DNA of 63,842 bases, the filler included, from Deltaproteobacteria bacterium (GTDB taxonomy: Bacteria; JAUYMQ01), in NCBI GenBank assembly GCA_030698575.1. It is 9 parts of 9 records of this genome, joined end to end, with 100 filler letters (N's around TTAATTAATTAA, not from the genome) between each part and the next. Parts side by side here need not be neighbours in the genome. Positions count along the whole stretch, not along the records: positions 12,619 to 17,326 come from JAUYMQ010000615.1; 8 more parts are not named here. One strand, 5' to 3'. The translations under genes were made by a program, and so were the position numbers. Below, piece after piece: positions 1 through 63,842 of this stretch. How positions within the stretch are numbered: the first letter of the stretch is position 1; each line of letters starts with the position of its first letter. Below the pieces are notes generated by a model. That model had not been told where the DNA came from. It saw nothing but the letters and a program-made list of their open reading frames with translations, and ran no database searches.

Positions 1-56
1 GGAGCGCGAGGGTGGCGGGCACGTCCGGTCCCGCCCGAGCCAGTACGGGATAGGCC

Positions 57-1295
57 ATGGCCAAGGATCGACGCGAGCCGAAGCAGCCCGGAGGGGGACG
101 TTCCGGGGAGAAGTCGCCGGACGGCAAGCCGGGAATAGGAACGCGGAGCGTGCGCGCCGGCGAGGATTCCCCGAACCCCTACCACTCCATCACCCAGCCC
201 ATCGTCCAGGCCGCCACCTACACGTTCCGCAACTCGGCCGAGCTGCTCGACTTCAAGGAAGGGCGAATCGAGCGCGACGAGTACGGCCGATACGGAAACC
301 CCACGGTCAGAGCGGTCGAGCGAAAGCTCGCGGCGCTGGACGAGGGCGAGGACGCGCTCCTTTTTTCTTCCGGCATGAGCGCGGTGACGACCACGCTGCT
401 GGCGTTCCTCGCCCCCGGTGCCCACATGATTCTCACCGAGGAGTGCTACCGGCGCACCCGGCAATTCTGCACGACTCTGCTCTCGCGTTACGGCGTCGAG
501 ACTTCTCTCGTGGCCCCGGGTGATGTCCAGCGGGTGGCTGCCCTCATCCGGCCCGAGACCCGCCTCATCCTGACCGAGTCGCCGACGAATCCCTACCTGC
601 ACGTCATCGATCTCGATGCGCTCACGGGCCTCGCCCGGGAGCGTGGCGTGAAGATCATGATCGACTCGACGTTCGCCACTCCCTACAACCAGCGGCCGCT
701 CACTTTCGGCGTCGATCTGGTGATACACAGCGGGACGAAGTACCTGGCGGGGCATAACGACGTGATGGCCGGGGCCGTTGTCGGCGGGGCGTCGCTCGTC
801 AGCGCGCTCCGTGATCTGCAGGGGATCCTCGGGTGTGTGCTCGATGCGCACGCCGCTTACCTCTTCCTTCGCGGACTCAAGACCTTCGAACTGCGCATGG
901 CACGCCACAACGAGAACGGCGCCGCGGTGGCGCGGTTCCTCGAATCGCACAGGAAGGTCCGGAAGGTCTATTACCCGGGCCTTGAAGGGCACCCTTCTTA
1001 CAAGGTGGCCCGGGAGCAGATGAGCGGCCACGGCGGCGTGGTGAGCTTCGAGATCGACGGCGACTTCGAGGCGTCGAACGCCTTCATCGACAGGCTTCGC
1101 ATCCCGCGCATCGCACCGAGCCTGGGGGGCGTGGAGAGCCTGGTCGAGAATGTGGCGCTGATGAGCTACTACGAACTCGGGCCGGAGGGGTGGCGCGAGA
1201 TGGGCATCGCCGACTCGCTGGTGCGCTACTCGGCGGGAATCGAGGACGCCGACGACATCATCGCGGATCTGAAGCAGAGCCTGGATCAGGTCTAG
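57..1295 (+). CDS. metB: PLP-dependent cystathionine gamma-synthase (Cys/Met metabolism family)
   Basis: YGRYGNPT, SSGMSA, ESPTNP, DSTFATP, HSGTKYLAGHNDV (PLP lysine) and SLGGVESL motifs. Exact specificity within the family is uncertain. Confidence 0.8.
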   Translation: MAKDRREPKQPGGGRSGEKSPDGKPGIGTRSVRAGEDSPNPYHSITQPIVQAATYTFRNSAELLDFKEGRIERDEYGRYGNPTVRAVERKLAALDEGEDALLFSSGMSAVTTTLLAFLAPGAHMILTEECYRRTRQFCTTLLSRYGVETSLVAPGDVQRVAALIRPETRLILTESPTNPYLHVIDLDALTGLARERGVKIMIDSTFATPYNQRPLTFGVDLVIHSGTKYLAGHNDVMAGAVVGGASLVSALRDLQGILGCVLDAHAAYLFLRGLKTFELRMARHNENGAAVARFLESHRKVRKVYYPGLEGHPSYKVAREQMSGHGGVVSFEIDGDFEASNAFIDRLRIPRIAPSLGGVESLVENVALMSYYELGPEGWREMGIADSLVRYSAGIEDADDIIADLKQSLDQV

Positions 1296-1373
1296 GTGCG
1301 AGCGGCGGGGTAAGGGGCCCTCGGGGCCCTCGGGGCCAGAGGAAGGGGCGTGCCCGAGCGCGCCCCTTCGGAT

Positions 1374-2024
1374 TCAGAGGGTGCCGGGAGCGCCAGCCGC
1401 ACCCGCCGCCTGGACCGGTTGGGCCCCGCGGGCAAGCGGCTCGAAGCTGGAGACCCGGAAGTTCACATCGAGGAACTGCGAGTTGTCGCTTCGCACCTTG
1501 ATGCGAAGCCGCTTGATCTTCAGCAGCTGGTTCGAATTCTCGATGCGGTAGAGGTAATCGACGAGCTGCTTCAAATTGACGTTCGACAGGCGGATCTCGA
1601 TCACGTTCTCCCTGTAGAGGTCGTTCGGCGGGGCGCTCTTCGGATCCATCGACGTGATCTTGTCCTTGACCTGCGCCTGGTTGGCCATGGTCTCGAGGCG
1701 CGAGAGCACGTTTCCCTGCGGTCCTGCCTGTATCGAGCGCTCGAGCGCCCCTACCTGGCCCTGGATCCGCTCGTAATCCGACTTCAGAATGAGCATCTCG
1801 CGGAGAGCGGCCTCCCGCGCCGCCACCCGGGCCCGGGAATCGTTCATCGGCCCCAGGAGGAGTCCCGAGATGGTCCAGTAGAGCACCCAGAGGCCGATAG
1901 CGATCGCCATGGCGGCGAGCATCTGCCGCTCCCGCGGCGTGCGCTGATCGATGAAGTCCGCGAAGCGGACCTGGTAGCCGTGAAGGGGCTCCATCCAGCG
2001 CGCCATGTTTTCCCGTAGCGCCAT
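1374..2024 (-). CDS. gspM: Type II secretion protein GspM
   Basis: TPRERQML followed by one TM helix, a coiled coil and a ferredoxin-like C-terminus (LKQLVDYLYRIE); directly after gspL. Start moved to ATG at 2024. Confidence 0.85.
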   Translation of the reverse strand: MALRENMARWMEPLHGYQVRFADFIDQRTPRERQMLAAMAIAIGLWVLYWTISGLLLGPMNDSRARVAAREAALREMLILKSDYERIQGQVGALERSIQAGPQGNVLSRLETMANQAQVKDKITSMDPKSAPPNDLYRENVIEIRLSNVNLKQLVDYLYRIENSNQLLKIKRLRIKVRSDNSQFLDVNFRVSSFEPLARGAQPVQAAGAAGAPGTL

Positions 2025-2025
2025 G

Positions 2026-3642
2026 TCAGGTCCCCTCCCCGCCGTCGGCGGCGGGCGCCGCGGCAGGCGGTGGTGCCTCGGGCCGCACCTCGCGCGAACC
2101 CATGGTGATCGTGACGTCGAAGCTCTTGCCGCCGCCCCGGTCGGCCTGAACCTGCCCCACGTTGACTTCCTTGAAGAAAGGGATCTTCTCGAGCTCGGAC
2201 TTGACGCGCTCGGCCAGTTCGAAACTCTGCGTGATGCCCTGGAGGCGAATGCGGTCCTCGTCAATCGAGAGCATGCTCAGAGTGACATCCAGCCCGGGGG
2301 GAACACGGCTCGAAATCTCGCGAAGCACGTCGAGTGCGGTCACGTTGCCGGCGTAGAGCCCCAGGGTCTCGGTGCGGCGCTTCATCTCGGCCAGGCTCAG
2401 GCGCATCTGGGCCAGCGGATCGACGATGCGGGTGACATTGGGGTTCGTCTCGCGAAATACCTGCTCGATGCGGGCATCGATCTCCGCGCTGATCGCGCGG
2501 TTCTTCATCGTCTTGACGACAACGCTTCCGATCAGGAGCAGGAGGAGCGCCGTCGCTATGACCAGGCTCGGCATGAATTTCCGCCGGACAACGTCGAAGT
2601 CCCGGCGGTAAACGAACTCTTCGCGGCGCAGGTTGAGCTCGGAGACGGGCGCCGCGAGCGAGCCGCGAAGCGAAAGGCCCAGCGCCTGGGGCAGGATGGG
2701 CACTTCGTCCGCGCTCACCCGCCATATGAGCCGCTCGTCATTTCGCAGTGCCATTGGCGCGCAGGGGATGCCCACCCTGTCCTGAAGGAATTCCGCCATC
2801 CCTCGCGCCCGGGAAGTGCCTCCACAGAGGATTAGCTTGTCGGGGCGGCCGAGCTTGGTGTTCTCGGGGGCGGCGAGCGTGCGGTCGATTTCCTGCGCGA
2901 GGCGGTCGAGGGTCCGGGCGAAGACAGGCGTGGAACGCCCAAGCAGGCTGAGCCCCTCCTCGTGCTTGCGGCGCTCGGCCTCGGCAAGCTCGGCGCCGAG
3001 ATCCTGGGCCAGCGCGGCTGTCAGCGCCTTTCCTCCTATGGGAATGGTGCGGACCGAGTGAAGCTTGCGGTCGCGCAATCCGCTGAGGCAGGTCTTCTCG
3101 TGACCCAGATCGACGAGGAAGATGTACCCCTCTCCTCCCTCGATGAAGGGCGCGACGTTGGCGAGGGCGGTCGCGTCGAGCTCGAGAACTCGCGGATCGA
3201 CACCGCCCGATTCGAGCGTAGCCAGCAGATCTCCCAGCGCATCGCGCTGCACGAGTCCAACGAGCACGTCGGCGCCGGCCGCAGAGCGCTCGATCACCTG
3301 GTAGTCGAGAACCAGGTCTTCGATCTCGTAGGGTACTTGCGACTCGACCTCGAAGGGCACCGCCTGGCGGATCTTCTTCAGGTCACCGAAGGGTAGATGA
3401 AGCCGGCGGAAGGAGGCCATCTGGCCGGGGAACGCGCAAATCAAATCGGCGCCGGCAAGGTCTTCGTTCTGGCGGTACTTGGTAATGGCGCGCCGGATGG
3501 TTTCGGCGGCGCTTTCGTCGCTCGCGGCGTCCCTCGGCATCTGCATGAATCGGCGCACCTCGAGCCGACCCAGCCCGCCGCGGCTCAGGACCGCCTTCAC
3601 GCTGTAGCTTCCGATGTCGAGACCGAGCACGCGTCGATACAA
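2026..3642 (-). CDS. gspL: Type II secretion protein GspL (PilM-like actin-fold cytoplasmic domain + PilN-like periplasmic part)
   Basis: LGLDIGSYSVK, VDLGHEKT and LCGGTSR actin-fold motifs; LNLRR + TM helix; operon position. Confidence 0.85.
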   Translation of the reverse strand: MYRRVLGLDIGSYSVKAVLSRGGLGRLEVRRFMQMPRDAASDESAAETIRRAITKYRQNEDLAGADLICAFPGQMASFRRLHLPFGDLKKIRQAVPFEVESQVPYEIEDLVLDYQVIERSAAGADVLVGLVQRDALGDLLATLESGGVDPRVLELDATALANVAPFIEGGEGYIFLVDLGHEKTCLSGLRDRKLHSVRTIPIGGKALTAALAQDLGAELAEAERRKHEEGLSLLGRSTPVFARTLDRLAQEIDRTLAAPENTKLGRPDKLILCGGTSRARGMAEFLQDRVGIPCAPMALRNDERLIWRVSADEVPILPQALGLSLRGSLAAPVSELNLRREEFVYRRDFDVVRRKFMPSLVIATALLLLLIGSVVVKTMKNRAISAEIDARIEQVFRETNPNVTRIVDPLAQMRLSLAEMKRRTETLGLYAGNVTALDVLREISSRVPPGLDVTLSMLSIDEDRIRLQGITQSFELAERVKSELEKIPFFKEVNVGQVQADRGGGKSFDVTITMGSREVRPEAPPPAAAPAADGGEGT

Positions 3643-3780
3643 TTCTGTGTCTCCACTCTTCGGGCGGGCGCCGCCCGGTGTTCATTCTAGCAGGCCCCGG
3701 GTATCACGCACGCACCCATCGTGCCGGTCGCCCGGCGGGAAGGGGGCGCTTCCCTGCATCGGCGCCCCGGGCCCGTTCCT

Positions 3781-4932
3781 TCAATCCATCCGCCAGTAGA
3801 GCACCCGGGGCTGGCCATCCTTGCGCTCAATGACCGCATCGAGCCGCGAGCGGCTCTCGTTCACTCGCGCCACGGCCCGGATGCGGAAGACATTGCTGGC
3901 GAACCCGAGCGTGGGCGAAAAGGCCGTTGTGGGATCCACACCGAGAAGATCCCGGAATTCCGTCAGATCGGCAATCCCGATGCCTTGTTTACGGGCATCG
4001 AGAATACGGCCCACGCTCTCCTCGCTGAGCGGCTCGGGTGAGGATGTGGCGTCGTTCTCGCGCATGCCGATTGAACGGAGCACGCGCTCGGGCGCCGTGT
4101 TTACGTTGATCGCCCCGCCCCCGTCAAAGGGGTAGACCGTCACCGCGTCGCGAATAAGGGCGAAGAGCTTGTCGTCGACGCCCTCCACGAGTTGCAGTTC
4201 CGCCACTGAATCGAAAGGGCCGTTCTTTGAGGAGTAGGCATCTTTCAGGCTGTTGTAATACTGATCCTCGAAGCTGCCGTCCGAGAGCCGCGTCTCGTCG
4301 CCGTCGACCCAGTCGGCCACGGCGTAGGCGAAGTCTTCTCCGTCGAAATCCTTGATTTCCCCCTCGTCCTTCCGGTCGAGCGAATCCAGCGCCTCCTGCA
4401 CCAGGATCTTCAGCTCGTCGAACACCGGCCGGTTGAGCTTCTGGGCGCCCGAGGCGTCGCGGATGATGATGGCGTTCACATTGACCCTGCCTGCGAGATC
4501 GTCCACCTCGACACGGAGCGACTCATTGGGCCGGAGCTGCAAATCGAGAAGATCCATTCGTGCCCAGGATTCCTGGAGTGTGTCGATCCCCGAAGCGCCG
4601 GCAGGCGCCCCCGCCTTTTTGCTCTTCTCCGTCGCGTCTGCTTCGTCGCGGGCCTTTTGCAGGAGTTCACTGACGGCTGTGTTCTCGGCCGGTGCGCCGC
4701 CCGTTCCCCCGCTCTCTGTCGCCGCCGCCGCGTCGTCCAGAAGGAGGCTGAGCGCGATCTCGTAACCCGATCGCGAGAGCGCGGATGCAAGCGCGGTGTC
4801 GCGCACATTGGCCGAAAGGCGCGAGTCGAGCCGCGTTCTGAAGCTGAAATCGATGATAACGGCCGTGAGCAGAGTGATAACGAGCACCACCATCAGAAGC
4901 GCGACGCCCCGCTCGCCATCACGGTTTCGCAT
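3781..4932 (-). CDS. gspK: Minor pseudopilin GspK
   Basis: ERG|VALLMVV prepilin site, DLAGRVNVN, ADWVDGD, KNGPFDSVAELQLVEG and INVNTAPERVL motifs. Start at ATG 4932. Confidence 0.9.
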   Translation of the reverse strand: MRNRDGERGVALLMVVLVITLLTAVIIDFSFRTRLDSRLSANVRDTALASALSRSGYEIALSLLLDDAAAATESGGTGGAPAENTAVSELLQKARDEADATEKSKKAGAPAGASGIDTLQESWARMDLLDLQLRPNESLRVEVDDLAGRVNVNAIIIRDASGAQKLNRPVFDELKILVQEALDSLDRKDEGEIKDFDGEDFAYAVADWVDGDETRLSDGSFEDQYYNSLKDAYSSKNGPFDSVAELQLVEGVDDKLFALIRDAVTVYPFDGGGAINVNTAPERVLRSIGMRENDATSSPEPLSEESVGRILDARKQGIGIADLTEFRDLLGVDPTTAFSPTLGFASNVFRIRAVARVNESRSRLDAVIERKDGQPRVLYWRMD

Positions 4933-5794
4933 CGGCGCCTCCGATTCCCGGCAGGACGGGGTTCGCTCCCCGCCCGGGGGGCGCGCCCTTGCCCGCCGAT
5001 TCTTTCTGAGGGTTCTTCCCGGACTCATCCTCCGATGCATCGCCCTCCGATTCATCGTCCTCGATGACGGTTTCGCCCTCCTGCGGCGGCGCGTTGCGGG
5101 TGATTGGTTCGATCCGGGGCGAGGCGACCGTCACATAGTCCCGGACGATTCCGCGGCCGTCGTCGAGGCTGAGCGTGATCTCCACAGCGCTCGGAAGGGC
5201 ATCGAGGGTGCGGATGTCCTCCGAGTTCCACAACTCGGTCCAATCACCGCCTTCCGGCTCCATGAAGCGAAGCTTGAACCCCTCAATCCCCTCGGCAAGG
5301 GAAACGGGAACGGGATCGTAGAACTGGGTTTCACCGGGCGGCGCGACACGTCGCCACTCCCGCCGGATGAGCGCGAGCTGCTGGCCCTCGCCGTTATCAG
5401 TAGGGCGCATCTCGCATTCATATGCGATGACGGACTGATCCGATTCATCGGCGTCCAGGGCGCGCTTCGTGTGGGCGAAAGTGGTGAACGACAGCTTGGC
5501 GGCCGGATGCCCATCGACGGTGTCCTCGGAGCCGTCGAAAAAGGTGTAGCGCGACTCCGGGGGGGCGTTCTCCGGGCGTTGGACGATGTACGCACTCTCA
5601 ATCTCACGGGAAAGGCGAGAGAGCACGAGCCTTGCGGTCATGTTGCTGTTCGTGCTCGCCGAGACCCGCTCGCGCGTGTCCATGACGGCCTGGAAACTCG
5701 AATAGACCATGCCGAGGACAATCGACGTGATCACGATCGCGATCATGACCTCGATTAGCGTGAATCCGCCGCGGTCGGTGGGCGCGCCTCTCAC
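4919..5794 (-). CDS. gspJ: Minor pseudopilin GspJ
   Basis: GG|FTLIEV prepilin site and C-terminal W..LPSAVEITL motif; GTG start overlaps the gspI stop. Confidence 0.85.
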   Translation of the reverse strand: MRGAPTDRGGFTLIEVMIAIVITSIVLGMVYSSFQAVMDTRERVSASTNSNMTARLVLSRLSREIESAYIVQRPENAPPESRYTFFDGSEDTVDGHPAAKLSFTTFAHTKRALDADESDQSVIAYECEMRPTDNGEGQQLALIRREWRRVAPPGETQFYDPVPVSLAEGIEGFKLRFMEPEGGDWTELWNSEDIRTLDALPSAVEITLSLDDGRGIVRDYVTVASPRIEPITRNAPPQEGETVIEDDESEGDASEDESGKNPQKESAGKGAPPGRGANPVLPGIGGADAKP

Positions 5795-6414
5795 TCTCCG
5801 CCTCCCGCCGGCGGGCCCGGGGCCGCCGGCGCCGGAGCTCCGACCGACGGCGGCGCATCGGTTTCCTCCGCGGGGATCGAGAGGTATTCGGTGAAGCTCA
5901 GCGAGCCTTCGCGCACCCCCGCCGGCCAAAAGACGGTCAGCGTGAGCTTCTGCATCGGTGTGGGCTCGGACTCCTTGCCGCCGCCGGCCAGCGCCGCGCC
6001 GCCACCGGCTTTATTGCCGCCCGTCCCGGCGCTGCCCGTCGCCTCGCTCTCCGATGACACTGTCTTTGGGGTCTCGAGCGCGGTGAAGTCGAAGGGCACC
6101 TCGACCTCCTCCATCTCCATCGTCCATCGCCAGTGCGGAAATGCCTCCCCGAAATCACCCTCGCTCTCCTCCTCGATCTCGTCCGTCTCGATTCGAAGGG
6201 CCGCGAGCCGCTCCTGGGCGAGAAGCGTCGCCGTGGTGATCTCCTGCGAGCTGGCCCGCAGGAGCACCGACTGGCTATTCGCGCGGAGCAGGCTCAGAAG
6301 CGCGATCGACAGGATCACCACCGCCGCCATGACCTCGATGATGGTGAAGCCCCTCGGGTCGGTGGCCGGATTCGCCGCGCGACTCGATGGGGACCGCCGG
6401 ACGGGCGCATTCAT
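5791..6414 (-). CDS. gspI: Minor pseudopilin GspI
   Basis: RG|FTIIEV site, ATLLAQERL..GDFG..FPHWRW; position between gspH and gspJ. Confidence 0.85.
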   Translation of the reverse strand: MNAPVRRSPSSRAANPATDPRGFTIIEVMAAVVILSIALLSLLRANSQSVLLRASSQEITTATLLAQERLAALRIETDEIEEESEGDFGEAFPHWRWTMEMEEVEVPFDFTALETPKTVSSESEATGSAGTGGNKAGGGAALAGGGKESEPTPMQKLTLTVFWPAGVREGSLSFTEYLSIPAEETDAPPSVGAPAPAAPGPPAGGGE

Positions 6415-7076
6415 CGCCGATCCTCCCGCATCTCAACGTCGAATTGGACGTGTCCCGGCAGCACCTTTACCCGGCCGCTCACGGGCGAGGCGTAGAGCGT
6501 GTACTCGGCGCCACGCCTGTCGGCCATGTAGATCACGGTCGGCTCGACATAGCCGTCGGGAAAGAAATGGGTGTAGGCCTCTCCATCCGTTGTCTCCTCG
6601 ATGTACTGGGTTTCCACCGAGGTGATGATCACGCCTGCAGGAAGATTGACAGGTTGGGAGAGGATGCTCCGGTCGGCGACGTAGTAGGGGACGCCGGCCT
6701 CCTCGCCGCCGTTCCCGGCTCCCTCCTCGCTGCCGCTGTTGTCCCCCTCTTCGCCCCCCGGCTCGTCATCGTCGCCTGCCGGGTCCACGAAGCGATCGAG
6801 CCAGTAACGCGATGAGGCGAGATCGTATGTGAGACGCAGGGTCTCGTGGCGGAACACCGACTGGTGGAAGACATGCTCGATGGTGGCGGCAAGGCTGATC
6901 GCGCTGCGCTTGAGATCGGCGTGGGTGCGTTCGCGGAACTGCGGGAGCGCGAGCGTGAAAAGGAGCCCGATAACCACCAGCACCGCCACCATCTCGATGA
7001 GGGTGAAGCCGCGGGCGTCAGTCGCCCGGCGCAGCCGGGCGGGGGGTGATACGGCGTCGCGGGGGCCCCGGGTCAT
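6411..7076 (-). CDS. gspH: Minor pseudopilin GspH
   Basis: RG|FTLIEM site and FFPDG motif; follows gspG with an ATGA overlap. Confidence 0.8.
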   Translation of the reverse strand: MTRGPRDAVSPPARLRRATDARGFTLIEMVAVLVVIGLLFTLALPQFRERTHADLKRSAISLAATIEHVFHQSVFRHETLRLTYDLASSRYWLDRFVDPAGDDDEPGGEEGDNSGSEEGAGNGGEEAGVPYYVADRSILSQPVNLPAGVIITSVETQYIEETTDGEAYTHFFPDGYVEPTVIYMADRRGAEYTLYASPVSGRVKVLPGHVQFDVEMREDRR

Positions 7077-7642
7077 CGGGCGGCGGTGGACTGGCCTTCG
7101 TCCGGCGCGGCCTGCCAGTTGCCGATGTCGGCGCTCTCGCCGTCGCCCCCGTCCTGGCCGTCCTTGCCCCGCGTCCAGACATCGAAGCTGTCGGCGTTGC
7201 GAACACCGGGGCTCATGTACAGGTAGTCGTTGCCCCAGCGGTCCTTCGGCACGGCGCTCTGGCCCTTCAGGTACGGGCCGTTCCAGGCCGAGGGCGCCGG
7301 CTCACTGGTGGGCTTCAGAAGGAGCGACTCCAGCCCTTGCTCAGTGGTCGGGTAGAAACCGTTGTCGAGGCGGTACTGTGCGAGCGCGGTTTCGAGTCCC
7401 CCGATGTCGGCCCTGGATTTTACAATCTCGGCGGTGCCGAGCTGCTAGGTCAGGTTGGTGGCCACCACCGTCAGCAGGAGGCCGATGATGACGACCACGA
7501 CCATGATCTCGATCAAGGTGAAGCCCGATTGCGCTTTAGCCAGCCGCTCCAGCGCGCCTGCCGGGCGCGGCGTGGCCGCATTGACGCGCGCTTCTCCGGC
7601 GCGCCATCCGTCGAATGAGAAAACTTCGGAATTGATTTTCAT
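7073..7642 (-). pseudogene. gspG: Major pseudopilin GspG interrupted by one in-frame TAG (7445-7447)
   Basis: SG|FTLIEIMVVVVIIGLL..TNLT*QLGTAE.. continues in the same frame through ALAQYRLDNGFYPTTEQGLESL, WNGPYL, PKDRWGNDYLY and GKDGQDGGDGESADIGNW to TGA at 7073-7075. Confidence 0.9.
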
Positions 7643-7700
7643 GGTTGTGAACCTCTCGTCTTTGCTCGCCGCCCGGGCCTGACGCGCGGGCCGGCTGGCC

Positions 7701-8954
7701 TCACGCGATGATCTGGTTGATGTTGAAGATGGGAATCAGGATTGAAACGATGATCACGCCGACGATCCCCGCCATCACGAGGATCATCATCGGCTCGAGC
7801 CATGAAGTCATCTTTGCGATCGTGGTCTCGACCTCATTGTCGTAAGCCTCGGCGACCTTCGATAGCATTCCCTCCAGTTCGCCCGATCGCTCTCCGATCG
7901 CGATCATGTGCGTGAGGAGCGGCGGAAACTGCCCGCTTCGGGCGAGCGGCTGGGCGACGCTTGCTCCCTCCGTGATGCTCTCGCGTGCCTCGTCCAGCGC
8001 CTTCTCCAGGACCGCATTATCGACAATATTGCGCACGATTTCGAGGCACCGGATCAGCGGAATTCCACTGGCCAGAAGTGTCGAGAGCGTTTTCGAGAAC
8101 CGGGCCACGGCGATGATTCGCACGAGGTGCCCCACCACCGGAACCTTCAGGGTGAAGGCATCCCACACGGGCCGGCCCTGCTCGCCGGCTTTCCACCTCT
8201 GGAACAGCGCCGTGACCAGAAGTGCGGCCCCCGCCACGGCCCACCAAAAGCGCGCCATGAAATCCGAGACCTTGATGAGGATCACGGTCGCGAGGGGCAG
8301 CGGCTGATTGAGGCTCTTGAAGATCTCCGTGAGCTTGGGCACGACGAAGGTTACGAGCACTGCGATGAAGACCGTGGCCATGACCGTCATCACCACGGGA
8401 TAGACGGTGGCCGCCGAGATCTTGTTTTGAAGCCGCACCTGGCTCTCGAGGTAGTCGGCCAGACGATCCAGGACGATTTCGAGCGCGCCGCCGGCCTCTC
8501 CCGCGCGGATCATGTTCACGTAGAGGGGCGAGAAGATGCTTCCGTGCTGGGCCATGGCGTCCGCGAGAGAAACCCCCTCGTTCACGCGCTGGCGAATCTG
8601 CCCGATCGCCAACTGGAGCTTGGGATTGTCCACCTGATCGATGAGAGCGGTCAGCGCCTCGACCAGCGGGATCCCGGCGCCGACCAGAGTCGAGAGCTGC
8701 CGCGTGACAATGGCCTTGTCGCTCTCGCTCACGCGGGTGAGAAGTTGTGTGAGGGAGAACTGCTTCCCGAGAGCCTCGCCGATGAGGGCGCTCGAGGCCA
8801 CGCCGCGGAGATTCTGTCGCTCCTCGTTCAGCTCGGTTGTGAAGATTCCCGAGCGGCGGAGCTTCTGCCGTGCCGTCTTGGGCGTGTCGGCGTCGATGAT
8901 CCCATGGGTGCTGTTACCCGAGGCGTCGAGCCCCTTGTACGCGTAGACTGCCAT
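7701..8954 (-). CDS. gspF: Type II secretion inner-membrane platform protein GspF
   Basis: MAVYAYKGLD start, TRQLSTLVGAGIPL, YVNMIRAGEAGG, IGERSGEL and LEPMMIL motifs. Confidence 0.95.
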   Translation of the reverse strand: MAVYAYKGLDASGNSTHGIIDADTPKTARQKLRRSGIFTTELNEERQNLRGVASSALIGEALGKQFSLTQLLTRVSESDKAIVTRQLSTLVGAGIPLVEALTALIDQVDNPKLQLAIGQIRQRVNEGVSLADAMAQHGSIFSPLYVNMIRAGEAGGALEIVLDRLADYLESQVRLQNKISAATVYPVVMTVMATVFIAVLVTFVVPKLTEIFKSLNQPLPLATVILIKVSDFMARFWWAVAGAALLVTALFQRWKAGEQGRPVWDAFTLKVPVVGHLVRIIAVARFSKTLSTLLASGIPLIRCLEIVRNIVDNAVLEKALDEARESITEGASVAQPLARSGQFPPLLTHMIAIGERSGELEGMLSKVAEAYDNEVETTIAKMTSWLEPMMILVMAGIVGVIIVSILIPIFNINQIIA

Positions 8955-9024
8955 TGCGGCTCGCACGCTCCCGATCCGTGAGGAGGGTTGCCTCCCGTGG
9001 ACTGCGGGAGAGAGAGGATGTGCC

Positions 9025-10779
9025 CTAGTTGATCTCGTCGTCCGACGTGACGCGCAGCACTTCCTCGATGGTCGTCGCGCCGGCCACCACGCGGCGAGCT
9101 CCATCCATGCGCAGCGTCCGCATGCCGTTCCGGAGCGCCACCTGCTTGATCGTGCCGGAGTCGGCGTTCTTGAGAATCAGTTTTCGCACGGCGTCGTCGA
9201 CGAGCATCAGTTCGTAGATGGCGGACCGGCCGGAATAGCCTGTGTTCTTGCACCGCTCGCACCCGTTCGCCCGCATCACCGCGCCGCTACCGCCGTTCGC
9301 CTGCGTGAGTCCCAGCTGCTGCAGTTCCAGCTCCGTCAGATTGCTCTCCTCCGCGCAGTTCCTGCAAGCGAGCCGGACGAGGCGCTGGGCGTAGATGGCG
9401 ACGAGTGAGCTGGCCACGAGAAAGGGCTCGATCCCCATGTCGATGAGGCGCGTGACGGCGCCGGCGGCATCGTTCGTGTGGAGCGTGCTGAACACGAGGT
9501 GGCCCGTGAGGGACGCCTGGATGGCGATCTCGGCGGTCTCGGTGTCGCGCGTCTCCCCAATCAGAATCACGTCGGGATCCTGGCGGAGGATCGACCGGAG
9601 CGCGTTCGCGAAAGTCAGATTGATCTTGGGGTTCACCTGGATCTGGCCGATCCCCGCGAGCTGGTACTCCACCGGATCCTCGACCGTGATGATGTTCTTG
9701 TCAGGCGTGTTGATCGTCTGCAGCGCCGCGTAGAGCGTCGTGGTCTTGCCGCTTCCGGTGGGGCCCGTCACCAGGATGATGCCGTGGCTTCGCCGGATCA
9801 GCTTTTCCGTTACCGCGAGGTGATCGGGCATGAGCCCGATCTCGGAGAGATCCAGGAGAATATTCGAGCGATCGAGGAGGCGCATCACGATCCGCTCGCC
9901 GAAAGTCGTCGGGATGGTCGAGAGGCGGATGTCAACGTCGCGGCCGGCGATCTTGATGCCTATGCGCCCGTCCTGCGGCAGCCGTTTCTCGGCGATGTTC
10001 AGGCGTCCCATGATCTTCACGCGCGAGGCGATGCTCGACTGGAGGCGCTTCGGCGGCTTCAGCACCTCGTAGAGGATTCCGTCGATGCGGTAGCGCACGA
10101 CGAGCTCCTTCTCGAAGGGCTCGATGTGCACGTCGCTCGCCCGGTCCTTCACGGCCTGGTAGAGCAGCGAATTGACCAGGCGGATGATCGGCGCTTCGTC
10201 GGCGGCGTCGAGGAGATCCTGCGGCTCCTCGAACTCGGCGGTGGAAAGCCCGATGAGCTCGTGGCCTTCGAGATCCTCGATTGCTTCCTGCGTGGCGCCC
10301 GACTCGCGCTGATAGACCAGGTTGATCGCATTGAGGATGACGCCGGGCTTCGCCAGCACGACCTCGACATCGGTCTGGAGCAGCATGCGCACGTCGTCGA
10401 GCGCGTAGAAATCCAGCGGATCGGCCATGGCGATGGTGGCCGTGCCGTCCTTCTGGCGGAGCGGGATGAGCGTGTACTGCTTGGCGAAGTTGATGGGGAT
10501 CTTGGCGACCAGCTCTGGATCAATGTCCTCCAGCGCGATCTTGGGAAGAAACTCGATGCTCATCTGCTCGCCGAGGGCTTCGAGGAGGTTTTCCTCGCTG
10601 ATGGCCTTCATGCCGAGCAGGATCTGCCCCAGCCTTCCGCCCTTCTCGATCTGGATACTGCGTGCCTCGTCAATCTGATCGTCGGTGAGGCCCATGCGCT
10701 GCTTGAGAATCGCCGCCAGGGGCTGCCTGCTCGTCGCCACGTTGCCACTCGCTTCCAGGGCCACTTTTCGCGAAACCAC
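9025..10779 (-). CDS. gspE: Type II secretion ATPase GspE
   Basis: ASDVHIEP, Walker A GPTGSGKTT, VEDPVEY, LRQDPD, TGHLVFSTLHTN and a Cys4 motif. Start codon approximate. Confidence 0.95.
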   Translation of the reverse strand: MVSRKVALEASGNVATSRQPLAAILKQRMGLTDDQIDEARSIQIEKGGRLGQILLGMKAISEENLLEALGEQMSIEFLPKIALEDIDPELVAKIPINFAKQYTLIPLRQKDGTATIAMADPLDFYALDDVRMLLQTDVEVVLAKPGVILNAINLVYQRESGATQEAIEDLEGHELIGLSTAEFEEPQDLLDAADEAPIIRLVNSLLYQAVKDRASDVHIEPFEKELVVRYRIDGILYEVLKPPKRLQSSIASRVKIMGRLNIAEKRLPQDGRIGIKIAGRDVDIRLSTIPTTFGERIVMRLLDRSNILLDLSEIGLMPDHLAVTEKLIRRSHGIILVTGPTGSGKTTTLYAALQTINTPDKNIITVEDPVEYQLAGIGQIQVNPKINLTFANALRSILRQDPDVILIGETRDTETAEIAIQASLTGHLVFSTLHTNDAAGAVTRLIDMGIEPFLVASSLVAIYAQRLVRLACRNCAEESNLTELELQQLGLTQANGGSGAVMRANGCERCKNTGYSGRSAIYELMLVDDAVRKLILKNADSGTIKQVALRNGMRTLRMDGARRVVAGATTIEEVLRVTSDDEIN

Positions 10780-10801
10780 GGCCCTGATACCTTTGGGGGG
10801 T

Positions 10802-12518
10802 CTACTCGGAAAGCTCCACGACGAAGGGGACAGCCCCGTCATCGTGAAATTCCTTCGCCAGTTTCGACGCGACCCGGCTCGCCTCGGAGTCCTTGTCGAA
10901 TCGCCCGACGCGCACGCGGTGGGCGACGGCGCCTTCGTCCGTGACGGCCGAACTCAGGTAGACGTCGTACTTCTGGGCCCGGAGCTTGTCCACCAGGTTT
11001 TCCGCCTGATCGCGGTCGGTGAAGGCGCCCACCTGCACGGTGAAGCCTCCCGGCTCCGGCACCGCGCTCGTTTCGGGCGCGGGTGCCGCTGCGGCCAGCT
11101 TTGCCGGCGGCTCGGTGGCGTCTCCGGCTTCGCTCGCGCCATCGTTCAGCACGCCGCCCGTCACGTCGTCCTCCGCCGGGGCCTTCGCCTCGGGCGCGCC
11201 GCCGATGACTTCTTCCTTGCGGCCGGGGCTGGCCTTGGGCGCCGCTGCGTCGGGCGAGGCGCCCTCCGTCAGGTTCTTCTGCTTGATGTCCTTCAGGGCC
11301 TCGTCGATGGGGCTCCGCCGGCGGCGCAGGTCGTATTCCTCTTCATACTCGTCGAGGGTCTTCCCCTCGGCCGCGGCCTTTGTTTCCTTTTCCCTTTCCT
11401 CCCGCTCCTCCTTGTCGGTCTTCCGGAGCGCCTCGCGGGACTTCGCCTCGAACTCCTTCTGCTTGTAGTTGGTCACCTGCCGGAGATCGTCGGGGGTGCG
11501 GATGATGTGGGGCGTCAGGAAGACGATGAGGTTCACCTTGCGCATCGTCTTCGATTTGTTCTTGAAGGCCCAGCCGAGGCCCGGGATGTCGCCCAGCCAG
11601 GGCACGCGGTTCGAGGACTTCCCGAGGCTCGAGGAGATGATGCCGCCGATGACCACCGTCGCCGCGTCGGCGACATAGACCGTGTTCTTGATGGAACGTT
11701 TCGTGAGGATGGGGAGGCCCAGCTCCCCGCCCGCCACCTCGGTGATCTCGTTCTCGATGTCGAGGCGGACACTGTTCCCCTCGCTGATCTGGGGGGTGAC
11801 GCGCAGGATGACGCCCACGTCCTGCCGCTCGAAGGAGTTGTTGACCAGCGTGTTGTCGTCCACAATTCCGGTGCCGGAGGTGGTACTCGAGATTGCGGCG
11901 GTCTGGATGGGGATGTTCTGGCCGACCTGGATCTCCGCCTCCTCGTTGTCGGTCGTCAGGATGTTGGGAGAGGAAAGGATGTTCGTGTCTGTCCTGGCGG
12001 CCGACGCCTGGATCACCGCGCGGATGACCGGCACCGGGACAACCTTCTCTGTCACTACGCCCGTAACGGGGTCCGTCTCCTTGATTTTGACGTTGACCGC
12101 GTGGAAGCCGGAAACCAGCGCTCCGAAGAGCGGATCGAGGCCGGCCGCCCCTCCGCCGCTCAGGATGGTGTCCAGCTCACCCCCATCGATGATTCCCGGC
12201 GTACCCGTGGCGGGGAAGGTGGACCCGAAGATCCCGCCCTTCTTGGGATCGTTGTTGTCGAAGAAACTCCCTCCGGCCAGGCCTACGCCCGTGTTCAAGG
12301 TATTCGGCCCGACGCTCACCTCGAGGATGAGGGCCTCGACGAGCACCTGGGGGCGCTTGATGTCGAGCTTGGCGATGACCTGCCGCAAGGTCTCGTAGGC
12401 TTCCGGCGGCGCCTCGATGATGAGCGCGTTGGTCGGGGCGTCGAAGGCGATCTTCACGTTCTCGGCGAGCTGAGCCACCGTGGCGACCACGGCCGCCGGC
12501 ACGCCTTCGGGCGCCCCG
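10802..12518 (-). CDS. gspD: Secretin GspD, 3' part (5'-truncated by contig end), with C-terminal SPOR domain
   Basis: TNALII..LDIKRPQVLVEALILEV, NILSSPNILTTDNEEA, DVGVILRVTPQI, VPWLGDIPGLG and LIVFLTPHII; SPOR-like FTVQVGAF..HRVRVGRF at about 10805-11051. Confidence 0.92.
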
Positions 12519-12618
12519 NNNNNNNNNNNNNNNNNNNNNNNNNNNNNNNNNNNNNNNNNNNNTTAATTAATTAANNNNNNNNNNNNNNNNNNNNNNNNNN
12601 NNNNNNNNNNNNNNNNNN
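12519..12618. other. Artificial contig linker; same linker at 17327-17426, 24073-24172, 28235-28334, 42431-42530, 50886-50985, 57864-57963 and 61207-61306
   Basis: Identical 100-nt N-runs with a central TTAATTAATTAA (stops in all six frames). Confidence 0.99.
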
Positions 12619-15600
12619 TGGGGCCGGATCACGGGCGACCTGGTTGGCTATAAGGGAGGCCTCAAGGTCACCAAGGATGCGCCCGAGAGCGCAGGCCAGC
12701 GCCACTACGTCCGCGGTACAATGGCGATGGCGCTCGCCCGGCTGCAGAAGGACCACCCGCAGCTGACGATGAGCGACCTGCAGGCGGTCCTCTGGTACCC
12801 CGAGAAGGATCTGTACGCGATGCACGGGGTGAATGACGAGAGCGGCAAACCGACCGACTACGAGATCGAGACGGCGGCCTACGCCAAACTGAAAGGGATC
12901 AATGATGCCCAAATCGAAGCTGCAGGGATTCAACCCGACGAGACCGCCGGACGAGGCGCAGCCGGTGAACGTAAACAGCCCGGCGTGGGACAAGCTCGCG
13001 AGGGCGCCCGTGAACGAGGAGCAGCAGGAGCAGGAGGCGATGGCGAAGAAGGCGGCGCAGCTGCTCAGCTCTCTCCGAAGAAACAGGGGCAAGTAGACGT
13101 AGTCGGGGTCCACTTCTCGGCGGGCGCGCGCACGAGCTTGAGTGGCGCCTACTTCGGGACGGGGGCCAAGGGGGCGGAGGCGGTCCGCGTGCGCTCGGCG
13201 AAGGACGGCCGCCTGCGCAGTCGCATCTACGCCTACGTCAACACCGGCAGCGGCGTCACGCCGGAGCGCTACGTGGGCGGGGTCGCCCACACGATTCCGC
13301 TCCAGAATCTCTATGATGCCGACTCCGACCCGCCGGATCTCACGCGGCTCGAGGCGAACGCCTTCGAGTCGGCCGTCCTCGACGCCGGCTTCAGCGGCTA
13401 CCTCGTCCGTAGTGGAAAGCAGGCGATCGCGGCCCTGATCGGGCCCGCGTCGCTGGATGTCGCGGTAGAGAACAAGGGAACCCGCTACCGGGGGGAGGAT
13501 CTCGCGGTGCCGCCCGCACCCACGTACTCGCCCCTCGTGCAGCTCACTCTCGCGATCGCAAACAGCAAACTCTTGCCGGGCGGGCAGCTGACGGGGGACG
13601 AGTGGCGCGCGAACGCGCACCTGCAGAAGCTTCTTGGCGACAAGTACGACGCGAGCAAGCTCGAGGGGGACACCCTCTACTACAAGAGCGAGGTCGCGAG
13701 GCTCGTGGGCGAGGGTGTGCAGATGTCGCCGAAGCAAACCCTCGAAACCGACATGCGCGACCAGTCCGCCTGGCTCGATCAGAGAGCGCGCGACGAGGGC
13801 TACGAGAGCGTAGACGCCCTCCCGCCGGAGCGCTTCACGGAGCTGGCGGCCGAGTGGCGCGCCGAGCACCCGCGCATCAGCTTCAGCCCGAAGACGCGTG
13901 CGATGAAGAAGTGGCTCGAGGGGAGCGCGGTGCGGGACGTCGTCTATCACGGCACGAGCACCGATTTTACGGCGTTCAACACCGACGACACTACTGAGCT
14001 GGGCGCTCACTTCGGCACAACCGCCCACGCAAACGATCGCGTTGGCGCATACACAGACTCTCGCGTGATTCCGGTGTATCTCAACCTCAAGAACCCGCTA
14101 CGGCTTATCGACGAGGGCACTTTTGCTCCCTACGCCGTCGCTGGGCAGCTCGCCGATCTGGGCATCCTGCCCCAAGAGCAACTGGGGCGGTTTGTTAACA
14201 AGCACACCGTTGGGGTGGTGAACAAAGAAGTGCCCCTCTCGGAAGAGTTGAAGCGAATCATAGAGCGCGCGGGTTATGACGGCGTTGTATATTTGAATCG
14301 GCGCGAAGGTTACGACGGCAGTGCCGTAGTTTGGGCGGATGCGGAGCTGAACCCCGAGTTGTCGGACGCGGAGTGGACCGCAATACATCCCGGCGGGGGC
14401 GATTCCTACATCGCCTTCCATCCCAAACAGATAAAATCCGTCTTCAACGAACGCCCCGACGACAGCGCGCAGTTCAGCCCTAAAATCGTCGGCGACAGCA
14501 AGCGCCCGTACACGCCGGAGCAGCGTCGTTTCTTCAAACACACCGGCCGTGAAATAGAGAAGCCCTCCTCCGCCGACAGGTTCAAAGCGCTGAAACAAGA
14601 CCTCGGGATGAAGATGGCCCAGGGTCTGGTCGACCAGTTCGCGCCCCTGAAGGCGCTCTCGCCCATGGCCTACATGCTCGCGCGCCTCTCCAAAGGCTCG
14701 GCCGGCGCCCTGGAGGCCTTGCTTCACCACGGAAAACTCCGCCTCCGGGGTGGCGCCTTCGATGCGGACCGCAGCGGCGGCTTCATTCAGCGCGTGGGCA
14801 TCCCGCTGCATGGCGAGCTCGAGGACTTCCTCTGGTGGGTCGCCGCCAACCGCGCCGAGCGCCTCACCGCGCAAGACCGCGAGCGCCTCTTCTCGCGCTC
14901 GGACATCGCCGCCGGCAAGTCGCTCGCGAGCGGCAACCTCGCCACCGAGTACACGCTCCAGAGCGGCCAGAAGACGCGCGTGCGCGCGCAGGCCTACGCC
15001 GACTCGCTCAAAAAATTCGAGGAGTTCAACCGGAACGCGCTCGACATGGCCGAGCAGTCGGGCCTCATCGACCCCGCGAGCCGCAAGATCTGGGAGAACG
15101 AGTTCTACGTCCCCTTCTACCGCGTCTCTGAAGAGGAGGGCGGCTTCGTAGGCGCGAACATCGGGAACGCCCTCGTGCGCCAGCGCGCGTTTAAACACCT
15201 GAAGGGGGGCGAGCAGAAGCTCCATTCCGACCTCCTCGCGAACACGATAGCGAACTGGGCCCACCTCATCGATGCTTCCGCAAAGAACCGGGCGGCGAAG
15301 GCGTCGCTCGAGGCGGCCGCCAACATGGGCGTCGCTGTCGAGGCCGACGCCGCGACGGTCGCCTCGATGGGTCGCTCTATCAGCAAGAGCGGCGTCTGGT
15401 TCATGGACGGGGGCGTGAAGCGCCACTACCTGGTCGAGGACCCCTTCGTCCTCACCGCGATCACGTCGCTGGAGTACTCGGGCATGAAGGGTCCTCTGAT
15501 GGATGCGATGTCGACGATGAAGCACGTCCTCACCGTCGGCGTCACCGCCTCCCCCTTCTTCAAGGTGAAGAACCTGATCCGGGACTCGCTCCAGGCGATC

Positions 15601-17031
15601 GCGGTCGCCCCGATCGGGGCCAACCCGCTCACGAACATCCGCGAGGGTATCGCCGCGAGCGAGCACTCGACACAGACCTACGTCTCCGCCCTCGCCTCCG
15701 GCGGCCTGATCCGCTTCGGGACAATGCTCGAGGGGCGCATGTCGGACCGCGTCCGCCAGCTTATCAAGTCCGGCGTCAAGGAGACGACGATCCTGAACAG
15801 CGACTCGAAGCTCCGGGCGATGTACGACCGCTACCTCGAGCCGGCGGTGATCGCCTACAACGAGCTCGGAAACCGATCGGAGGAGATCACGCGGGCCGCC
15901 CTCTACAAGCAGCTCACGGACAAGGGCATGTCACATGCCGAGGCGAGCCTGATGGCGCGCGACCTGATGGACTTCTCCCTCCAGGGGAGCTGGAGCGGGA
16001 TTCGCTTTCTAACTCAGGTCGTTCCGTTCATGAACGCCCGGATGCAGGGCATCTACAAGCTCGGGCGTGGCGCCGTGGAAGATCCCCGCCGCTTCGCGGC
16101 GGTAATCGGGGCGACCGCGATGTTCTCGATCGCGCTGATGGCCGCCTACGGCGACGATGACGACTGGAAAAAGCGCGAGGAGTGGGACCGGGACAACTTC
16201 TGGTGGTTCAAGGTCGGGGGGACCGCCTTCCGGATTCCGAAGCCCTTCGAGGTGGGCGCGATCGCGACGCTCGCCGAGCGGGGGCTCGAGTACTTCACGA
16301 GCCCCGAGATGACGGGCGAACGCTTCAGGAAAGTCACGCTCGATATCCTGGCGAACAACCTCTCGATGAACCCGGTGCCACAGCTCCTCAAGCCGGTCGT
16401 CGACATCTACGCGAATAAGGACAGCTTCACCGGGCGTCCGATCGAGACGCTGGGGATGGAGCGCCTGCAGCCCGACTACCGCTTCAACGCCCGCACGAGC
16501 ATGCTCGCGCGCGCGGCCGGCACGGCCGGGCAGACAGTGGCGGAGACCGTCGGGGCCGATTTCATTTCGCCCCTGATGATCGACCACGCCCTGCGCGGCT
16601 ACTTCGGCTGGCTCGGGAGTTTCATCGTCGGGACGGCGGACCTACTCGCGCGTCCGATGACGGGTGAGGCCGAGCGCCCGGCTGGCGACCTCTGGAAGCT
16701 CACCACCGGCAACATGATCGCCGAGCTGCCTACCGACCAGTCGCGTTACGTAAGCCAGATGTACGAGCAGGCCAGGGTGATCGAGCAGGCGTACGGCACC
16801 TACCGGAGCCTGCTGAAGCAAGGGAAGGGCGAGGAGGCGCGCGAATTTCTTGAAGACAATCGCGACAAACTCACGAAGTACCGCGGCGTCCAGCAGGTGA
16901 AACGGGCCGAGGGGCAACTCAACGAGCGCATCCGCATCATCGAGCAGAGCACCCTCGACCCCGAGGCGAAGAGGGTCGCGATCGCAGCGATCGCCGCACA
17001 GAAGGACCGGGTCGCGCGGCTTGTCAAGTAG
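12619..17031 (+). CDS. Phage-type large polyvalent protein (ART-PolyVal-like domain + C-terminal LPD38), 5'-truncated
   Basis: Frame is open from the contig start. VYHGTSTDF..GAHFG..VIPVYLNLKNPL..GYDGVVY..YIAFHPKQIKS is ADP-ribosyltransferase-like; WDRDNFWWF..RIPKPFEVG..ANKDSFTGRPI is LPD38-like. Confidence 0.85.
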   Translation, partial: WGRITGDLVGYKGGLKVTKDAPESAGQRHYVRGTMAMALARLQKDHPQLTMSDLQAVLWYPEKDLYAMHGVNDESGKPTDYEIETAAYAKLKGINDAQIEAAGIQPDETAGRGAAGERKQPGVGQAREGARERGAAGAGGDGEEGGAAAQLSPKKQGQVDVVGVHFSAGARTSLSGAYFGTGAKGAEAVRVRSAKDGRLRSRIYAYVNTGSGVTPERYVGGVAHTIPLQNLYDADSDPPDLTRLEANAFESAVLDAGFSGYLVRSGKQAIAALIGPASLDVAVENKGTRYRGEDLAVPPAPTYSPLVQLTLAIANSKLLPGGQLTGDEWRANAHLQKLLGDKYDASKLEGDTLYYKSEVARLVGEGVQMSPKQTLETDMRDQSAWLDQRARDEGYESVDALPPERFTELAAEWRAEHPRISFSPKTRAMKKWLEGSAVRDVVYHGTSTDFTAFNTDDTTELGAHFGTTAHANDRVGAYTDSRVIPVYLNLKNPLRLIDEGTFAPYAVAGQLADLGILPQEQLGRFVNKHTVGVVNKEVPLSEELKRIIERAGYDGVVYLNRREGYDGSAVVWADAELNPELSDAEWTAIHPGGGDSYIAFHPKQIKSVFNERPDDSAQFSPKIVGDSKRPYTPEQRRFFKHTGREIEKPSSADRFKALKQDLGMKMAQGLVDQFAPLKALSPMAYMLARLSKGSAGALEALLHHGKLRLRGGAFDADRSGGFIQRVGIPLHGELEDFLWWVAANRAERLTAQDRERLFSRSDIAAGKSLASGNLATEYTLQSGQKTRVRAQAYADSLKKFEEFNRNALDMAEQSGLIDPASRKIWENEFYVPFYRVSEEEGGFVGANIGNALVRQRAFKHLKGGEQKLHSDLLANTIANWAHLIDASAKNRAAKASLEAAANMGVAVEADAATVASMGRSISKSGVWFMDGGVKRHYLVEDPFVLTAITSLEYSGMKGPLMDAMSTMKHVLTVGVTASPFFKVKNLIRDSLQAIAVAPIGANPLTNIREGIAASEHSTQTYVSALASGGLIRFGTMLEGRMSDRVRQLIKSGVKETTILNSDSKLRAMYDRYLEPAVIAYNELGNRSEEITRAALYKQLTDKGMSHAEASLMARDLMDFSLQGSWSGIRFLTQVVPFMNARMQGIYKLGRGAVEDPRRFAAVIGATAMFSIALMAAYGDDDDWKKREEWDRDNFWWFKVGGTAFRIPKPFEVGAIATLAERGLEYFTSPEMTGERFRKVTLDILANNLSMNPVPQLLKPVVDIYANKDSFTGRPIETLGMERLQPDYRFNARTSMLARAAGTAGQTVAETVGADFISPLMIDHALRGYFGWLGSFIVGTADLLARPMTGEAERPAGDLWKLTTGNMIAELPTDQSRYVSQMYEQARVIEQAYGTYRSLLKQGKGEEAREFLEDNRDKLTKYRGVQQVKRAEGQLNERIRIIEQSTLDPEAKRVAIAAIAAQKDRVARLVK

Positions 17032-17038
17032 CAGTTGC

Positions 17039-17067
17039 TTGACACAGCCGGCGGTTGCGCGTATAGT
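17039..17067 (+). promoter_or_regulatory. Near-consensus sigma70 promoter TTGACA-N17-TATAGT
   Basis: -35 at 17039-17044, 17-bp spacer, -10 at 17062-17067. Confidence 0.8.
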
Positions 17068-17119
17068 GTCAATTGCTTACTGCAGCAAGGGACAGATCAA
17101 TCAGACGGAGGAAACCCAG

Positions 17120-17143
17120 ATGAAGAGCGACCGGAAAGCATAA
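17120..17143 (+). CDS. Putative 7-aa minigene MKSDRKA
   Basis: GGAGG (17107-17111), 8-nt spacing, then ATG AAG AGC GAC CGG AAA GCA TAA. Confidence 0.5.
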   Translation: MKSDRKA

Positions 17144-17165
17144 GTACCCGCAGTTGATTGAACGC

Positions 17166-17198
17166 AAGGGCTCCCCACGAGGGGGCCCTTTTTATTTT
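17166..17198 (+). terminator. Rho-independent terminator
   Basis: AAGGGCTCCC-CACGA-GGGGGCCCTT hairpin followed by TTTATTTT. Confidence 0.85.
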
Positions 17199-17226
17199 GG
17201 ACAGAGTGTCTAGCAAATGCTAGTCT
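17198..17226 (+). promoter_or_regulatory. Second sigma70-like promoter TGGACA-N17-TAGTCT with overlapping palindrome
   Basis: 17-bp spacing; CTAGCA-AA-TGCTAG palindrome overlaps the -10; AGAGG RBS and GTG downstream. Confidence 0.45.
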
Positions 17227-17251
17227 ACCCAATCGCAACGAGAGGAACCCC

Positions 17252-17326
17252 GTGACGCCTCAGCAGTGGATAACGCTGATGCTGGCCTCCACCAGCGTCC
17301 ACTACCTGGTAGCGGCCGCAGCGTAT
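17252..17326 (+). CDS. Small hydrophobic phage protein, 3'-truncated
   Basis: AGAGG RBS and GTG start; MTPQQWITLMLASTSVHYLVAAAAY open to the contig end. Confidence 0.5.
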
Positions 17327-17426
17327 NNNNNNNNNNNNNNNNNNNNNNNNNNNNNNNNNNNNNNNNNNNNTTAATTAATTAANNNNNNNNNNNNNNNNNN
17401 NNNNNNNNNNNNNNNNNNNNNNNNNN

Positions 17427-17907
17427 GTGGAACTTCTCGGGGTCCATCATCATCGGAAAGACCCCGTCGGCGACCTCGCCCGCGCAGCGCAGGCCTGCCG
17501 GACTGATCGACGCCGTGTAGATCGGAATCGCGGGGTTCCCGTGGAGGATGCTCTTCAGCGGCTTGCCGAGGCCCGTGGTGCCTTTTCCCTTTGCGGGGAT
17601 CTCGAAGTCGCTGCCGTTGAACTCAAGCGGCTTTTCGCGGGCGAGGATCTGGCGGATGATGCGGATGTACTCGCGCGTGCGGGTGAGCGGCTTGCCATAG
17701 GGGACTCCGTGCCAGCCCTCGATGACCTGGGGCCCGGAGGCGCCGAGGCCGAGGATGAACCGCCCGCCAGAAAGGTGGTCGAGCGTCATTGCCGTACGCC
17801 TCGGCCGTCCAGGCCGAATCGAAGCCGAGTTCCTCCGCACGCCGGATCAGATCGAGATTGACCTGGGCCTTCGAACCGAAACCCAGGGCGCTGATTCCGA
17901 GCTTCAT
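17427..17907 (-). pseudogene. LLM-class (luciferase-like, probably F420-dependent) oxidoreductase with internal deletion and frameshift; 3'-truncated
   Basis: [25 protein letters not shown] jumps frame directly into [30 protein letters not shown] at 17783-17795. Confidence 0.85.
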
Positions 17908-18764
17908 GGCGTTTCCTTCGTGCCCCTGGTCTTGGGCAGGTCGACGAACTCGCCAGCGCGCTTCTGGGCGTTGGCGGCCATGGCCTCCATGATCTCGTCC
18001 GGCTGAAGCATGCTGGCGTTCCAGACCCCGACGTAGTCGAGCGTGTCGGCGGTCGAGTGATCGCGCGCATAGTTGATCAGGCGCTTGCAACCATAGATCG
18101 CCAGCGGCGCCTTGCGGGCAATCTCTCGCGCGATGCCCATGACCTCCTCCAGCATGGCCTCCTGATCCGGAAAGACCCGGTTCACCAGACCCACCGACTG
18201 AGCCTCGGCGGCGGGCATGCGGCGCCCCGTGTAGGCCAGCTCGCGCGCCACCCCTTCGGGAATGAGCTTCGCTATGCGCGGGAAGGTCCCGACATCCGCC
18301 GTCATGCCGATGTTTATTTCGTAGATGGTCAGGAAAGCGTCCTTCGTGGCGTAGCGCATGTCGCAGGCCGTCACGAGATCGACGCCCCCGCCCACGCAAC
18401 CGCCCTGGATGGCTGCGATCACCGGAAGCCGGCAGGACTCGAGCGAGGAAAAGGTGCGCTGCATGCTCTGCACAATGAGATGGAACTTCGCGCCATGCTG
18501 GAGCCGCGCCTCTCGCTCTGTCGCGGGATCGTCGCTCTGCACGGCCAGGCCGGCAAAAGCGTTCACGTCGAGCCCCGAGGAGAAATGGGGCCCCGTGGAG
18601 GAGATGACGATGACCCGCGCGCGCGCGTTCTCGTCGATATCCTGGACAATGCGCGGCAGCTCGTCCCAGAACTCCGGGATCATGCTGTTGCGCTTCTCGG
18701 GCCGGTTCAGGACGATGTGCGCGATCTTCTCGTCGATGTTCACGTCGAAACAGCGGTAGGTCAT
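17904..18764 (-). CDS. Enoyl-CoA hydratase/isomerase (crotonase family)
   Basis: LNRPEKRNS, HFSSGLD, PVIAAIQGGCVGGGVDL and EINIGMTADVG motifs. Confidence 0.92.
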   Translation of the reverse strand: MTYRCFDVNIDEKIAHIVLNRPEKRNSMIPEFWDELPRIVQDIDENARARVIVISSTGPHFSSGLDVNAFAGLAVQSDDPATEREARLQHGAKFHLIVQSMQRTFSSLESCRLPVIAAIQGGCVGGGVDLVTACDMRYATKDAFLTIYEINIGMTADVGTFPRIAKLIPEGVARELAYTGRRMPAAEAQSVGLVNRVFPDQEAMLEEVMGIAREIARKAPLAIYGCKRLINYARDHSTADTLDYVGVWNASMLQPDEIMEAMAANAQKRAGEFVDLPKTRGTKETP

Positions 18765-18971
18765 TCTCGGTCCTCCTGCGTTGGGCGCGGGATGTCCGTC
18801 GCCGGCCCGCGGCGCGTGAACGGTCCGGGCCGCGATGGTAGCGGGCGTCGGAAAACGGAATTTGGGTCAGGCCAGGGAAAACTTCGCATCGAGCGCGCCC
18901 CGCCCGGGGCCCTTCGCTGCGGAGCTGTCTATTATGACATATACTGCCGGGAAAATTCCGACGGAGGAACC

Positions 18972-19919
18972 ATGCGATTCGACAACCGCGTGACCCGTAT
19001 GCTGGGCGTCGACACCCCGATCGTCCAGGCGCCCATGGGCTGGATTGCGCGATCGCAACTCGCCTCGGCGGTCTCGAATGCCGGCGCCATGGGAATCATC
19101 GAGACCTCTAGCGGCGAGCTGGATGCCATTCGCGGGGAGATCCAGCGGATGCGCGAACTCACGGATCGGCCCTTCGGTGTGAACATCGCCCAGGCATTCG
19201 TGCGCGACCCGGCCATCGTCGACTTCGTCATCGGGCAGGGCGTGCGCTTCGTGACGACCTCCGCCGGAGATCCGACGAAGTACACCCGGCAGCTGAAGGA
19301 TGCCGGGCTCACGGTCTTCCACGTTGTTCCCACCCTCCGCGCCGCCCTGAAGGCCGTCGATGCCGGAGTCGATGGCCTGGTGGTCGAGGGGGGCGAAGGG
19401 GGCGGTTTCAAGAATCCGCGCCCGGTTTCATCCCTCGTGCTTCTGCCGCTTGTCCGCTCGCGTGTCGACGTGCCGATCATTGCGGCGGGAGGCATCTGCG
19501 ACGGCGTCTCGATGGCCGCCGCCTTCGCGCTCGGAGCTGAGGGCGTCCAGATGGGCACGCGCATGGTCTCTGCGTCGGAATCGCCCGTCCACGACGGGTG
19601 GAAGCAGGCCATCGTCGCGGCGGCGGAGACCGGCACCTCTTTTCTGCGCTGCGAAGGGGGGCCGGCCCTGCGCGCGCTTCGTACCGCCCGCACGGATCGG
19701 CTGGAGCGAGGCGAGGGGCATCCCATGATGGATCTGGCCGCGGGTATCCAGCAGGTCTATTTCGGAGGCGATCTGGAAGCGGGCGTGGCGCTTTCGGGCC
19801 AGGTGGCGGGTCGCATCGAAGCGGTGGAGCCCGTGGCCGTGATCATCGAACGAACCGTGCGCGAGTTCTCGGAGACGGTGGAGAATCTCGCCAAGCGCTA
19901 CGCCACCTCGCAGGCGTGA
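18972..19919 (+). CDS. Nitronate monooxygenase / FabK-like flavin oxidoreductase
   Basis: PIVQAPMG, PFGVNI, VVEGGEGGG, PIIAAGGI and GVQMGTR motifs; GGAGG RBS before ATG 18972. Confidence 0.9.
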   Translation: MRFDNRVTRMLGVDTPIVQAPMGWIARSQLASAVSNAGAMGIIETSSGELDAIRGEIQRMRELTDRPFGVNIAQAFVRDPAIVDFVIGQGVRFVTTSAGDPTKYTRQLKDAGLTVFHVVPTLRAALKAVDAGVDGLVVEGGEGGGFKNPRPVSSLVLLPLVRSRVDVPIIAAGGICDGVSMAAAFALGAEGVQMGTRMVSASESPVHDGWKQAIVAAAETGTSFLRCEGGPALRALRTARTDRLERGEGHPMMDLAAGIQQVYFGGDLEAGVALSGQVAGRIEAVEPVAVIIERTVREFSETVENLAKRYATSQA

Positions 19920-19975
19920 ACGCCGCGGCTTCCGTCCTCGCGAGAGATGCAGCCCACCACGTGATCCCCGCTATC

Positions 19976-20200
19976 TGTCATTGCGAGGAGCGAAGCGACG
20001 AAGCAATCCCCCTGGCCAACGCTCCCGTCACAATCCCTGCCAGGTAGAGCACCGGTGCCGAGCGCGAAGGGGATTGCTTCGGCACCCCTGCGGGGTGCCT
20101 CGCAAAGACAAAGGCGTGCAAGTCATTGCGAGGCCCGAGGTCCCACGCGTAGCGTGGGCCGAGAGAATCTCCAAGATGCAGCGACGAAGCAATCCCCCCC
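19976..20200. repeat. Cluster of three REP-like palindromic elements (GTCATTGCGAGGAGCGAAGCGACGAAGCAATC family)
   Basis: Copies at 19976-20012 (+), 20069-20110 (-) and 20122-20200 (+, with an internal insertion), between convergent genes. Confidence 0.85.
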
Positions 20201-20207
20201 GCGCTCG

Positions 20208-21578
20208 CTACTCCGAGCCTTCCAGTCGCCGACTGATCTCCTGCTCGACGCGCCACAGGCGGTCCTGGCCCCAGGTGTGATAGTCGGTCTTGCCGGCGCC
20301 GCCGATGATCCTGAAGCTCGGCACGCCCCACAGCCCCATCTCAAAAAGTGTTTTCCGGTTCTCCTCCAGCTCCTCGCGCCACCCTTCCCGATCGAGATGC
20401 TCGAGGGCTTCGGTCCAGGAGAGGCCCGCCCGCTCGACGATCCGCCGCAGGCCCGCGTCGGTGCCTGTTTCGATCCCCTCGGCGAAGGCCGATCGCGCAA
20501 AGGATTGCAGGAGCTCCGCTGCGCGCCCCCGCTCACGCGCCCAGGCGAAGAGCGAGAAGGCGCGCTCGATGGGGCGCCCCAGGGGATCCGCGATGCGCCC
20601 GAAGGGGACGCAGGCGTCCTCGGCCTCGCGCTTCGTGTCGAGCACGATGTAGATCTGCTTCGCGCGCGGCACCGGCAAACCGCGCATGACCATGGGGAGA
20701 ACCGGCCGGATCACCAGCTCGATCGGATAGCGGCGCGGCAATGCGAAGACCCGCTCCATCGAGATGGCCGTGTAGGGGCTCCGGAGCGAAGGGTAGAATT
20801 CCAGCGTCACCCGTCGATCGGGCAGCTCCGGTTCGACCCCGGGGCGGCCCGCGTGGCGCAAGTCCAGCGTGACGTGAGGCGCGCTCGTCAGATCGGGGCG
20901 GGAGACGATCGGATCGGTTACAGCGCCGGCACGATGCGCGCCGAGCGCGCGCAGGCGGCGCTCGAGGTGCCAGAGGCGGTCGACCCCCCAGTACCACTCG
21001 CCGCCGTAGTAGAACATCGCGCCGAGGTAATGGCCGAGCCGCGCGCGAAGCGCGCTCCCGGCTGCGACCGCCGCCTCTGTCGCCCCGGCGTCGGCCGGCG
21101 CGAAATCTTTGCTGAGCGTCTTGATCGAATCCCGTTCGCCCCGCCAGAGCGCCCTTCCCACAAGGGGCGCGGCGTCGGCGAAGGTTCCCGCCGCGACGGC
21201 GCCCTGGAGCATCCCAGCGGCCAGCGCGACCTCCCCAGGCGCGGGCGCTTCGCTTCGCGCCGGAAACTCGAGCCCGTAGCCCGGCGCCACGTCGGCCGCG
21301 TCCTCGCGCGACAGCGCTTCGAGGCGCGCTCTTTCCGGCGCTGCGTCGTCGGGAGGTGGTCCCGCCAGACAAGGCTCGAGGACGACGTCGTAGCGGTCGA
21401 GGAGGGGGCGGAGCGCCTGGGCCGCCAGGTAGCTGTAGGGGTCGTCAACCTGGTGGAAGTACAGGACGCGATGCGGCTCCCGCCGGAGCAGGCGGCGCTG
21501 CTCGGCGATCCATCGCCTCGCCGCGCGCGTGCGCGGGCTGGTCAGAGCCTGGGTGGCGTAGGGAGCGACCCTGCTCAT
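20208..21578 (-). CDS. Tandem two-domain DsbA-like / 2-hydroxychromene-2-carboxylate isomerase (kappa-GST fold) protein
   Basis: Two repeats: DDPYSYL..WYWGVDRL and RSPYT..GLWGVPSF..WGQDRL. Confidence 0.8.
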   Translation of the reverse strand: MSRVAPYATQALTSPRTRAARRWIAEQRRLLRREPHRVLYFHQVDDPYSYLAAQALRPLLDRYDVVLEPCLAGPPPDDAAPERARLEALSREDAADVAPGYGLEFPARSEAPAPGEVALAAGMLQGAVAAGTFADAAPLVGRALWRGERDSIKTLSKDFAPADAGATEAAVAAGSALRARLGHYLGAMFYYGGEWYWGVDRLWHLERRLRALGAHRAGAVTDPIVSRPDLTSAPHVTLDLRHAGRPGVEPELPDRRVTLEFYPSLRSPYTAISMERVFALPRRYPIELVIRPVLPMVMRGLPVPRAKQIYIVLDTKREAEDACVPFGRIADPLGRPIERAFSLFAWARERGRAAELLQSFARSAFAEGIETGTDAGLRRIVERAGLSWTEALEHLDREGWREELEENRKTLFEMGLWGVPSFRIIGGAGKTDYHTWGQDRLWRVEQEISRRLEGSE

Positions 21579-21637
21579 GGCGCGGCCGGGGGGTGGAGCG
21601 GTTGCCCGGACCGGGGAATGGTCGGCATGGCGCCTCC

Positions 21638-21676
21638 AAATAAGACGAGCCCGCCAGGGATCCCCCGACGGGCTCG
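21638..21676 (-). terminator. Probable intrinsic terminator after the tRNA pair
   Basis: CGAGCCCGTCGG..CTGGCGGGCTCG hairpin followed by TCTTATTT on the minus strand. Confidence 0.6.
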
Positions 21677-21706
21677 CGCTGCGAGGGCAGGCTCGCGGGC
21701 TCTAGA

Positions 21707-21781
21707 TGGTGGTCCCTACGGGAATCGAACCCGTGTTACCGACGTGAGAGGCCGGTGTCCTAACCGCTAGACGAAGGGACC
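21707..21781 (-). tRNA. tRNA-Glu(CTC)
   Basis: GGTCCCT acceptor stem, anticodon arm CCGGC-CT CTC AC-GTCGG, GGTTCGATTCC T-arm and encoded CCA. Confidence 0.97.
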
Positions 21782-21810
21782 GTAACGGCGCGTGCGGTGC
21801 GTAGAATTCT

Positions 21811-21884
21811 TGGTTGGGGGACTAGGATTCGAACCTAGGTTACCGGGGCCAGAACCCGGCGTCCTGCCGCTAGACGATCCCCCA
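21811..21884 (-). tRNA. tRNA-Gln(CTG)
   Basis: TGGGGGA acceptor stem, CCGGG-TT CTG GC-CCCGG anticodon arm, GGTTCGAATCC and encoded CCA. Confidence 0.97.
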
Positions 21885-21895
21885 GCAGAGCGGCA

Positions 21896-21924
21896 TTTAT
21901 AGCAACGCCCGCCCCGCCTGGCAA
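21896..21924 (-). promoter_or_regulatory. Sigma70-like promoter of the tRNA pair (TTGCCA-N17-TATAAA)
   Basis: Correct spacing; the -10 box ends 11 nt upstream of tRNA-Gln. Confidence 0.65.
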
Positions 21925-21969
21925 CCATGGGCGAAAAGGGGGACTGTCCCTTTGCCAATGCGCCGGTGG

Positions 21970-23445
21970 CTACTCTGACTTCGTTTTCCCGGCCGCGCGG
22001 ACATGCTCGAGGGCCCGGCGGATGCGGCTAAGCGTCTTCTCCCGGCCCATGAGCGCGATGACGTCGAAGATTCCCGGGCTCACCTTCTTTCCGACGAGCG
22101 CCGCGCGAATGGGCTGCGCCACCTGCCCGAGCTTCATGCCGTACTGTTTGGCGATTTCGCGCAGAACCGGCTCCATCGCCGGGGGGCGGGTGTCGGTCAT
22201 TCCGGAGATCCTCGCCGCCGCCTCCGCGAGCGGGCCGGTGATCTCCTCGGTGAGCATTCTCTCCGCGGCCGGTTCGTACGTGATCTCGTCCGCGAGGTAG
22301 GGCGCGAGGCTCTCGGCCATCTCGACGAGCGTGCGGCTGCGCTCCTTGTGGGCATCGACCGCGCGCTCGAGCCACTTCTCGTCACGCCCTTCCGGGCTGC
22401 CAATGCGGGGAACGCCTGTCGCTTCCAGAAAGGGGCGGACGAGCGCGGCCATCTCGGCAACAGGCATTTCGCGGAGATGGTGGGCGTTCAGCCAGAGCAG
22501 CTTCTCGGGATTGAAGATCGCAGGGCTTTTCCCGACGTCCCCGAGCCGGAACTTCTCGACGAGCTCTTCCCGCGTGAAGACCTCCTGGTCGCCGGCCGAC
22601 CAACCGAGCCGCGCCAGGTAGTTGTTCATGGCCGCGGGGAGATACCCCTGCTCACGGTAGGACTGGATGCTCGTGGCCCCGTGCCGTTTCGAGAGCCGCC
22701 CCTTGTCGAGACCGTGGATGAGCGGGAGATGCGCGAAGTGGGGGAGGGGAGAATCCATCGCCTGGAGGAGGAGGATCTGCTTGAAGGTGTTCGGGATGTG
22801 ATCGTCGCCCCGGATGACATGGGTAATCGCCATCTCCGCGTCATCCACCGTCACGGAGAGATAGAAGATAGGCGTTCCATCCGTTCTTTGAATGACGAAG
22901 TCATCGATTTCCGCATTCCGTTTGGTCTGCGGCCCCTTGACCAGATCCTCGAATCGCGTCTCGCCTTCCGTTTCGGTCCGGAACCGGACCGCCGCCGGAG
23001 CGCCCGACGGGACGTCCTTCCGATCGCGGCATCGCCCGTCGTAGCCGGGGGGGCGTCCGTCCTTCTTGGCTTCCTCCCGGCGCTGCTTCAGCTCCTCCGG
23101 CGTGCAGACGCATCGGTAGGCGCGCCCACGTCCGAGGAGATCCTCCACTGCCGCGCGGTAGTGGTCCATCCTGCGCGACTGGTAGACAGGCCCCTCGTCC
23201 CAGTCCAGGCCGAGCCACGCGAGTCCATCGACGATTCCGGCGGCGGAATCCTCGGTCGACCGGGACAGATCGGTATCCTCGATCCGGAGCACGAAGACGC
23301 CCCCGTTGTGGCGGGCGAAGATATGGTTGAAGAGCGCCGTCCGGGCGCTCCCCAGGTGCAGGCTTCCCGTTGGACTCGGAGCGAACCGGACGCGGACCTT
23401 CTCAGCCCCGTTCTTTTCTGGCCCAGCCCCGTTTTTTTCTGGCAA
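21970..23445 (-). CDS. gltX: Glutamate-tRNA ligase
   Basis: RFAPSPTGSLHLGS, LRIEDTD, THVIRGDDH and RLSKRHG motifs; anticodon-binding domain present. Confidence 0.97.
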   Translation of the reverse strand: MPEKNGAGPEKNGAEKVRVRFAPSPTGSLHLGSARTALFNHIFARHNGGVFVLRIEDTDLSRSTEDSAAGIVDGLAWLGLDWDEGPVYQSRRMDHYRAAVEDLLGRGRAYRCVCTPEELKQRREEAKKDGRPPGYDGRCRDRKDVPSGAPAAVRFRTETEGETRFEDLVKGPQTKRNAEIDDFVIQRTDGTPIFYLSVTVDDAEMAITHVIRGDDHIPNTFKQILLLQAMDSPLPHFAHLPLIHGLDKGRLSKRHGATSIQSYREQGYLPAAMNNYLARLGWSAGDQEVFTREELVEKFRLGDVGKSPAIFNPEKLLWLNAHHLREMPVAEMAALVRPFLEATGVPRIGSPEGRDEKWLERAVDAHKERSRTLVEMAESLAPYLADEITYEPAAERMLTEEITGPLAEAAARISGMTDTRPPAMEPVLREIAKQYGMKLGQVAQPIRAALVGKKVSPGIFDVIALMGREKTLSRIRRALEHVRAAGKTKSE

Positions 23446-23568
23446 TGATCCCCCCTCTCACGCCAGGCCCCGGGCCGGCGTTCACGATGGAAGCCGCGCC
23501 CCGGGCCGGACCAAGTCGGGCTAGAAGATAGGTAAGGTTCGAACGGCCTTTCAAGGGATTATTTCCCG

Positions 23569-24072
23569 TCAAAGCAGCGCCATTCTCACACCCTCGATCC
23601 CCACGAGCGCGGCAAAGAGCCGCCGGAGCAGCGTCGCGGATGCGACGTTGGCGAGGTTCGCGCCCACGCGGGCCATCAGGATGCTCGTCGGCATGAGGCA
23701 GGCCGCCGCCAGCAGATTCACGTAGCCCCAGGAGTGCGGCGGCAGCACCGCCTCTTGCTGCCCCAGAAGGACGTTCCGGATGGTTCCGTAGATGGCCAGA
23801 AAAACGATGAGGGGGCTCGAGGTCCCGACGGCCTGATGGATGGGAAGCCGGCCCAGGCTGACGAGCAGGGGGACGGCGGCGATTCCGCCTCCCACCCCGA
23901 AGAAGAAGGACACGGCTCCCGAAAGCAGCCCGATCAAGAGAAAGAGGGCCCAGGCAGGCAGGGGCGGTTCGCCAGGGCGGGGCTTCGGGTGGAAAAAGAG
24001 CATCTGGAGGCTCACGACGACGAGCAGCGCGCCGAAGGCGGTGCGAAGGGTGCTCCCGGCCGTTCGCCTGGC
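23569..24072 (-). CDS. TauE/SafE-family sulfite exporter, 5'-truncated
   Basis: FFGVGGG..VPLL, AVGTS and GYVNL motifs; multiple TM segments. Confidence 0.85.
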   Translation of the reverse strand, partial: ARRTAGSTLRTAFGALLVVVSLQMLFFHPKPRPGEPPLPAWALFLLIGLLSGAVSFFFGVGGGIAAVPLLVSLGRLPIHQAVGTSSPLIVFLAIYGTIRNVLLGQQEAVLPPHSWGYVNLLAAACLMPTSILMARVGANLANVASATLLRRLFAALVGIEGVRMALL

Positions 24073-24172
24073 NNNNNNNNNNNNNNNNNNNNNNNNNNNN
24101 NNNNNNNNNNNNNNNNTTAATTAATTAANNNNNNNNNNNNNNNNNNNNNNNNNNNNNNNNNNNNNNNNNNNN

Positions 24173-24359
24173 TGAAGATGGCGATTCTCCCCTCGGCGGG
24201 ATCGGGCATGCGGTCGAAACGAACGCGGATGGGTTCCTTGTTCTCGATCCAGGTTTCGGCGTCGAAGCTGGTCTCGACGACCGTGACCGAGGCAAGCGCC
24301 GGGGAAAAGGAGAGTGCGATGCCCGCGAAGAGGACACCGAGGCGGACCGCAGCTTTCAT
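24173..24359 (-). CDS. Exported hypothetical protein, 3'-truncated
   Basis: MKAAVRLGVLFAGIALSFSPALA signal peptide; frame open to the contig end. Confidence 0.55.
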
Positions 24360-24768
24360 CCACTGGTCCATGGATGGAGCGCTCCGTCCCAGGAGGTTTA
24401 GGGTCGGGAAGTTTATGCAACGATGGCGCGGGAGTGTATCACGGGGGGGCACTGGCGAAGAGAAAAACCCTGCCAAATCGAGCCTTCATCGCCTCCTGGC
24501 AGAGTGCCGACGGCCATTTTGTAGGACTATTCCTACATATCCGAGTGCAGTGCGAACCGTCGCCGCGCCGACGGATTCGGAAACCTGCCCGTCGCGCGCG
24601 GCATCCCACCATCAAGGGTTCGTGGCTCCCGTTACATCGGGCGGCTCCGGCCGGTTGGCTTTTCGGGCGGAATAGCGCTACCTATGCGGAGCCTGGTCGA
24701 TCCCACCGACACCCAACATCCATCATCCGAGACATTCCTGGCGGCTCGCAGCAACGAGGATCTCCTCC

Positions 24769-25434
24769 ATGATAGAGCTTTACACCGCCGCAACCCCGAA
24801 CGGCTGGAAGGTCTCCATCCTTCTCGAGGAGCTGGGCCTGCCGTACACGGTTCGTCCTATCAGCCTTCAGGACGGGCAGCAGCACGAACCCTGGTACGTG
24901 AAGCTCAATCCCAACGGACGCATCCCCACCATCGTTGACAAGGATGCGGGCGACTTCACCGTTTTCGAATCAGGCGCCATCCTCATCTACCTTGCCGACA
25001 AAGCGGGGCGGCTTCTGCCCAGTGATCCGAAGGGACGTTCGGAAGTCATTCAGTGGGTCATGTTCCAGATGGGCGGCATCGGCCCAATGCAGGGGCAGGC
25101 CCACGTGTTCGTGCGGTACGCACCCGAGAAGATCCCCTTCGCAATCGATCGCTACAAGAACGAGACGCTCCGGCTCTACCGCGTGCTCGACAACCGGCTG
25201 GCCGACCGCGATTATCTTTGCGGCGACTATTCCATCGCCGACATAGCCGCCTGGCCCTGGGTGAGGATTCACGGCTGGGCCGAGGTCGAGATCGACAACA
25301 TGCCCCACCTGCAGCGGTGGCTTGATCGCGTCGGCGAACGGCCGGCGGTGCAGAAGGGGGTCGGTGTTCCGGGCGAGGTCGATCCCGAAGCGCAGCGCAA
25401 ATGGATCGAAGCGTTCCGCGCGGGGGTGGTTTGA
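24769..25434 (+). CDS. Glutathione S-transferase, YfcG/Nu class
   Basis: [30 protein letters not shown] and YSIADIA motifs. Confidence 0.93.
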
Positions 25435-25436
25435 AC

Positions 25437-26483
25437 ATGGCGGCGGCAAGCAGCGCGGCGCATCCCGCGGAAAGGCCGGCGAAGGAGCGGCTCTCGATCG
25501 AGGTCCACTTCGATCCGGGGGAATCGTGGAGCCTTCCCGAAGACGCCCTTCGCGGGCTCTCGGCCCGCCAGAAATACATCCCCTCGAAGTACTTCTACGA
25601 TGAGCGCGGTTCGACGCTCTTCGCCGCCATCTGCGACCTTCCCGAGTACTATCCGACGCGAACTGAACACGCGCTGCTCGATCGCATCGCGCCCGAGATC
25701 ATGGAACGCTCACGGCCCTCCGACCTGGTCGAGCTGGGAAGCGGCGACGCGCGCAAGACGCGGAGCCTGCTCGACGTGGTGGGGCGGAACGGCAAGGGCA
25801 CCCGGTACGTTCCGTTCGACGTGAGTGAATCGATGCTGCGCGACACCGCGAGTAGCCTGCTCGACGAATATCCCTGGCTTCGGGTTCACGGCGTGGTGGG
25901 CGACTACGAGTGTCACCTGGCCGAAATTCCCCGGGGCGAAAGGAAACTGGTCGCCTTCCTGGGAAGCACCATCGGCAACTTCGATACGGATCGCAGCCGC
26001 AAATTCATGCGGGATCTTTCATCCCGGCTGGCGCCGGGCGATCACTTCCTCCTTGGAACCGATCTGGTGAAGCCCAGGGCCGTGCTCGAGGCTGCCTACA
26101 ACGACACGGCGGGCGTGACCGCCGAATTCAATCTGAACGTCCTGAACGTCCTCAACCGTGAGTTGAACGCAGACTTCGACCTCGACGCTTTCGAGCACAT
26201 CGCCTTCTGGCGCTCGCGTGAATCGCAGATCGAGATGCACCTGCGGGCGAAGAGCTCGTTGCGCGTGCGCGTGGGCAAGCTGGGGCGGACCTTCGAGTTC
26301 CTGCGCGGGGAGAGCATCCTCACCGAGATCAGCCGGAAGTACACGTGCAAATCGGTCTCGCGGCTCCTCCGGGGCGCCGGGCTCAGCCCTACCGGCTGGT
26401 TCCCGTCTCCCGACGGCAACTTCGCCCTTTCGCTCTCGACCCCCTCCCAGCTAAAATTCCCGGGGTCAGGTCTTAAATTTTAG
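25437..26483 (+). CDS. egtD: L-histidine N-alpha-methyltransferase
   Basis: PSKYFYDERGS, LPEYYPTRTE, VELGSG, FLGSTIGN, AYNDTAGVTAEFNLN and TEISRKY motifs. Confidence 0.92.
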   Translation: MAAASSAAHPAERPAKERLSIEVHFDPGESWSLPEDALRGLSARQKYIPSKYFYDERGSTLFAAICDLPEYYPTRTEHALLDRIAPEIMERSRPSDLVELGSGDARKTRSLLDVVGRNGKGTRYVPFDVSESMLRDTASSLLDEYPWLRVHGVVGDYECHLAEIPRGERKLVAFLGSTIGNFDTDRSRKFMRDLSSRLAPGDHFLLGTDLVKPRAVLEAAYNDTAGVTAEFNLNVLNVLNRELNADFDLDAFEHIAFWRSRESQIEMHLRAKSSLRVRVGKLGRTFEFLRGESILTEISRKYTCKSVSRLLRGAGLSPTGWFPSPDGNFALSLSTPSQLKFPGSGLKF

Positions 26484-26563
26484 TCGATGAAGCTCTTGAG
26501 CCCATGTTTCCGGCCGATCAGTCCACGCAGCTAAAGTTTTAGACCTGACCCCAATATTTTAGC
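26450..26563. repeat. GGGGTCAGGTCT-type REP inverted-repeat pair
   Basis: Arms 26450-26483 and 26531-26563 are near-complementary. Confidence 0.8.
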
Positions 26564-26574
26564 GGGAGGGAGCA

Positions 26575-28125
26575 ATGGGGAGGGAGGTGAGCCGCCGGGG
26601 GTTTCTGAAGGCGGCAGGGGCCGCAAGCGGGGCCGCGTTGCTGGCAGGGTGCAGCGCGGGTGACCTGCCGCTGGACGGCGCGGATTTCCCAAGCCTCGAC
26701 AAGGGCGAATCATTTGTCGGGCTCGCCACCTCGCTCACGAAGGAGCTCGACTACCCCGCCCTGGTCGAGGGTCAGATATCGCGCGACCTCCAGGGCACGC
26801 TCTACCGGAACGGCCCCGGCCTGTTCGACCGCAACGGGCTTCGCAAGCGATGCATTCTCGACGGCGACGGGATGGTGCAGGCGATTCGCATTAGCAACGG
26901 CAAGGCGCGATTCCAGAACCGGTTCGTCCGGACGGAGAAGTTCCTGAAAGAGGAGGCCAGCGGCCGCTTCCAGTATGAAACCTGGACGACCCAGCGGCCA
27001 GGCGGCTGGCTCGTGAACATCGGCGCCAATATAGGCAACCAGGCCGGGGTGACGGTCATCCGCCGCGGCGACCACCTCTACGCCTTCGACGAGAGCGCCC
27101 AGCCCTACGAGCTGAACCCCGACACGCTCGAGACGGTGGGCCTGAGCCGCCTCGGGCTTCCCGATGACAAGGCGGTGTTCGCCGCCCACTGGAAGGTCGA
27201 CGGCGCCACCGGCGACTGGATTCACTTCGGCATCGAGTACGGCTCCGAGTCGAAGCTGCACGTGACCACATTTGATCGCGACGGGCGGCTCGCGCGCCAC
27301 CGGGTGCTCGAGATGCCGCGCGAAACCTACATGCACGACTTCTTCGTGTCGCAGCGTCACATCATCTTCAACCTGCTCGCCGTCGATGTCTCCGTCTTCT
27401 CCTTCGCGCTCGGAACCAGCAGCTTCGCCGGCACCTTCCACTATCGGGACCACTACGGAAACATCCTGCTCATCATCGAGCGGGAGGGCGACGCCGAGCC
27501 GGTGCGGATCGAGACCGAGTCTGCGTGGATGTGGCACACACTGAACGCGTACGAGGAGGCCGACGAGATCATCGCCGACTTCGTGGGTTACAAGGATGCC
27601 AAGCACTTCATCGGAAAGGATCCGGGACTCTACGCCATCATGGAAGGGCGGATGGGGGAATGGGGGGCGCCCGGGCAGATCAGGCGCTACGTGATCAATC
27701 TGAAGAAGAAACGCGTCAAGACCGAGGTGCTCGACCGGGGAAACCACGAGTTCCCCATCGTCAATCCCCGGCTGGCCTGCAACCGCCACCGCTACGGCTA
27801 CTTCGCCGCAACCGGAAGCAACGAGATCCTCTACTCGAGCATCATCCGCGTCGACATGGAGTCCGGCGAGACCGAGTCCTATGATTTCGGCAAAGGGCAC
27901 TATTGCGGGGAGCCGGTGTTCGCCCCCCGCCCCTACTACTGGTACGCCGACGATCCGAAGCGCGAGCCCGGCTGGATTCTCACCGAGGTTTACAGCAGCC
28001 ACACCCGCAACAGCTACATCGCCATCCTCGACGCCGAGGGACTCTTCCAGGGCCCGCAGGCGATCATCCATCTCGATCACCACGTCCCATTGAGTTTTCA
28101 CGGCTACTGGCACGCAGGGGCCTGA
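26575..28125 (+). CDS. Carotenoid oxygenase / RPE65-family dioxygenase with Tat signal and lipobox
   Basis: SRRGFLK..LLAGC; GTLYRNGPG, DGDGM, four Fe-ligand His (AAHWK, YMHDF, MWHTL, SFHGYW), EFP and GEPVF. Confidence 0.92.
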   Translation: MGREVSRRGFLKAAGAASGAALLAGCSAGDLPLDGADFPSLDKGESFVGLATSLTKELDYPALVEGQISRDLQGTLYRNGPGLFDRNGLRKRCILDGDGMVQAIRISNGKARFQNRFVRTEKFLKEEASGRFQYETWTTQRPGGWLVNIGANIGNQAGVTVIRRGDHLYAFDESAQPYELNPDTLETVGLSRLGLPDDKAVFAAHWKVDGATGDWIHFGIEYGSESKLHVTTFDRDGRLARHRVLEMPRETYMHDFFVSQRHIIFNLLAVDVSVFSFALGTSSFAGTFHYRDHYGNILLIIEREGDAEPVRIETESAWMWHTLNAYEEADEIIADFVGYKDAKHFIGKDPGLYAIMEGRMGEWGAPGQIRRYVINLKKKRVKTEVLDRGNHEFPIVNPRLACNRHRYGYFAATGSNEILYSSIIRVDMESGETESYDFGKGHYCGEPVFAPRPYYWYADDPKREPGWILTEVYSSHTRNSYIAILDAEGLFQGPQAIIHLDHHVPLSFHGYWHAGA

Positions 28126-28153
28126 GGTCCCCGCGCCCCGACTCCTCGCCGCC

Positions 28154-28234
28154 TGTCATTGCGAGGAGCGAAGCGACGAAGCAGTCTCCCGGCTGCATGT
28201 CACTGCGAGGAGCGAAGCGACGAAGCAGTCCCCC
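28154..28234 (+). repeat. Two tandem GTCA(T/C)TGCGAGGAGCGAAGCGACGAAGCA REP-like elements
   Basis: Copies at 28154-28190 and 28198-28234; the contig breaks here. Confidence 0.85.
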
Positions 28235-28334
28235 NNNNNNNNNNNNNNNNNNNNNNNNNNNNNNNNNNNNNNNNNNNNTTAATTAATTAANNNNNNNNNN
28301 NNNNNNNNNNNNNNNNNNNNNNNNNNNNNNNNNN

Positions 28335-29701
28335 TGAATGCCCGCCTCGTCGGCGGCGGTTCCGGGCTTCACTTCCGCCACCCCCACGGCCGTCTGCTTC
28401 TCGAGTCCCAGCCGCTCCGCCTGCGACTCGTCAAGCTCCTTGACCTTGAGGCCGACCGCGTCCACCTTGGGCGAGGGGTCGGCTTTCGCCTGCCGCTCAT
28501 CCTTCATCTCGTCGACCATCACCGAAACTGACTTTTCCTTCCCGTCGCGGAGAAGCTTGATCTCTACCTCGGTGCCGGGATCCACCTCGGCCACCATGGC
28601 CGGCAGGTTGTGGAAATCACCGACTTCTTCGCCCTTGAACTCGATGATCACGTCACGCCGCTTGATCCCGGCCTTGTCCGCCGGTCCGCCCTTCATGACG
28701 TCCGCCACGAGGGCACCCTTGGCATCCTCGAGCCCGAGGCTCTCGGCGATAGCCGGATCGATGCGCTGGATCGAAACGCCCATCCAGCCGCGCACCACCT
28801 TTCCCGACTTCTTGAGTTGCGCGAGGACCTTCCGCGCCATGTTCACCGGCGTTGCGAAGCCGATCCCCTGGCCCTGCGCGACGATCGCGGTGTTGATGCC
28901 CACGACCTCGCCCCGGATGTTGAACAGCGGCCCGCCGGAGTTTCCCGGGTTGATCGAGGCGTCGGTCTGGATGAAGTCGTCGTAGGGACCCGAATTGAGC
29001 ACACGCCCCTTCGCGCTCACGATGCCCGCCGTGACGGTGTGGCCGAGGCCGAAGGGATTGCCGATGGCCATCACCCACTCCCCGATCTCGAGTTCGTCCG
29101 AGTTCCCCAGCGTGGCCTCGGGCAGATCGCCCTTTGGCTCGATTTGGATGAGCGCCACGTCCGTCTTGGGATCCATGCCCTTGACCTTCGCGGGATAGAC
29201 GCTCCCGTCAGAGGTGGTCACCTTGATGTCGTCGGCCTTTTCGATCACGTGGTTGTTGGTGACGACGAGTCCCGATTTATCGATGATGAACCCCGAACCG
29301 AGGCTCGTCTGCTTGCGCATTCCCTGTGGAAGGTTCTCGAAAAATCGCTCGAAGAACTCCCCGAAGGGGTTTTCTCCCTCGGGGCCGGAGAAGGGGGTGT
29401 GGAACTGCTGCATTTGGGAGCCTTCGAAGCTCCGCGAGGTGCTGATGTTCACAACCACCGGGTTCAGCTCCTTCGCCAGGGTGACGAAGGGGGGAACCTC
29501 CACGATCTGCAGCGGCCCGTTCCCCCGCCGCTCCGACGGGGGCGCCTCGCGCTTCTCGGCTTTCGTCGCCCGTTCGCGCTTGGGCTCGGATCTGGAATCG
29601 TCTCGAGGCTTGCAGGCCGGCCCGAGAATGAGGAAGACGGACAGAAGTATCGCCGGAACGGCCGCTACCGGGCCGCCCGGGGGCAGGAAGCGCATGCGCA
29701 T
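28335..29701 (-). CDS. degP: Do/DegP/DegQ-family serine endoprotease with two PDZ domains, 3'-truncated
   Basis: GSGFII, TNNHV, DVALI and QTDASINPGNSGGPL catalytic-triad motifs. Confidence 0.9.
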
Positions 29702-29749
29702 GAAACGGTGACCTCCGGTTCTCGCAGGCCCGCAATCCGGACCCGCTGT

Positions 29750-30781
29750 TCAATAGTCGAGCAACTCGCGGAAGATCTCCATCTCGTCCAGGGCCTTGCC
29801 CGCCCCCAGCACCACGCAGTGCATGGGGTTTTCGGCCAGGATGACGGGAAGCCCGGTCTTCTCCCGTAACAGCGCGGGGAGATTCCGCAGCAGCGCGCCT
29901 CCGCCAGCCAGAACAATTCCGCGGTCGACGATGTCGGCGCTGAGTTCCGGCGGCGCCTTTTCGAGGGTGAGGGCGACCGCCTCGACCATTGCGGCAAGCG
30001 GCTCGGCAAGCGCCTCTCGCACCTCGTCCGCGTTGACGAGGACGGTCTTCGGCACGCCGTCGATGAGGTCTCTCCCCTTCACTTCCATCTCTCGCGGATC
30101 GTCATCGGGGAAGGCGGAGCCGATCTCGATCTTCACCTGTTCGGCGGTTTGCTCGCCGATGAGCAGGTTGTATTTCTTCTTGATGTGGCTGGCGATGGCT
30201 TCGTCCATCTTGTCGCCGGCGACGCGCACGCTTCTTGCCTGGACGATCCCGCCCAGGGAGATGACCGCGACCTCGGTCGTTCCCCCGCCGATGTCCACGA
30301 TCATGTTGCCAGACGGCTCCGTGACGGGCAGGCCGGCGCCGATCGCCGAGGCCACGGGCTCTTCGATGAGATACACCTCGCGGGCCCCTGCCGATTCCGC
30401 CGATTCGCGAACCGCGCGCTTCTCGACGGGGGTGATGTTGGAAGGGACCGCGATGATGATTCGCGGCCGTACGAAGCTCGAGCGATCGTGGGCCTTGCGG
30501 ATGAAGTACCGGAGCATCGCCTCGGTGACCTCGAAATCCGCGATGACCCCGTCACGGATGGGGCGGATCGCCTGAATCGTGGACGGCGTGCGTCCGAGCA
30601 TCTCCTTCGCTTCGCGGCCGACCGCAAGAACCTTCTGCGCTCCGCGCTCGCCCACCCGGACCGCCACAACCGAGGGTTCGCTGCAAACCACCCCCTCGCC
30701 CTTGGCGAACACGAGGGTATTGGCGGTCCCGAGATCAATGGCGAGGTCGCGTGAGATGAGACCGAGAAACCGGTTGAGCAT
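29750..30781 (-). CDS. mreB: Rod shape-determining protein MreB
   Basis: [27 protein letters not shown] and LAGGGALL motifs. Confidence 0.96.
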
Positions 30782-30964
30782 CGCTACGCCCGTCCCGACC
30801 AGCAGGCCCCTCGGAGGCGGGGGGAGGACTGTGTCGAATTGGAGGGATGGAAAGTGAGCCGGCGCCCCGCAGGGCGCCGCCCGAGCCTGGCCCCGGCCCG
30901 GCCAGAGATTGACCAGTGGTTGAGATGTTAAGAGGGGTCCGGGCCTGCTGTCAACACGCGCGGT

Positions 30965-32329
30965 TCAAAGGCCCAGGTACTCGAGGGCAAGGGTGGCCAG
31001 CCCGAGGAATGAAAAGTACCCGAAAGCGTCGGTGAAGGTCGTTACGATGATCCCCGACGCCACCGCGGGATCGATCCTCATCCTCTTGAGAACCACCGGC
31101 GTGAGCGTCCCGACAGTGCCTGCCACGAACATGTTCGCGATAAGCGCAAGGCCGATCACGCATCCAAGCATCCAGTCGCCCCGCCAGAGGTAGGTGCCGA
31201 TCTCCATTACCGTGCCGACGGCGACGCCGTTGGCCAGGGCCACGAGCGATTCATTCGCCAGCGCGCGCCAGATATTGTTCCAGCCGACCTCGCCCATCGC
31301 GATCCCCCGCGTGATGAGCGTGAGCGTCTGCATGCCCGTGTTGCCCCCGAGCATCGCAACGACCGGAAGAAAGACCGCCAGCGTGACCATCCGGGAGATG
31401 GTGTCCTCGAACAGCGCCACGATGCTGACGGCGATAAGCGCTGTCGCGAGATTGATGTAGAGCCAGGGAAGGCGTTTGCGCACGCTTTGGGAGGGGGGGC
31501 AGAAAATCCGGTCGTCTTCGTCCACCCCGCTCATCAGCAGCATGTCCTCGATCGATTCTTCCTCGAGGACGTCCACGACGTCGTCCACCGTGATACTGCC
31601 GACCAGCCGGCCGCCGGCGTTCACCACCGGGAGCGACACGAGATTGTATTTCTTGAAGATGCTTGCCACCTCTTCCTGATCGACGCCGGTTTCGACCCTC
31701 ACCGGATCCAGGTTCATGGCCTTGCGAATGGGCGTCGCGCCATCCACGAGCAAAAGGCGGCCCAGAGGAATAATGCCGACGAGCCGCCCCTCGCGATCAA
31801 CGACCAAGACGTTGTGGATGTCCTCTACTTCCCCCTGCTGGGCCAGCCCCTGCAGCGCGCGCACGGCCTGCGCCACCGTCCCGTCTTCGGGAATGGCGAG
31901 CAGCTCGCGCTTCATGATGCCGCCGGCGGTGTCCTCGGGATAGCGGAGAAGCTCGGTGACCGTCTCCATCTCCTCGCGCCCCATGTTCCGGAGCACGAGT
32001 GCAGCCGTCTCGCGCGGTAGTTCGGCGATCAGGTCCGCGGCGTCATCCGATTCCATCTCGCCGGCGATCTCCGCCAGGCGCGCGGGGCTGGTCTCTTCGA
32101 GAATCTCCTCGCGGCTCGGATCGTTCAATTCGACGAGCACATCCGCAGCGGTTTCGGGATCAAGCAGCTCGAAGACCCGCCGCTTCAGCGTCTCGGGAAG
32201 CGGCTCGATGGCGTCGGCGATGTCCGCGGGGTGCCGCTCCTCGATAAGGCGCAGGACCGCCTTCGGGTCGTCTGCGGCAAGCGCCGCCTCGACCCGACCG
32301 GCGTCGATCTCATGGTGATTGCGCGTCAT
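30965..32329 (-). CDS. mgtE: Magnesium transporter MgtE
   Basis: HPADIAD, YPEDTAGGIM, CBS pair, RLPWL, GGNTG and DPAVAS..TTFTD motifs. Confidence 0.95.
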   Translation of the reverse strand: MTRNHHEIDAGRVEAALAADDPKAVLRLIEERHPADIADAIEPLPETLKRRVFELLDPETAADVLVELNDPSREEILEETSPARLAEIAGEMESDDAADLIAELPRETAALVLRNMGREEMETVTELLRYPEDTAGGIMKRELLAIPEDGTVAQAVRALQGLAQQGEVEDIHNVLVVDREGRLVGIIPLGRLLLVDGATPIRKAMNLDPVRVETGVDQEEVASIFKKYNLVSLPVVNAGGRLVGSITVDDVVDVLEEESIEDMLLMSGVDEDDRIFCPPSQSVRKRLPWLYINLATALIAVSIVALFEDTISRMVTLAVFLPVVAMLGGNTGMQTLTLITRGIAMGEVGWNNIWRALANESLVALANGVAVGTVMEIGTYLWRGDWMLGCVIGLALIANMFVAGTVGTLTPVVLKRMRIDPAVASGIIVTTFTDAFGYFSFLGLATLALEYLGL

Positions 32330-33513
32330 CGAAGCGCTTCCTCGCGGTCGGCGTGCAGATCATAATAGAGGAGCTTCCCGCCCGCGGTGATCACCGCAAG
32401 GCGATCTCCCTTGTCCGAGAGGGCGTACTCGACCACATCGGCGCCGAAGCGCACGCGCGCGATGACGCCTCCGTGGCTGTCCCAGCCCAGCATCGTAGGC
32501 TGGCCCTCGTCCTGCAGCGTGGCGAAAACGCGATCACCGGAACGGCTGATCCGCACACGAACCGGCTCGCGTGCGGGACGATCGAGCTGAAACTTCCAGC
32601 TGAGCGTCCCTTCGCCGTCATACACGTACACCCTCTGACCGAGGACCGTGTTGTTTCCCATCGCCGCGATGGCGCCATTCTCACTGAGGGCGATCGTGTC
32701 GGTGCCGCCGGGTACGCCGGCGGCCCAGATTTCTTTTCCGGCACGATCGTAGACCGCCACGCTTTCTCCCTCGATCCCGGTGCCGACGGCAATCGTGGGG
32801 TCCTCGCCCGGGGCCAGGGCCACCGTTCCCACCAGCACACCGATTTCCTTCCGCCAGAGCAGGCGTCCGCGTCCGTCGAGCACAATCACGTTGCCCGCCG
32901 AGGTCAGCGCGGCGACCGTCCCGGCGTCCTCCGCGATAGCCATGTCCCAGATTCCGCCGGGATCATCGAAGGACCACAGCCGTCGCCCCCGACCGTCCAG
33001 TGCCTCTATGGCGATCCCGCCGACCGACTCCTCACCCGAGTTCCAGCAGACGATCCGATCTCCCGAACGGGAGATTTCCGGAAGTCCGGCGCAGGTCCCG
33101 TCCCACTGCCTCTCGCCATGGGCGTTCCAGGCGAGGAGCGTCCCGTCCACGAGGGTGGCCACGATGCGCGAGCCGTCGCCCGCGACCGCGATGCGCAGGA
33201 GCCGCCTGTCGAGGGGTTCCTCCCAGAGCACCGTCCCCTCGCCGTCCAGCGCGTAGATGTGATCCTCGCCCCGCTCCTTCACGTCAGGGGCTGTTCCAAC
33301 AACCATCAGGGCCGTCTGCGCGTCAGCGCCGAGCGCAAGCATCTCTCCGTGGAACTTCCGGTTCCAGGTGGGACGCCTCTCCGCCCTCTCGGCCTCCTGG
33401 GTCTCGGGATTGCAGGCCCCAAGTCCCGACAGAACGGCGACCAGCACCGCCGCGAGGGTCCGGCTGCGCCGGCCCGGGCGCGCTCCAAACTGAAAGGCGG
33501 GCTGCTGAATAAC
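32326..33513 (-). CDS. PQQ/WD40-like beta-propeller lipoprotein (start uncertain)
   Basis: LGAC lipobox; repeated D..G..LW blade motifs. Confidence 0.75.
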   Translation of the reverse strand, partial: VIQQPAFQFGARPGRRSRTLAAVLVAVLSGLGACNPETQEAERAERRPTWNRKFHGEMLALGADAQTALMVVGTAPDVKERGEDHIYALDGEGTVLWEEPLDRRLLRIAVAGDGSRIVATLVDGTLLAWNAHGERQWDGTCAGLPEISRSGDRIVCWNSGEESVGGIAIEALDGRGRRLWSFDDPGGIWDMAIAEDAGTVAALTSAGNVIVLDGRGRLLWRKEIGVLVGTVALAPGEDPTIAVGTGIEGESVAVYDRAGKEIWAAGVPGGTDTIALSENGAIAAMGNNTVLGQRVYVYDGEGTLSWKFQLDRPAREPVRVRISRSGDRVFATLQDEGQPTMLGWDSHGGVIARVRFGADVVEYALSDKGDRLAVITAGGKLLYYDLHADREEALR

Positions 33514-33638
33514 CGGTTCCTTTCGGCGGCTGGTCGATGGGTCGTCGGTGGCTGGCCCGGAACAAAACCGCGCGCGGACCGCAGGTGGGCCGCATTCAAG
33601 TTCGGGCGAAGCCCCGGCCAGGGGTGGCAAAGGGAGGG

Positions 33639-33689
33639 AAAAAAGGAAAGCGCCTCCGTGCGCCCGGGGTCTGGGGCGAGCGGAGGCGC
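33639..33689 (-). terminator. Probable intrinsic terminator after dksA-pdaD
   Basis: GCGCCTCCG..CGGAGGCGC stem followed by TTTCCTTTTTT on the minus strand. Confidence 0.6.
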
Positions 33690-33778
33690 GTCGCAGGGAA
33701 TGGCCAGCCGCGCCCTGCTCTGCGGCCAGGCCAGGCCAAAGGGTCCATCGTTCGCGAGGAGGCGTGGAAAAGTGGCCG

Positions 33779-34324
33779 CTAGGGGACCAGGATCGCCCCG
33801 GCGACGACAGTGGTCCACTTGCCGCCCTTGTCGCCGATTGCCGACTGCGTGACGTTGTATGTCTTCACGATCTCGCTCGAGATGGACCAGATGTCCTTGC
33901 GCTCGTCGTAGCTCTTGTTCGGATCGAAGTCCACGCCCAGCACCGTCGCCAGCATTTCCGCCGCCAGGTCTTCGGTGTAGTCGCCGGCCTTCTTCTCCGT
34001 CTCGCCGAAGCTGTGATGCTCCGAGAGATAGCCGTATTGCGAGTCGTCCTTCGGAAGAGCGAGACCGACGCCCGCCGCGAGAAGACGGTGGGGCTCGTTG
34101 GTCGCATTCTCGCTCAGCACGCAGTAGACAATCTGCCCGTCCGAGAGAAAGGGCAACCCGTCACGGGCCGAGACCAGCTTGCACTTGGGCGGGAAGATGC
34201 TCGAGACGCGGACCAGATTGTACTGCGCGATCTTGGCGTCTCTGAGCGCCAGCTCGAAGCTGGAGAGCTTCTCCCGATGCCTCCCAACTCCCTTCGTCAG
34301 AAAGATCTTGGATGCGACGAACAA
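33779..34324 (-). CDS. pdaD: Pyruvoyl-dependent arginine decarboxylase
   Basis: SFELALRDAKIAQYNLVRVS|SIFPP self-cleavage motif and YGYLSEHH; TTG start after GGGAGG. Confidence 0.9.
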   Translation of the reverse strand: MFVASKIFLTKGVGRHREKLSSFELALRDAKIAQYNLVRVSSIFPPKCKLVSARDGLPFLSDGQIVYCVLSENATNEPHRLLAAGVGLALPKDDSQYGYLSEHHSFGETEKKAGDYTEDLAAEMLATVLGVDFDPNKSYDERKDIWSISSEIVKTYNVTQSAIGDKGGKWTTVVAGAILVP

Positions 34325-34421
34325 ACTCTCTCCCTCCCTGTTGGTGGGCCGGCCTGATGAATCCCGGCGCCATTGCCTGATGCCCGATCGCGCGGCCCGC
34401 GCCGAGCCAGCGAACTCTCCC

Positions 34422-34844
34422 TCAATCGTTGCTTGATGCGAGCGGCTTGATCGGAAACCGGTCGTCCTCGTCCTCACGACGGCCCGCGCCGCGCTTTTCA
34501 AGCTCTTCCTGCTCTTCCTTGCACCTGATGCACAGCGTCGTCATCGGCCGCGCCTGGAGGCGGGCCATCTGGATCGCCTCGCCACACTCGTCGCAGGTGC
34601 CGAAGCTTCCGTCCTCGATCCGCGACAGCGCCTCGTCGATCTTGCCCACCAGATGGCGCTCGCGCTCCCGAATCTCGACATTCAGGTTCAGATTCAAATC
34701 GCTCGTGGCGAGATCGACGATATCGGGCACGTCATCCGCATCGATCGTCACGTTGCGATCCGCCGTCCGGAGGGCGTTCTGCAGGATGCGCTTCTTCTCC
34801 TCGGTCAGGAGAGTCTTGAACTTCCCGAGGTCTCGCTTCCTCAA
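34422..34844 (-). CDS. dksA: DksA/TraR C4 zinc-finger protein
   Basis: DIVDLA (DxxDxA) coiled-coil tip and GTCDECGEAI..RLQARP..LCIRCKE. Confidence 0.9.
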   Translation of the reverse strand: MRKRDLGKFKTLLTEEKKRILQNALRTADRNVTIDADDVPDIVDLATSDLNLNLNVEIRERERHLVGKIDEALSRIEDGSFGTCDECGEAIQMARLQARPMTTLCIRCKEEQEELEKRGAGRREDEDDRFPIKPLASSND

Positions 34845-34968
34845 AACCTTCTCCTCGAGGCACCCTACCCCCCCACGCGCGGCCAGAGGGCGCGGGACCA
34901 GTGTGGGCTTTCATGTCAGGGGTTGCCTGGGCACGGGCCGGCGTACCGAGGCGCGATCAAGGTGGGCC

Positions 34969-34998
34969 ACTATATAAACGAGCTTCGCGGGTTGTCAA
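34969..34998 (-). promoter_or_regulatory. Sigma70-like promoter TTGACA-N18-TATAGT upstream of dksA
   Basis: Near-consensus hexamers in an AT-rich patch. Confidence 0.6.
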
Positions 34999-35040
34999 CA
35001 ATTATGGGGCCCAAAACGCGGCCAGGCGGCGAAGATTCTC

Positions 35041-37494
35041 TCAGGAGAGAACCGGCCGGACTACCGGGCCCGGGCGGCTTGCCGGCGAAGGCTGGGTCGA
35101 CCGCTCGGCCCCATCCTCGAGCGCAAGGGCTAGCACTTCGTCGAGCCGCTCCACCGGATGGAAGGTCATCTCTGAACGCACCGACTCGGGGAGCTCGGCA
35201 AGATCCTTTTCGTTTCTGAGCGGCAGGATCACGCGCTTTATCCCCGCCCGCCGCGCCGCGAGCATCTTCTCCTTGATGCCGCCCACCGGCAGGACCTTGC
35301 CGCGGAGAGTGATTTCGCCGGTCATCGCGACGTCCGAGCGCACACGCCTGCCGGTCAGTAGCGAGACGATCGAGCTGACCATGGTCACGCCCGCCGAGGG
35401 CCCGTCCTTGGGAATGGCGCCTGCCGGCACGTGGATGTGCAGGTCAGTGGTCGCGAAGAAATCAGGATCGATGCCGAGCGCCTCGGCGTTCGACCGCACA
35501 TAGGAAAGCGCGGCCTCGGCCGACTCCTTCATCACATCGCCGAGCTGCCCCGTGAGCTTGAGGGACTTCTTGCCCGGCGCCTGGCTCGACTCGACAAACA
35601 GAATGTCGCCACCCTGCGGGGTCCAGGCCAGGCCGATCGCCACCCCCGGCGCCTGCATGCGCTCGACACGCTCGTTCCAGTACTTCGGGGGGCCGAGAAG
35701 GGTCTCGATCTCTCCCGCTCCTATATGCACCGTCTGCGCCTCATCCTCGGCAATCCGGCGTGCGGCCTTGCGGCAGAGCGACGCCAGCTCGCGCTCGAGG
35801 TTTCTGAGGCCCGCCTCGCGGGTGTATTGCGACACGGCGCGCTCGACGGCTGCGTCCTCGATGGTCAACTGTTCCGCCGTCAGGCCGTGCTCACGCAGGA
35901 GTTTCGGGATCAGGTGGGTCTTCGCGATCTCCAGCTTTTCCTCGGCCGTGTAACCGGGCAGCTCCAGCACCTCCATCCGGTCGCGGAGGGCCGGCGCGAT
36001 CGGGTCGAGCAGGTTGGCGGTCGTGATGAACAGCACTTTCGACAGATCGAAGGGCACTTCGAGATAGTGATCCGAAAAGCTGTTGTTCTGCTCGGGGTCG
36101 AGCACTTCGAGGAGCGCCGAGGCGGGATCGCCCCTGAAGTCGGTCCCGACCTTGTCTATCTCGTCGAGCACCACGACGGGATTGGCGTTCTCCGCCTTGC
36201 GGAGGCCCTGGAGAATGCGCCCCGGAAGCGCGCCGACGTAAGTGCGACGGTGCCCGCGGATCTCGGCCTCGTCATGGACGCCGCCCAGCGAAAGGCGGAC
36301 GAACTTCCGCCCCAGCGCCCGGGCGATCGAGCGGCCAAGGCTCGTCTTACCGGTGCCCGGCGGGCCGACGAAGCAGAGGATCGGCCCTTTCATGTCGAGC
36401 TTGAGCTTCCGGACGGCCAAGTACTCGAGTATCCGATCCTTCACCCGCTCGAGATCGTAGTGATCTTCGTCCAGCACCTGGCGAGCATGCGCGATGTCGA
36501 GGTTGTCCTCCGTGCGCTTGCTCCAGGGCATGCTGACCATCCAGTCGAGGTAGGTGCGGATTACACCGTACTCACCCGCCCCCGGCGGCAGCCGGCGGAG
36601 CTTTTCCAGCTCCTTGCCTGAAGCGCGGCGGGCCTCCTCGGGCATCTGCGCCTCGTCGATCTTCTGCTGGATTTCCTGGAATTCATTCTCGCGCTCGTCG
36701 CCCTCACCCAGTTCTTTCTGGATCGCCTTGAGCTGCTCGCGGAGCAGGTAGTCCCGCTGGCTCTTGCTCATCTCCGACTGGACCTGTTCCTGGATCTGGG
36801 ACTCGACGCGCGTCAGCTCCAGCTCGCGCCCGATCACTTTCACCATCTGCTCGAGCCTCCGCCTGACCTCGAGCGTCTCGAGGGCGAGCTGCTTCTGTTC
36901 GAGGGGAATGTCGAGGCTCGAGGCCGCCAGATCGGCCAGTCGCCCGGGGGAGCTGATGTTCCCCACGAGCACCTGCAGCTCCTGCGGGAGTGACGAGGAG
37001 GCCTCGATGAGCTTCTGAAACTGCGACGACAGGTGCCTGAAGAGGGCCTGCGTTTCGATGGAGTCGTCCTCGATCTCATCGACGGGAGTCACACGTGCGC
37101 GAAGATAAGGGTCCCGTGCCACGATCTCGCCCACCCGGAATCGGCGGTAACCCTGCACCAGCAGCCGGAGGGTTCCATCGGGAAACTTGAGCATCTTGAG
37201 GATGCGTCCGATGGTCCCGGTTTCGTGCAGAACTTCGGGATCCGTGGGCGCGCCTTCGGGGTCCTTCATCGTCACGAGCCCCACGATGCGGTCGCCCACC
37301 ATCGCGTCGTCGACGATCTTCTTCGACGAGTCGCTCACGACGATGATCGGAGTCACGGTGAAGGGGTAGACCACGACGTTTCTGAGCGGAAGGATCGGCG
37401 CCACCTCGGGCACCGGGGCCTCTGTCAGATCCTCGTCCAGATCCACGTCCTTCGACGGGCGGTCCTTTGCATCCCTGGCTTCACGTTCGGTCAT
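35041..37494 (-). CDS. lon: Lon protease
   Basis: LON N-domain, [23 protein letters not shown] and VGGIKEK motifs. Confidence 0.97.
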
Positions 37495-37508
37495 CTTCCG
37501 CCTTCCTT

Positions 37509-37547
37509 GGCAATCCGAAATCGGGCAATCCGAAATCGGGCGATCCG
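37509..37547. repeat. 15-bp tandem repeat GGCAATCCGAAATCG (x2.6)
   Basis: Fills most of the hsp20-lon spacer. Confidence 0.8.
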
Positions 37548-37549
37548 GG

Positions 37550-37996
37550 TCACAGGATATCGATTCGTCTCGCCAGATCCTTCTCCTTCTTGGGCAAGAT
37601 TATCTTCAAGAATCCGTTCTCGTGCACCGCCTCGATCCGTTCGCGATCAACGGGGGCAGTTACGCGGATGACGCGCTCGAAGGGTCCGTAATCGATCTCC
37701 ATCTGATGGCAGCGTTTCAGGCCCGCCCGGTATAGCGTGTGCGGGTCCCGTCGCCGGCCCGCGATTCGGAGCAGTTCGCCCTCGTGCTCGATGGTCATCT
37801 CATCGCGGTTCACACCCGCCAGTTCGACGATCACCAGGATGCTCTCCTCGGACTCGAATACGTCGATCGACGGTCGCCACGCGCCGTCATAAGCACTCAT
37901 CAGCGCTGATTTCTCACGAAGCACCCACCCGGCGAGATGGTGCATCCCGAGGCTCGGGCTGTCGATCTCCCAGCCGCTTCCCACGAGAATTCTCAT
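37550..37996 (-). CDS. Hsp20/alpha-crystallin small heat-shock protein
   Basis: [24 protein letters not shown] and [11 protein letters not shown] motifs; ATGA overlap with dnaJ. Confidence 0.92.
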
Positions 37997-38991
37997 GGTT
38001 CCCGTTCCTTCACGCCAGGCTGGAGGCGCGCCAGTTCCTCGATGATCTCCCGGGAACGTGTATCGAGGCTGCGCGGAATGCTGATTCGTATCACGACAAT
38101 CTGATCTCCCGCCCCCTTTCGGCTCGAGGCCGGGACGCCCTTCCCCGCGAGCCGGAGCTTCTGTCCTCCCTGGGTGCCCGACGGAATCGTCATGGTCACG
38201 GGCCCGGTGAGCGTCGGAACCGCCACCTTTGCGCCCAGGGCTGCTTCGGGGAAGCTGAGCGGAAGCTCCATGACGATATCCCGCCCTTCCCGCCGGAAGA
38301 CGCGATGGGGCGCCACACGTGGAAGAAGGTACAACGCCCCCGCCGGACCGCCTCCCCTGCCGGCGCCGCCCTTTCCGGGAACGCGAATGCGGCGCCGATC
38401 TTCGACGCCTGGAGGAATGCGCACGCGCACCGTCTCCGCGTTGTCCGTGAGCCCCCGGCCGCCACAGATCCCGCAGGCGCGTTTCCCGGCGGCCCGACCG
38501 CTCCCGTTGCAGGCGACGCACCCCTTCGGCACGACGATGTCCAGAGACTTCTGCGCCCCCAGAACCGCTTCCTCGAAGGTAAGATCGATCCGGGTCTCGA
38601 AGTCCTGGCCCCTCGCCGCTCGCACCCCGCCGCGACCGCCCTCTGAGCCGGCCCCGGGCCTTCCGAAACGGCCGCTGCCGAAGAGCTCGGAGAGGATCTC
38701 CTCGATTCCGGCGTCACCCGCCTCGAAAGCGCTGAAATCGAATCCTGCCCCCACGCCGCCCGGAAACCCCTCGGCGCGCATGCGGGTGAACTGATCGTAC
38801 TCGGCCCGCTTCTCCTTGTCGCCGAGCACGCTGTAGGCTTCGCTGATCTCCTTGAACTTGTCTTCCGCCTTCTTGTCATCCGCATTGACGTCCGGGTGAT
38901 ACTTCCGGGCAAGTTTGCGGTAAGCGCCCTTGATCTCCGAACTGCTCGCGGCGGGCTTGACGCCGAGGACTTCGTAGAGATCCTTTCTCAT
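37993..38991 (-). CDS. dnaJ: DnaJ-family chaperone with only two CxxCxGxG repeats
   Basis: J-domain with HPD, G/F region, CVACNGSG and CGICGGRG, and C-terminal domain. Confidence 0.9.
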
Positions 38992-39094
38992 GACACAGCC
39001 TCTGGCGGGCCTTCCCGCCTCGGAGAAGTTCACCTAACCCATTGAATTTATTAAGAATAGCGCCGGACCTGGAAATCCGGTCCGAACCCGGGAG

Positions 39095-39126
39095 TAAGGT
39101 GGGGACCGGGACCGCCAAGGTCAACC
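39095..39126 (-). promoter_or_regulatory. Possible sigma32-type promoter GGTTGACC-N14-CCCCACCTTA
   Basis: Resembles CTTGAA-N13-17-CCCCAT; lies upstream of dnaJ-hsp20-lon. Confidence 0.4.
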
Positions 39127-39283
39127 CTGGAGGGCGATTTTCCCCGGACCAGGCCGCCCCCTCGCCGAAGCAGCGGGATGGCGACCCCCGCGTGAAAAAG
39201 CCACGTGAAACGCGCCCGCCCCTCCGGTATGCTGGTCTCCCCCCGGGACTCCGGCCCCCCCCCAGCGACATCGGGCCGGGAGC

Positions 39284-39424
39284 TTCTGCCCCGATAATTT
39301 TTGCCCCAGGAACTTTCGCCCCATGAATTCTTGCCTCAGGAAATTTTGCCCCGTGAGCTCTTCCCCCGTGAGCTCGTCCCCCGTGAGCTCTTCCCCCGTG
39401 GACTCTTGCCCCGTGAACTCTTGC
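39284..39424. repeat. 15-bp minisatellite, about 9.4 units (consensus TCTTGCCCCGTGAAC)
   Basis: Units start at 39284, 39299, 39314, 39329, 39344, 39359, 39374, 39389 and 39404. Confidence 0.9.
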
Positions 39425-39435
39425 AAGGATTCCGG

Positions 39436-39876
39436 ATGAGCGCAGACGGGGCGGACGATCAGGCGAAGGCGCCGGAAGAGCAGCGCCTGCACCGCCGGGT
39501 GCTTTTTCGTACGCTCCAGGTGAGCGGCGAGAGCAAGAAGCTTTTCTTCACCGGTCACGTGCGCAACCTGAGCCTCGGAGGCCTGTTCGTCCAGACTACG
39601 AATCCGAGGCCGGTGGGCTCCAAGCTCAGGCTCCAACTCCCCATCGAGCGGGAGCTCCCTCCCATCGAGACGAGCGCCGAGGTGCTCTGGATCCAGGCTT
39701 TCGAAGTGCGATCAAAAACCGCGCCTGGCATGGGGCTCCGATTTACGGAGCTGGATGCCAAGTCCGCGAGGCGAATCGAGATGTTCCTCAAGGCAAATGA
39801 AGCGGAGGTGCGGCGAACGGAGAGGGTCAGGCCAGGTCCAGGACGGGCAACTGGGGAACCATCAAATCGAGGCTGA
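39436..39876 (+). CDS. PilZ-domain protein
   Basis: EQRLHRR (RxxxR) and NLSLGG c-di-GMP motifs, GMGLRF; AAGGA RBS. Alternative TTG start at 39301. Confidence 0.88.
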   Translation: MSADGADDQAKAPEEQRLHRRVLFRTLQVSGESKKLFFTGHVRNLSLGGLFVQTTNPRPVGSKLRLQLPIERELPPIETSAEVLWIQAFEVRSKTAPGMGLRFTELDAKSARRIEMFLKANEAEVRRTERVRPGPGRATGEPSNRG

Positions 39877-40318
39877 CGTCTTCTTCGATGAGAACGTCCG
39901 ATCGCCCCTCGGGTTGTCCGAACACGCGGGCCCGAATGGCATAGCGGCCAGCCGCCAGTCCGGTTAGGTTCCCGATCGCGCCGTTCTCGACCGCCGCGAA
40001 CTGCTCCGTCATGTCGATCTCACCTTGCGCCCCATCCGGTCCGATGCGGCGAAGGCTGACCTGGAGCGTCGTGGGCCAGGCGTCCGCTGCGAGGGCGATG
40101 TTCACCTCGGCGGCTCCGAAGCGCAGCCAGGAATTGTAGGCCGGCACCGACATGGTCAGCAGCGGCTCCCGCCGGAGCCAGCCGGTCTCCTGGAGCCGCG
40201 CCTCAAGGGCGAGCACCGCGACGACGGCCAGAAGGGGCCCCCAGATTCGCCACCGCCAGCCGCCTCGTGCGAATCGGCCCCTGGACAGCGCTGTCATGCT
40301 TCCCTCCGGTCCGGACAT
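39827..40318 (-). CDS. Hypothetical membrane-anchored protein
   Basis: One N-terminal hydrophobic helix and a beta-rich remainder; overlaps the PilZ 3' end by 50 nt. Confidence 0.55.
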   Translation of the reverse strand: MSGPEGSMTALSRGRFARGGWRWRIWGPLLAVVAVLALEARLQETGWLRREPLLTMSVPAYNSWLRFGAAEVNIALAADAWPTTLQVSLRRIGPDGAQGEIDMTEQFAAVENGAIGNLTGLAAGRYAIRARVFGQPEGRSDVLIEEDVSLDLMVPQLPVLDLA

Positions 40319-40603
40319 TTTCCGGGCTACTACGATGGCCCCGTGCGGCCGAAAAGAGGGAAAGGGGGGATTCGGCGGGGCTTAGGCCCATCTAACGGGG
40401 ATCTAATCGGTCCCTAATTCCATTTCCCGTACGGTCTTCAGGTATTATACGCCGATCCGCCCGGGTGGCACTATCGATCCCCCGGGATGTTCGTCTGAAA
40501 AGCCGGTTGCTTAGCATGCATCCCTTCGACACAACTCGCGTTAGGAGCCGGAAGTGTTCGTTGACCCTGGAAATTTCCTGCGATAGACTTCCGCGAAACG
40601 GTT

Positions 40604-41533
40604 ATGGACCGTTTGTTTCAACTGACGACGAAGAACTTGCTCGGCGCCTTGAACCTGGTGCTCGTGGTTTTGTGCGCCTACGTCGCCGCGAACATCGTCA
40701 ATAACATTCGCAAGCCATCACCGGATTTCATGGCGGGTGCCCGCGTCGGGGCGCCCGCGCCTCCCCCCGCATCCGCCCCCCGAACATTCGACGCTTACAG
40801 GCCGATCCTCGACCGCAACCTGTTCAAGGCGGCGCTCGAGGACGCGCCAGTCGCGCCGGTGGAGACAGAACTTCCTGATGTCGTTGAAGAATCTCCGCTT
40901 CAGGCGAAGCTCATAGCGACGATTGTTTCAGGAAACGACGTCAAATCAACGGCCACGATCGAGATCCTGACCACCCGTGAACGCAAGGTTTTTCGGAAAG
41001 ACGACACGCTCATGGATGAGGCGAAGGTCGTGAGCATCGAGCGCGAGCGCGTCATCGTGCTGCGCAAGGGAGCGCACGAGAAGTTGTCGCTCTACGACGA
41101 GGACGGGAAGCCCTCGGGGGTGCCGTTGATCGCGACGCCACCGCAGCAGCCGCCGGCCTTCGCGGGCAACGTCCGCGCGCCGGGAGGCTTTCTCCGGGGA
41201 GTCACCCCCCGCCAGGGCACAGGCAGTCCGGCGAAGAATGTGATGACCACCGTCTCCGAGTTCAACGCAAGCAATTCCGATTTCCGCGTCATGCCGAACT
41301 TCCGGCAGGGGCGCATGGACGGCGTCAGGATCTTCGCTGTCACTCCCGAATCAAAGTGGGCGAAATCGGGACTGCGGAACGGCGACGTCGTGAAGTCGGT
41401 GAATGGCCGCGAAGTCGTGGGCGCGGATGCGCTCAACGGGCTTCTGGCGGAGTTGAAGGACTCCGATGATCTGGTTCTCGACGTGCAGCGAGGCGGAACA
41501 GCGCAGACGATCAAACTCGATGGGGGGAGCTAG
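40604..41533 (+). CDS. gspC: Type II secretion protein GspC with PDZ domain
   Basis: N-terminal TM, RNLF, HR domain (VVSIERERVIV) and PDZ (GLRNGDVVKSVNG); precedes gspD. Confidence 0.9.
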   Translation: MDRLFQLTTKNLLGALNLVLVVLCAYVAANIVNNIRKPSPDFMAGARVGAPAPPPASAPRTFDAYRPILDRNLFKAALEDAPVAPVETELPDVVEESPLQAKLIATIVSGNDVKSTATIEILTTRERKVFRKDDTLMDEAKVVSIERERVIVLRKGAHEKLSLYDEDGKPSGVPLIATPPQQPPAFAGNVRAPGGFLRGVTPRQGTGSPAKNVMTTVSEFNASNSDFRVMPNFRQGRMDGVRIFAVTPESKWAKSGLRNGDVVKSVNGREVVGADALNGLLAELKDSDDLVLDVQRGGTAQTIKLDGGS

Positions 41534-41534
41534 C

Positions 41535-42430
41535 ATGAGCGGTTCGAGGGTAATCCTGCCCCTCCTCGCCTGGGCGGTGTTCGGAACGTGGCCGGTGACC
41601 GGCGACTACCTGACGCTTCTCGGCGCGGGGCCGGCGCTTGCCCAAGGGCTGGTGGCCGGCGAGGAAGGGGACGAGGCGGGCGCGGGTACGGACGGCGAGA
41701 TCGGCGCCGTAGGGGCGCTCCCGCCCGAACTGGCGCCCGATCCGGCTGAGGTCGAAGCTCCGGAAGAGCCCGTCGCACCCGTCCCCGAGATCGCCAGACC
41801 CCCCGTGGCGCCGCCCATCCCTCCCGGCGCGCGCATGCCCTTCGGAAGGGCCGCAGCGGGCAGCGGAACGGCCCAGATTACCGTGCAGGACGATCTGGTG
41901 AATCTCGACTTCGCCGACGCCGACATCCAGGACGTCGTGAAGCAGATCAGCGAGATAACCGGGAAGAACTTCATCCTCGACGAGCGCGTGCGCGGGAAGA
42001 TCACGATCATCTCTCCCACGCGCGTCACCGTCGAAGAGGCCTACCGCGTCTTCGAATCAGTCCTCCAGGTGAAAGGTTTCACCACGATCACCGTGGGAGA
42101 CTTCATCAAGATCATCCCGTTGAGGGAGGCCAAGGAATCCTACACCCCGATTCTTCCCGGCGGATCCCTCGTGCCGAGGAACGATGAGTACATCACGCGA
42201 CTCATCCCCCTGCAGTACGTCGACGCGACCGAGATCTCCAATTCCCTGAAACCGCTCGTCTCGCGCGACGCCAGCATGATTCCCTACGCCCCGACCAACA
42301 CGATCATCCTCTCCGACACCGCCTACAACATCGACAAGGTGCTCGACATCATCCGCCTGGTGGACGTCTCGAGCTACCAGGAGGTGATCGAGATCATCCA
42401 GCTGCGCTTTGCCGCGGCCGGCGAGCTGGC
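41535..42430 (+). CDS. gspD: Secretin GspD, 5' part (N0/N1), 3'-truncated
   Basis: VNLDFADADI..ITGKNFILDERVRGKITIISP..EAYRVFESVL and TRLIPLQY..PTNTIILSD. Confidence 0.93.
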
Positions 42431-42530
42431 NNNNNNNNNNNNNNNNNNNNNNNNNNNNNNNNNNNNNNNNNNNNTTAATTAATTAANNNNNNNNNNNNNN
42501 NNNNNNNNNNNNNNNNNNNNNNNNNNNNNN

Positions 42531-42671
42531 TGCTCAAGGGACCATCGCGCAGGAAGGAAACCGAACCCAAGAACTGAAAGGAGGGCCAGCGTCGCTTCGC
42601 TCCGATCATGATGCCCGATCCGAGTGATCATGATGGACCGATCTTACTGATCATGATGGCCGAAATGCGCA
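42531..42671 (+). mobile_element. Right end of an IS21-family element (istB tail + terminal repeats)
   Basis: LKGPSRRKETEPKN* tail; three GATCATGATG repeats ending in CGAAATGCGCA. Confidence 0.7.
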
Positions 42672-42726
42672 CCCGGTCCTACAGAATCGCTGATTCCCAG
42701 CCACAAATTGGAATTCGCCACCCACA
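42672..42726 (-). mobile_element. Left end of IS481-like element family A, cut by the IS21 element
   Basis: TGTGGGTGGCGAATTCCAATTTGTGGCTG matches the ends at 44523 and 48076. Confidence 0.75.
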
Positions 42727-42958
42727 CCACCTTGGCGGCCTGCACCATCATTATAAGAGAGCTGCCTGAACCCTATCTTGGGGGATTCACGGGGTTTCGC
42801 TGAGCGAGCGCTTCCGGGGGAAGTTCGCCCTGGAACGAGGAGCAGCCCAACCACCCTGCCAAATTCCGCTCCACGAACGTCTCCCCGCAGGGAACTCAAA
42901 ACTGATCTGGCAGAATGGAACGGCTAAATGACTACGGATGGAATTTGCGTTAGGGACA
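42727..42958 (+). mobile_element. Right-end remnant of IS481-like element family B
   Basis: Similar to 46396-46563 (HLGGLHHHYKRAA* ... TAGGGACA), with an extra internal segment. Confidence 0.8.
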
Positions 42959-43071
42959 GCCTTTTGATCGTTACGAACGGTATTTGAAATCTGCGCGAGG
43001 TCGTTTCGAGCACTTCCCTTGCTGCCAGAACTTCTCCAATGTGCAACGCCTGCCCGAAATCCCGGGATCGG

Positions 43072-43731
43072 TCACTGGTTTGGGTAGGCCGCTCGCACCT
43101 CGGACTCCACCAACTGCTGCAACTGTTCATAGCCAAATCTCACCAGGGGCTTGCCGTTGACAAAGAACCCCGGAGTCTTCTGCACCTGGAGGGTCTTGGC
43201 GTCTGCCATGTCCTGCTCGATGAGTCTGGCGATGGCCGGGTCGTTCATGTCGGACCGGAGGCGATCCAGGTCCAGCCCTGCCTGGGGTAAGATCTGCCAT
43301 AACTGCTCCGGCCGGGGCTGGTGGTGACTGGCCCAGTACTCCTGGGAGGCCAACATCAACTGCAGGGTCTCCCAGTATTTGCCTTGTTTCCCCGCTGCCT
43401 CGAGGATCTTGACGAACTGGTCCGCTCCCGGATGGAACGGAGCATAGCGCAGCACCAGCTTGATCTTGCCTGGATGGGCGGCCATCAGTTGCTTGGTAAA
43501 CGGAAAGAAGGCGGCGCAGGTCTCGCATGCCGGATCCATGAACTCCACCAGGTAGACCTTGGCTTCGTCCGGTCCCAGGCTCTTGGAGTGTTCCCGGACA
43601 AAGGTCGAGGCATTCTCCTTGGCCATGAAACCCAGCGTCTTTACTCGATGCTGCTTGTACGCATACGTCCCGAGGGAGAACGACAGGATCAGCACGGCGC
43701 TCACGGTCAAGACCAAATTCTTTTTGGTCAC
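43072..43731 (-). CDS. DsbA-family thiol-disulfide oxidoreductase (BdbD-like)
   Basis: EFMDPACETC active site, KTPGFFVNG cis-Pro loop and N-terminal anchor; GTG overlaps the dsbB stop. Confidence 0.9.
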   Translation of the reverse strand: MTKKNLVLTVSAVLILSFSLGTYAYKQHRVKTLGFMAKENASTFVREHSKSLGPDEAKVYLVEFMDPACETCAAFFPFTKQLMAAHPGKIKLVLRYAPFHPGADQFVKILEAAGKQGKYWETLQLMLASQEYWASHHQPRPEQLWQILPQAGLDLDRLRSDMNDPAIARLIEQDMADAKTLQVQKTPGFFVNGKPLVRFGYEQLQQLVESEVRAAYPNQ

Positions 43732-44165
43732 TTGGATGTCCTCCGCTTCAAAGCAATGAGCAACCCCACTAGGGCCGAGAATGCCAGCCAGGAGAGCAGG
43801 GGGATGGTCACGAAGCCAAACAGATCGATGTACTTCTCGGTGCAGGAAACCCCTTGACTGCAGGGTCTTATGCTGTCCGGAACAATCCCCCACACGAGCA
43901 AGTTATGGTACCCCGCCGTCAGCCAGCCTGCCAGGACCAATGGAAGGGCGTACCGGCTCACCTTCGCATCCAGCGGAAACAGCGCCGCGCTGAAGACGAA
44001 GACAAGAGGAAACAGGAAGATCCGCTGGTACCAGCACAGCAGGCAGGGAGAGAACCCCATCACCTCGCTGAAGAACAGGCTGCCCAGGGCCGAGGCGCTG
44101 GCCACCAGCCAGCACAGGAAGACAATGGTCCAGGTAGTGTTGTAGGGGCCTGACGCGCTGTTCAT
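43728..44165 (-). CDS. dsbB: Disulfide bond formation protein B (BdbC-like)
   Basis: GSLFFSEV..PCLLCWYQRI and second Cys pair PCSQGVSC; four TM segments. Confidence 0.9.
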   Translation of the reverse strand: MNSASGPYNTTWTIVFLCWLVASASALGSLFFSEVMGFSPCLLCWYQRIFLFPLVFVFSAALFPLDAKVSRYALPLVLAGWLTAGYHNLLVWGIVPDSIRPCSQGVSCTEKYIDLFGFVTIPLLSWLAFSALVGLLIALKRRTSK

Positions 44166-44300
44166 CGCCGTTGCTCACCTCACGGGCAAAAAATCGTAGC
44201 TGTTGAGACCGATCGGTGCTTTGTGTCTAACACTTGTTCTTCAAGTTTCTGGCTGAAGAGTTAGCACGGTTGTGGGACTCAATAAATCCATCGGCCTGCG

Positions 44301-44523
44301 TGTCCATGGCGAATTGCAAATCACGCCGCCATCGATAGCTGAAATAGCCCGGGAGAATGGCCCTCGCACTTCCAGGTCCCATCGGCTTGGCGACCGTCAT
44401 CAGCAGATGGCCGAGCAGGATGAACAGGTCCCTCATGACCGGAAAGCGTGCGGCACAACGGCCTCCGGAGCAACCCGGACGAATTGCTTATTTTCAGCCA
44501 CAAATTGGAATTCGCCAGCCACA
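44301..44523 (-). mobile_element. 223-bp MITE-like internal-deletion derivative of family A
   Basis: Ends TGTCCATGGCGAATT / TGTGGCTGGCGAATT; transposase start MRDLFILLGHLL fused to the tail GLFQLSMAA*. Confidence 0.8.
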
Positions 44524-44784
44524 GGCGCGCCTTGAAAATCCGGCGCAAGCATTCCGAGCTCACCAAAGGAAAAAGTCTGGGTTTGGCAGGCGCAGATCGA
44601 TATGGCCGCGATTGTGCAGCCGGTGATTCGAAGGATCAAGAAGAACATCGTTCAATTTCCAATGTTTCCAGCGCTAACTGTTAAGCACGAACTGGACTGT
44701 CATCTGGTTCCCAAGGCTCACCGGGAAACTTCGTAGCGTCGGGGATGGCGTTCTGGAGTGGCCGGGACCCCCGCGCCTCATCTG

Positions 44785-45171
44785 TCACTTGAATCCGAAC
44801 TCGCAGCGTCCGGAGGGGTTGCAGAATATGGTGTCGCCCTGGGCTCCGCAGAGATCCCATGCCGGGCAGAAAAGCTGACCCCGGGCACCAGGCAGGTGAT
44901 CGCGACATTGACCTGCGTACCTCGCCCCATATTGCTTCAGGAAGTCTCGCGAAATGGCGATTGAAATCCCGCCGGAGCTACAACCGCAGCAGCTCCAGGG
45001 AACCAAAGTGCAGTCGGAATCAACCGCGCAGCGCGTCCAGGCGGTCGGGATCATGATTACCTCGAAGCATAACTCGTGCGGCGGGAATGGGAACGGGTAG
45101 CAGGCGGTTTGGGAGGCGTTTGCGGTGGACGAGATCAGAAGAAGCGCGAGCAGGAGGGGGAGTCGTTTCAT
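44785..45171 (-). CDS. Secreted cysteine-rich hypothetical protein (12 Cys)
   Basis: Signal peptide MKRLPLLLALLLISSTANA; CAVDSDC..CCGC motif. Confidence 0.75.
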   Translation of the reverse strand: MKRLPLLLALLLISSTANASQTACYPFPFPPHELCFEVIMIPTAWTRCAVDSDCTLVPWSCCGCSSGGISIAISRDFLKQYGARYAGQCRDHLPGARGQLFCPAWDLCGAQGDTIFCNPSGRCEFGFK

Positions 45172-45290
45172 TGGATGCCACCCGACAGGCTCTCTCGTTT
45201 CGCTAGAGAGGCGAGGGAAAGGTGCAGGGCCACATCAATGAGCAGGCATCTCATGGGTCACTCCTTGGGGTGCTGAGCCATCGAATGGCT

Positions 45291-46563
45291 TGTCATTCCC
45301 GTAAATTCCGTCCGGCACGAAATAATTGGCGATTTTCCATCAGATCTCAATGCTATGCAACCCTTGGATTTGCGTCTCGCTCGGGCCGTTCGGCCTCCCA
45401 CCCAGCCTGCCTTGCAGGGCTCCCCGCACACCCTCGATACTCCTCGCCGCCAGATCGCCCTCAATCCCGTCCCCGGAATTCATCGATGGTTATCGCCCAC
45501 ATGCTGCTCTCGTTCATCCGTGCCCTTTTCCGCAATCGCGACGGTCTCGCGCTCGAGAATCTTGCCCTTCGCCAGCAACTTGCCATCCTTCAGCGAAGCG
45601 TTAAACGTCCCCTGCTCCGCCGCCGAGACCGCCTCTTCTGGGTCTTGCTGAGGAGCTATGGGCCCGATGGGACGCTAGCCTTCTGCTCGTGAAACCGGAC
45701 ACCGTCGTTCGCTGGCATCGCGATGCCTTCAAGACCTTCTGGAGATGGAAATCCCGGAGGAAGAGACCGGGCCGACCGTCGCTGGACCCTGAAGTCATCG
45801 CCCTAATCAAGCGCATGGCACGCGAAAACCAGACCTGTGGCGCACCTCGCATTACTTCGGAGCTGCTCCTGCTCGGCTACGTGGTACGGGATACCGCCGT
45901 CGCGAAGTACATGCCGAGGAGAAAGCACGGACCCCCCTCCCAGCGCTGGCGCACCTTCCTGAAGATTCATATGGCCGAGACCGCCGGCGAATCTTGCACT
46001 TCAACGTGACAACAAATCCTACGGCCGAATGGACAGCGCAGCAGATGGTTGAAGCGTTCCCCGGCGATAGCCCGATCCCGAAGTTCCTCATTCGCGACCG
46101 TGATGGGATCTACGGAAGCTACTTTCGCCGGCGCGTTCGGAACGTGGGAATACGAGAGATTGTGACGAGCCGGAAATCACCCTGGCAGAATCCGTACGCC
46201 GAGCGGGTCATCGGCTCGATTCGTCGGGAATGCCTGCACCATGTGATCGTCCTCGGCGAGCGGCATCTGTGGCTGATTCTCAAGCAATACGTCCGCTACT
46301 ACAACGACGTTCGGCCTCATCTTTCGCTGCAGCGCAATGCGCCCATGCCGAGAAAGGTCGACCCGCCCGGTCGAGGGCGGATCGTTGCCATTCCCCACCT
46401 CGGCGGCCTGCACCATCATTATAAGAGAGCTGCCTGACCCCCATCTTGGGGAACTCCCGGGGATTAGCTCAGCCTGCGCTTCCGGGGGAAGTTCGCCCTG
46501 AACCCAGGATCGGTCCAAGATGGAACGGCTGAATGACTACGGATGGAACTTACGATAGGGACA
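45291..46563 (+). mobile_element. IS481-like element family B, defective
   Basis: Imperfect 24-bp TIRs TGTCATTCCCGTAAATTCCGTCCG / TGTCCCTATCGTAAGTTCCATCCG; no target-site duplication seen. Confidence 0.8.
45486..46437 (+). pseudogene. Integrase-core (DDE) transposase, frameshifted and internally deleted
   Basis: Three frames: LENLALRQQL, KPDTVVRWHR..GRP and LIRDRD..SPWQNPYAER. The segment with the first catalytic Asp is missing at 45979-45986. Confidence 0.85.
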
Positions 46564-46593
46564 CCCATGACGGCGGGACGTCCAACGCGGACA

Positions 46594-47865
46594 TCATGGA
46601 GAAAGCTCCTGCCCCGCACGACCCCTGGGTATTCGAAGCAGCCGCTGCAGTACGGGCCCGCTCATCATGGATGTCACCAGGGCCATCGTCACCAGCGCCA
46701 CGAAGATCCGCTGGTCAATCAGTCCATACTCCAGAGCGATCGAGGCCAGAATCATCTCCATGGCGCCGCGCGCGTTCATGGCAAAGCCGATGGCCAGCGC
46801 CTCTTTATAAGCGATGCCGCTTATCCACGCTCCCAGTCCGGCCCCGCCCACCTTGCCGACGGTCGCGATGCCGATTACCAGCAACACCAGCTCCAGGTCG
46901 AAGCTGATCGCGAAGTTTGCCTTCAAACCGACGGAAACGAAGTAAATCGGTGCGAACAGGCTGATGGCGAACTGGTGAATGACGTCCTTTGCCTGCCCTG
47001 CTCCCTTGTGCTCGAACACACGAAAAAGAGCAACGCCAATCAGAAAAGCCCCGAAGATGGCATGGATGTGCATGGTTTCGGCAACGGCTGCCGACATGAA
47101 GATGAGGATGGCCGTCAGCGCCAGGTACCCGCTGGGCCACACCAGCGATTTTCGCGCCCACCGGAAAAGCACCGGTCCGGCCCACCGGCCGAATCCCAGC
47201 ACCAGAAGGCAAAAAGTGAATGTCAGACCGAGTGTTCTCGCGAGGTTACCATCGAGATTGCTGGCGGTTAAGTTGCTGAGCAGCAACGCGAAAAGGGCCC
47301 AGCCCAGCAGGTCGTTGATCGCGGCGGAAGTCAGAACGATTCCCCCCAGCTCTTTGTGAAGAAGCCGAAGGTCCATGAGGATTCTCGCAATCACGGGCAG
47401 GGCCGAAATGGAGAGCGCGATGCCGATGAAGAGCACAAAATTCGACTGCCAGTTTCCGGAAGAGTACCCCCACAGCCCAGGCACAAGCAGGACGGAGGCG
47501 ACGCCGAGGCCGAACGGCAACCCGCACCCGAGAATGCTGATGAGAAGGATTGCCTTTTTTCGCTTCCGAAGCTGAGAGAGATTGACCTCGAGGCCGGCCA
47601 CGAACATGAAAAACAGCATGCCGATCTTGATGAGCACTTCCCGCGCATGAACGAGTTCGGGCTCCCCCGGAAACAGTCGCTGGTAAATTTCCGGGAAGAA
47701 CACCCCGCATACGGTCGGGCCCAGAACGATACCGCCTACTAGCTCACCCAGCACGGCCGGCTGGTGACACTTTCGCATGAGCTGTCCGAACAGCAGTCCG
47801 GCAGCCAGCATCACACCAACCTGTATCAGGAATACAACGGCGAGATCGGGGTGGGACTCACTCAT
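46594..47865 (-). CDS. Cation:proton antiporter (CPA2/Kef-type)
   Basis: QPAVLGELVGGIVLGP, SISALPVIARIL, AAINDLLGW and MNARGAME motifs. Confidence 0.92.
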   Translation of the reverse strand: MSESHPDLAVVFLIQVGVMLAAGLLFGQLMRKCHQPAVLGELVGGIVLGPTVCGVFFPEIYQRLFPGEPELVHAREVLIKIGMLFFMFVAGLEVNLSQLRKRKKAILLISILGCGLPFGLGVASVLLVPGLWGYSSGNWQSNFVLFIGIALSISALPVIARILMDLRLLHKELGGIVLTSAAINDLLGWALFALLLSNLTASNLDGNLARTLGLTFTFCLLVLGFGRWAGPVLFRWARKSLVWPSGYLALTAILIFMSAAVAETMHIHAIFGAFLIGVALFRVFEHKGAGQAKDVIHQFAISLFAPIYFVSVGLKANFAISFDLELVLLVIGIATVGKVGGAGLGAWISGIAYKEALAIGFAMNARGAMEMILASIALEYGLIDQRIFVALVTMALVTSMMSGPVLQRLLRIPRGRAGQELSP

Positions 47866-47879
47866 GGGCTGCCCCCGCG

Positions 47880-48076
47880 TGTGTATGACGAATTACTAAT
47901 CACGCCCCCATCGGAAGCTGAAATAGCCCCCGACAATGTGCCTGCCGCCGGAATTTGTCGAGATTAGGGGAGTGGGGGTAGTCCCTCATGGCGCGGAAGC
48001 GTAGGGCAGAGGGCCGTCCAGGGCAAGCCGACAGAATCCCTCATTTTCAGCCACAAATTGGAATTCGCAATGCACA
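47880..48076 (-). mobile_element. 197-bp MITE-like derivative of family A
   Basis: Ends TGTGTATGACGAATT / TGTGCATTGCGAATT; mini-ORF MRD..FRRQAHCRGLFQLPMGA*. Confidence 0.8.
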
Positions 48077-48113
48077 GCTTAAGCTTGAGTCTACGATAGA
48101 TTCTGCGCATACT

Positions 48114-48270
48114 TGTCCAGGCGAATTTCCAATCGAGCAGCGATAGGAAGTTCGAATCCCCCCTGCCAGACTTTCCTGGCGGGGAGGGCCGGCGCACAGT
48201 CGCCTTCGGAGCAAGCCGGCAGTTTCGCTCTCCTTCGTACAAGAACGGGAATAGCAATTCGCCACCCACA
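48114..48270 (-). mobile_element. 157-bp diverged MITE-like derivative of family A
   Basis: Ends TGTCCAGGCGAATT / TGTGGGTGGCGAATT; retains the GFELPIAA tail. Confidence 0.7.
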
Positions 48271-48334
48271 CCTCGTTTCGCGCCTTTCATCGGTCTCCCT
48301 TCTCCCGCCTCCCGCGACAGCGCGAAGCACGCCG

Positions 48335-48847
48335 CTAATGCCGCGCGTACACCCACACCGATCCGTCCTTCTGGAAAGCGACAACGTCATAGGGCTCTAT
48401 CGGGGCACCTGGCATCGCCATGCCGGGAGTGCTCAGAGGCATGCCAGGCACCGCAAGCCCGGCCACGTTCGGCCGTTCCGCTAGCAGCCGTTTCAAGTCC
48501 TCCGCCGGAACATGACCTTCGATGAGGTACTCCCCGACCTGAGCCGTGTGACAGGACCGCATAGCCTTTGGAACTCCCAACCGGTCTTTGATTCTTTCCA
48601 TGTCCGCTTCCTGGTAGACGATGGTAGGCACCCCCTGATCGTGGAGGTGCTCGACCCATCTGGCGCAGCACCTGCAGGTGGGCGAATCGTAAACCACCAC
48701 GATTGGAACGGGTGGCGATGAGGTCCGCCCCCAGATCCAGTACCAGGCCGCGCCGAGCACAACGAGACCGATCATGACTCCGACCAGGGCACGGCGAGTT
48801 CGCATCGTTCGCGTCGCCGGGCTCTGAGTAGAATTTCCATGTTTCAT
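48335..48847 (-). CDS. DUF411 metal-binding protein
   Basis: SPTCRCCARWVEHL, SCHTA, IEGHVP and GLAVPGMP motifs. Confidence 0.9.
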   Translation of the reverse strand: MKHGNSTQSPATRTMRTRRALVGVMIGLVVLGAAWYWIWGRTSSPPVPIVVVYDSPTCRCCARWVEHLHDQGVPTIVYQEADMERIKDRLGVPKAMRSCHTAQVGEYLIEGHVPAEDLKRLLAERPNVAGLAVPGMPLSTPGMAMPGAPIEPYDVVAFQKDGSVWVYARH

Positions 48848-48857
48848 TAAGAAGACC

Positions 48858-49212
48858 TGTCCATGGCGAATTACTAATTACGCCGCTATCGGGAGCTCAT
48901 ATAGCCCTCGGCAATGAGCTCGCCATCGGAATCGTTGGGGATTGGCCCGCCGGCGAGCTCGTACTCCGTCGGCTTCCTCAGGCGTATCGCCCCCGAGCGA
49001 CGCGTGTACACGATCCTCGTTATAGTACTCCTTGAACTCGCCCAGCTTCCTCTCTAAATCCCTGGCATTCCAAAATAAGGTGTGGTCCAGGAACTCCCGG
49101 CGCGTGGTCCCGATCACCCGTTCAATGAAGGGATGCGATAGCGGGACGTAGGCTACCGACTTGATCTCGACTACCCCCAGCACCCGTAGGTTTGCTTGCC
49201 ATCGTCGATACT
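48858..49212 (-). mobile_element. 3' part of family A IS481-like element (transposase C-terminus + right TIR), interrupted by IS21
   Basis: PLSHPFIERVIGTTRREFLD..YYNEDRVHASL..CRGLYELPIAA*; end TGTCCATGGCGAATT at 48858. Confidence 0.85.
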
Positions 49213-49318
49213 TGTCACCGAACACTTAAAAGCGGCCACCGGGGAACACTTCAAACCCGGCCACTCGAGGTCGCGGCGCGTCAGTATCGTGCAGCTCCTT
49301 GCATCTGGTCAAGCCTCA

Positions 49319-50086
49319 TCATGCGGACGGCCTGGAGTCGGGGCCGTGTGCGGCGCTGCGGGCCCGCTGGTGAAGCCGATAGCTCTTGCCCTGCATCTGG
49401 ATGAGCTCGGCGTGGGCGAGGAAGCGATCGAGGATCGCGGTGGCCGCGGGGACGTCGCCGAGGAACTGGCCCCAGTCCTCCGTGGGCCGGTTCGTGGTGA
49501 TGAGGGTGGAGGCCGACTCGTGGCGGCGGACGAAGATCTCCAGCAGATCCTCGGCCGCGCTGGGGCCGAGCTTCTTCATGCCGAAGTCCTCCAGCACGAG
49601 GAGATCCACGCGGGTGAGCGCGTCGACCAGGGCGCGCCTTTCGCCTGAGGCCTCGGCTTCGAGGAAGTCCTGGGCGAGGTCGAAGACGCTGCGGAGGCGG
49701 GCCCGGTAGCCGGCACGGATCGCGCCCACGGCGATGGCCACGGCGGCGTGCGTCTTGCCGATGCCGGGTGGGCCGATGAGCAGCACGCCCTGGTGGGAGG
49801 CGACGAAGCGAGCGGTGGCCAGCTCGACCAGCCTGGCCCGGGGGATCTTCGTATTGAAGGTGAAGTCGAAGTCCGAGAGTTCCTTGACCTGCACGATGCC
49901 GGCCTGCTTGAGACGGCGGGCGAAGAGGCGGTCGGCGCGGCGCGCGAGTTCGTCGCCCACGAGCAGTTCGAGGAATTCGAGATGAGCCAGGGGACTGCTC
50001 CGGGCCTGCTCGAGGCGCACGGGCAGGGCCTCGGCCATCCCGGAGAGGCGAAGGTGGCGAAGCTGGGTTGCGAGCTGGGGGTTCAT
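49319..50086 (-). CDS. istB: IS21 helper ATPase IstB
   Basis: LRLSGM, GPPGIGKTH, LVLEDFG, ITTNRP, AILDRF and GKSYR motifs. Confidence 0.95.
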   Translation of the reverse strand: MNPQLATQLRHLRLSGMAEALPVRLEQARSSPLAHLEFLELLVGDELARRADRLFARRLKQAGIVQVKELSDFDFTFNTKIPRARLVELATARFVASHQGVLLIGPPGIGKTHAAVAIAVGAIRAGYRARLRSVFDLAQDFLEAEASGERRALVDALTRVDLLVLEDFGMKKLGPSAAEDLLEIFVRRHESASTLITTNRPTEDWGQFLGDVPAATAILDRFLAHAELIQMQGKSYRLHQRARSAAHGPDSRPSA

Positions 50087-50885
50087 AGGAACTCCTTGAG
50101 TGAGTACTGCGTTATGGGACGGATGGAGGGGTGCTCTTCGAGGAGAGACCGCTGGGCGGGGCCGGGGGCCTGCTCGGCGAGGCGGCGCAGCGCCTTGAGG
50201 CGGAACTGGCGATGCTCGAGGGCCAGGCGGGCTGCCCGAAGCACTCGCTCTCGGGGATGCTTGCGGGTCAGCGCGAGGGCGCCCTGGATGAGGCGCATCG
50301 CCCGGACCCCGCGCTCGGCGTGAGCCTGTTCGGCCCACTGCCGCAGTTCTGCGCCCACCTGCTCGCAGCGACCCAGCAGGCGTGCAAGCCAGACCTTCTG
50401 AGACGACGTCTCGGGCGAAGGACCCCCGGGCCTGGGAGCGTACTGGCCTGCGGCGACGCGCGTGTGGACGGCGACCTGGCACTCGCCGTCGTAGACCCGC
50501 ACGAGCCTTCGATACCAGCGCACCCGCACGAGCCTGCCGAGCAGGTGAGGCGGCACGGGGTAGAACGCGCCGCGGACTTCGACGTGGCCGTCCGGGTGAA
50601 CGCTGCGTGTGCCGGACTCGAAGAAGTCGAACGCCTCGCTCGGGATCGGAGACAGGGCCGGCTTGTCGGTCGCGAGGAAGTGAGCGAACACCTGCCGGCG
50701 CGTCGTGCCGTGAATTCGCAGCCGCGCGATCGTGCGGTTCCAGTGCCGAAGGAACTCGTTGTGCTCGGCGAGACTACCAAAGCGCCGGCCCTTCAGGGCG
50801 TTGCCCTTGACGTAGCCGCCGCTGCGCTCCTGCTTGCCGTTCTCCTTCGGGTTGCGGGGGCGGGTGGGAAGCGGCGTGAAGCCCC
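50083..50885 (-). CDS. istA: IS21 transposase IstA, 5'-truncated
   Basis: PRNPKENGKQER..YVK, RIHGTT and VHPDGHVEV..YPVP motifs. Confidence 0.9.
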
Positions 50886-50985
50886 NNNNNNNNNNNNNNN
50901 NNNNNNNNNNNNNNNNNNNNNNNNNNNNNTTAATTAATTAANNNNNNNNNNNNNNNNNNNNNNNNNNNNNNNNNNNNNNNNNNNN

Positions 50986-52181
50986 CGAAGGGGTTGATCC
51001 AGGGCTCGGTGGTAGTACTGCGCAACGCGGACGCGGCGATCCTGGCCGAGGCGGGGGGGCGGCAGTTCCATAAGGGCCGCTACGCTCGCTACTCCGACTA
51101 CAACCGCGCCACGGGCTCGCTGCGGCAGCCGGGCTCGGCATGGAAGCCGCTGGTGTACCTGGCCGCGTTTCGCCAGGACATGAATCTCGACAGCATGGTG
51201 CCAGACGAGCCCATCGGGATCCCCGCGGAGACCGATCGCCGGCTGAAGTGGATCGCCAACTACGACAACAAGTTCAAGGGACCAATCACCCTGCGCGACG
51301 CCCTGGCGCAGTCACGCAACGTGCCGACGGTCAAACTGGCCGAGCGCGTCGGCATCTCGAATGTAATCCTTACCGCTCACCGGCTGGGCATCACTTCGCC
51401 GCTTGCCAAGAACCTCTCGCTCGCGCTGGGAGCCGGGGAGGTGTCGCTCTTCGAGCTCGCCAGCGCTTACGCCGTCTTCGCGAGCGAGGGCAAGAGAATC
51501 CGCCCGGTCTTCGTCCGGAAGATCCTCGATCGCCACGGGCAGATCATCGGGGTGAACAAGCGCGTGCCCGACCCGAACGAGGGGGCCGAGCCGAAGGTGA
51601 AGAGCACCTACGAGGACAAGCTGGAACTCCGCCGCGCGGCCGTCGGGCCCGAAGACTTCCCTCCGGGCAACGTGATGAGCCGGTCGACGGCCTATCAGAT
51701 CACCGATCTGCTGCAGGGCGTCGTGCGCTACGGCACCGGACGGAGCGTCCAGGCGCTCGGGCGCCCGGCGGCCGGCAAGACCGGCACGACCAACGATCTG
51801 CGCGATGCCTGGTTCATCGGGTTTACGCCGCAGCTAGTGGCCGGCGCCTGGGTTGGCTTTGATGAGGAGCAGCCGATCGGCCACAAGGAAACCGGCGGCC
51901 GTGCGGCGGCGCCGATCTGGCTCTACTTCATGGAGAAGGCGCTGGAGGGGAAGCCCGTTCTCGACTTCCAGGTGCCGGATACCATCACCTTCGCCCGCGT
52001 CGATTCCCACACGGGGCGCCCGGCCGGTGAGGACGAGAGGGGAAACACGATCTTCGAGGCCTTCAAGCAGGGCCACGAGCCGCCGGTGCGGCGAAACGAC
52101 GAGGGTTCCGAGGGCGCCTCCTACACTGCCGGCCCCCTGCGGCCGCCTCCCGTCGATTTCTTCCGCCGCGACTATCAGTAG
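50986..52181 (+). CDS. Class A penicillin-binding protein (PBP1A-like), transpeptidase part, 5'-truncated
   Basis: RQPGSAWKP (SxxK), SRN, AGKTGTTND and DAWFIGF motifs. Confidence 0.9.
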
Positions 52182-52201
52182 GCTCAGCTCCCCTTCTCTC
52201 C

Positions 52202-53032
52202 CTACCCATCTCCTGCGCGGCGGATGCCCGGCGGCCATAGCCGGAAACCGCCGGGCTTGTAATCCTTCGGAAGGTAGTCGTCCGGAATCTGCGCGCGATG
52301 GCCGGCATGTTCTCGGGCTTCTTCGTCCAGGCATTCAGCTCGTAGCGGACGTAATAGTCCTCGAGGGCCGTCTGCAAAACGAAGGGACGGGGCTCGGGCT
52401 CGAGGTCCGGCGCTTCGAGCGCCGCCGCCACGAGCAGAGCATGCACCTTCCGCCACGGAACGTCGTACCCGATTGTCACCGCGGTGTGCAGAACCACGCC
52501 ATCCCGTCTCGCGGGCGCGCTGTAGTTGATCATGGGATTTCCCATCACCATCGCATTCGGGATGGTGATCTCCACGTTCTTCACGGTTCGAAGCCGCGTC
52601 ACGAAGGTCGTCTTCTCGATCACGTCCCCGGTCGCATCGGCAATCTTCACACGGTCACCGACGTCAAAAGCGCGCATGTAAGTCAGCACGATCCCCGAGA
52701 TGGCGTTCGCGACGGCGCCCGTGGAGCCAAGCGACAGCAGGACGCCGAGAAAGACCGACACGGCCCGGAAGGCGGGGGAATCGTGCCCGGGAAGCTCACC
52801 TTCCCTTCATCGATGCCGTCGAAAACCAGCCGTGTGGCCCGAACCGCGTAATTCGCCAGGAGGCTACCCGCCACTCGAGGCGCCGCACCAGCTTGCGCAG
52901 AAGCCGCAACAGAACCAGGCCGAAGAGCGCTGCCAGGATGATGGCGACCAGGACAGCAAGGAAGCCGTTCGAATCGGTGAAAGTGATCACCGCCCGCCGA
53001 ATCTCCGACCAGCGTCCGAGCAGGCGCTCCAT
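52202..53032 (-). pseudogene. MscS-family mechanosensitive channel with three internal deletions
   Basis: Core SPAFRAVSVFLGVLLSLGS..VGDRVKI..IPN..IGYDVPW intact; frame jumps at 52854-52862, 52786-52794 and 52297-52303. Confidence 0.85.
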
Positions 53033-53211
53033 GAACTCAACGACGGCAACCCTCCACCTCCCCCACCCCGCGCGAGTCTATCACCCCGGAACCCCTGGGG
53101 GGAGTCCGGGGCCGTTCGCTCGGGGATCCCGGGGGTCACTGTTGCCCGACAATCGCTTCAGGAAATCGCCATTGCGGAGTAGAATGGCGCGGGATTCCAA
53201 GGGAGGCCTCA

Positions 53212-53604
53212 ATGGCGGGAGGAAAGAGAGCGGTGCCGAGCGGCCAGTCACTCGAGGACGAGGTCGCCGGCCTCGGAAGGAAGCTCGGGCTGAACGTCCA
53301 GCGGCAGGTGAAGGTTGGGCGGCGGCTCTGGGGAGCGGAGCGCCGGATCGATCTGGTGCTGACTTACCGGGAAAGCCGTCGCAGCATCGGTATCGAGTGC
53401 AAGGCCCAGGCTGCGCGGGGAACCGCGGAGGAGAAGATTCCGGCGATCATTTCAGACATCGACGCCTGGCCCATCAAGGGGCTCGTCGTATTCGCCGGCG
53501 AGGGGTTCTCGGGCAACATGCAGAACTATCTGTTTTCGACCGGAAAGGCCGTCGCCTTCGAAGATCTGGAAGCCTGGCTCAGGCTTTACTTCGGGCTCGA
53601 CTAG
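53212..53604 (+). CDS. Small PD-(D/E)XK nuclease
   Basis: SGQSLE..RIDLVL..IECKAQ..GTAEEKIP; GGAGG RBS. Confidence 0.8.
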   Translation: MAGGKRAVPSGQSLEDEVAGLGRKLGLNVQRQVKVGRRLWGAERRIDLVLTYRESRRSIGIECKAQAARGTAEEKIPAIISDIDAWPIKGLVVFAGEGFSGNMQNYLFSTGKAVAFEDLEAWLRLYFGLD

Positions 53605-53640
53605 TAACCCGCTGCGTGGTCGTTTTGATTTCTGCCGGCG

Positions 53641-54489
53641 TCAGGCGGGCGGTGCAGGAATGCGCGAGAGCGAGCTGACGAGCAGTTCGAAGATGGGACC
53701 CCGCCTGTCAGGGCGCGAATTGATGAGCCGGTTGACCTTGACTGCCTCGAGGGGGAGCCCCTCGTAGAGCCCCCGGGTGAACCGGACGTCGGAGTTCGAA
53801 AGCAGCGCGTAAACCTTCTTCTTCCGCAGCCGCCGGAGCGTCCTTGCCAGGCGATCCTGCTCCGCGGGGCCGAAGGGCAACCGGTCGTAGGCGGTGAAGC
53901 TCGACGTCGTCGAGACGGGGACGTAGGGGGGATCGAAGTAAACCACGTCTCCCGGTTCCGCCTTTTCAACGAACGCTTCGAAATCACCCACCCTTATCTG
54001 CACGCCCTGCATGACCCGCGAGGCCGCCCTCAGATTGTCCCGATCAAGAATACGGGGGTTCTTGTAGCGCCCGAAAGGGACGTTGAAGCGCCCCGTTCGA
54101 TTGACGCGGTACAGGCCGTTGTAGCCCGTGCGGTTCAGGTAGATGAGCCGCGCCGTCCGCGCGGCCAGGCCCAGCCGCGCAGGGTCCTGCGCGCGGACGC
54201 CGTAATAGGTGTCGCTGTCGTGCGGTTTACGGGAGAGACGGGCAAGCCGGGAGATTACGCCTTCGACGTCGTCGCGAACGCCCAGATAGGCATCGACCAG
54301 TTCGCGATTCTGATCGCCGATGATCGCCCGCCGGAAGGCGCCGCGGGCTGCCAGGGCGAAAAAGACGGCACCGCCGCCGAGGAAGGGCTCATAATAGGTG
54401 ACGCAGCGCTCGGGCAGGCGAGACAGGATTTCGGGGAGAAGCTGTCGCTTGCCCCCCGCCCATTTGAGAAACGGCACTGCTTCTTTCAC
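53641..54489 (-). CDS. dam: Dam/DpnM-like DNA adenine methyltransferase
   Basis: FLKWAGGKRQL, EPFLGGG, YNGLYRVN..FNVPFG, YFDPPY and LSNSD motifs. Confidence 0.9.
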   Translation of the reverse strand: MKEAVPFLKWAGGKRQLLPEILSRLPERCVTYYEPFLGGGAVFFALAARGAFRRAIIGDQNRELVDAYLGVRDDVEGVISRLARLSRKPHDSDTYYGVRAQDPARLGLAARTARLIYLNRTGYNGLYRVNRTGRFNVPFGRYKNPRILDRDNLRAASRVMQGVQIRVGDFEAFVEKAEPGDVVYFDPPYVPVSTTSSFTAYDRLPFGPAEQDRLARTLRRLRKKKVYALLSNSDVRFTRGLYEGLPLEAVKVNRLINSRPDRRGPIFELLVSSLSRIPAPPA

Positions 54490-54574
54490 GAAACCCTCAG
54501 AAGAATTTACGCGCGTCGTCGCAAGGGAACCTTATCACGGGCGGGTGACAGCTCATACAAGATTATGGGCAAGA

Positions 54575-55570
54575 TTATGGCGCTTGCTCCACTTTCGGTC
54601 GCGCGCCTTCCTTCGGCGAACGGCCCTCCGGCGGCTTGATGTCGCTGGCGGCCAGCCGGTCGATCAACTGATCGAACATCGCCTTGCGTTTCCGGGCCCG
54701 GTCGGGGCGATCGAAGTAGGTGACCTGCAACGCGCCGACCGGGTAGTGGATGACGGCGCCCGTGACCATGACCCGCTCGTCGACGGCCTGCTGGTAGGCG
54801 GTGACCAGGCGCCCGCCGGCCCGGGTATCCACGCCGCTCGTGCGAATTCGCTCCGCCCCCCGGCTGCGCGCCACCTGATCGAGCCCCTCGAGTAGCAGCT
54901 CAAGCGTCTGATCGAACCCCGCCGGGCGATACTCGTAGCGAATCATGCCGGGCGCCCCCTCGGAGGGGTCGTCGGGAGCCGACGCCCGCCCCGTCAGGCC
55001 GGCGTCGTCCAGCATCTCGGGCGACCAGTTCGCCGGAGCGATAATCCCCGCCGGCGCACCCGGCAGGGGAAAGAAAGTGTCTGTCCTGTCCACGGTCGTC
55101 CCAGCGGCGATGCGCGCGGCCACCTCGCGGGCAGGCGCCGGGTCCTCGCCATTCGCCAAAACCGCGACGGGGATCATCCTCGTTCCCTTCCAGACGAACA
55201 CCGTGGCCTGAACCAGATGCGCCTTGCCCTGTGTCGCCACGCCCCAGATCTCCGCCGCCGCGTAGCCATCCATCGGAAAGGTGCGCCCTTCCATCTCGCC
55301 CGCCTTCGCATCCTCGGGAAAGACGGCCAGAGCGAGCGGCTTCAGTGCGTCGATATTCGGCGAGAGGATCAGATCGGCGTCGAAGACGGCGGCGTCGCGG
55401 AATTTCGAGCCTTCGGGGGGACTGAAGGCTTGATCGCCTCCTTCCGATTCGATTCGCGTCCAGCCCTCGGGCGGCTTCACCTCCAGCTGCGCGGGAGCCG
55501 GGGTCGCCGCAAGAAGGGCCAGGGCCGCCCCAAGCAGCGCCGCAGCGGCCCTCTGTCCTGCGCGCATCAT
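54575..55570 (-). CDS. Exported hypothetical protein
   Basis: Ala-rich signal peptide; two loosely similar halves (P.GW / P.NW). Confidence 0.7.
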   Translation of the reverse strand: MMRAGQRAAAALLGAALALLAATPAPAQLEVKPPEGWTRIESEGGDQAFSPPEGSKFRDAAVFDADLILSPNIDALKPLALAVFPEDAKAGEMEGRTFPMDGYAAAEIWGVATQGKAHLVQATVFVWKGTRMIPVAVLANGEDPAPAREVAARIAAGTTVDRTDTFFPLPGAPAGIIAPANWSPEMLDDAGLTGRASAPDDPSEGAPGMIRYEYRPAGFDQTLELLLEGLDQVARSRGAERIRTSGVDTRAGGRLVTAYQQAVDERVMVTGAVIHYPVGALQVTYFDRPDRARKRKAMFDQLIDRLAASDIKPPEGRSPKEGARPKVEQAP

Positions 55571-55682
55571 TTAAACTCCTGTCCTGGCCTGCTACACCTG
55601 CGACTTCGCCGGGATGCGCGGGTTTACACCCCCCCGCTGATGCAGTAGCTTAGCCTCATCTCTCGGCGCCAGAAAGGGCATT

Positions 55683-56693
55683 ATGCGATCCGCTGAGTCC
55701 CTCCCCGGCCTTCCGCTCCTCGACACCTTCGCGCGCAAGCACGATTACCTTCGAATTTCGATCACCGACCGCTGCAATCTCCGCTGCCAGTATTGCATGC
55801 CCGAAGAGATGGTCTGGATGGAGCGCGCCGATATCCTGAGCTTCGAGGAGATCCTCCGCTTCACCCGCGTGGCGGTGTCGGTGGGAGTGACCAAGGCGCG
55901 GATCACGGGCGGCGAGCCGCTTCTTCGCAAGGACGTCGTGAGCCTCGTCGAACGGCTGGCGGCCATCGAAGGGATCGAGGATCTCTCCCTCACCACGAAC
56001 GGCGTCCTGCTCCGCAAACTCGCCGAGCCGCTTTACAAAGCCGGGCTTCGCCGCGTGAACATCTCGCTCGATTCGCTCCGGCCCGACCGGTACCACGAGC
56101 TCACACGGCGCGATCAGCTGCCCCAGGTGCTCGACGGCATCGAGGCGGCGGCCGACGCGGGTTTCTCTCCGATCAAGATCAACGCGGTGATGATGAAAGA
56201 CGTGAACGTCGACGAGGCGATCGAGTTCGCCCTTCTTTCGCGCACCCGCCCCTTTCACGTGCGATTTCTGGAGTACATGCCGCTCGACGGCCAGGAGCTC
56301 TGGAAGCATGAAGACGTGGTCACCGGCGCCCAGATTCTTGCGCGAATTCGCGAGACCGGCGATGTGGTGGCTGTCGAGAGCGACGATCTTTCCGAGGTGG
56401 CGCGGCGCTGGCGGTTCGAGGACGGCGAGGGCGAGATCGGTTTCATCAATCCCGTGAGCGAGCCCTTCTGCGGCGCCTGCTCGCGAATCCGGCTCACGGC
56501 GGACGGCATGATCAAGAACTGCCTGCTCGGGAACGACGAGTTCAATGTGAAGCGCTTGATGCGCACGGGCGGCGACGACGAGGAGATCGCCAGCCTCATC
56601 CGCCTGGCAGTCCAGATGAAAGCCGAGCATCACGGCATCAACAGGCCGGGTTTCGAGAAGCTCGTCCGTAACATGAGCCGCGTCGGCGGTTGA
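55683..56693 (+). CDS. moaA: GTP 3',8-cyclase
   Basis: YLRISITDRCNLRCQYCMP, TGGEP, FCGACSRIRL..C and a C-terminal GG. Confidence 0.97.
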   Translation: MRSAESLPGLPLLDTFARKHDYLRISITDRCNLRCQYCMPEEMVWMERADILSFEEILRFTRVAVSVGVTKARITGGEPLLRKDVVSLVERLAAIEGIEDLSLTTNGVLLRKLAEPLYKAGLRRVNISLDSLRPDRYHELTRRDQLPQVLDGIEAAADAGFSPIKINAVMMKDVNVDEAIEFALLSRTRPFHVRFLEYMPLDGQELWKHEDVVTGAQILARIRETGDVVAVESDDLSEVARRWRFEDGEGEIGFINPVSEPFCGACSRIRLTADGMIKNCLLGNDEFNVKRLMRTGGDDEEIASLIRLAVQMKAEHHGINRPGFEKLVRNMSRVGG

Positions 56694-56719
56694 CGATGAC
56701 CGCGCTTGCGCGGGACATC

Positions 56720-56755
56720 GTCATTGCGAGGAGCGTAGCGACGAAGCAATCCCCC
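56720..56755 (+). repeat. GTCATTGCGAG REP-like element
   Basis: Same family as 19976 and 28154; between convergent moaA and ychF. Confidence 0.85.
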
Positions 56756-56763
56756 GGCCGCGG

Positions 56764-57795
56764 TCACACATTGAACCGGAAATGGGCGATGTCGCCGTCC
56801 TGTATCACGTACTCCTTTCCCTCGAGCCTGAGCCTCCCCGCCTTCTTGGCGCCCGCCATCGATGATCCGCCTGCCACGAAGTCGTCGTAAGCGGCGACCT
56901 CGGCGCGGATGAAGCCCCGCTCTATGTCCGAGTGCACCTTGCCGCCCGCCTTCTGGGCGGTCGTCCCCCGCGTGATGGTCCAGGCGCGCACCTCGTCCTC
57001 GCCAACGGTGAGGAACGAAATAAGATTGAGGTGTTCGTAGACGGCGCGCACAAGGCGATCCTGCGCCGCCTCGGCAAGCCCCATCTCCTTCAGAAAATCG
57101 CCGCGCTCCTCCGGGGGGAGCGTCGAGATCTCCTGCTCGAGAGCCGCACAGAGCGGGATCACCGGCATCGAGAGCTTGCCTGCCGATTCCTCCGTGCGAG
57201 GAAAGGCCTTCCCCGGATCCCCTTCACGGGTGTTGACCACGACGAGCGTGGGCTTCTGGGTCAGGAACTGGTAGCCCGAAAGCGCGCGAAGCTCGTCGCG
57301 ATCAAAGGCCTCGCCCCGGAGCGGCTTCTCCTCGGAGAGCGTGGCCAGCGCTTTCTCGATGACGCGCCGGTCGGCCTCGGTCGTCTTCTCTTTCTTGAGC
57401 CGTTCCACTCGCTTCTCGGCGATTGCGAGATCGGAGAGCACCAGCTCGACGATCATGTCGTCGAGAGCCCTGCGGGCCCGATCGTCCCGGGCCGCGTCGT
57501 CCTCTCCCTCACGTCCGTCCACGACGATCACGAGTGCATCCATGGCCTTCATCGCGGCGATCACCTGGGCATCGAACGCCTTTCCGCCGTGAGAAGCGGC
57601 GAGAAGGTCACTGAACGTGATCTCCGCGAAGGTCGTTTTTTTCGGCTTGAAGATTTCGGTCAGGTGCGCCACTCGCGCATCGGGGACCTTCACGACCCCC
57701 ACGTCGGCGGCCGGTGCATCGGCGCCAAAGCCCGTGAGCGCCCGAAAAAGCGTGGTCTTGCCGGAAAACGGAAGTCCGATGAGGCCGACCTTCAT
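56764..57795 (-). CDS. ychF: YchF/Obg-family ATPase
   Basis: GLPFSGKTT, VPDARV, SFLTVGEDEVRAW, HSDIERGFIRAEV and EGKEY motifs. Confidence 0.92.
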   Translation of the reverse strand: MKVGLIGLPFSGKTTLFRALTGFGADAPAADVGVVKVPDARVAHLTEIFKPKKTTFAEITFSDLLAASHGGKAFDAQVIAAMKAMDALVIVVDGREGEDDAARDDRARRALDDMIVELVLSDLAIAEKRVERLKKEKTTEADRRVIEKALATLSEEKPLRGEAFDRDELRALSGYQFLTQKPTLVVVNTREGDPGKAFPRTEESAGKLSMPVIPLCAALEQEISTLPPEERGDFLKEMGLAEAAQDRLVRAVYEHLNLISFLTVGEDEVRAWTITRGTTAQKAGGKVHSDIERGFIRAEVAAYDDFVAGGSSMAGAKKAGRLRLEGKEYVIQDGDIAHFRFNV

Positions 57796-58027
57796 GCGCG
57801 GTATTCCTGTCTGTGGGGATAGAGTGCCCGCCCCCCGCGGGCGCCGGGACGCTAACGTGATTTNNNNNNNNNNNNNNNNNNNNNNNNNNNNNNNNNNNNN
57901 NNNNNNNTTAATTAATTAANNNNNNNNNNNNNNNNNNNNNNNNNNNNNNNNNNNNNNNNNNNNGGAACGCAGCCGGACGCTGCGGCGGTCAGGACAGCCA
58001 GGGCCAGGAGTGCGCGCGGGATGTTTT

Positions 58028-59614
58028 TCATACGGGGACGATCGACAACTTGCGCCAAGGCCGTTCCAGCTTCTTGCGCCTCGCGCGGTGAAGCGCGCGG
58101 ATGAGCACACGGCGCGTGTCGCGGGGATCAATCACGTCGTCGATCATGCCGAGCTGCGCTGGAACGTATGGGTTGATCCCCTTGTTGATGCGGTCGACGA
58201 ACTGCTTCTTCATCTCATCCGCCTGATCTCCGGCCGCCTCCAGCATGCGCCGGCCGAAGATCGACACCATTCCCTCCGCTCCCATGACGCTGATCTCGGC
58301 GCCGGGCCAGGCCACCAGCAGATCGGGCTCGTAGGCCGCGCCGGCCATGCCGTAGTAGCCCGCGCCGTAGGCCTTGCGCACCACGACGGTGAGCTTCGGA
58401 ACAGTGGCGTTGGAAACCCGGTGCACCATCTTGGCTCCGTGGCGAATGATCCCCGCCTGTTCCGCCTTCGAACCGACCACGTAGCCGGGCACGTCCTGGA
58501 GAAACACGAGCGGGATGCCGAAGGCGTCGCAGATGTTCACGAAGCGGGCGGCCTTGTCCGAAGCGTTCACGTCGATCATGCCGCCGATGTGCATCGGGTT
58601 GTTCGCCAGCACGCCCACCGGGATGCCGTCGAGCCGGCAAAGCGCGGTGATGATGTTCCGGGCCCACCGCGGCTTGATCTCGAAGACGTCGCCGTCGTCC
58701 ACGATGGCGCGCACCACCTTCAGCATGTCATAGCCGCGGCGGGGGTTGTCCGGCACAATCGTGAGCAGGTTTTCCTCGCGCCGGTCCGCCGGATCCTTGC
58801 ACGGGACCACGGGGAGCGTGTCCTCGCAATGGCTCGGGAAAAACGAGAGGTACTTCCGGATCGCCAGCATGCAGGCAGGGTCGTCGGGCACCTCCAGATC
58901 GCCGCAGCCGGAGATCTCGCAGTGCACCTTCGATCCGCCCAGTTCCTCCTCGGTCACGTCCTCCCCCACCGCGGCGCGCACGAGATAGGGGCCGCCGAGG
59001 GCCATGCTGCTCTGCCCTTTCACCATGGGGACGAAGTCGGCCAGACCGGGGATGTAGGCAGTGCCCGCCGCGCCGGGCCCGACCATGGCGGCCACCTGCG
59101 GGATGACGCCGCTCATGACGCACTGCTCGCGAAAGAGGTAACCGGTGTCGGCAAACACGCTGGCGCCAAAGTCTTCGCTCTCCCCACTGCCGCCCCCCGC
59201 GACGCCGCCCCCCTCGGCCTGGATCCGCGCGCCGCCCGAATCGACGAGCCAGATGATCGGCATGCGCCCCTTGAGCACCATGTCGCGGAGCCGCGTGGCC
59301 TTCGTCTCGCCCACGCGCCCCATCGAGCCGCCGAAGACCGTGAAGTCATAGGCGATGACGCCCACGTGGCGGCCTTCTATGGTTCCGTAGCCGGCGATCA
59401 GGCCGTCAGCCGGGCTCTCCTCGGGCTTCGTGCCGGGCTGCTTGCCGAGGATGCCGAATTCCTCGAAGCTTCCGGCATCGAGCAGCAGATCGAGGCGCTC
59501 GCGCGCCGTGAGCTTCCCCCGGTCGTGCTGCCGCTTGATCCTCACCGGCCCGCCCATCTGGAGGGCTTTCTCCTTGCGGGGCAGCAGCTCGTCGGTCAAA
59601 TCCTTGAGTGACAT
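58028..59614 (-). CDS. Acyl-CoA carboxylase carboxyltransferase (beta) subunit
   Basis: GKLTARER, DFTVFGGS, DSGGARIQ, KAARF, DVPGY and RKAYGAG motifs. Confidence 0.95.
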   Translation of the reverse strand: MSLKDLTDELLPRKEKALQMGGPVRIKRQHDRGKLTARERLDLLLDAGSFEEFGILGKQPGTKPEESPADGLIAGYGTIEGRHVGVIAYDFTVFGGSMGRVGETKATRLRDMVLKGRMPIIWLVDSGGARIQAEGGGVAGGGSGESEDFGASVFADTGYLFREQCVMSGVIPQVAAMVGPGAAGTAYIPGLADFVPMVKGQSSMALGGPYLVRAAVGEDVTEEELGGSKVHCEISGCGDLEVPDDPACMLAIRKYLSFFPSHCEDTLPVVPCKDPADRREENLLTIVPDNPRRGYDMLKVVRAIVDDGDVFEIKPRWARNIITALCRLDGIPVGVLANNPMHIGGMIDVNASDKAARFVNICDAFGIPLVFLQDVPGYVVGSKAEQAGIIRHGAKMVHRVSNATVPKLTVVVRKAYGAGYYGMAGAAYEPDLLVAWPGAEISVMGAEGMVSIFGRRMLEAAGDQADEMKKQFVDRINKGINPYVPAQLGMIDDVIDPRDTRRVLIRALHRARRKKLERPWRKLSIVPV

Positions 59615-59876
59615 TGCAATAGGCTCCTTACGCGGGACGATCCGACGCCGGAGCTTCCGGCGCAGGATGTGACTTGGGTGCGTTTCTTATATGCTGTGTC
59701 CAGCGGCCTGTGCAAGCCGGGCCGCGGCGTTCAAGCGCCTCTGCGGAGCGTCGCCTTTCCGTCCCGGGCGGGCCCGTATCTTCCCATCGTCGACGGGCCG
59801 CTTCCTTCCCGTGCTCGGTGGGCCCGTGTCTTCCCGTCGTTTTCGTCACGAGAAACTGAGCGAGATCGGAGCCGGA

Positions 59877-61058
59877 ATGAAATCATCGTCAGCCGACGCC
59901 GCAGCTCTTCTCGAGCGCGTGGAACGCTTCGCGCGCGACGAGGTTGCGCCCACGGCGGCGGCTCGCGATCGCGAGGCGCGGTTCGACCGCGCGATCTGGC
60001 GCGGCCTGGCCGATACGGGCCTCCTCCGGGCCCTTCTCCCGGAGGCGCAGGGCGGCCTCGGACTCGGTTTCGAAGCCTTGAGCGGCGCCCTGCGCGCGCT
60101 GGCCGAGCAGGGCGGCGATCTCTCGCTCTGCGTGTCGCTCGCGCCGGCGCTTTCGATCATGAACCTGGTGATCGCCCGGCGCGGGACTGACGCGCAGAAA
60201 ACGCGCTTTCTTCCCCGGCTCGTCTCCGGCGAGTGGGTCCCGGCCGTGGCGTTTTCGGAGCTGCCGCACGGCGCGAACCCCAAGCACCTGGCCACGCGCG
60301 CCGAGCGCCATGGCGACACGTGGATCGTCGACGGGCTCAAGGCCTTCGTCACGAACGGCACCGAGGCCGATCTCTATCTCGTGATGGCAATCACGGAAGA
60401 AAAGGACGGGCGCATGGGGTTCAGCGCGTTCCTTGTCGAGCGGAGCGCGCCGGGCGTGGCCGTCGAGGAGCGCATGGCTATCGATTTTGTTCGCGCTGCG
60501 CCGCACGGGATCATCCGCTTCAAGGAGGTGCGCACTCCCGAGGAGAACCGTATCGGGCCGCTTCATGGCGCGCTTGCCATCTCCAGGAAGCTGCGCGAGG
60601 GCGAGGATGCGATCGGCGCATCGACGATAGCCGGCCACATGGCCCGCACGGTCGGCCTTGCCGCATCGCTTGCGGCCGGCGCGGTGGGCGCCGATCCCGA
60701 CCGCGCCGAGGCGCTGGGCGCCCTGCGGGCGCTGGCGGAGCAGGCCACGGCGCAGGCTGATCGGGTGGCGGCGCTCTGGCCGACGCGCATGGGTTCGGTG
60801 GAGCAACGGGGCTCGCGCGAGGACGAACGTTTCCTGGCGACGCTGCTGGCCGGGCGCGAGACGGCCCGCCTCTTTCACGAACGACTGGGGGCCCTGCTCC
60901 AGGATCTATCTCCGAAACCCGATAGTGATTTGGAGCGAGCGGTGCGCGATCTCTCGCTTTCCCGCATTGGCGGCGGCGCAGCGAAGCGCGAGATGGTGCG
61001 CCTGGGGCAGCGGCTGGCCGCCCGCGCGGGGACTGTCCCCCCGACCTCGCGCCGCTGA
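59877..61058 (+). CDS. Acyl-CoA dehydrogenase family protein (diverged C-terminus)
   Basis: GTDAQKTRFLP, AFSELPHGAN, GLKAFVTNG and ERAVRD motifs. Confidence 0.85.
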   Translation: MKSSSADAAALLERVERFARDEVAPTAAARDREARFDRAIWRGLADTGLLRALLPEAQGGLGLGFEALSGALRALAEQGGDLSLCVSLAPALSIMNLVIARRGTDAQKTRFLPRLVSGEWVPAVAFSELPHGANPKHLATRAERHGDTWIVDGLKAFVTNGTEADLYLVMAITEEKDGRMGFSAFLVERSAPGVAVEERMAIDFVRAAPHGIIRFKEVRTPEENRIGPLHGALAISRKLREGEDAIGASTIAGHMARTVGLAASLAAGAVGADPDRAEALGALRALAEQATAQADRVAALWPTRMGSVEQRGSREDERFLATLLAGRETARLFHERLGALLQDLSPKPDSDLERAVRDLSLSRIGGGAAKREMVRLGQRLAARAGTVPPTSRR

Positions 61059-61108
61059 ACCGAGCCACACCCGGGGGAGGGACTGTCCCCGCGCTCAGAA
61101 GGGAAACC

Positions 61109-61206
61109 ATGAGCAAGACGAGCCCAGAACTGATCCACACCCCCTTCGACACCGCCTACGTCTGGAACTACGAACCCCAGAAGGAAGAGCTGCGGCGCCT
61201 GTACGA
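61109..61206 (+). CDS. Start of a probable ferritin-like/diiron oxygenase protein, truncated
   Basis: MSKTS..YVWNYEPQKEELRRLY resembles the N-terminus of AurF-like proteins; AAGGGA RBS. Confidence 0.45.
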
Positions 61207-61308
61207 NNNNNNNNNNNNNNNNNNNNNNNNNNNNNNNNNNNNNNNNNNNNTTAATTAATTAANNNNNNNNNNNNNNNNNNNNNNNNNNNNNNNNNNNNNN
61301 NNNNNNCG

Positions 61309-61445
61309 ATGAAGCCCATTCTTGTCGGGATCGATGTCAGCGCCGATACGCTTTCCGTGGCCCTTGAACCCAGCAACGGGAAGGCGCAACTGGCCGCCTT
61401 CGAAAACAATCCCACGGGCTACCGCAAACTCTGCCGTCTGCTGCG
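61309..61445 (+). pseudogene. IS110-family transposase N-terminal fragment
   Basis: VGIDVSADTL..FENNPTGYRKL; similarity ends after about 46 codons. Confidence 0.75.
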
Positions 61446-61922
61446 TCACCGGGGCCTGTCGTTACCTCCACAAACTCCGTCTAGCCCCCTCCTCCCGCAA
61501 AGCCTTGCCCACATGCGCTGCTGCTTGGCCCACTCGGGTGTGGCCGCAAGGGGACGCAGGTCACGTTCCGAGATGGGCGTTCGGCCCTTCGTTGTGGGGG
61601 GGAGGCCGAGGATTGACTCCTGGATCTCGGGAGCAAGGTGCAAGAGGTTCATGATCTGCGTGACCCTGGAACGAGAAACGCCCGCCAGGCTCGCGAGGTC
61701 GGCGTGGTCCCTGATCTCCCCCGAGCGGAGGAGGCCCTCGAAGCGATGGGCCAGGGCGAGAAGACGGGCGACGCGAGGGACCGCTCCGGGGACGGCGGGC
61801 CGGAGATCTCCGCCCACCTTGAGGCGCTTACGACCGTTGCCCACGCGAGCGAAGTGGACCTGGCACTCAAGCCTCCATCCGCTGGCAGCGCGTTCCTCGG
61901 GGTAACCCACCTCCGTCTTCAT
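61446..61922 (-). CDS. Recombinase-associated HTH hypothetical protein
   Basis: VPRVARLLALAH..LAGVSRSRVTQIMNLLHLAPEIQE; ATGA-coupled to the recombinase. Confidence 0.8.
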   Translation of the reverse strand: MKTEVGYPEERAASGWRLECQVHFARVGNGRKRLKVGGDLRPAVPGAVPRVARLLALAHRFEGLLRSGEIRDHADLASLAGVSRSRVTQIMNLLHLAPEIQESILGLPPTTKGRTPISERDLRPLAATPEWAKQQRMWARLCGRRGLDGVCGGNDRPR

Positions 61923-63277
61923 GCCGGGGCCTCCTCCCCCGTAACGCCAAGTTCCTCGGTAAGCGCCTGGACGCCCCCGGGACGGATGGAGAGAGCGAGC
62001 GTTCCGCTGCGTCCGTCATACTCCACCCGCTCCAGCAGAAGGCGCACGATCCGCGCCTGCTCCCTTGAAAAGAGCGTCTCCCAGACCGGGTAAAGCACCG
62101 AGAAGGCTGACGCGAGGCGCCCCGCCTCGGTGCCTTCCACCCCCTCAGCCGCGAGGTCCGGAGCCTTGCCCATCGCCCGGAGGCGTTCCATGACAAACCG
62201 CTCGATCTCCCGCGCTGGGAGCGCTCCCGTAGGGCACTCGGCCCACCCCTGCTTCTGGGCCTTGAGGCAGACGTAGTAGCGGTATCGCCTCTGCCCCTTC
62301 ACCGTGTACGTGTGCACCATCGTCGTGCCGCAAGGGGAGCATCGGAGGAGCCCCGCGAGAAGCACCTCATGCTTCACGCGCACGGACCTTCTCCCGGTCA
62401 GGCCGTTGCCGCGCAGGACCTTCTGGACTTGCCTCCAAACGTCCCGATCCACGATCGCCGCATGCTCTCCCGCGTAGATCGTCCCCTTGTAGTTCACCTC
62501 ACCGAGGTAGATGACGTTCGTGAGAAGCGCAAAGAGATTTGTCTTGTCAAATGACCGCCCCTGGCGCTCGCGCCCTTTCTTCGTAGTCCACGACTTCGTC
62601 GTCCACGCCCGGCGTCGAAGCTCGGCCGCCGCGGCGATGAGCGACCGCTCCCGGAGGTAGAGGTCAAAGATCGCCTTCACCTGCTCTGCTTCCGTCTCGT
62701 TCAGGAGCAGCCGTCCGCCCTGGGGGTCGACGTCGTAGCCCAGCACCGGCATTCCACCCACCCACTTCCCCTTCCGACGCGCGGCCGACATCTTGTCCCG
62801 CGTGCGCTCGGCTATCATCTCCCGCTCGAACTGCGCGAACGAAAGCAGGATGTGCAGAACCAGCCGCCCCATCGAGGTCGCAGTGTTGAACTGCTGGGTC
62901 ACCGAGACGAAGGCGACCCGGTGGGCGTCGAGGATCTCCATGATCCGGGAGAAGTCCAGAAGGGCGCGGGAGAGACGGTCGACCTTATAGACGACGACGC
63001 AGCCCACTCTGCCGGCCCGGATGTCCCCGAGAAGCTGCCGCAGGCCCGGCCGCTCTATGTTCCCACCCGAGAAGCCCCCGTCGTCGTAGCGGGTGGGGAG
63101 GACCTCCCACCCTTCTCCGCGCTGGCTTCGGATGAACGCCTCGGCCGCCTCCCGCTGGGCATCCAGGGAATTGAAGTCCTGGTCCAGGCCCTCGTCGGTC
63201 GACTTGCGGGTGTAGATGGCGCACCAGACGGACGAGGGCTTCTGCGCCGACCCCCTCCCATTGCCATTCTTCTTCAT
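61919..63277 (-). CDS. Large serine recombinase (resolvase + recombinase + Zn-ribbon domains)
   Basis: CAIYTRKST catalytic Ser, YDDGGFSGG, YKVDRLSR, FAQFERE, GGMPVLGY and LAGLLRC..C..YYVC..C. Confidence 0.95.
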   Translation of the reverse strand: MKKNGNGRGSAQKPSSVWCAIYTRKSTDEGLDQDFNSLDAQREAAEAFIRSQRGEGWEVLPTRYDDGGFSGGNIERPGLRQLLGDIRAGRVGCVVVYKVDRLSRALLDFSRIMEILDAHRVAFVSVTQQFNTATSMGRLVLHILLSFAQFEREMIAERTRDKMSAARRKGKWVGGMPVLGYDVDPQGGRLLLNETEAEQVKAIFDLYLRERSLIAAAAELRRRAWTTKSWTTKKGRERQGRSFDKTNLFALLTNVIYLGEVNYKGTIYAGEHAAIVDRDVWRQVQKVLRGNGLTGRRSVRVKHEVLLAGLLRCSPCGTTMVHTYTVKGQRRYRYYVCLKAQKQGWAECPTGALPAREIERFVMERLRAMGKAPDLAAEGVEGTEAGRLASAFSVLYPVWETLFSREQARIVRLLLERVEYDGRSGTLALSIRPGGVQALTEELGVTGEEAPA

Positions 63278-63750
63278 GAACCGGCGTCTCCCTTCAAGGC
63301 AGCTCGGCCGTGCGTCAGGCCGAAGAACTGGAAGCCGTTCCAGTGGGCGCCGGTGACCTCGCGAGTCACCGCCGTGAGCGACCGGTACACGCGCCTCTCG
63401 TACTCGAAGCCGTGACCGAGAACCGTGACGCGGATCGTACTTCCCCGGTACGCGCGGGTGAGCAGCGTCCCCGGCGCGGGCAGCCGGGCGTCTCGTTGCC
63501 TTGGCAGGGCGGGGGGCGGATCGCAGGCGGGGAGGGGATCCTCCTCGAAAGCCCCACGTGGCGGACGGACACGCACGTCCGCGTCGTTGGCCAGCTCGGC
63601 CGCCCTCCGGCGGGCCCGCTCCGAAAGGTCGCCCTCGTCACTGGCCTGGATGCGCCAGGCGATCCGCCGCCAGAGGAACGTCTTGTTCCGAGAGCGCGGC
63701 TCCTCGCCGAAGACCTCCCGGTACTTCGCCCGCAGCTCAGACACGCTCAT
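63274..63750 (-). CDS. DUF2924 protein
   Basis: RRIAWRIQA..G.LS, LPAPGTLLTRAY, SLTAV..VTGAHWNGFQFFGL. Confidence 0.88.
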   Translation of the reverse strand: MSVSELRAKYREVFGEEPRSRNKTFLWRRIAWRIQASDEGDLSERARRRAAELANDADVRVRPPRGAFEEDPLPACDPPPALPRQRDARLPAPGTLLTRAYRGSTIRVTVLGHGFEYERRVYRSLTAVTREVTGAHWNGFQFFGLTHGRAALKGDAGS

Positions 63751-63842
63751 GGCCTGGAGCTCCCGGATGCGGCACGCCTTTGTGGGTTTCTTGGAAACCT
63801 CCTCGTGTGTGGGGGCCGTTTGCGAGCGTTGATCCGAGCTCC

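Follow-up and report, generated by a model that had tools for sequence, protein, structure and literature searches.

A candidate moron-like small RNA unit with its own promoter, mini-open reading frame and terminator directly past a polyvalent protein gene of an uncultivated phage

The question raised by this locus is whether the short stretch that follows the largest gene of an uncultivated phage is a transcription unit in its own right and, if so, what such a unit would do. The window, i.e. the whole 63,842-nt stretch of DNA that was analysed, consists of nine contigs joined by N...TTAATTAATTAA...N linkers and is not one phage genome. The phage contig with the unit is 4.7 kb long and spans 12619–17326; the remaining eight contigs carry bacterial chromosome genes. 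The contig begins inside a polyvalent protein gene, which shows Pfam matches to LPD38 (8.4e-36) and ART-PolyVal (6.3e-15) and ends with a TAG stop codon at 17029–17031. GC content is 0.53 over 17086–17200 and 0.63–0.64 in the polyvalent gene. The unit lies 130 nt from the end of the contig, and the downstream context beyond that point is outside of the contig. A hydrophobic open reading frame that begins between the unit and the contig end matches no Pfam family. Among the 170 relatives listed, the closest is the locus termed L102, with a polyvalent protein 71.6% identical over the last 443 aa. Because this close relative carries an integrase fragment, the window phage is probably temperate. 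Coordinates of the features are collected in Table 1.

Table 1. Features of the phage contig around the unit, in positions of the window
Feature	Position	Strand	Details
Polyvalent protein gene	12619..17031	+	5′ end cut, frame open from contig start; ORF 12721–17031
Promoter P1	17039..17067	+	TTGACA 17039–17044, 17-nt spacer, TATAGT 17062–17067; 11/12 matches
Small 5′ hairpin	17073..17088	+	TTGCT 17073–17077 / AGCAA 17084–17088, 6-nt loop
Predicted RNA, ~120–125 nt	17075..17198	+	start predicted 7–8 nt past the −10 hexamer; end predicted in the T tract
Optional long-range stem around SD and ORF	17097..17161	+	TCAATCAG 17097–17104 / TTGATTGA 17154–17161, 8 bp
Best-conserved transcribed block	17102..17123	+	CAGACG-GAGGA-AACC-CAGATGA; SD and start codon (17120); L102 counterpart 3895–3917
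SD	17107–17112	+	GGAGG 17107–17111 (GGAGGAA), 8 nt (7–8 nt) before ATG
Mini-ORF	17120..17143	+	ATG AAG AGC GAC CGG AAA GCA TAA; 7 sense codons, MKSDRKA
Intrinsic terminator	17166..17198	+	hairpin 17166–17190, 10 pairs, 7 G-C, loop of 5, then TTTTTATTTT
Repeated element	17194..17231	+	weak promoter-like TGGACA-17-TAGTCT; palindrome CTAGC-AAAT-GCTAG in spacer
Hydrophobic downstream ORF, start only	17252..17326	+	GTG after AGAGGA; cut by contig end after 25 codons

An earlier note on this DNA had described TTGACA-N17-TATAGT, a 5′ hairpin, GGAGG 8 nt before an ATG, a 7-codon open reading frame and a terminator, and all of these signals are in place. P1 begins 7 nt past the stop codon of the polyvalent gene. 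It was scored by sigma-70 consensus rules from E. coli, which may not be those of the phage's host; by these rules 0.3% of shuffled versions of the 4.7-kb contig contain a site with at least 11/12 matches, which puts P1 far above chance. It is the sole promoter-like site displayed by the signal scan within 15000–19500. The whole window contains four sites with at least 10/12 matches, and P1 alone has a terminator 400 nt or less away.

Transcription from this near-consensus sigma-70 promoter, situated directly past the polyvalent-gene stop, would give an RNA of about 120 nt. The terminator, with pair probabilities of 0.57–1.0 in the fold ensemble, is placed so that transcripts of the polyvalent gene also end there, and the predicted RNA would end at the same site as the polyvalent-gene mRNA. 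If the RNA starts near 17075, only 3 of the 5 pairs of the 5′ hairpin lie within it, with a pair probability of about 0.3. The 5′ hairpin of L102 (about 3871–3880) differs, having a GAAA loop and a probability of 0.83.

Conservation of the layout was followed in relatives of the polyvalent gene, drawn from the top 80 of 149 viral relatives and, likewise, the top 80 of 232 from metagenomes, those of lower rank being presumably more distant; 167 of 170 relatives gave evaluable loci, with 139 distinct downstream stretches. The earlier note had suggested a check for the layout downstream of such genes in relatives; it is present in L102, where promoter, SD-AUG, short ORF and terminator are found at the same site, and absent at the other 166 of the 167 evaluable loci. 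The L102 promoter (TTGACA-17-TATCAT) is located 3 nt past the stop codon of its polyvalent gene. AAGGA is found 7–8 nt before the ATG of a frame of 5 codons (MRLTS) with stop TAG, and the terminator counterpart, at 3954–3977, is followed by a T tract. The L102 unit was recognised only by the signal scan, and BLASTN of 17031–17327 against the relatives' loci gave no match. Of 65 promoter-like sites in approximately 1.0 Mb of DNA from related phages, only 2 have a terminator no more than 250 nt away; one is the L102 unit and the other encloses an ordinary small gene.

The window and L102 units align with a score of 72.5, as compared with 15.5 ± 4.8 for shuffles (maximum 29.5), and 107 of 156 aligned bases are identical. 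The transcribed core alone scores 33, a value reached by 1 of 500 shuffles. By this alignment the two units are homologous. In the polyvalent gene, third positions of identical four-fold-type codons are 44.6% identical between the window and L102 as compared with 35% by chance, so that neutral DNA would be scrambled at this distance. The unit is judged to be under selection, because the two copies align far above shuffles in spite of nearly saturated synonymous-type sites in the gene next to it. The elements kept are the promoter hexamers, the SD-AUG block and the terminator. Two pairs of the terminator stem are changed on both sides and are still paired. By our own count the −10 hexamer is 52 nt from the ATG of the mini-ORF, and the mini-ORF stop codon is 22 nt from the terminator stem, in both units alike and despite internal indels.

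Conservation does not extend past the terminator. The post-terminator stretches of the window and L102 align with a score of 14.5 (shuffles 9.8 ± 3.0), and the genes that follow differ, the hydrophobic ORF in the window and a SprT-like gene and others, with no lysis genes, in L102. The window ORF was also compared with a 48-aa membrane ORF of L102, and this equivalence was rejected as the two do not align. Each phage shows a second, weaker promoter-like site past the terminator, which in L102 is TTGACT-17-TACAGT (3984–4012) and in the window lies in the repeated element. Same-habitat contigs matching only 17194–17226/31 reach a summed depth of up to 92.8, and in some of them the sequence past the match reads as a ribosome site and an ATG. 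The element at 17194..17231 probably acts as a regulated promoter, the second of the locus (P2), from which the downstream gene would be transcribed. The unit is thus autonomous: it has signals of its own, the post-terminator stretch and downstream genes are not kept with it, and a second promoter-like site is present in each phage. This bears out the earlier suggestion of a dedicated, self-contained transcription unit that gene callers miss.

Three forms of the locus occur in contigs of the source habitat, which come from two runs of one study. The first consists of exact copies of the unit. In the second, 17097–17186 is replaced by 53 other letters and the flanks are identical. The third is a relative whose gene end is 89% identical; in it the T tract and second promoter region come almost directly behind the stop codon, and the unit is missing. 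By this comparison the unit varies as a module.

The best-conserved part of the predicted transcript is the block containing the SD and start codon, and the peptide is not conserved: MKSDRKA (7 codons) and MRLTS (5 codons) differ in length and sequence. A strong SD with an AUG is odd for a base-pairing small RNA, and a translated element or a cis leader would fit these two signals at least as well.

Secondary structure outside of the terminator shows little that is distinctive. The folding of the window RNA gives z = −0.53 and that of the L102 RNA z = −0.63, neither better than shuffles, and the centroid fold of the window unit is the terminator alone. A consensus fold of the two homologous sequences, the only two available to it, consists of the terminator and one 3-bp helix. 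The long-range stem that encloses the SD and ORF, which the earlier note had put forward, has an ensemble probability of ~45% and lies 0.6 kcal/mol above the MFE. Stems at least as long are found in 8.6% of shuffles. It is absent from the consensus fold, and by our own reading the aligned L102 bases do not pair, so that its conservation as a structure is not supported. An alternative GATTC/GAATC pairing in L102 was tried as a counterpart and rejected, its probability being about 0.

A search of Rfam showed no family over the unit at the gathering score, and up to E = 10 there are only weak matches, on the terminator hairpin (Phe_leader, 20.9 bits against a threshold of 55; ctRNA_p42d, 19.7 against 50). 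The unit thus matches no RNA class of Rfam, a check that the earlier note had asked for. A tRNA/tmRNA scan found nothing. A nucleotide search of 16400–17327 against named phages and plasmids gave no match, and a search of the window and L102 units against phages, with E up to 1, gave hairpin-sized chance matches only. The motif CAGACGRAGGA-N3-6-CAGATGA occurs at 32 loci in viral contigs, all of them ordinary gene starts or in-frame coincidences and none with the promoter or terminator of the unit; exact 20-nt and 29-nt window stretches have 0 matches in viral contigs. A covariance model (R1) trained on the two units returned, over the window and 171 loci, nothing but its two training sequences. 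One further locus, L130 (12.9 bits, E = 1), was inspected as an R1 homologue and rejected. For RNA targets within the two loci, the best real duplexes (−40.7 and −41.2) are weaker than the shuffled means (−46.4 and −44.9). This lack of target pairing above shuffled RNAs within the two loci, together with folding no better than that of shuffles, speaks against a small RNA acting in trans.

The reading preferred here, with a probability of roughly 0.45, is an autonomous, selectively maintained, moron-like unit for a trans-acting regulatory small RNA. The unit is probably a working small RNA, as far as its sequence can indicate. Because the peptide is free to change and the ribosome-site block is the best kept, the working part would be the RNA itself or ribosome binding on the RNA, and not the peptide. 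The most likely role of the RNA would be that of a small regulator acting in trans, with host or phage messages as its targets. Phage small RNAs that act in trans and end at intrinsic terminators have been described, e.g. StxS (PMC7547250) and lambda LPR1 (bioRxiv 10.1101/2024.10.31.621285). The layout also matches two known ones, that of a moron, with own promoter and terminator and a patchy presence in relatives, and that of a small RNA which has its terminator in common with the gene before it.

Morons are described as independent units of temperate phages with their own promoter and terminator (PMC3594210). The unit resembles them in its own sigma-70 promoter and intrinsic terminator, its place between conserved phage genes, its patchy presence in relatives and a GC content lower than that of its neighbours. 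In contrast to morons, which carry a protein gene, it has only a 5–7 codon frame with a peptide that is not conserved. StxS arises from PR′-tR′ of Stx phages according to PMC7547250; lambda LPR1/PreS is described as ending at tL2a, with lambda 6S RNA likewise defined by a terminator (bioRxiv 10.1101/2024.10.31.621285). The predicted RNA is like these three in being a short RNA, roughly 60–200 nt, from a phage promoter or operon, with an intrinsic terminator and U tail, and like lambda 6S RNA in that an ORF begins inside the short transcript. It differs from all three in showing no sequence or Rfam similarity to them and in following a polyvalent gene instead of an antiterminator gene or a place in the early left operon. 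The mini-ORF is also complete and ends before the terminator, unlike the case in StxS, LPR1/PreS and 6S.

Small RNAs of the DapZ/MicL type have their own promoter and a terminator in common with the upstream gene; they are host-encoded, bound by Hfq and display defined seeds. The unit resembles this type in that its promoter sits right where the upstream gene ends, its RNA would be identical to the 3′ end of the upstream mRNA, the terminator is common to both and a U tail of at least 6 follows; L102 is similar in this. It differs in the exact place of the promoter, just past the stop codon, and in having a ribosome site as its conserved block.

A different reading is that of a cis-acting checkpoint for the downstream genes, the short RNA being a by-product. 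In one variant the terminator would be read through only once a phage factor modifies RNA polymerase, after the lambda PR′-tR′/Q pattern, and in the other, translation of the mini-ORF would alter termination, as in a leader-peptide attenuator. The order promoter, short frame, terminator and same-strand genes is the same in both phages, and the equal 22-nt and 52-nt distances fit a checkpoint too. In Achromobacter phage CF418P1, lysis genes come after the homologous giant gene, and the downstream ORF of the window is hydrophobic, as would be expected of a holin. Known short phage RNAs also offer parallels, in that an ORF starts inside the short lambda 6S RNA (bioRxiv 10.1101/2024.10.31.621285) and the short PR′ transcript can itself become a small RNA (PMC7547250). 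However, the downstream genes that would be controlled differ between the two phages, the stretch past the terminator is not conserved, and in it a separate promoter-like site precedes the downstream gene of each phage. When set against PR′-tR′, the locus has a promoter followed by an intrinsic terminator but lacks an antiterminator gene directly upstream, where the polyvalent protein is encoded, and no −10-like pause element is seen in the first 15 transcribed bases of the window unit or L102. The attenuator variant has the short frame upstream of an intrinsic terminator and then same-strand genes, as in the trp/phe leaders. Unlike these, there is no alternative antiterminator pairing over the 5′ arm of the terminator or any other structure that competes with it (the centroid fold and the pair probabilities given above), conservation is lacking in the downstream genes, which have a promoter of their own, and the Phe_leader match covers the terminator hairpin only. 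The mini-ORFs of the window unit and L102 show no repeated codon and no run of one regulatory codon, and the stem would be out of reach for a ribosome halted 22 nt before it. A checkpoint of either kind is unlikely.

The signals may also be incidental or a relic, in which case the terminator ends the polyvalent operon and the promoter and ribosome site are left from a deleted moron gene. A terminator would be needed here anyway. The unit is absent in the 166 evaluable relatives mentioned and in one close relative of the same habitat, and is thus dispensable, and the lack of a significant fold, of an Rfam match and of a target above shuffles within the two loci would agree with such an origin. 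A relic should have decayed, however, and the hexamers, SD-AUG block and terminator are kept despite near-saturated synonymous-type sites. For both phages to show this short state at one site, the deletion would have to be old and its outcome conserved since. This explanation appears unlikely.

A natural minigene similar to the bar elements of lambda is quite unlikely. Here translation of the very short frame would itself be the function, through peptidyl-tRNA drop-off, sequestration of tRNA or ribosomes, or a load on peptidyl-tRNA hydrolase, and would slow host translation at some stage. As in bar minigenes, a ribosome site, an AUG and a very short frame are found on a phage transcript, here a predicted one, and the peptide would be irrelevant. 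The strong SD (GGAGGAA; AAGGA in L102) at 7–8 nt from the AUG, a frame of 7 or 5 codons that is kept while its peptide is not, and the SD-AUG block as the best-conserved transcribed part would all be expected. Lambda bar frames are two codons long, and bar elements lie inside long early transcripts; the unit differs in its 7- and 5-codon frames and in its own promoter and terminator. Toxicity of bar is known from hosts short of peptidyl-tRNA hydrolase. To our knowledge, no role of bar elements in normal infection has been established. Codon 2 of the L102 frame is AGA (4.2 per 1000 in L102 genes); codon 5 of the window frame is CGG, and the frame closes with AAA and GCA, both low-use (6.0 and 6.8 per 1000 among the bacterial genes of the window). 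In E. coli, drop-off is reported to be favoured by short frames and by early AGA or NGG codons (PMC2490762). Against this, the codon-use argument is based on two frames, and CGG is not rare, with 25.2 per 1000 among the same bacterial genes. According to the same source, inhibition declines from 3 to 8 codons, so that a 7-codon frame would be weak (PMC2490762).

A micro-peptide gene for MKSDRKA or a CsrA/RsmA sponge RNA, both raised in the earlier note on the strength of the good ribosome site and start codon and of four GGA motifs in the window RNA, is highly improbable in view of the differing L102 peptide, the occurrence of at least four GGA in 21% of shuffles (hence not distinctive), the presence of 2 GGA in L102 with only that of the SD common to both units by our own reading, and, unlike CsrB and RsmY/Z with their many GGA in hairpin loops, no set of loops displaying GGA in the predicted folds and no match to Rfam CsrB/Rsm families at E up to 10.

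The locus would be ordinary if it amounts to no more than a terminator and a leftover promoter. If the minigene reading is true, a strongly expressed and strongly translated frame of 5–7 codons would be kept for the sake of its translation, which loads ribosomes, releases peptidyl-tRNA or drains particular tRNAs. It would then be the first case in which a bar-like element is shown to evolve under purifying selection and to form an exchangeable cassette, complete with promoter and terminator, and alleles with different cores would circulate in one aquifer population. In practical terms the unit is compact and offers a promoter and terminator that look strong on sequence, in a high-GC host background. 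Hardly any small RNAs have been mapped in uncultivated phages, and units of this kind escape gene callers. This one is recognisable from sequence alone, is kept across a distance at which neutral sites are scrambled, and varies as a module in one habitat. If the RNA is made, it would be a test case for what a phage gains from a short RNA off the end of its largest gene, and for a translated mini-frame, with a peptide that runs free, as a functional element itself.

The contig at positions 12619–17326 (4.7 kb) carries, in order, the polyvalent gene, the unit (promoter, ribosome site, mini-ORF and terminator) and a hydrophobic ORF cut after 25 codons by the contig end, which lies 130 nt beyond the unit. 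The frame of the large gene is open to the contig start and displays the Pfam LPD38 and ART-PolyVal domains. The window (63.8 kb) is not one genome stretch but consists of nine contigs joined by eight linkers, and ORFs seeming to span the linker points are artefacts. On the other eight contigs, 28 of the 32 large ORFs scanned match ordinary bacterial or mobile-element families, e.g. type II secretion and pilus proteins, GluRS, Lon, MreB and DnaJ. Thus the window is a draft bacterial bin carrying one phage or prophage fragment. Other contigs of the bin supply more mobile-element fragments: an IS21-type IstB ATPase (49322–50482), a Dam-type N6-adenine methyltransferase (53644–54489) and a large serine recombinase (61922–63277). 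On one of the bacterial contigs, GluRS has two neighbouring tRNA genes (21710–21884, minus strand; 64.2 and 60.7 bits).

Features of the unit in the window and in L102, the closest relative locus, with the linkers of the window
Feature	Position in window	Window	L102
Promoter P1	17039–17044 and 17062–17067	TTGACA, 17-nt spacer, TATAGT	TTGACA-17-TATCAT, starting 3 nt past stop codon
5′ hairpin	17073–17077 with 17084–17088		
Complementary octamers (enclosing stem)	17097–17104 and 17154–17161		
Ribosome site	17107–17111	GGAGG, 8 nt upstream of ATG at 17120	AAGGA, 8 nt upstream of ATG
Mini-ORF	17120–17143	Seven sense codons and TAA	Five codons, MRLTS, stop TAG
Terminator	17166–17190 (hairpin)	10 bp, 7 G-C, then T tract	10-bp hairpin and T tract
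Second promoter-like site		TGGACA-17-TAGTCT	TTGACT-17-TACAGT
Linkers	12519–12618, 17327–17426, 24073–24172, 28235–28334, 42431–42530, 50886–50985, 57864–57963, 61207–61306	Runs of N around six-frame stop TTAATTAATTAA	

Re-reading of the sequence recovers every feature that an earlier note had placed in the unit. With promoters scored by E. coli sigma-70 rules, which may not be those of the host, P1 is the sole promoter-like site within 15000–19500, and a match of at least 11/12 occurs in 0.3% of contig shuffles. The whole window shows four sites of at least 10/12, and a terminator lies within 400 nt of P1 only. The unit thus displays the predicted signals of a complete transcription unit, and it stands apart from the gene downstream, where a further promoter-like site is present. 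The enclosing stem is a plausible alternative fold, with both octamers present and an ensemble probability of about 45% (−31.5 vs −32.1 kcal/mol), but it is not distinctive, as 8.6% of shuffles contain one of 8 bp or more. The fold of the whole RNA is no better than that of shuffles (z = −0.53; 52 of 200 equal it).

A search with the C-terminal 443 residues of the polyvalent protein gave 170 related loci: the best 80 of 149 viral contigs, 10 genome contigs and the best 80 of 232 metagenome contigs; the set excludes the 69 viral and 152 metagenome relatives of lower rank (221 in all). The 400 nt past each stop codon were scanned for a promoter of at least 10/12 plus a terminator. Downstream DNA sufficed for this in 167 loci (139 distinct stretches), of which only L102, on a 60-kb groundwater contig and the closest of the fetched relatives (71.6% identity), shows both. 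The layout that the earlier note proposed to look for downstream of the gene in relatives is therefore present in L102 but missing from 166 of 167 loci. In about 1.0 Mb of fetched relatives a terminator follows within 250 nt of a promoter-like site in 2 of 65 cases, and the second of these encloses an ordinary small gene. At the site of the unit many relatives seem, on an untranslated reading, to have a short hydrophobic ORF in the opposite orientation; the first 200 nt past the polyvalent gene were inspected by eye in L003, L005, L007, L042 and L084. Another relative, Achromobacter phage CF418P1 (OQ817832.1, 8822–17894), has a giant homologue with 40% identity over the LPD38 region, annotated 'putative portal', and genes for a peptidoglycan hydrolase and an Rz-type endopeptidase directly after it; the portal annotation looks doubtful.

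The unit aligns with that of L102 at a score of 72.5 (shuffles 15.5 ± 4.8, maximum 29.5), with 107 of 156 aligned bases identical, and the transcribed core alone scores 33, a value reached by 1 of 500 shuffles. The neighbouring gene has 70.6% amino-acid identity, and in its identical four-fold-type codons third positions are 44.6% identical vs 35% expected by composition; in DNA free of constraint, most similarity should therefore be gone. The −35 and −10 hexamers are kept and the spacer between them has diverged. Also kept are the terminator and, surrounding ribosome site and start codon, a block CAGACG-R-AGGA...CAGATGA that is flanked by shorter ones to its left and right. In the terminator stem two pairs are changed on both sides with pairing preserved. 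The stretch past the terminator is unconserved (14.5 vs shuffles 9.8 ± 3.0). This pattern, across two homologous sequences in total, indicates that the transcription signals of the unit are under selection in the two phages. The broad reading of the earlier note, a dedicated small transcript, is supported by the predicted signals and by conservation in L102.

Rfam shows no family over the unit at the gathering score, and a cut-off relaxed to E up to 10 yields weak matches only, covering the terminator hairpin. An ARAGORN scan gives nothing, BLASTN of the intergenic stretch against the 170 fetched loci no match, and exact window stretches are absent from the viral contigs searched. The 32 viral loci that match the shared-block pattern are gene starts with no relation to the unit. 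Run against the window and 171 loci, a covariance model built from both units recovers only those two; one weak match was rejected on inspection. Named phages and plasmids yield nothing similar.

The sequencing runs found to contain the stretch are two, both of DNA and from a single groundwater study; their contigs were compared with 16700–17327. Records 4 and 12 carry the unit without differences. A 162-nt contig in one run (X2) matches 17039–17096 and 17187–17237, with 53 other letters replacing the 90 of 17097–17186. This allele, at a depth similar to that of the window allele, has the same promoter and T tract but a different core and hairpin. Another contig, 89% identical over the gene end, diverges at 17031; after 8 letters its loose end shows a T tract and sequence resembling the second-promoter region of the window, and by this reading the unit is absent from that relative. 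Further contigs, several in number, match 17194–17226/31 only (summed depth up to 92.8), followed by a ribosome site and ATG in those readable there. Through these matches to that stretch alone, 17194–17231 (about 35 nt) stands out as a repeated element resembling a promoter or operator. The palindrome CTAGC-AAAT-GCTAG lies in its spacer, and the element looks like a member of a regulated phage promoter/operator family; it was not found elsewhere in the window or in viral contigs. A second, weaker promoter-like site lies directly past the terminator in both phages.

The RNA would be about 120 nt, starting near 17075 and ending in the T tract. Small RNAs that share the terminator of an upstream gene have the same layout. 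As the polyvalent-gene mRNA would stop at this terminator too, its tail would be identical to the small RNA. A trans-acting regulatory RNA is put first among the readings, at roughly 0.45, because phage RNAs of such size and ends acting in trans are documented: StxS (PMC7547250) and lambda LPR1, both with an intrinsic-terminator end. In lambda 6S RNA an ORF begins inside (this and LPR1 from bioRxiv 10.1101/2024.10.31.621285). The moron layout (PMC3594210) is that of the unit, but the unit has no protein gene. A target search within the window and L102 loci found none.

Less probable, though the next best, is a cis-acting checkpoint or attenuator. Gene order and equal spacings fit: by our count 52 nt separate the −10 hexamer from the ATG, and 22 nt the mini-ORF stop codon from the terminator stem, in both phages. 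However, there is no competing structure, upstream antiterminator or conserved downstream operon. The genes downstream differ, L102 (3984–6326) having a SprT-like ORF (23.9 bits, just below the Pfam cut-off of 25.6) and ORFs of 407, 107 (HExxH-like motif) and 48 aa (membrane), all three without a Pfam match. Beyond them the other strand carries an integrase fragment, thus L102 and its phage group are probably temperate. That the unit is a relic is a somewhat poorer explanation, hard to reconcile with the conservation. A bar-like minigene is improbable: the frame is kept, differing in length by exactly two codons, while the peptide is free to vary, and the presence of AGA and CGG early in the frames fits, but by the length series in PMC2490762, source also for the codons, a 7-codon frame should be weak. 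The peptide gene and CsrA sponge of the earlier note are very improbable, as the peptide has diverged and at least four GGA motifs occur in 21% of shuffles.

Unusually for a trans-acting RNA, the best-kept part of the unit is the strong ribosome site with the start codon and short frame. Ribosome binding may matter, for RNA stability or as the function itself; alternatively the purine-rich ribosome-site block may be a pairing surface. The unit is genuine, conserved and modular, present in some phages and missing from others. It makes up a small new family within a class of elements already known.
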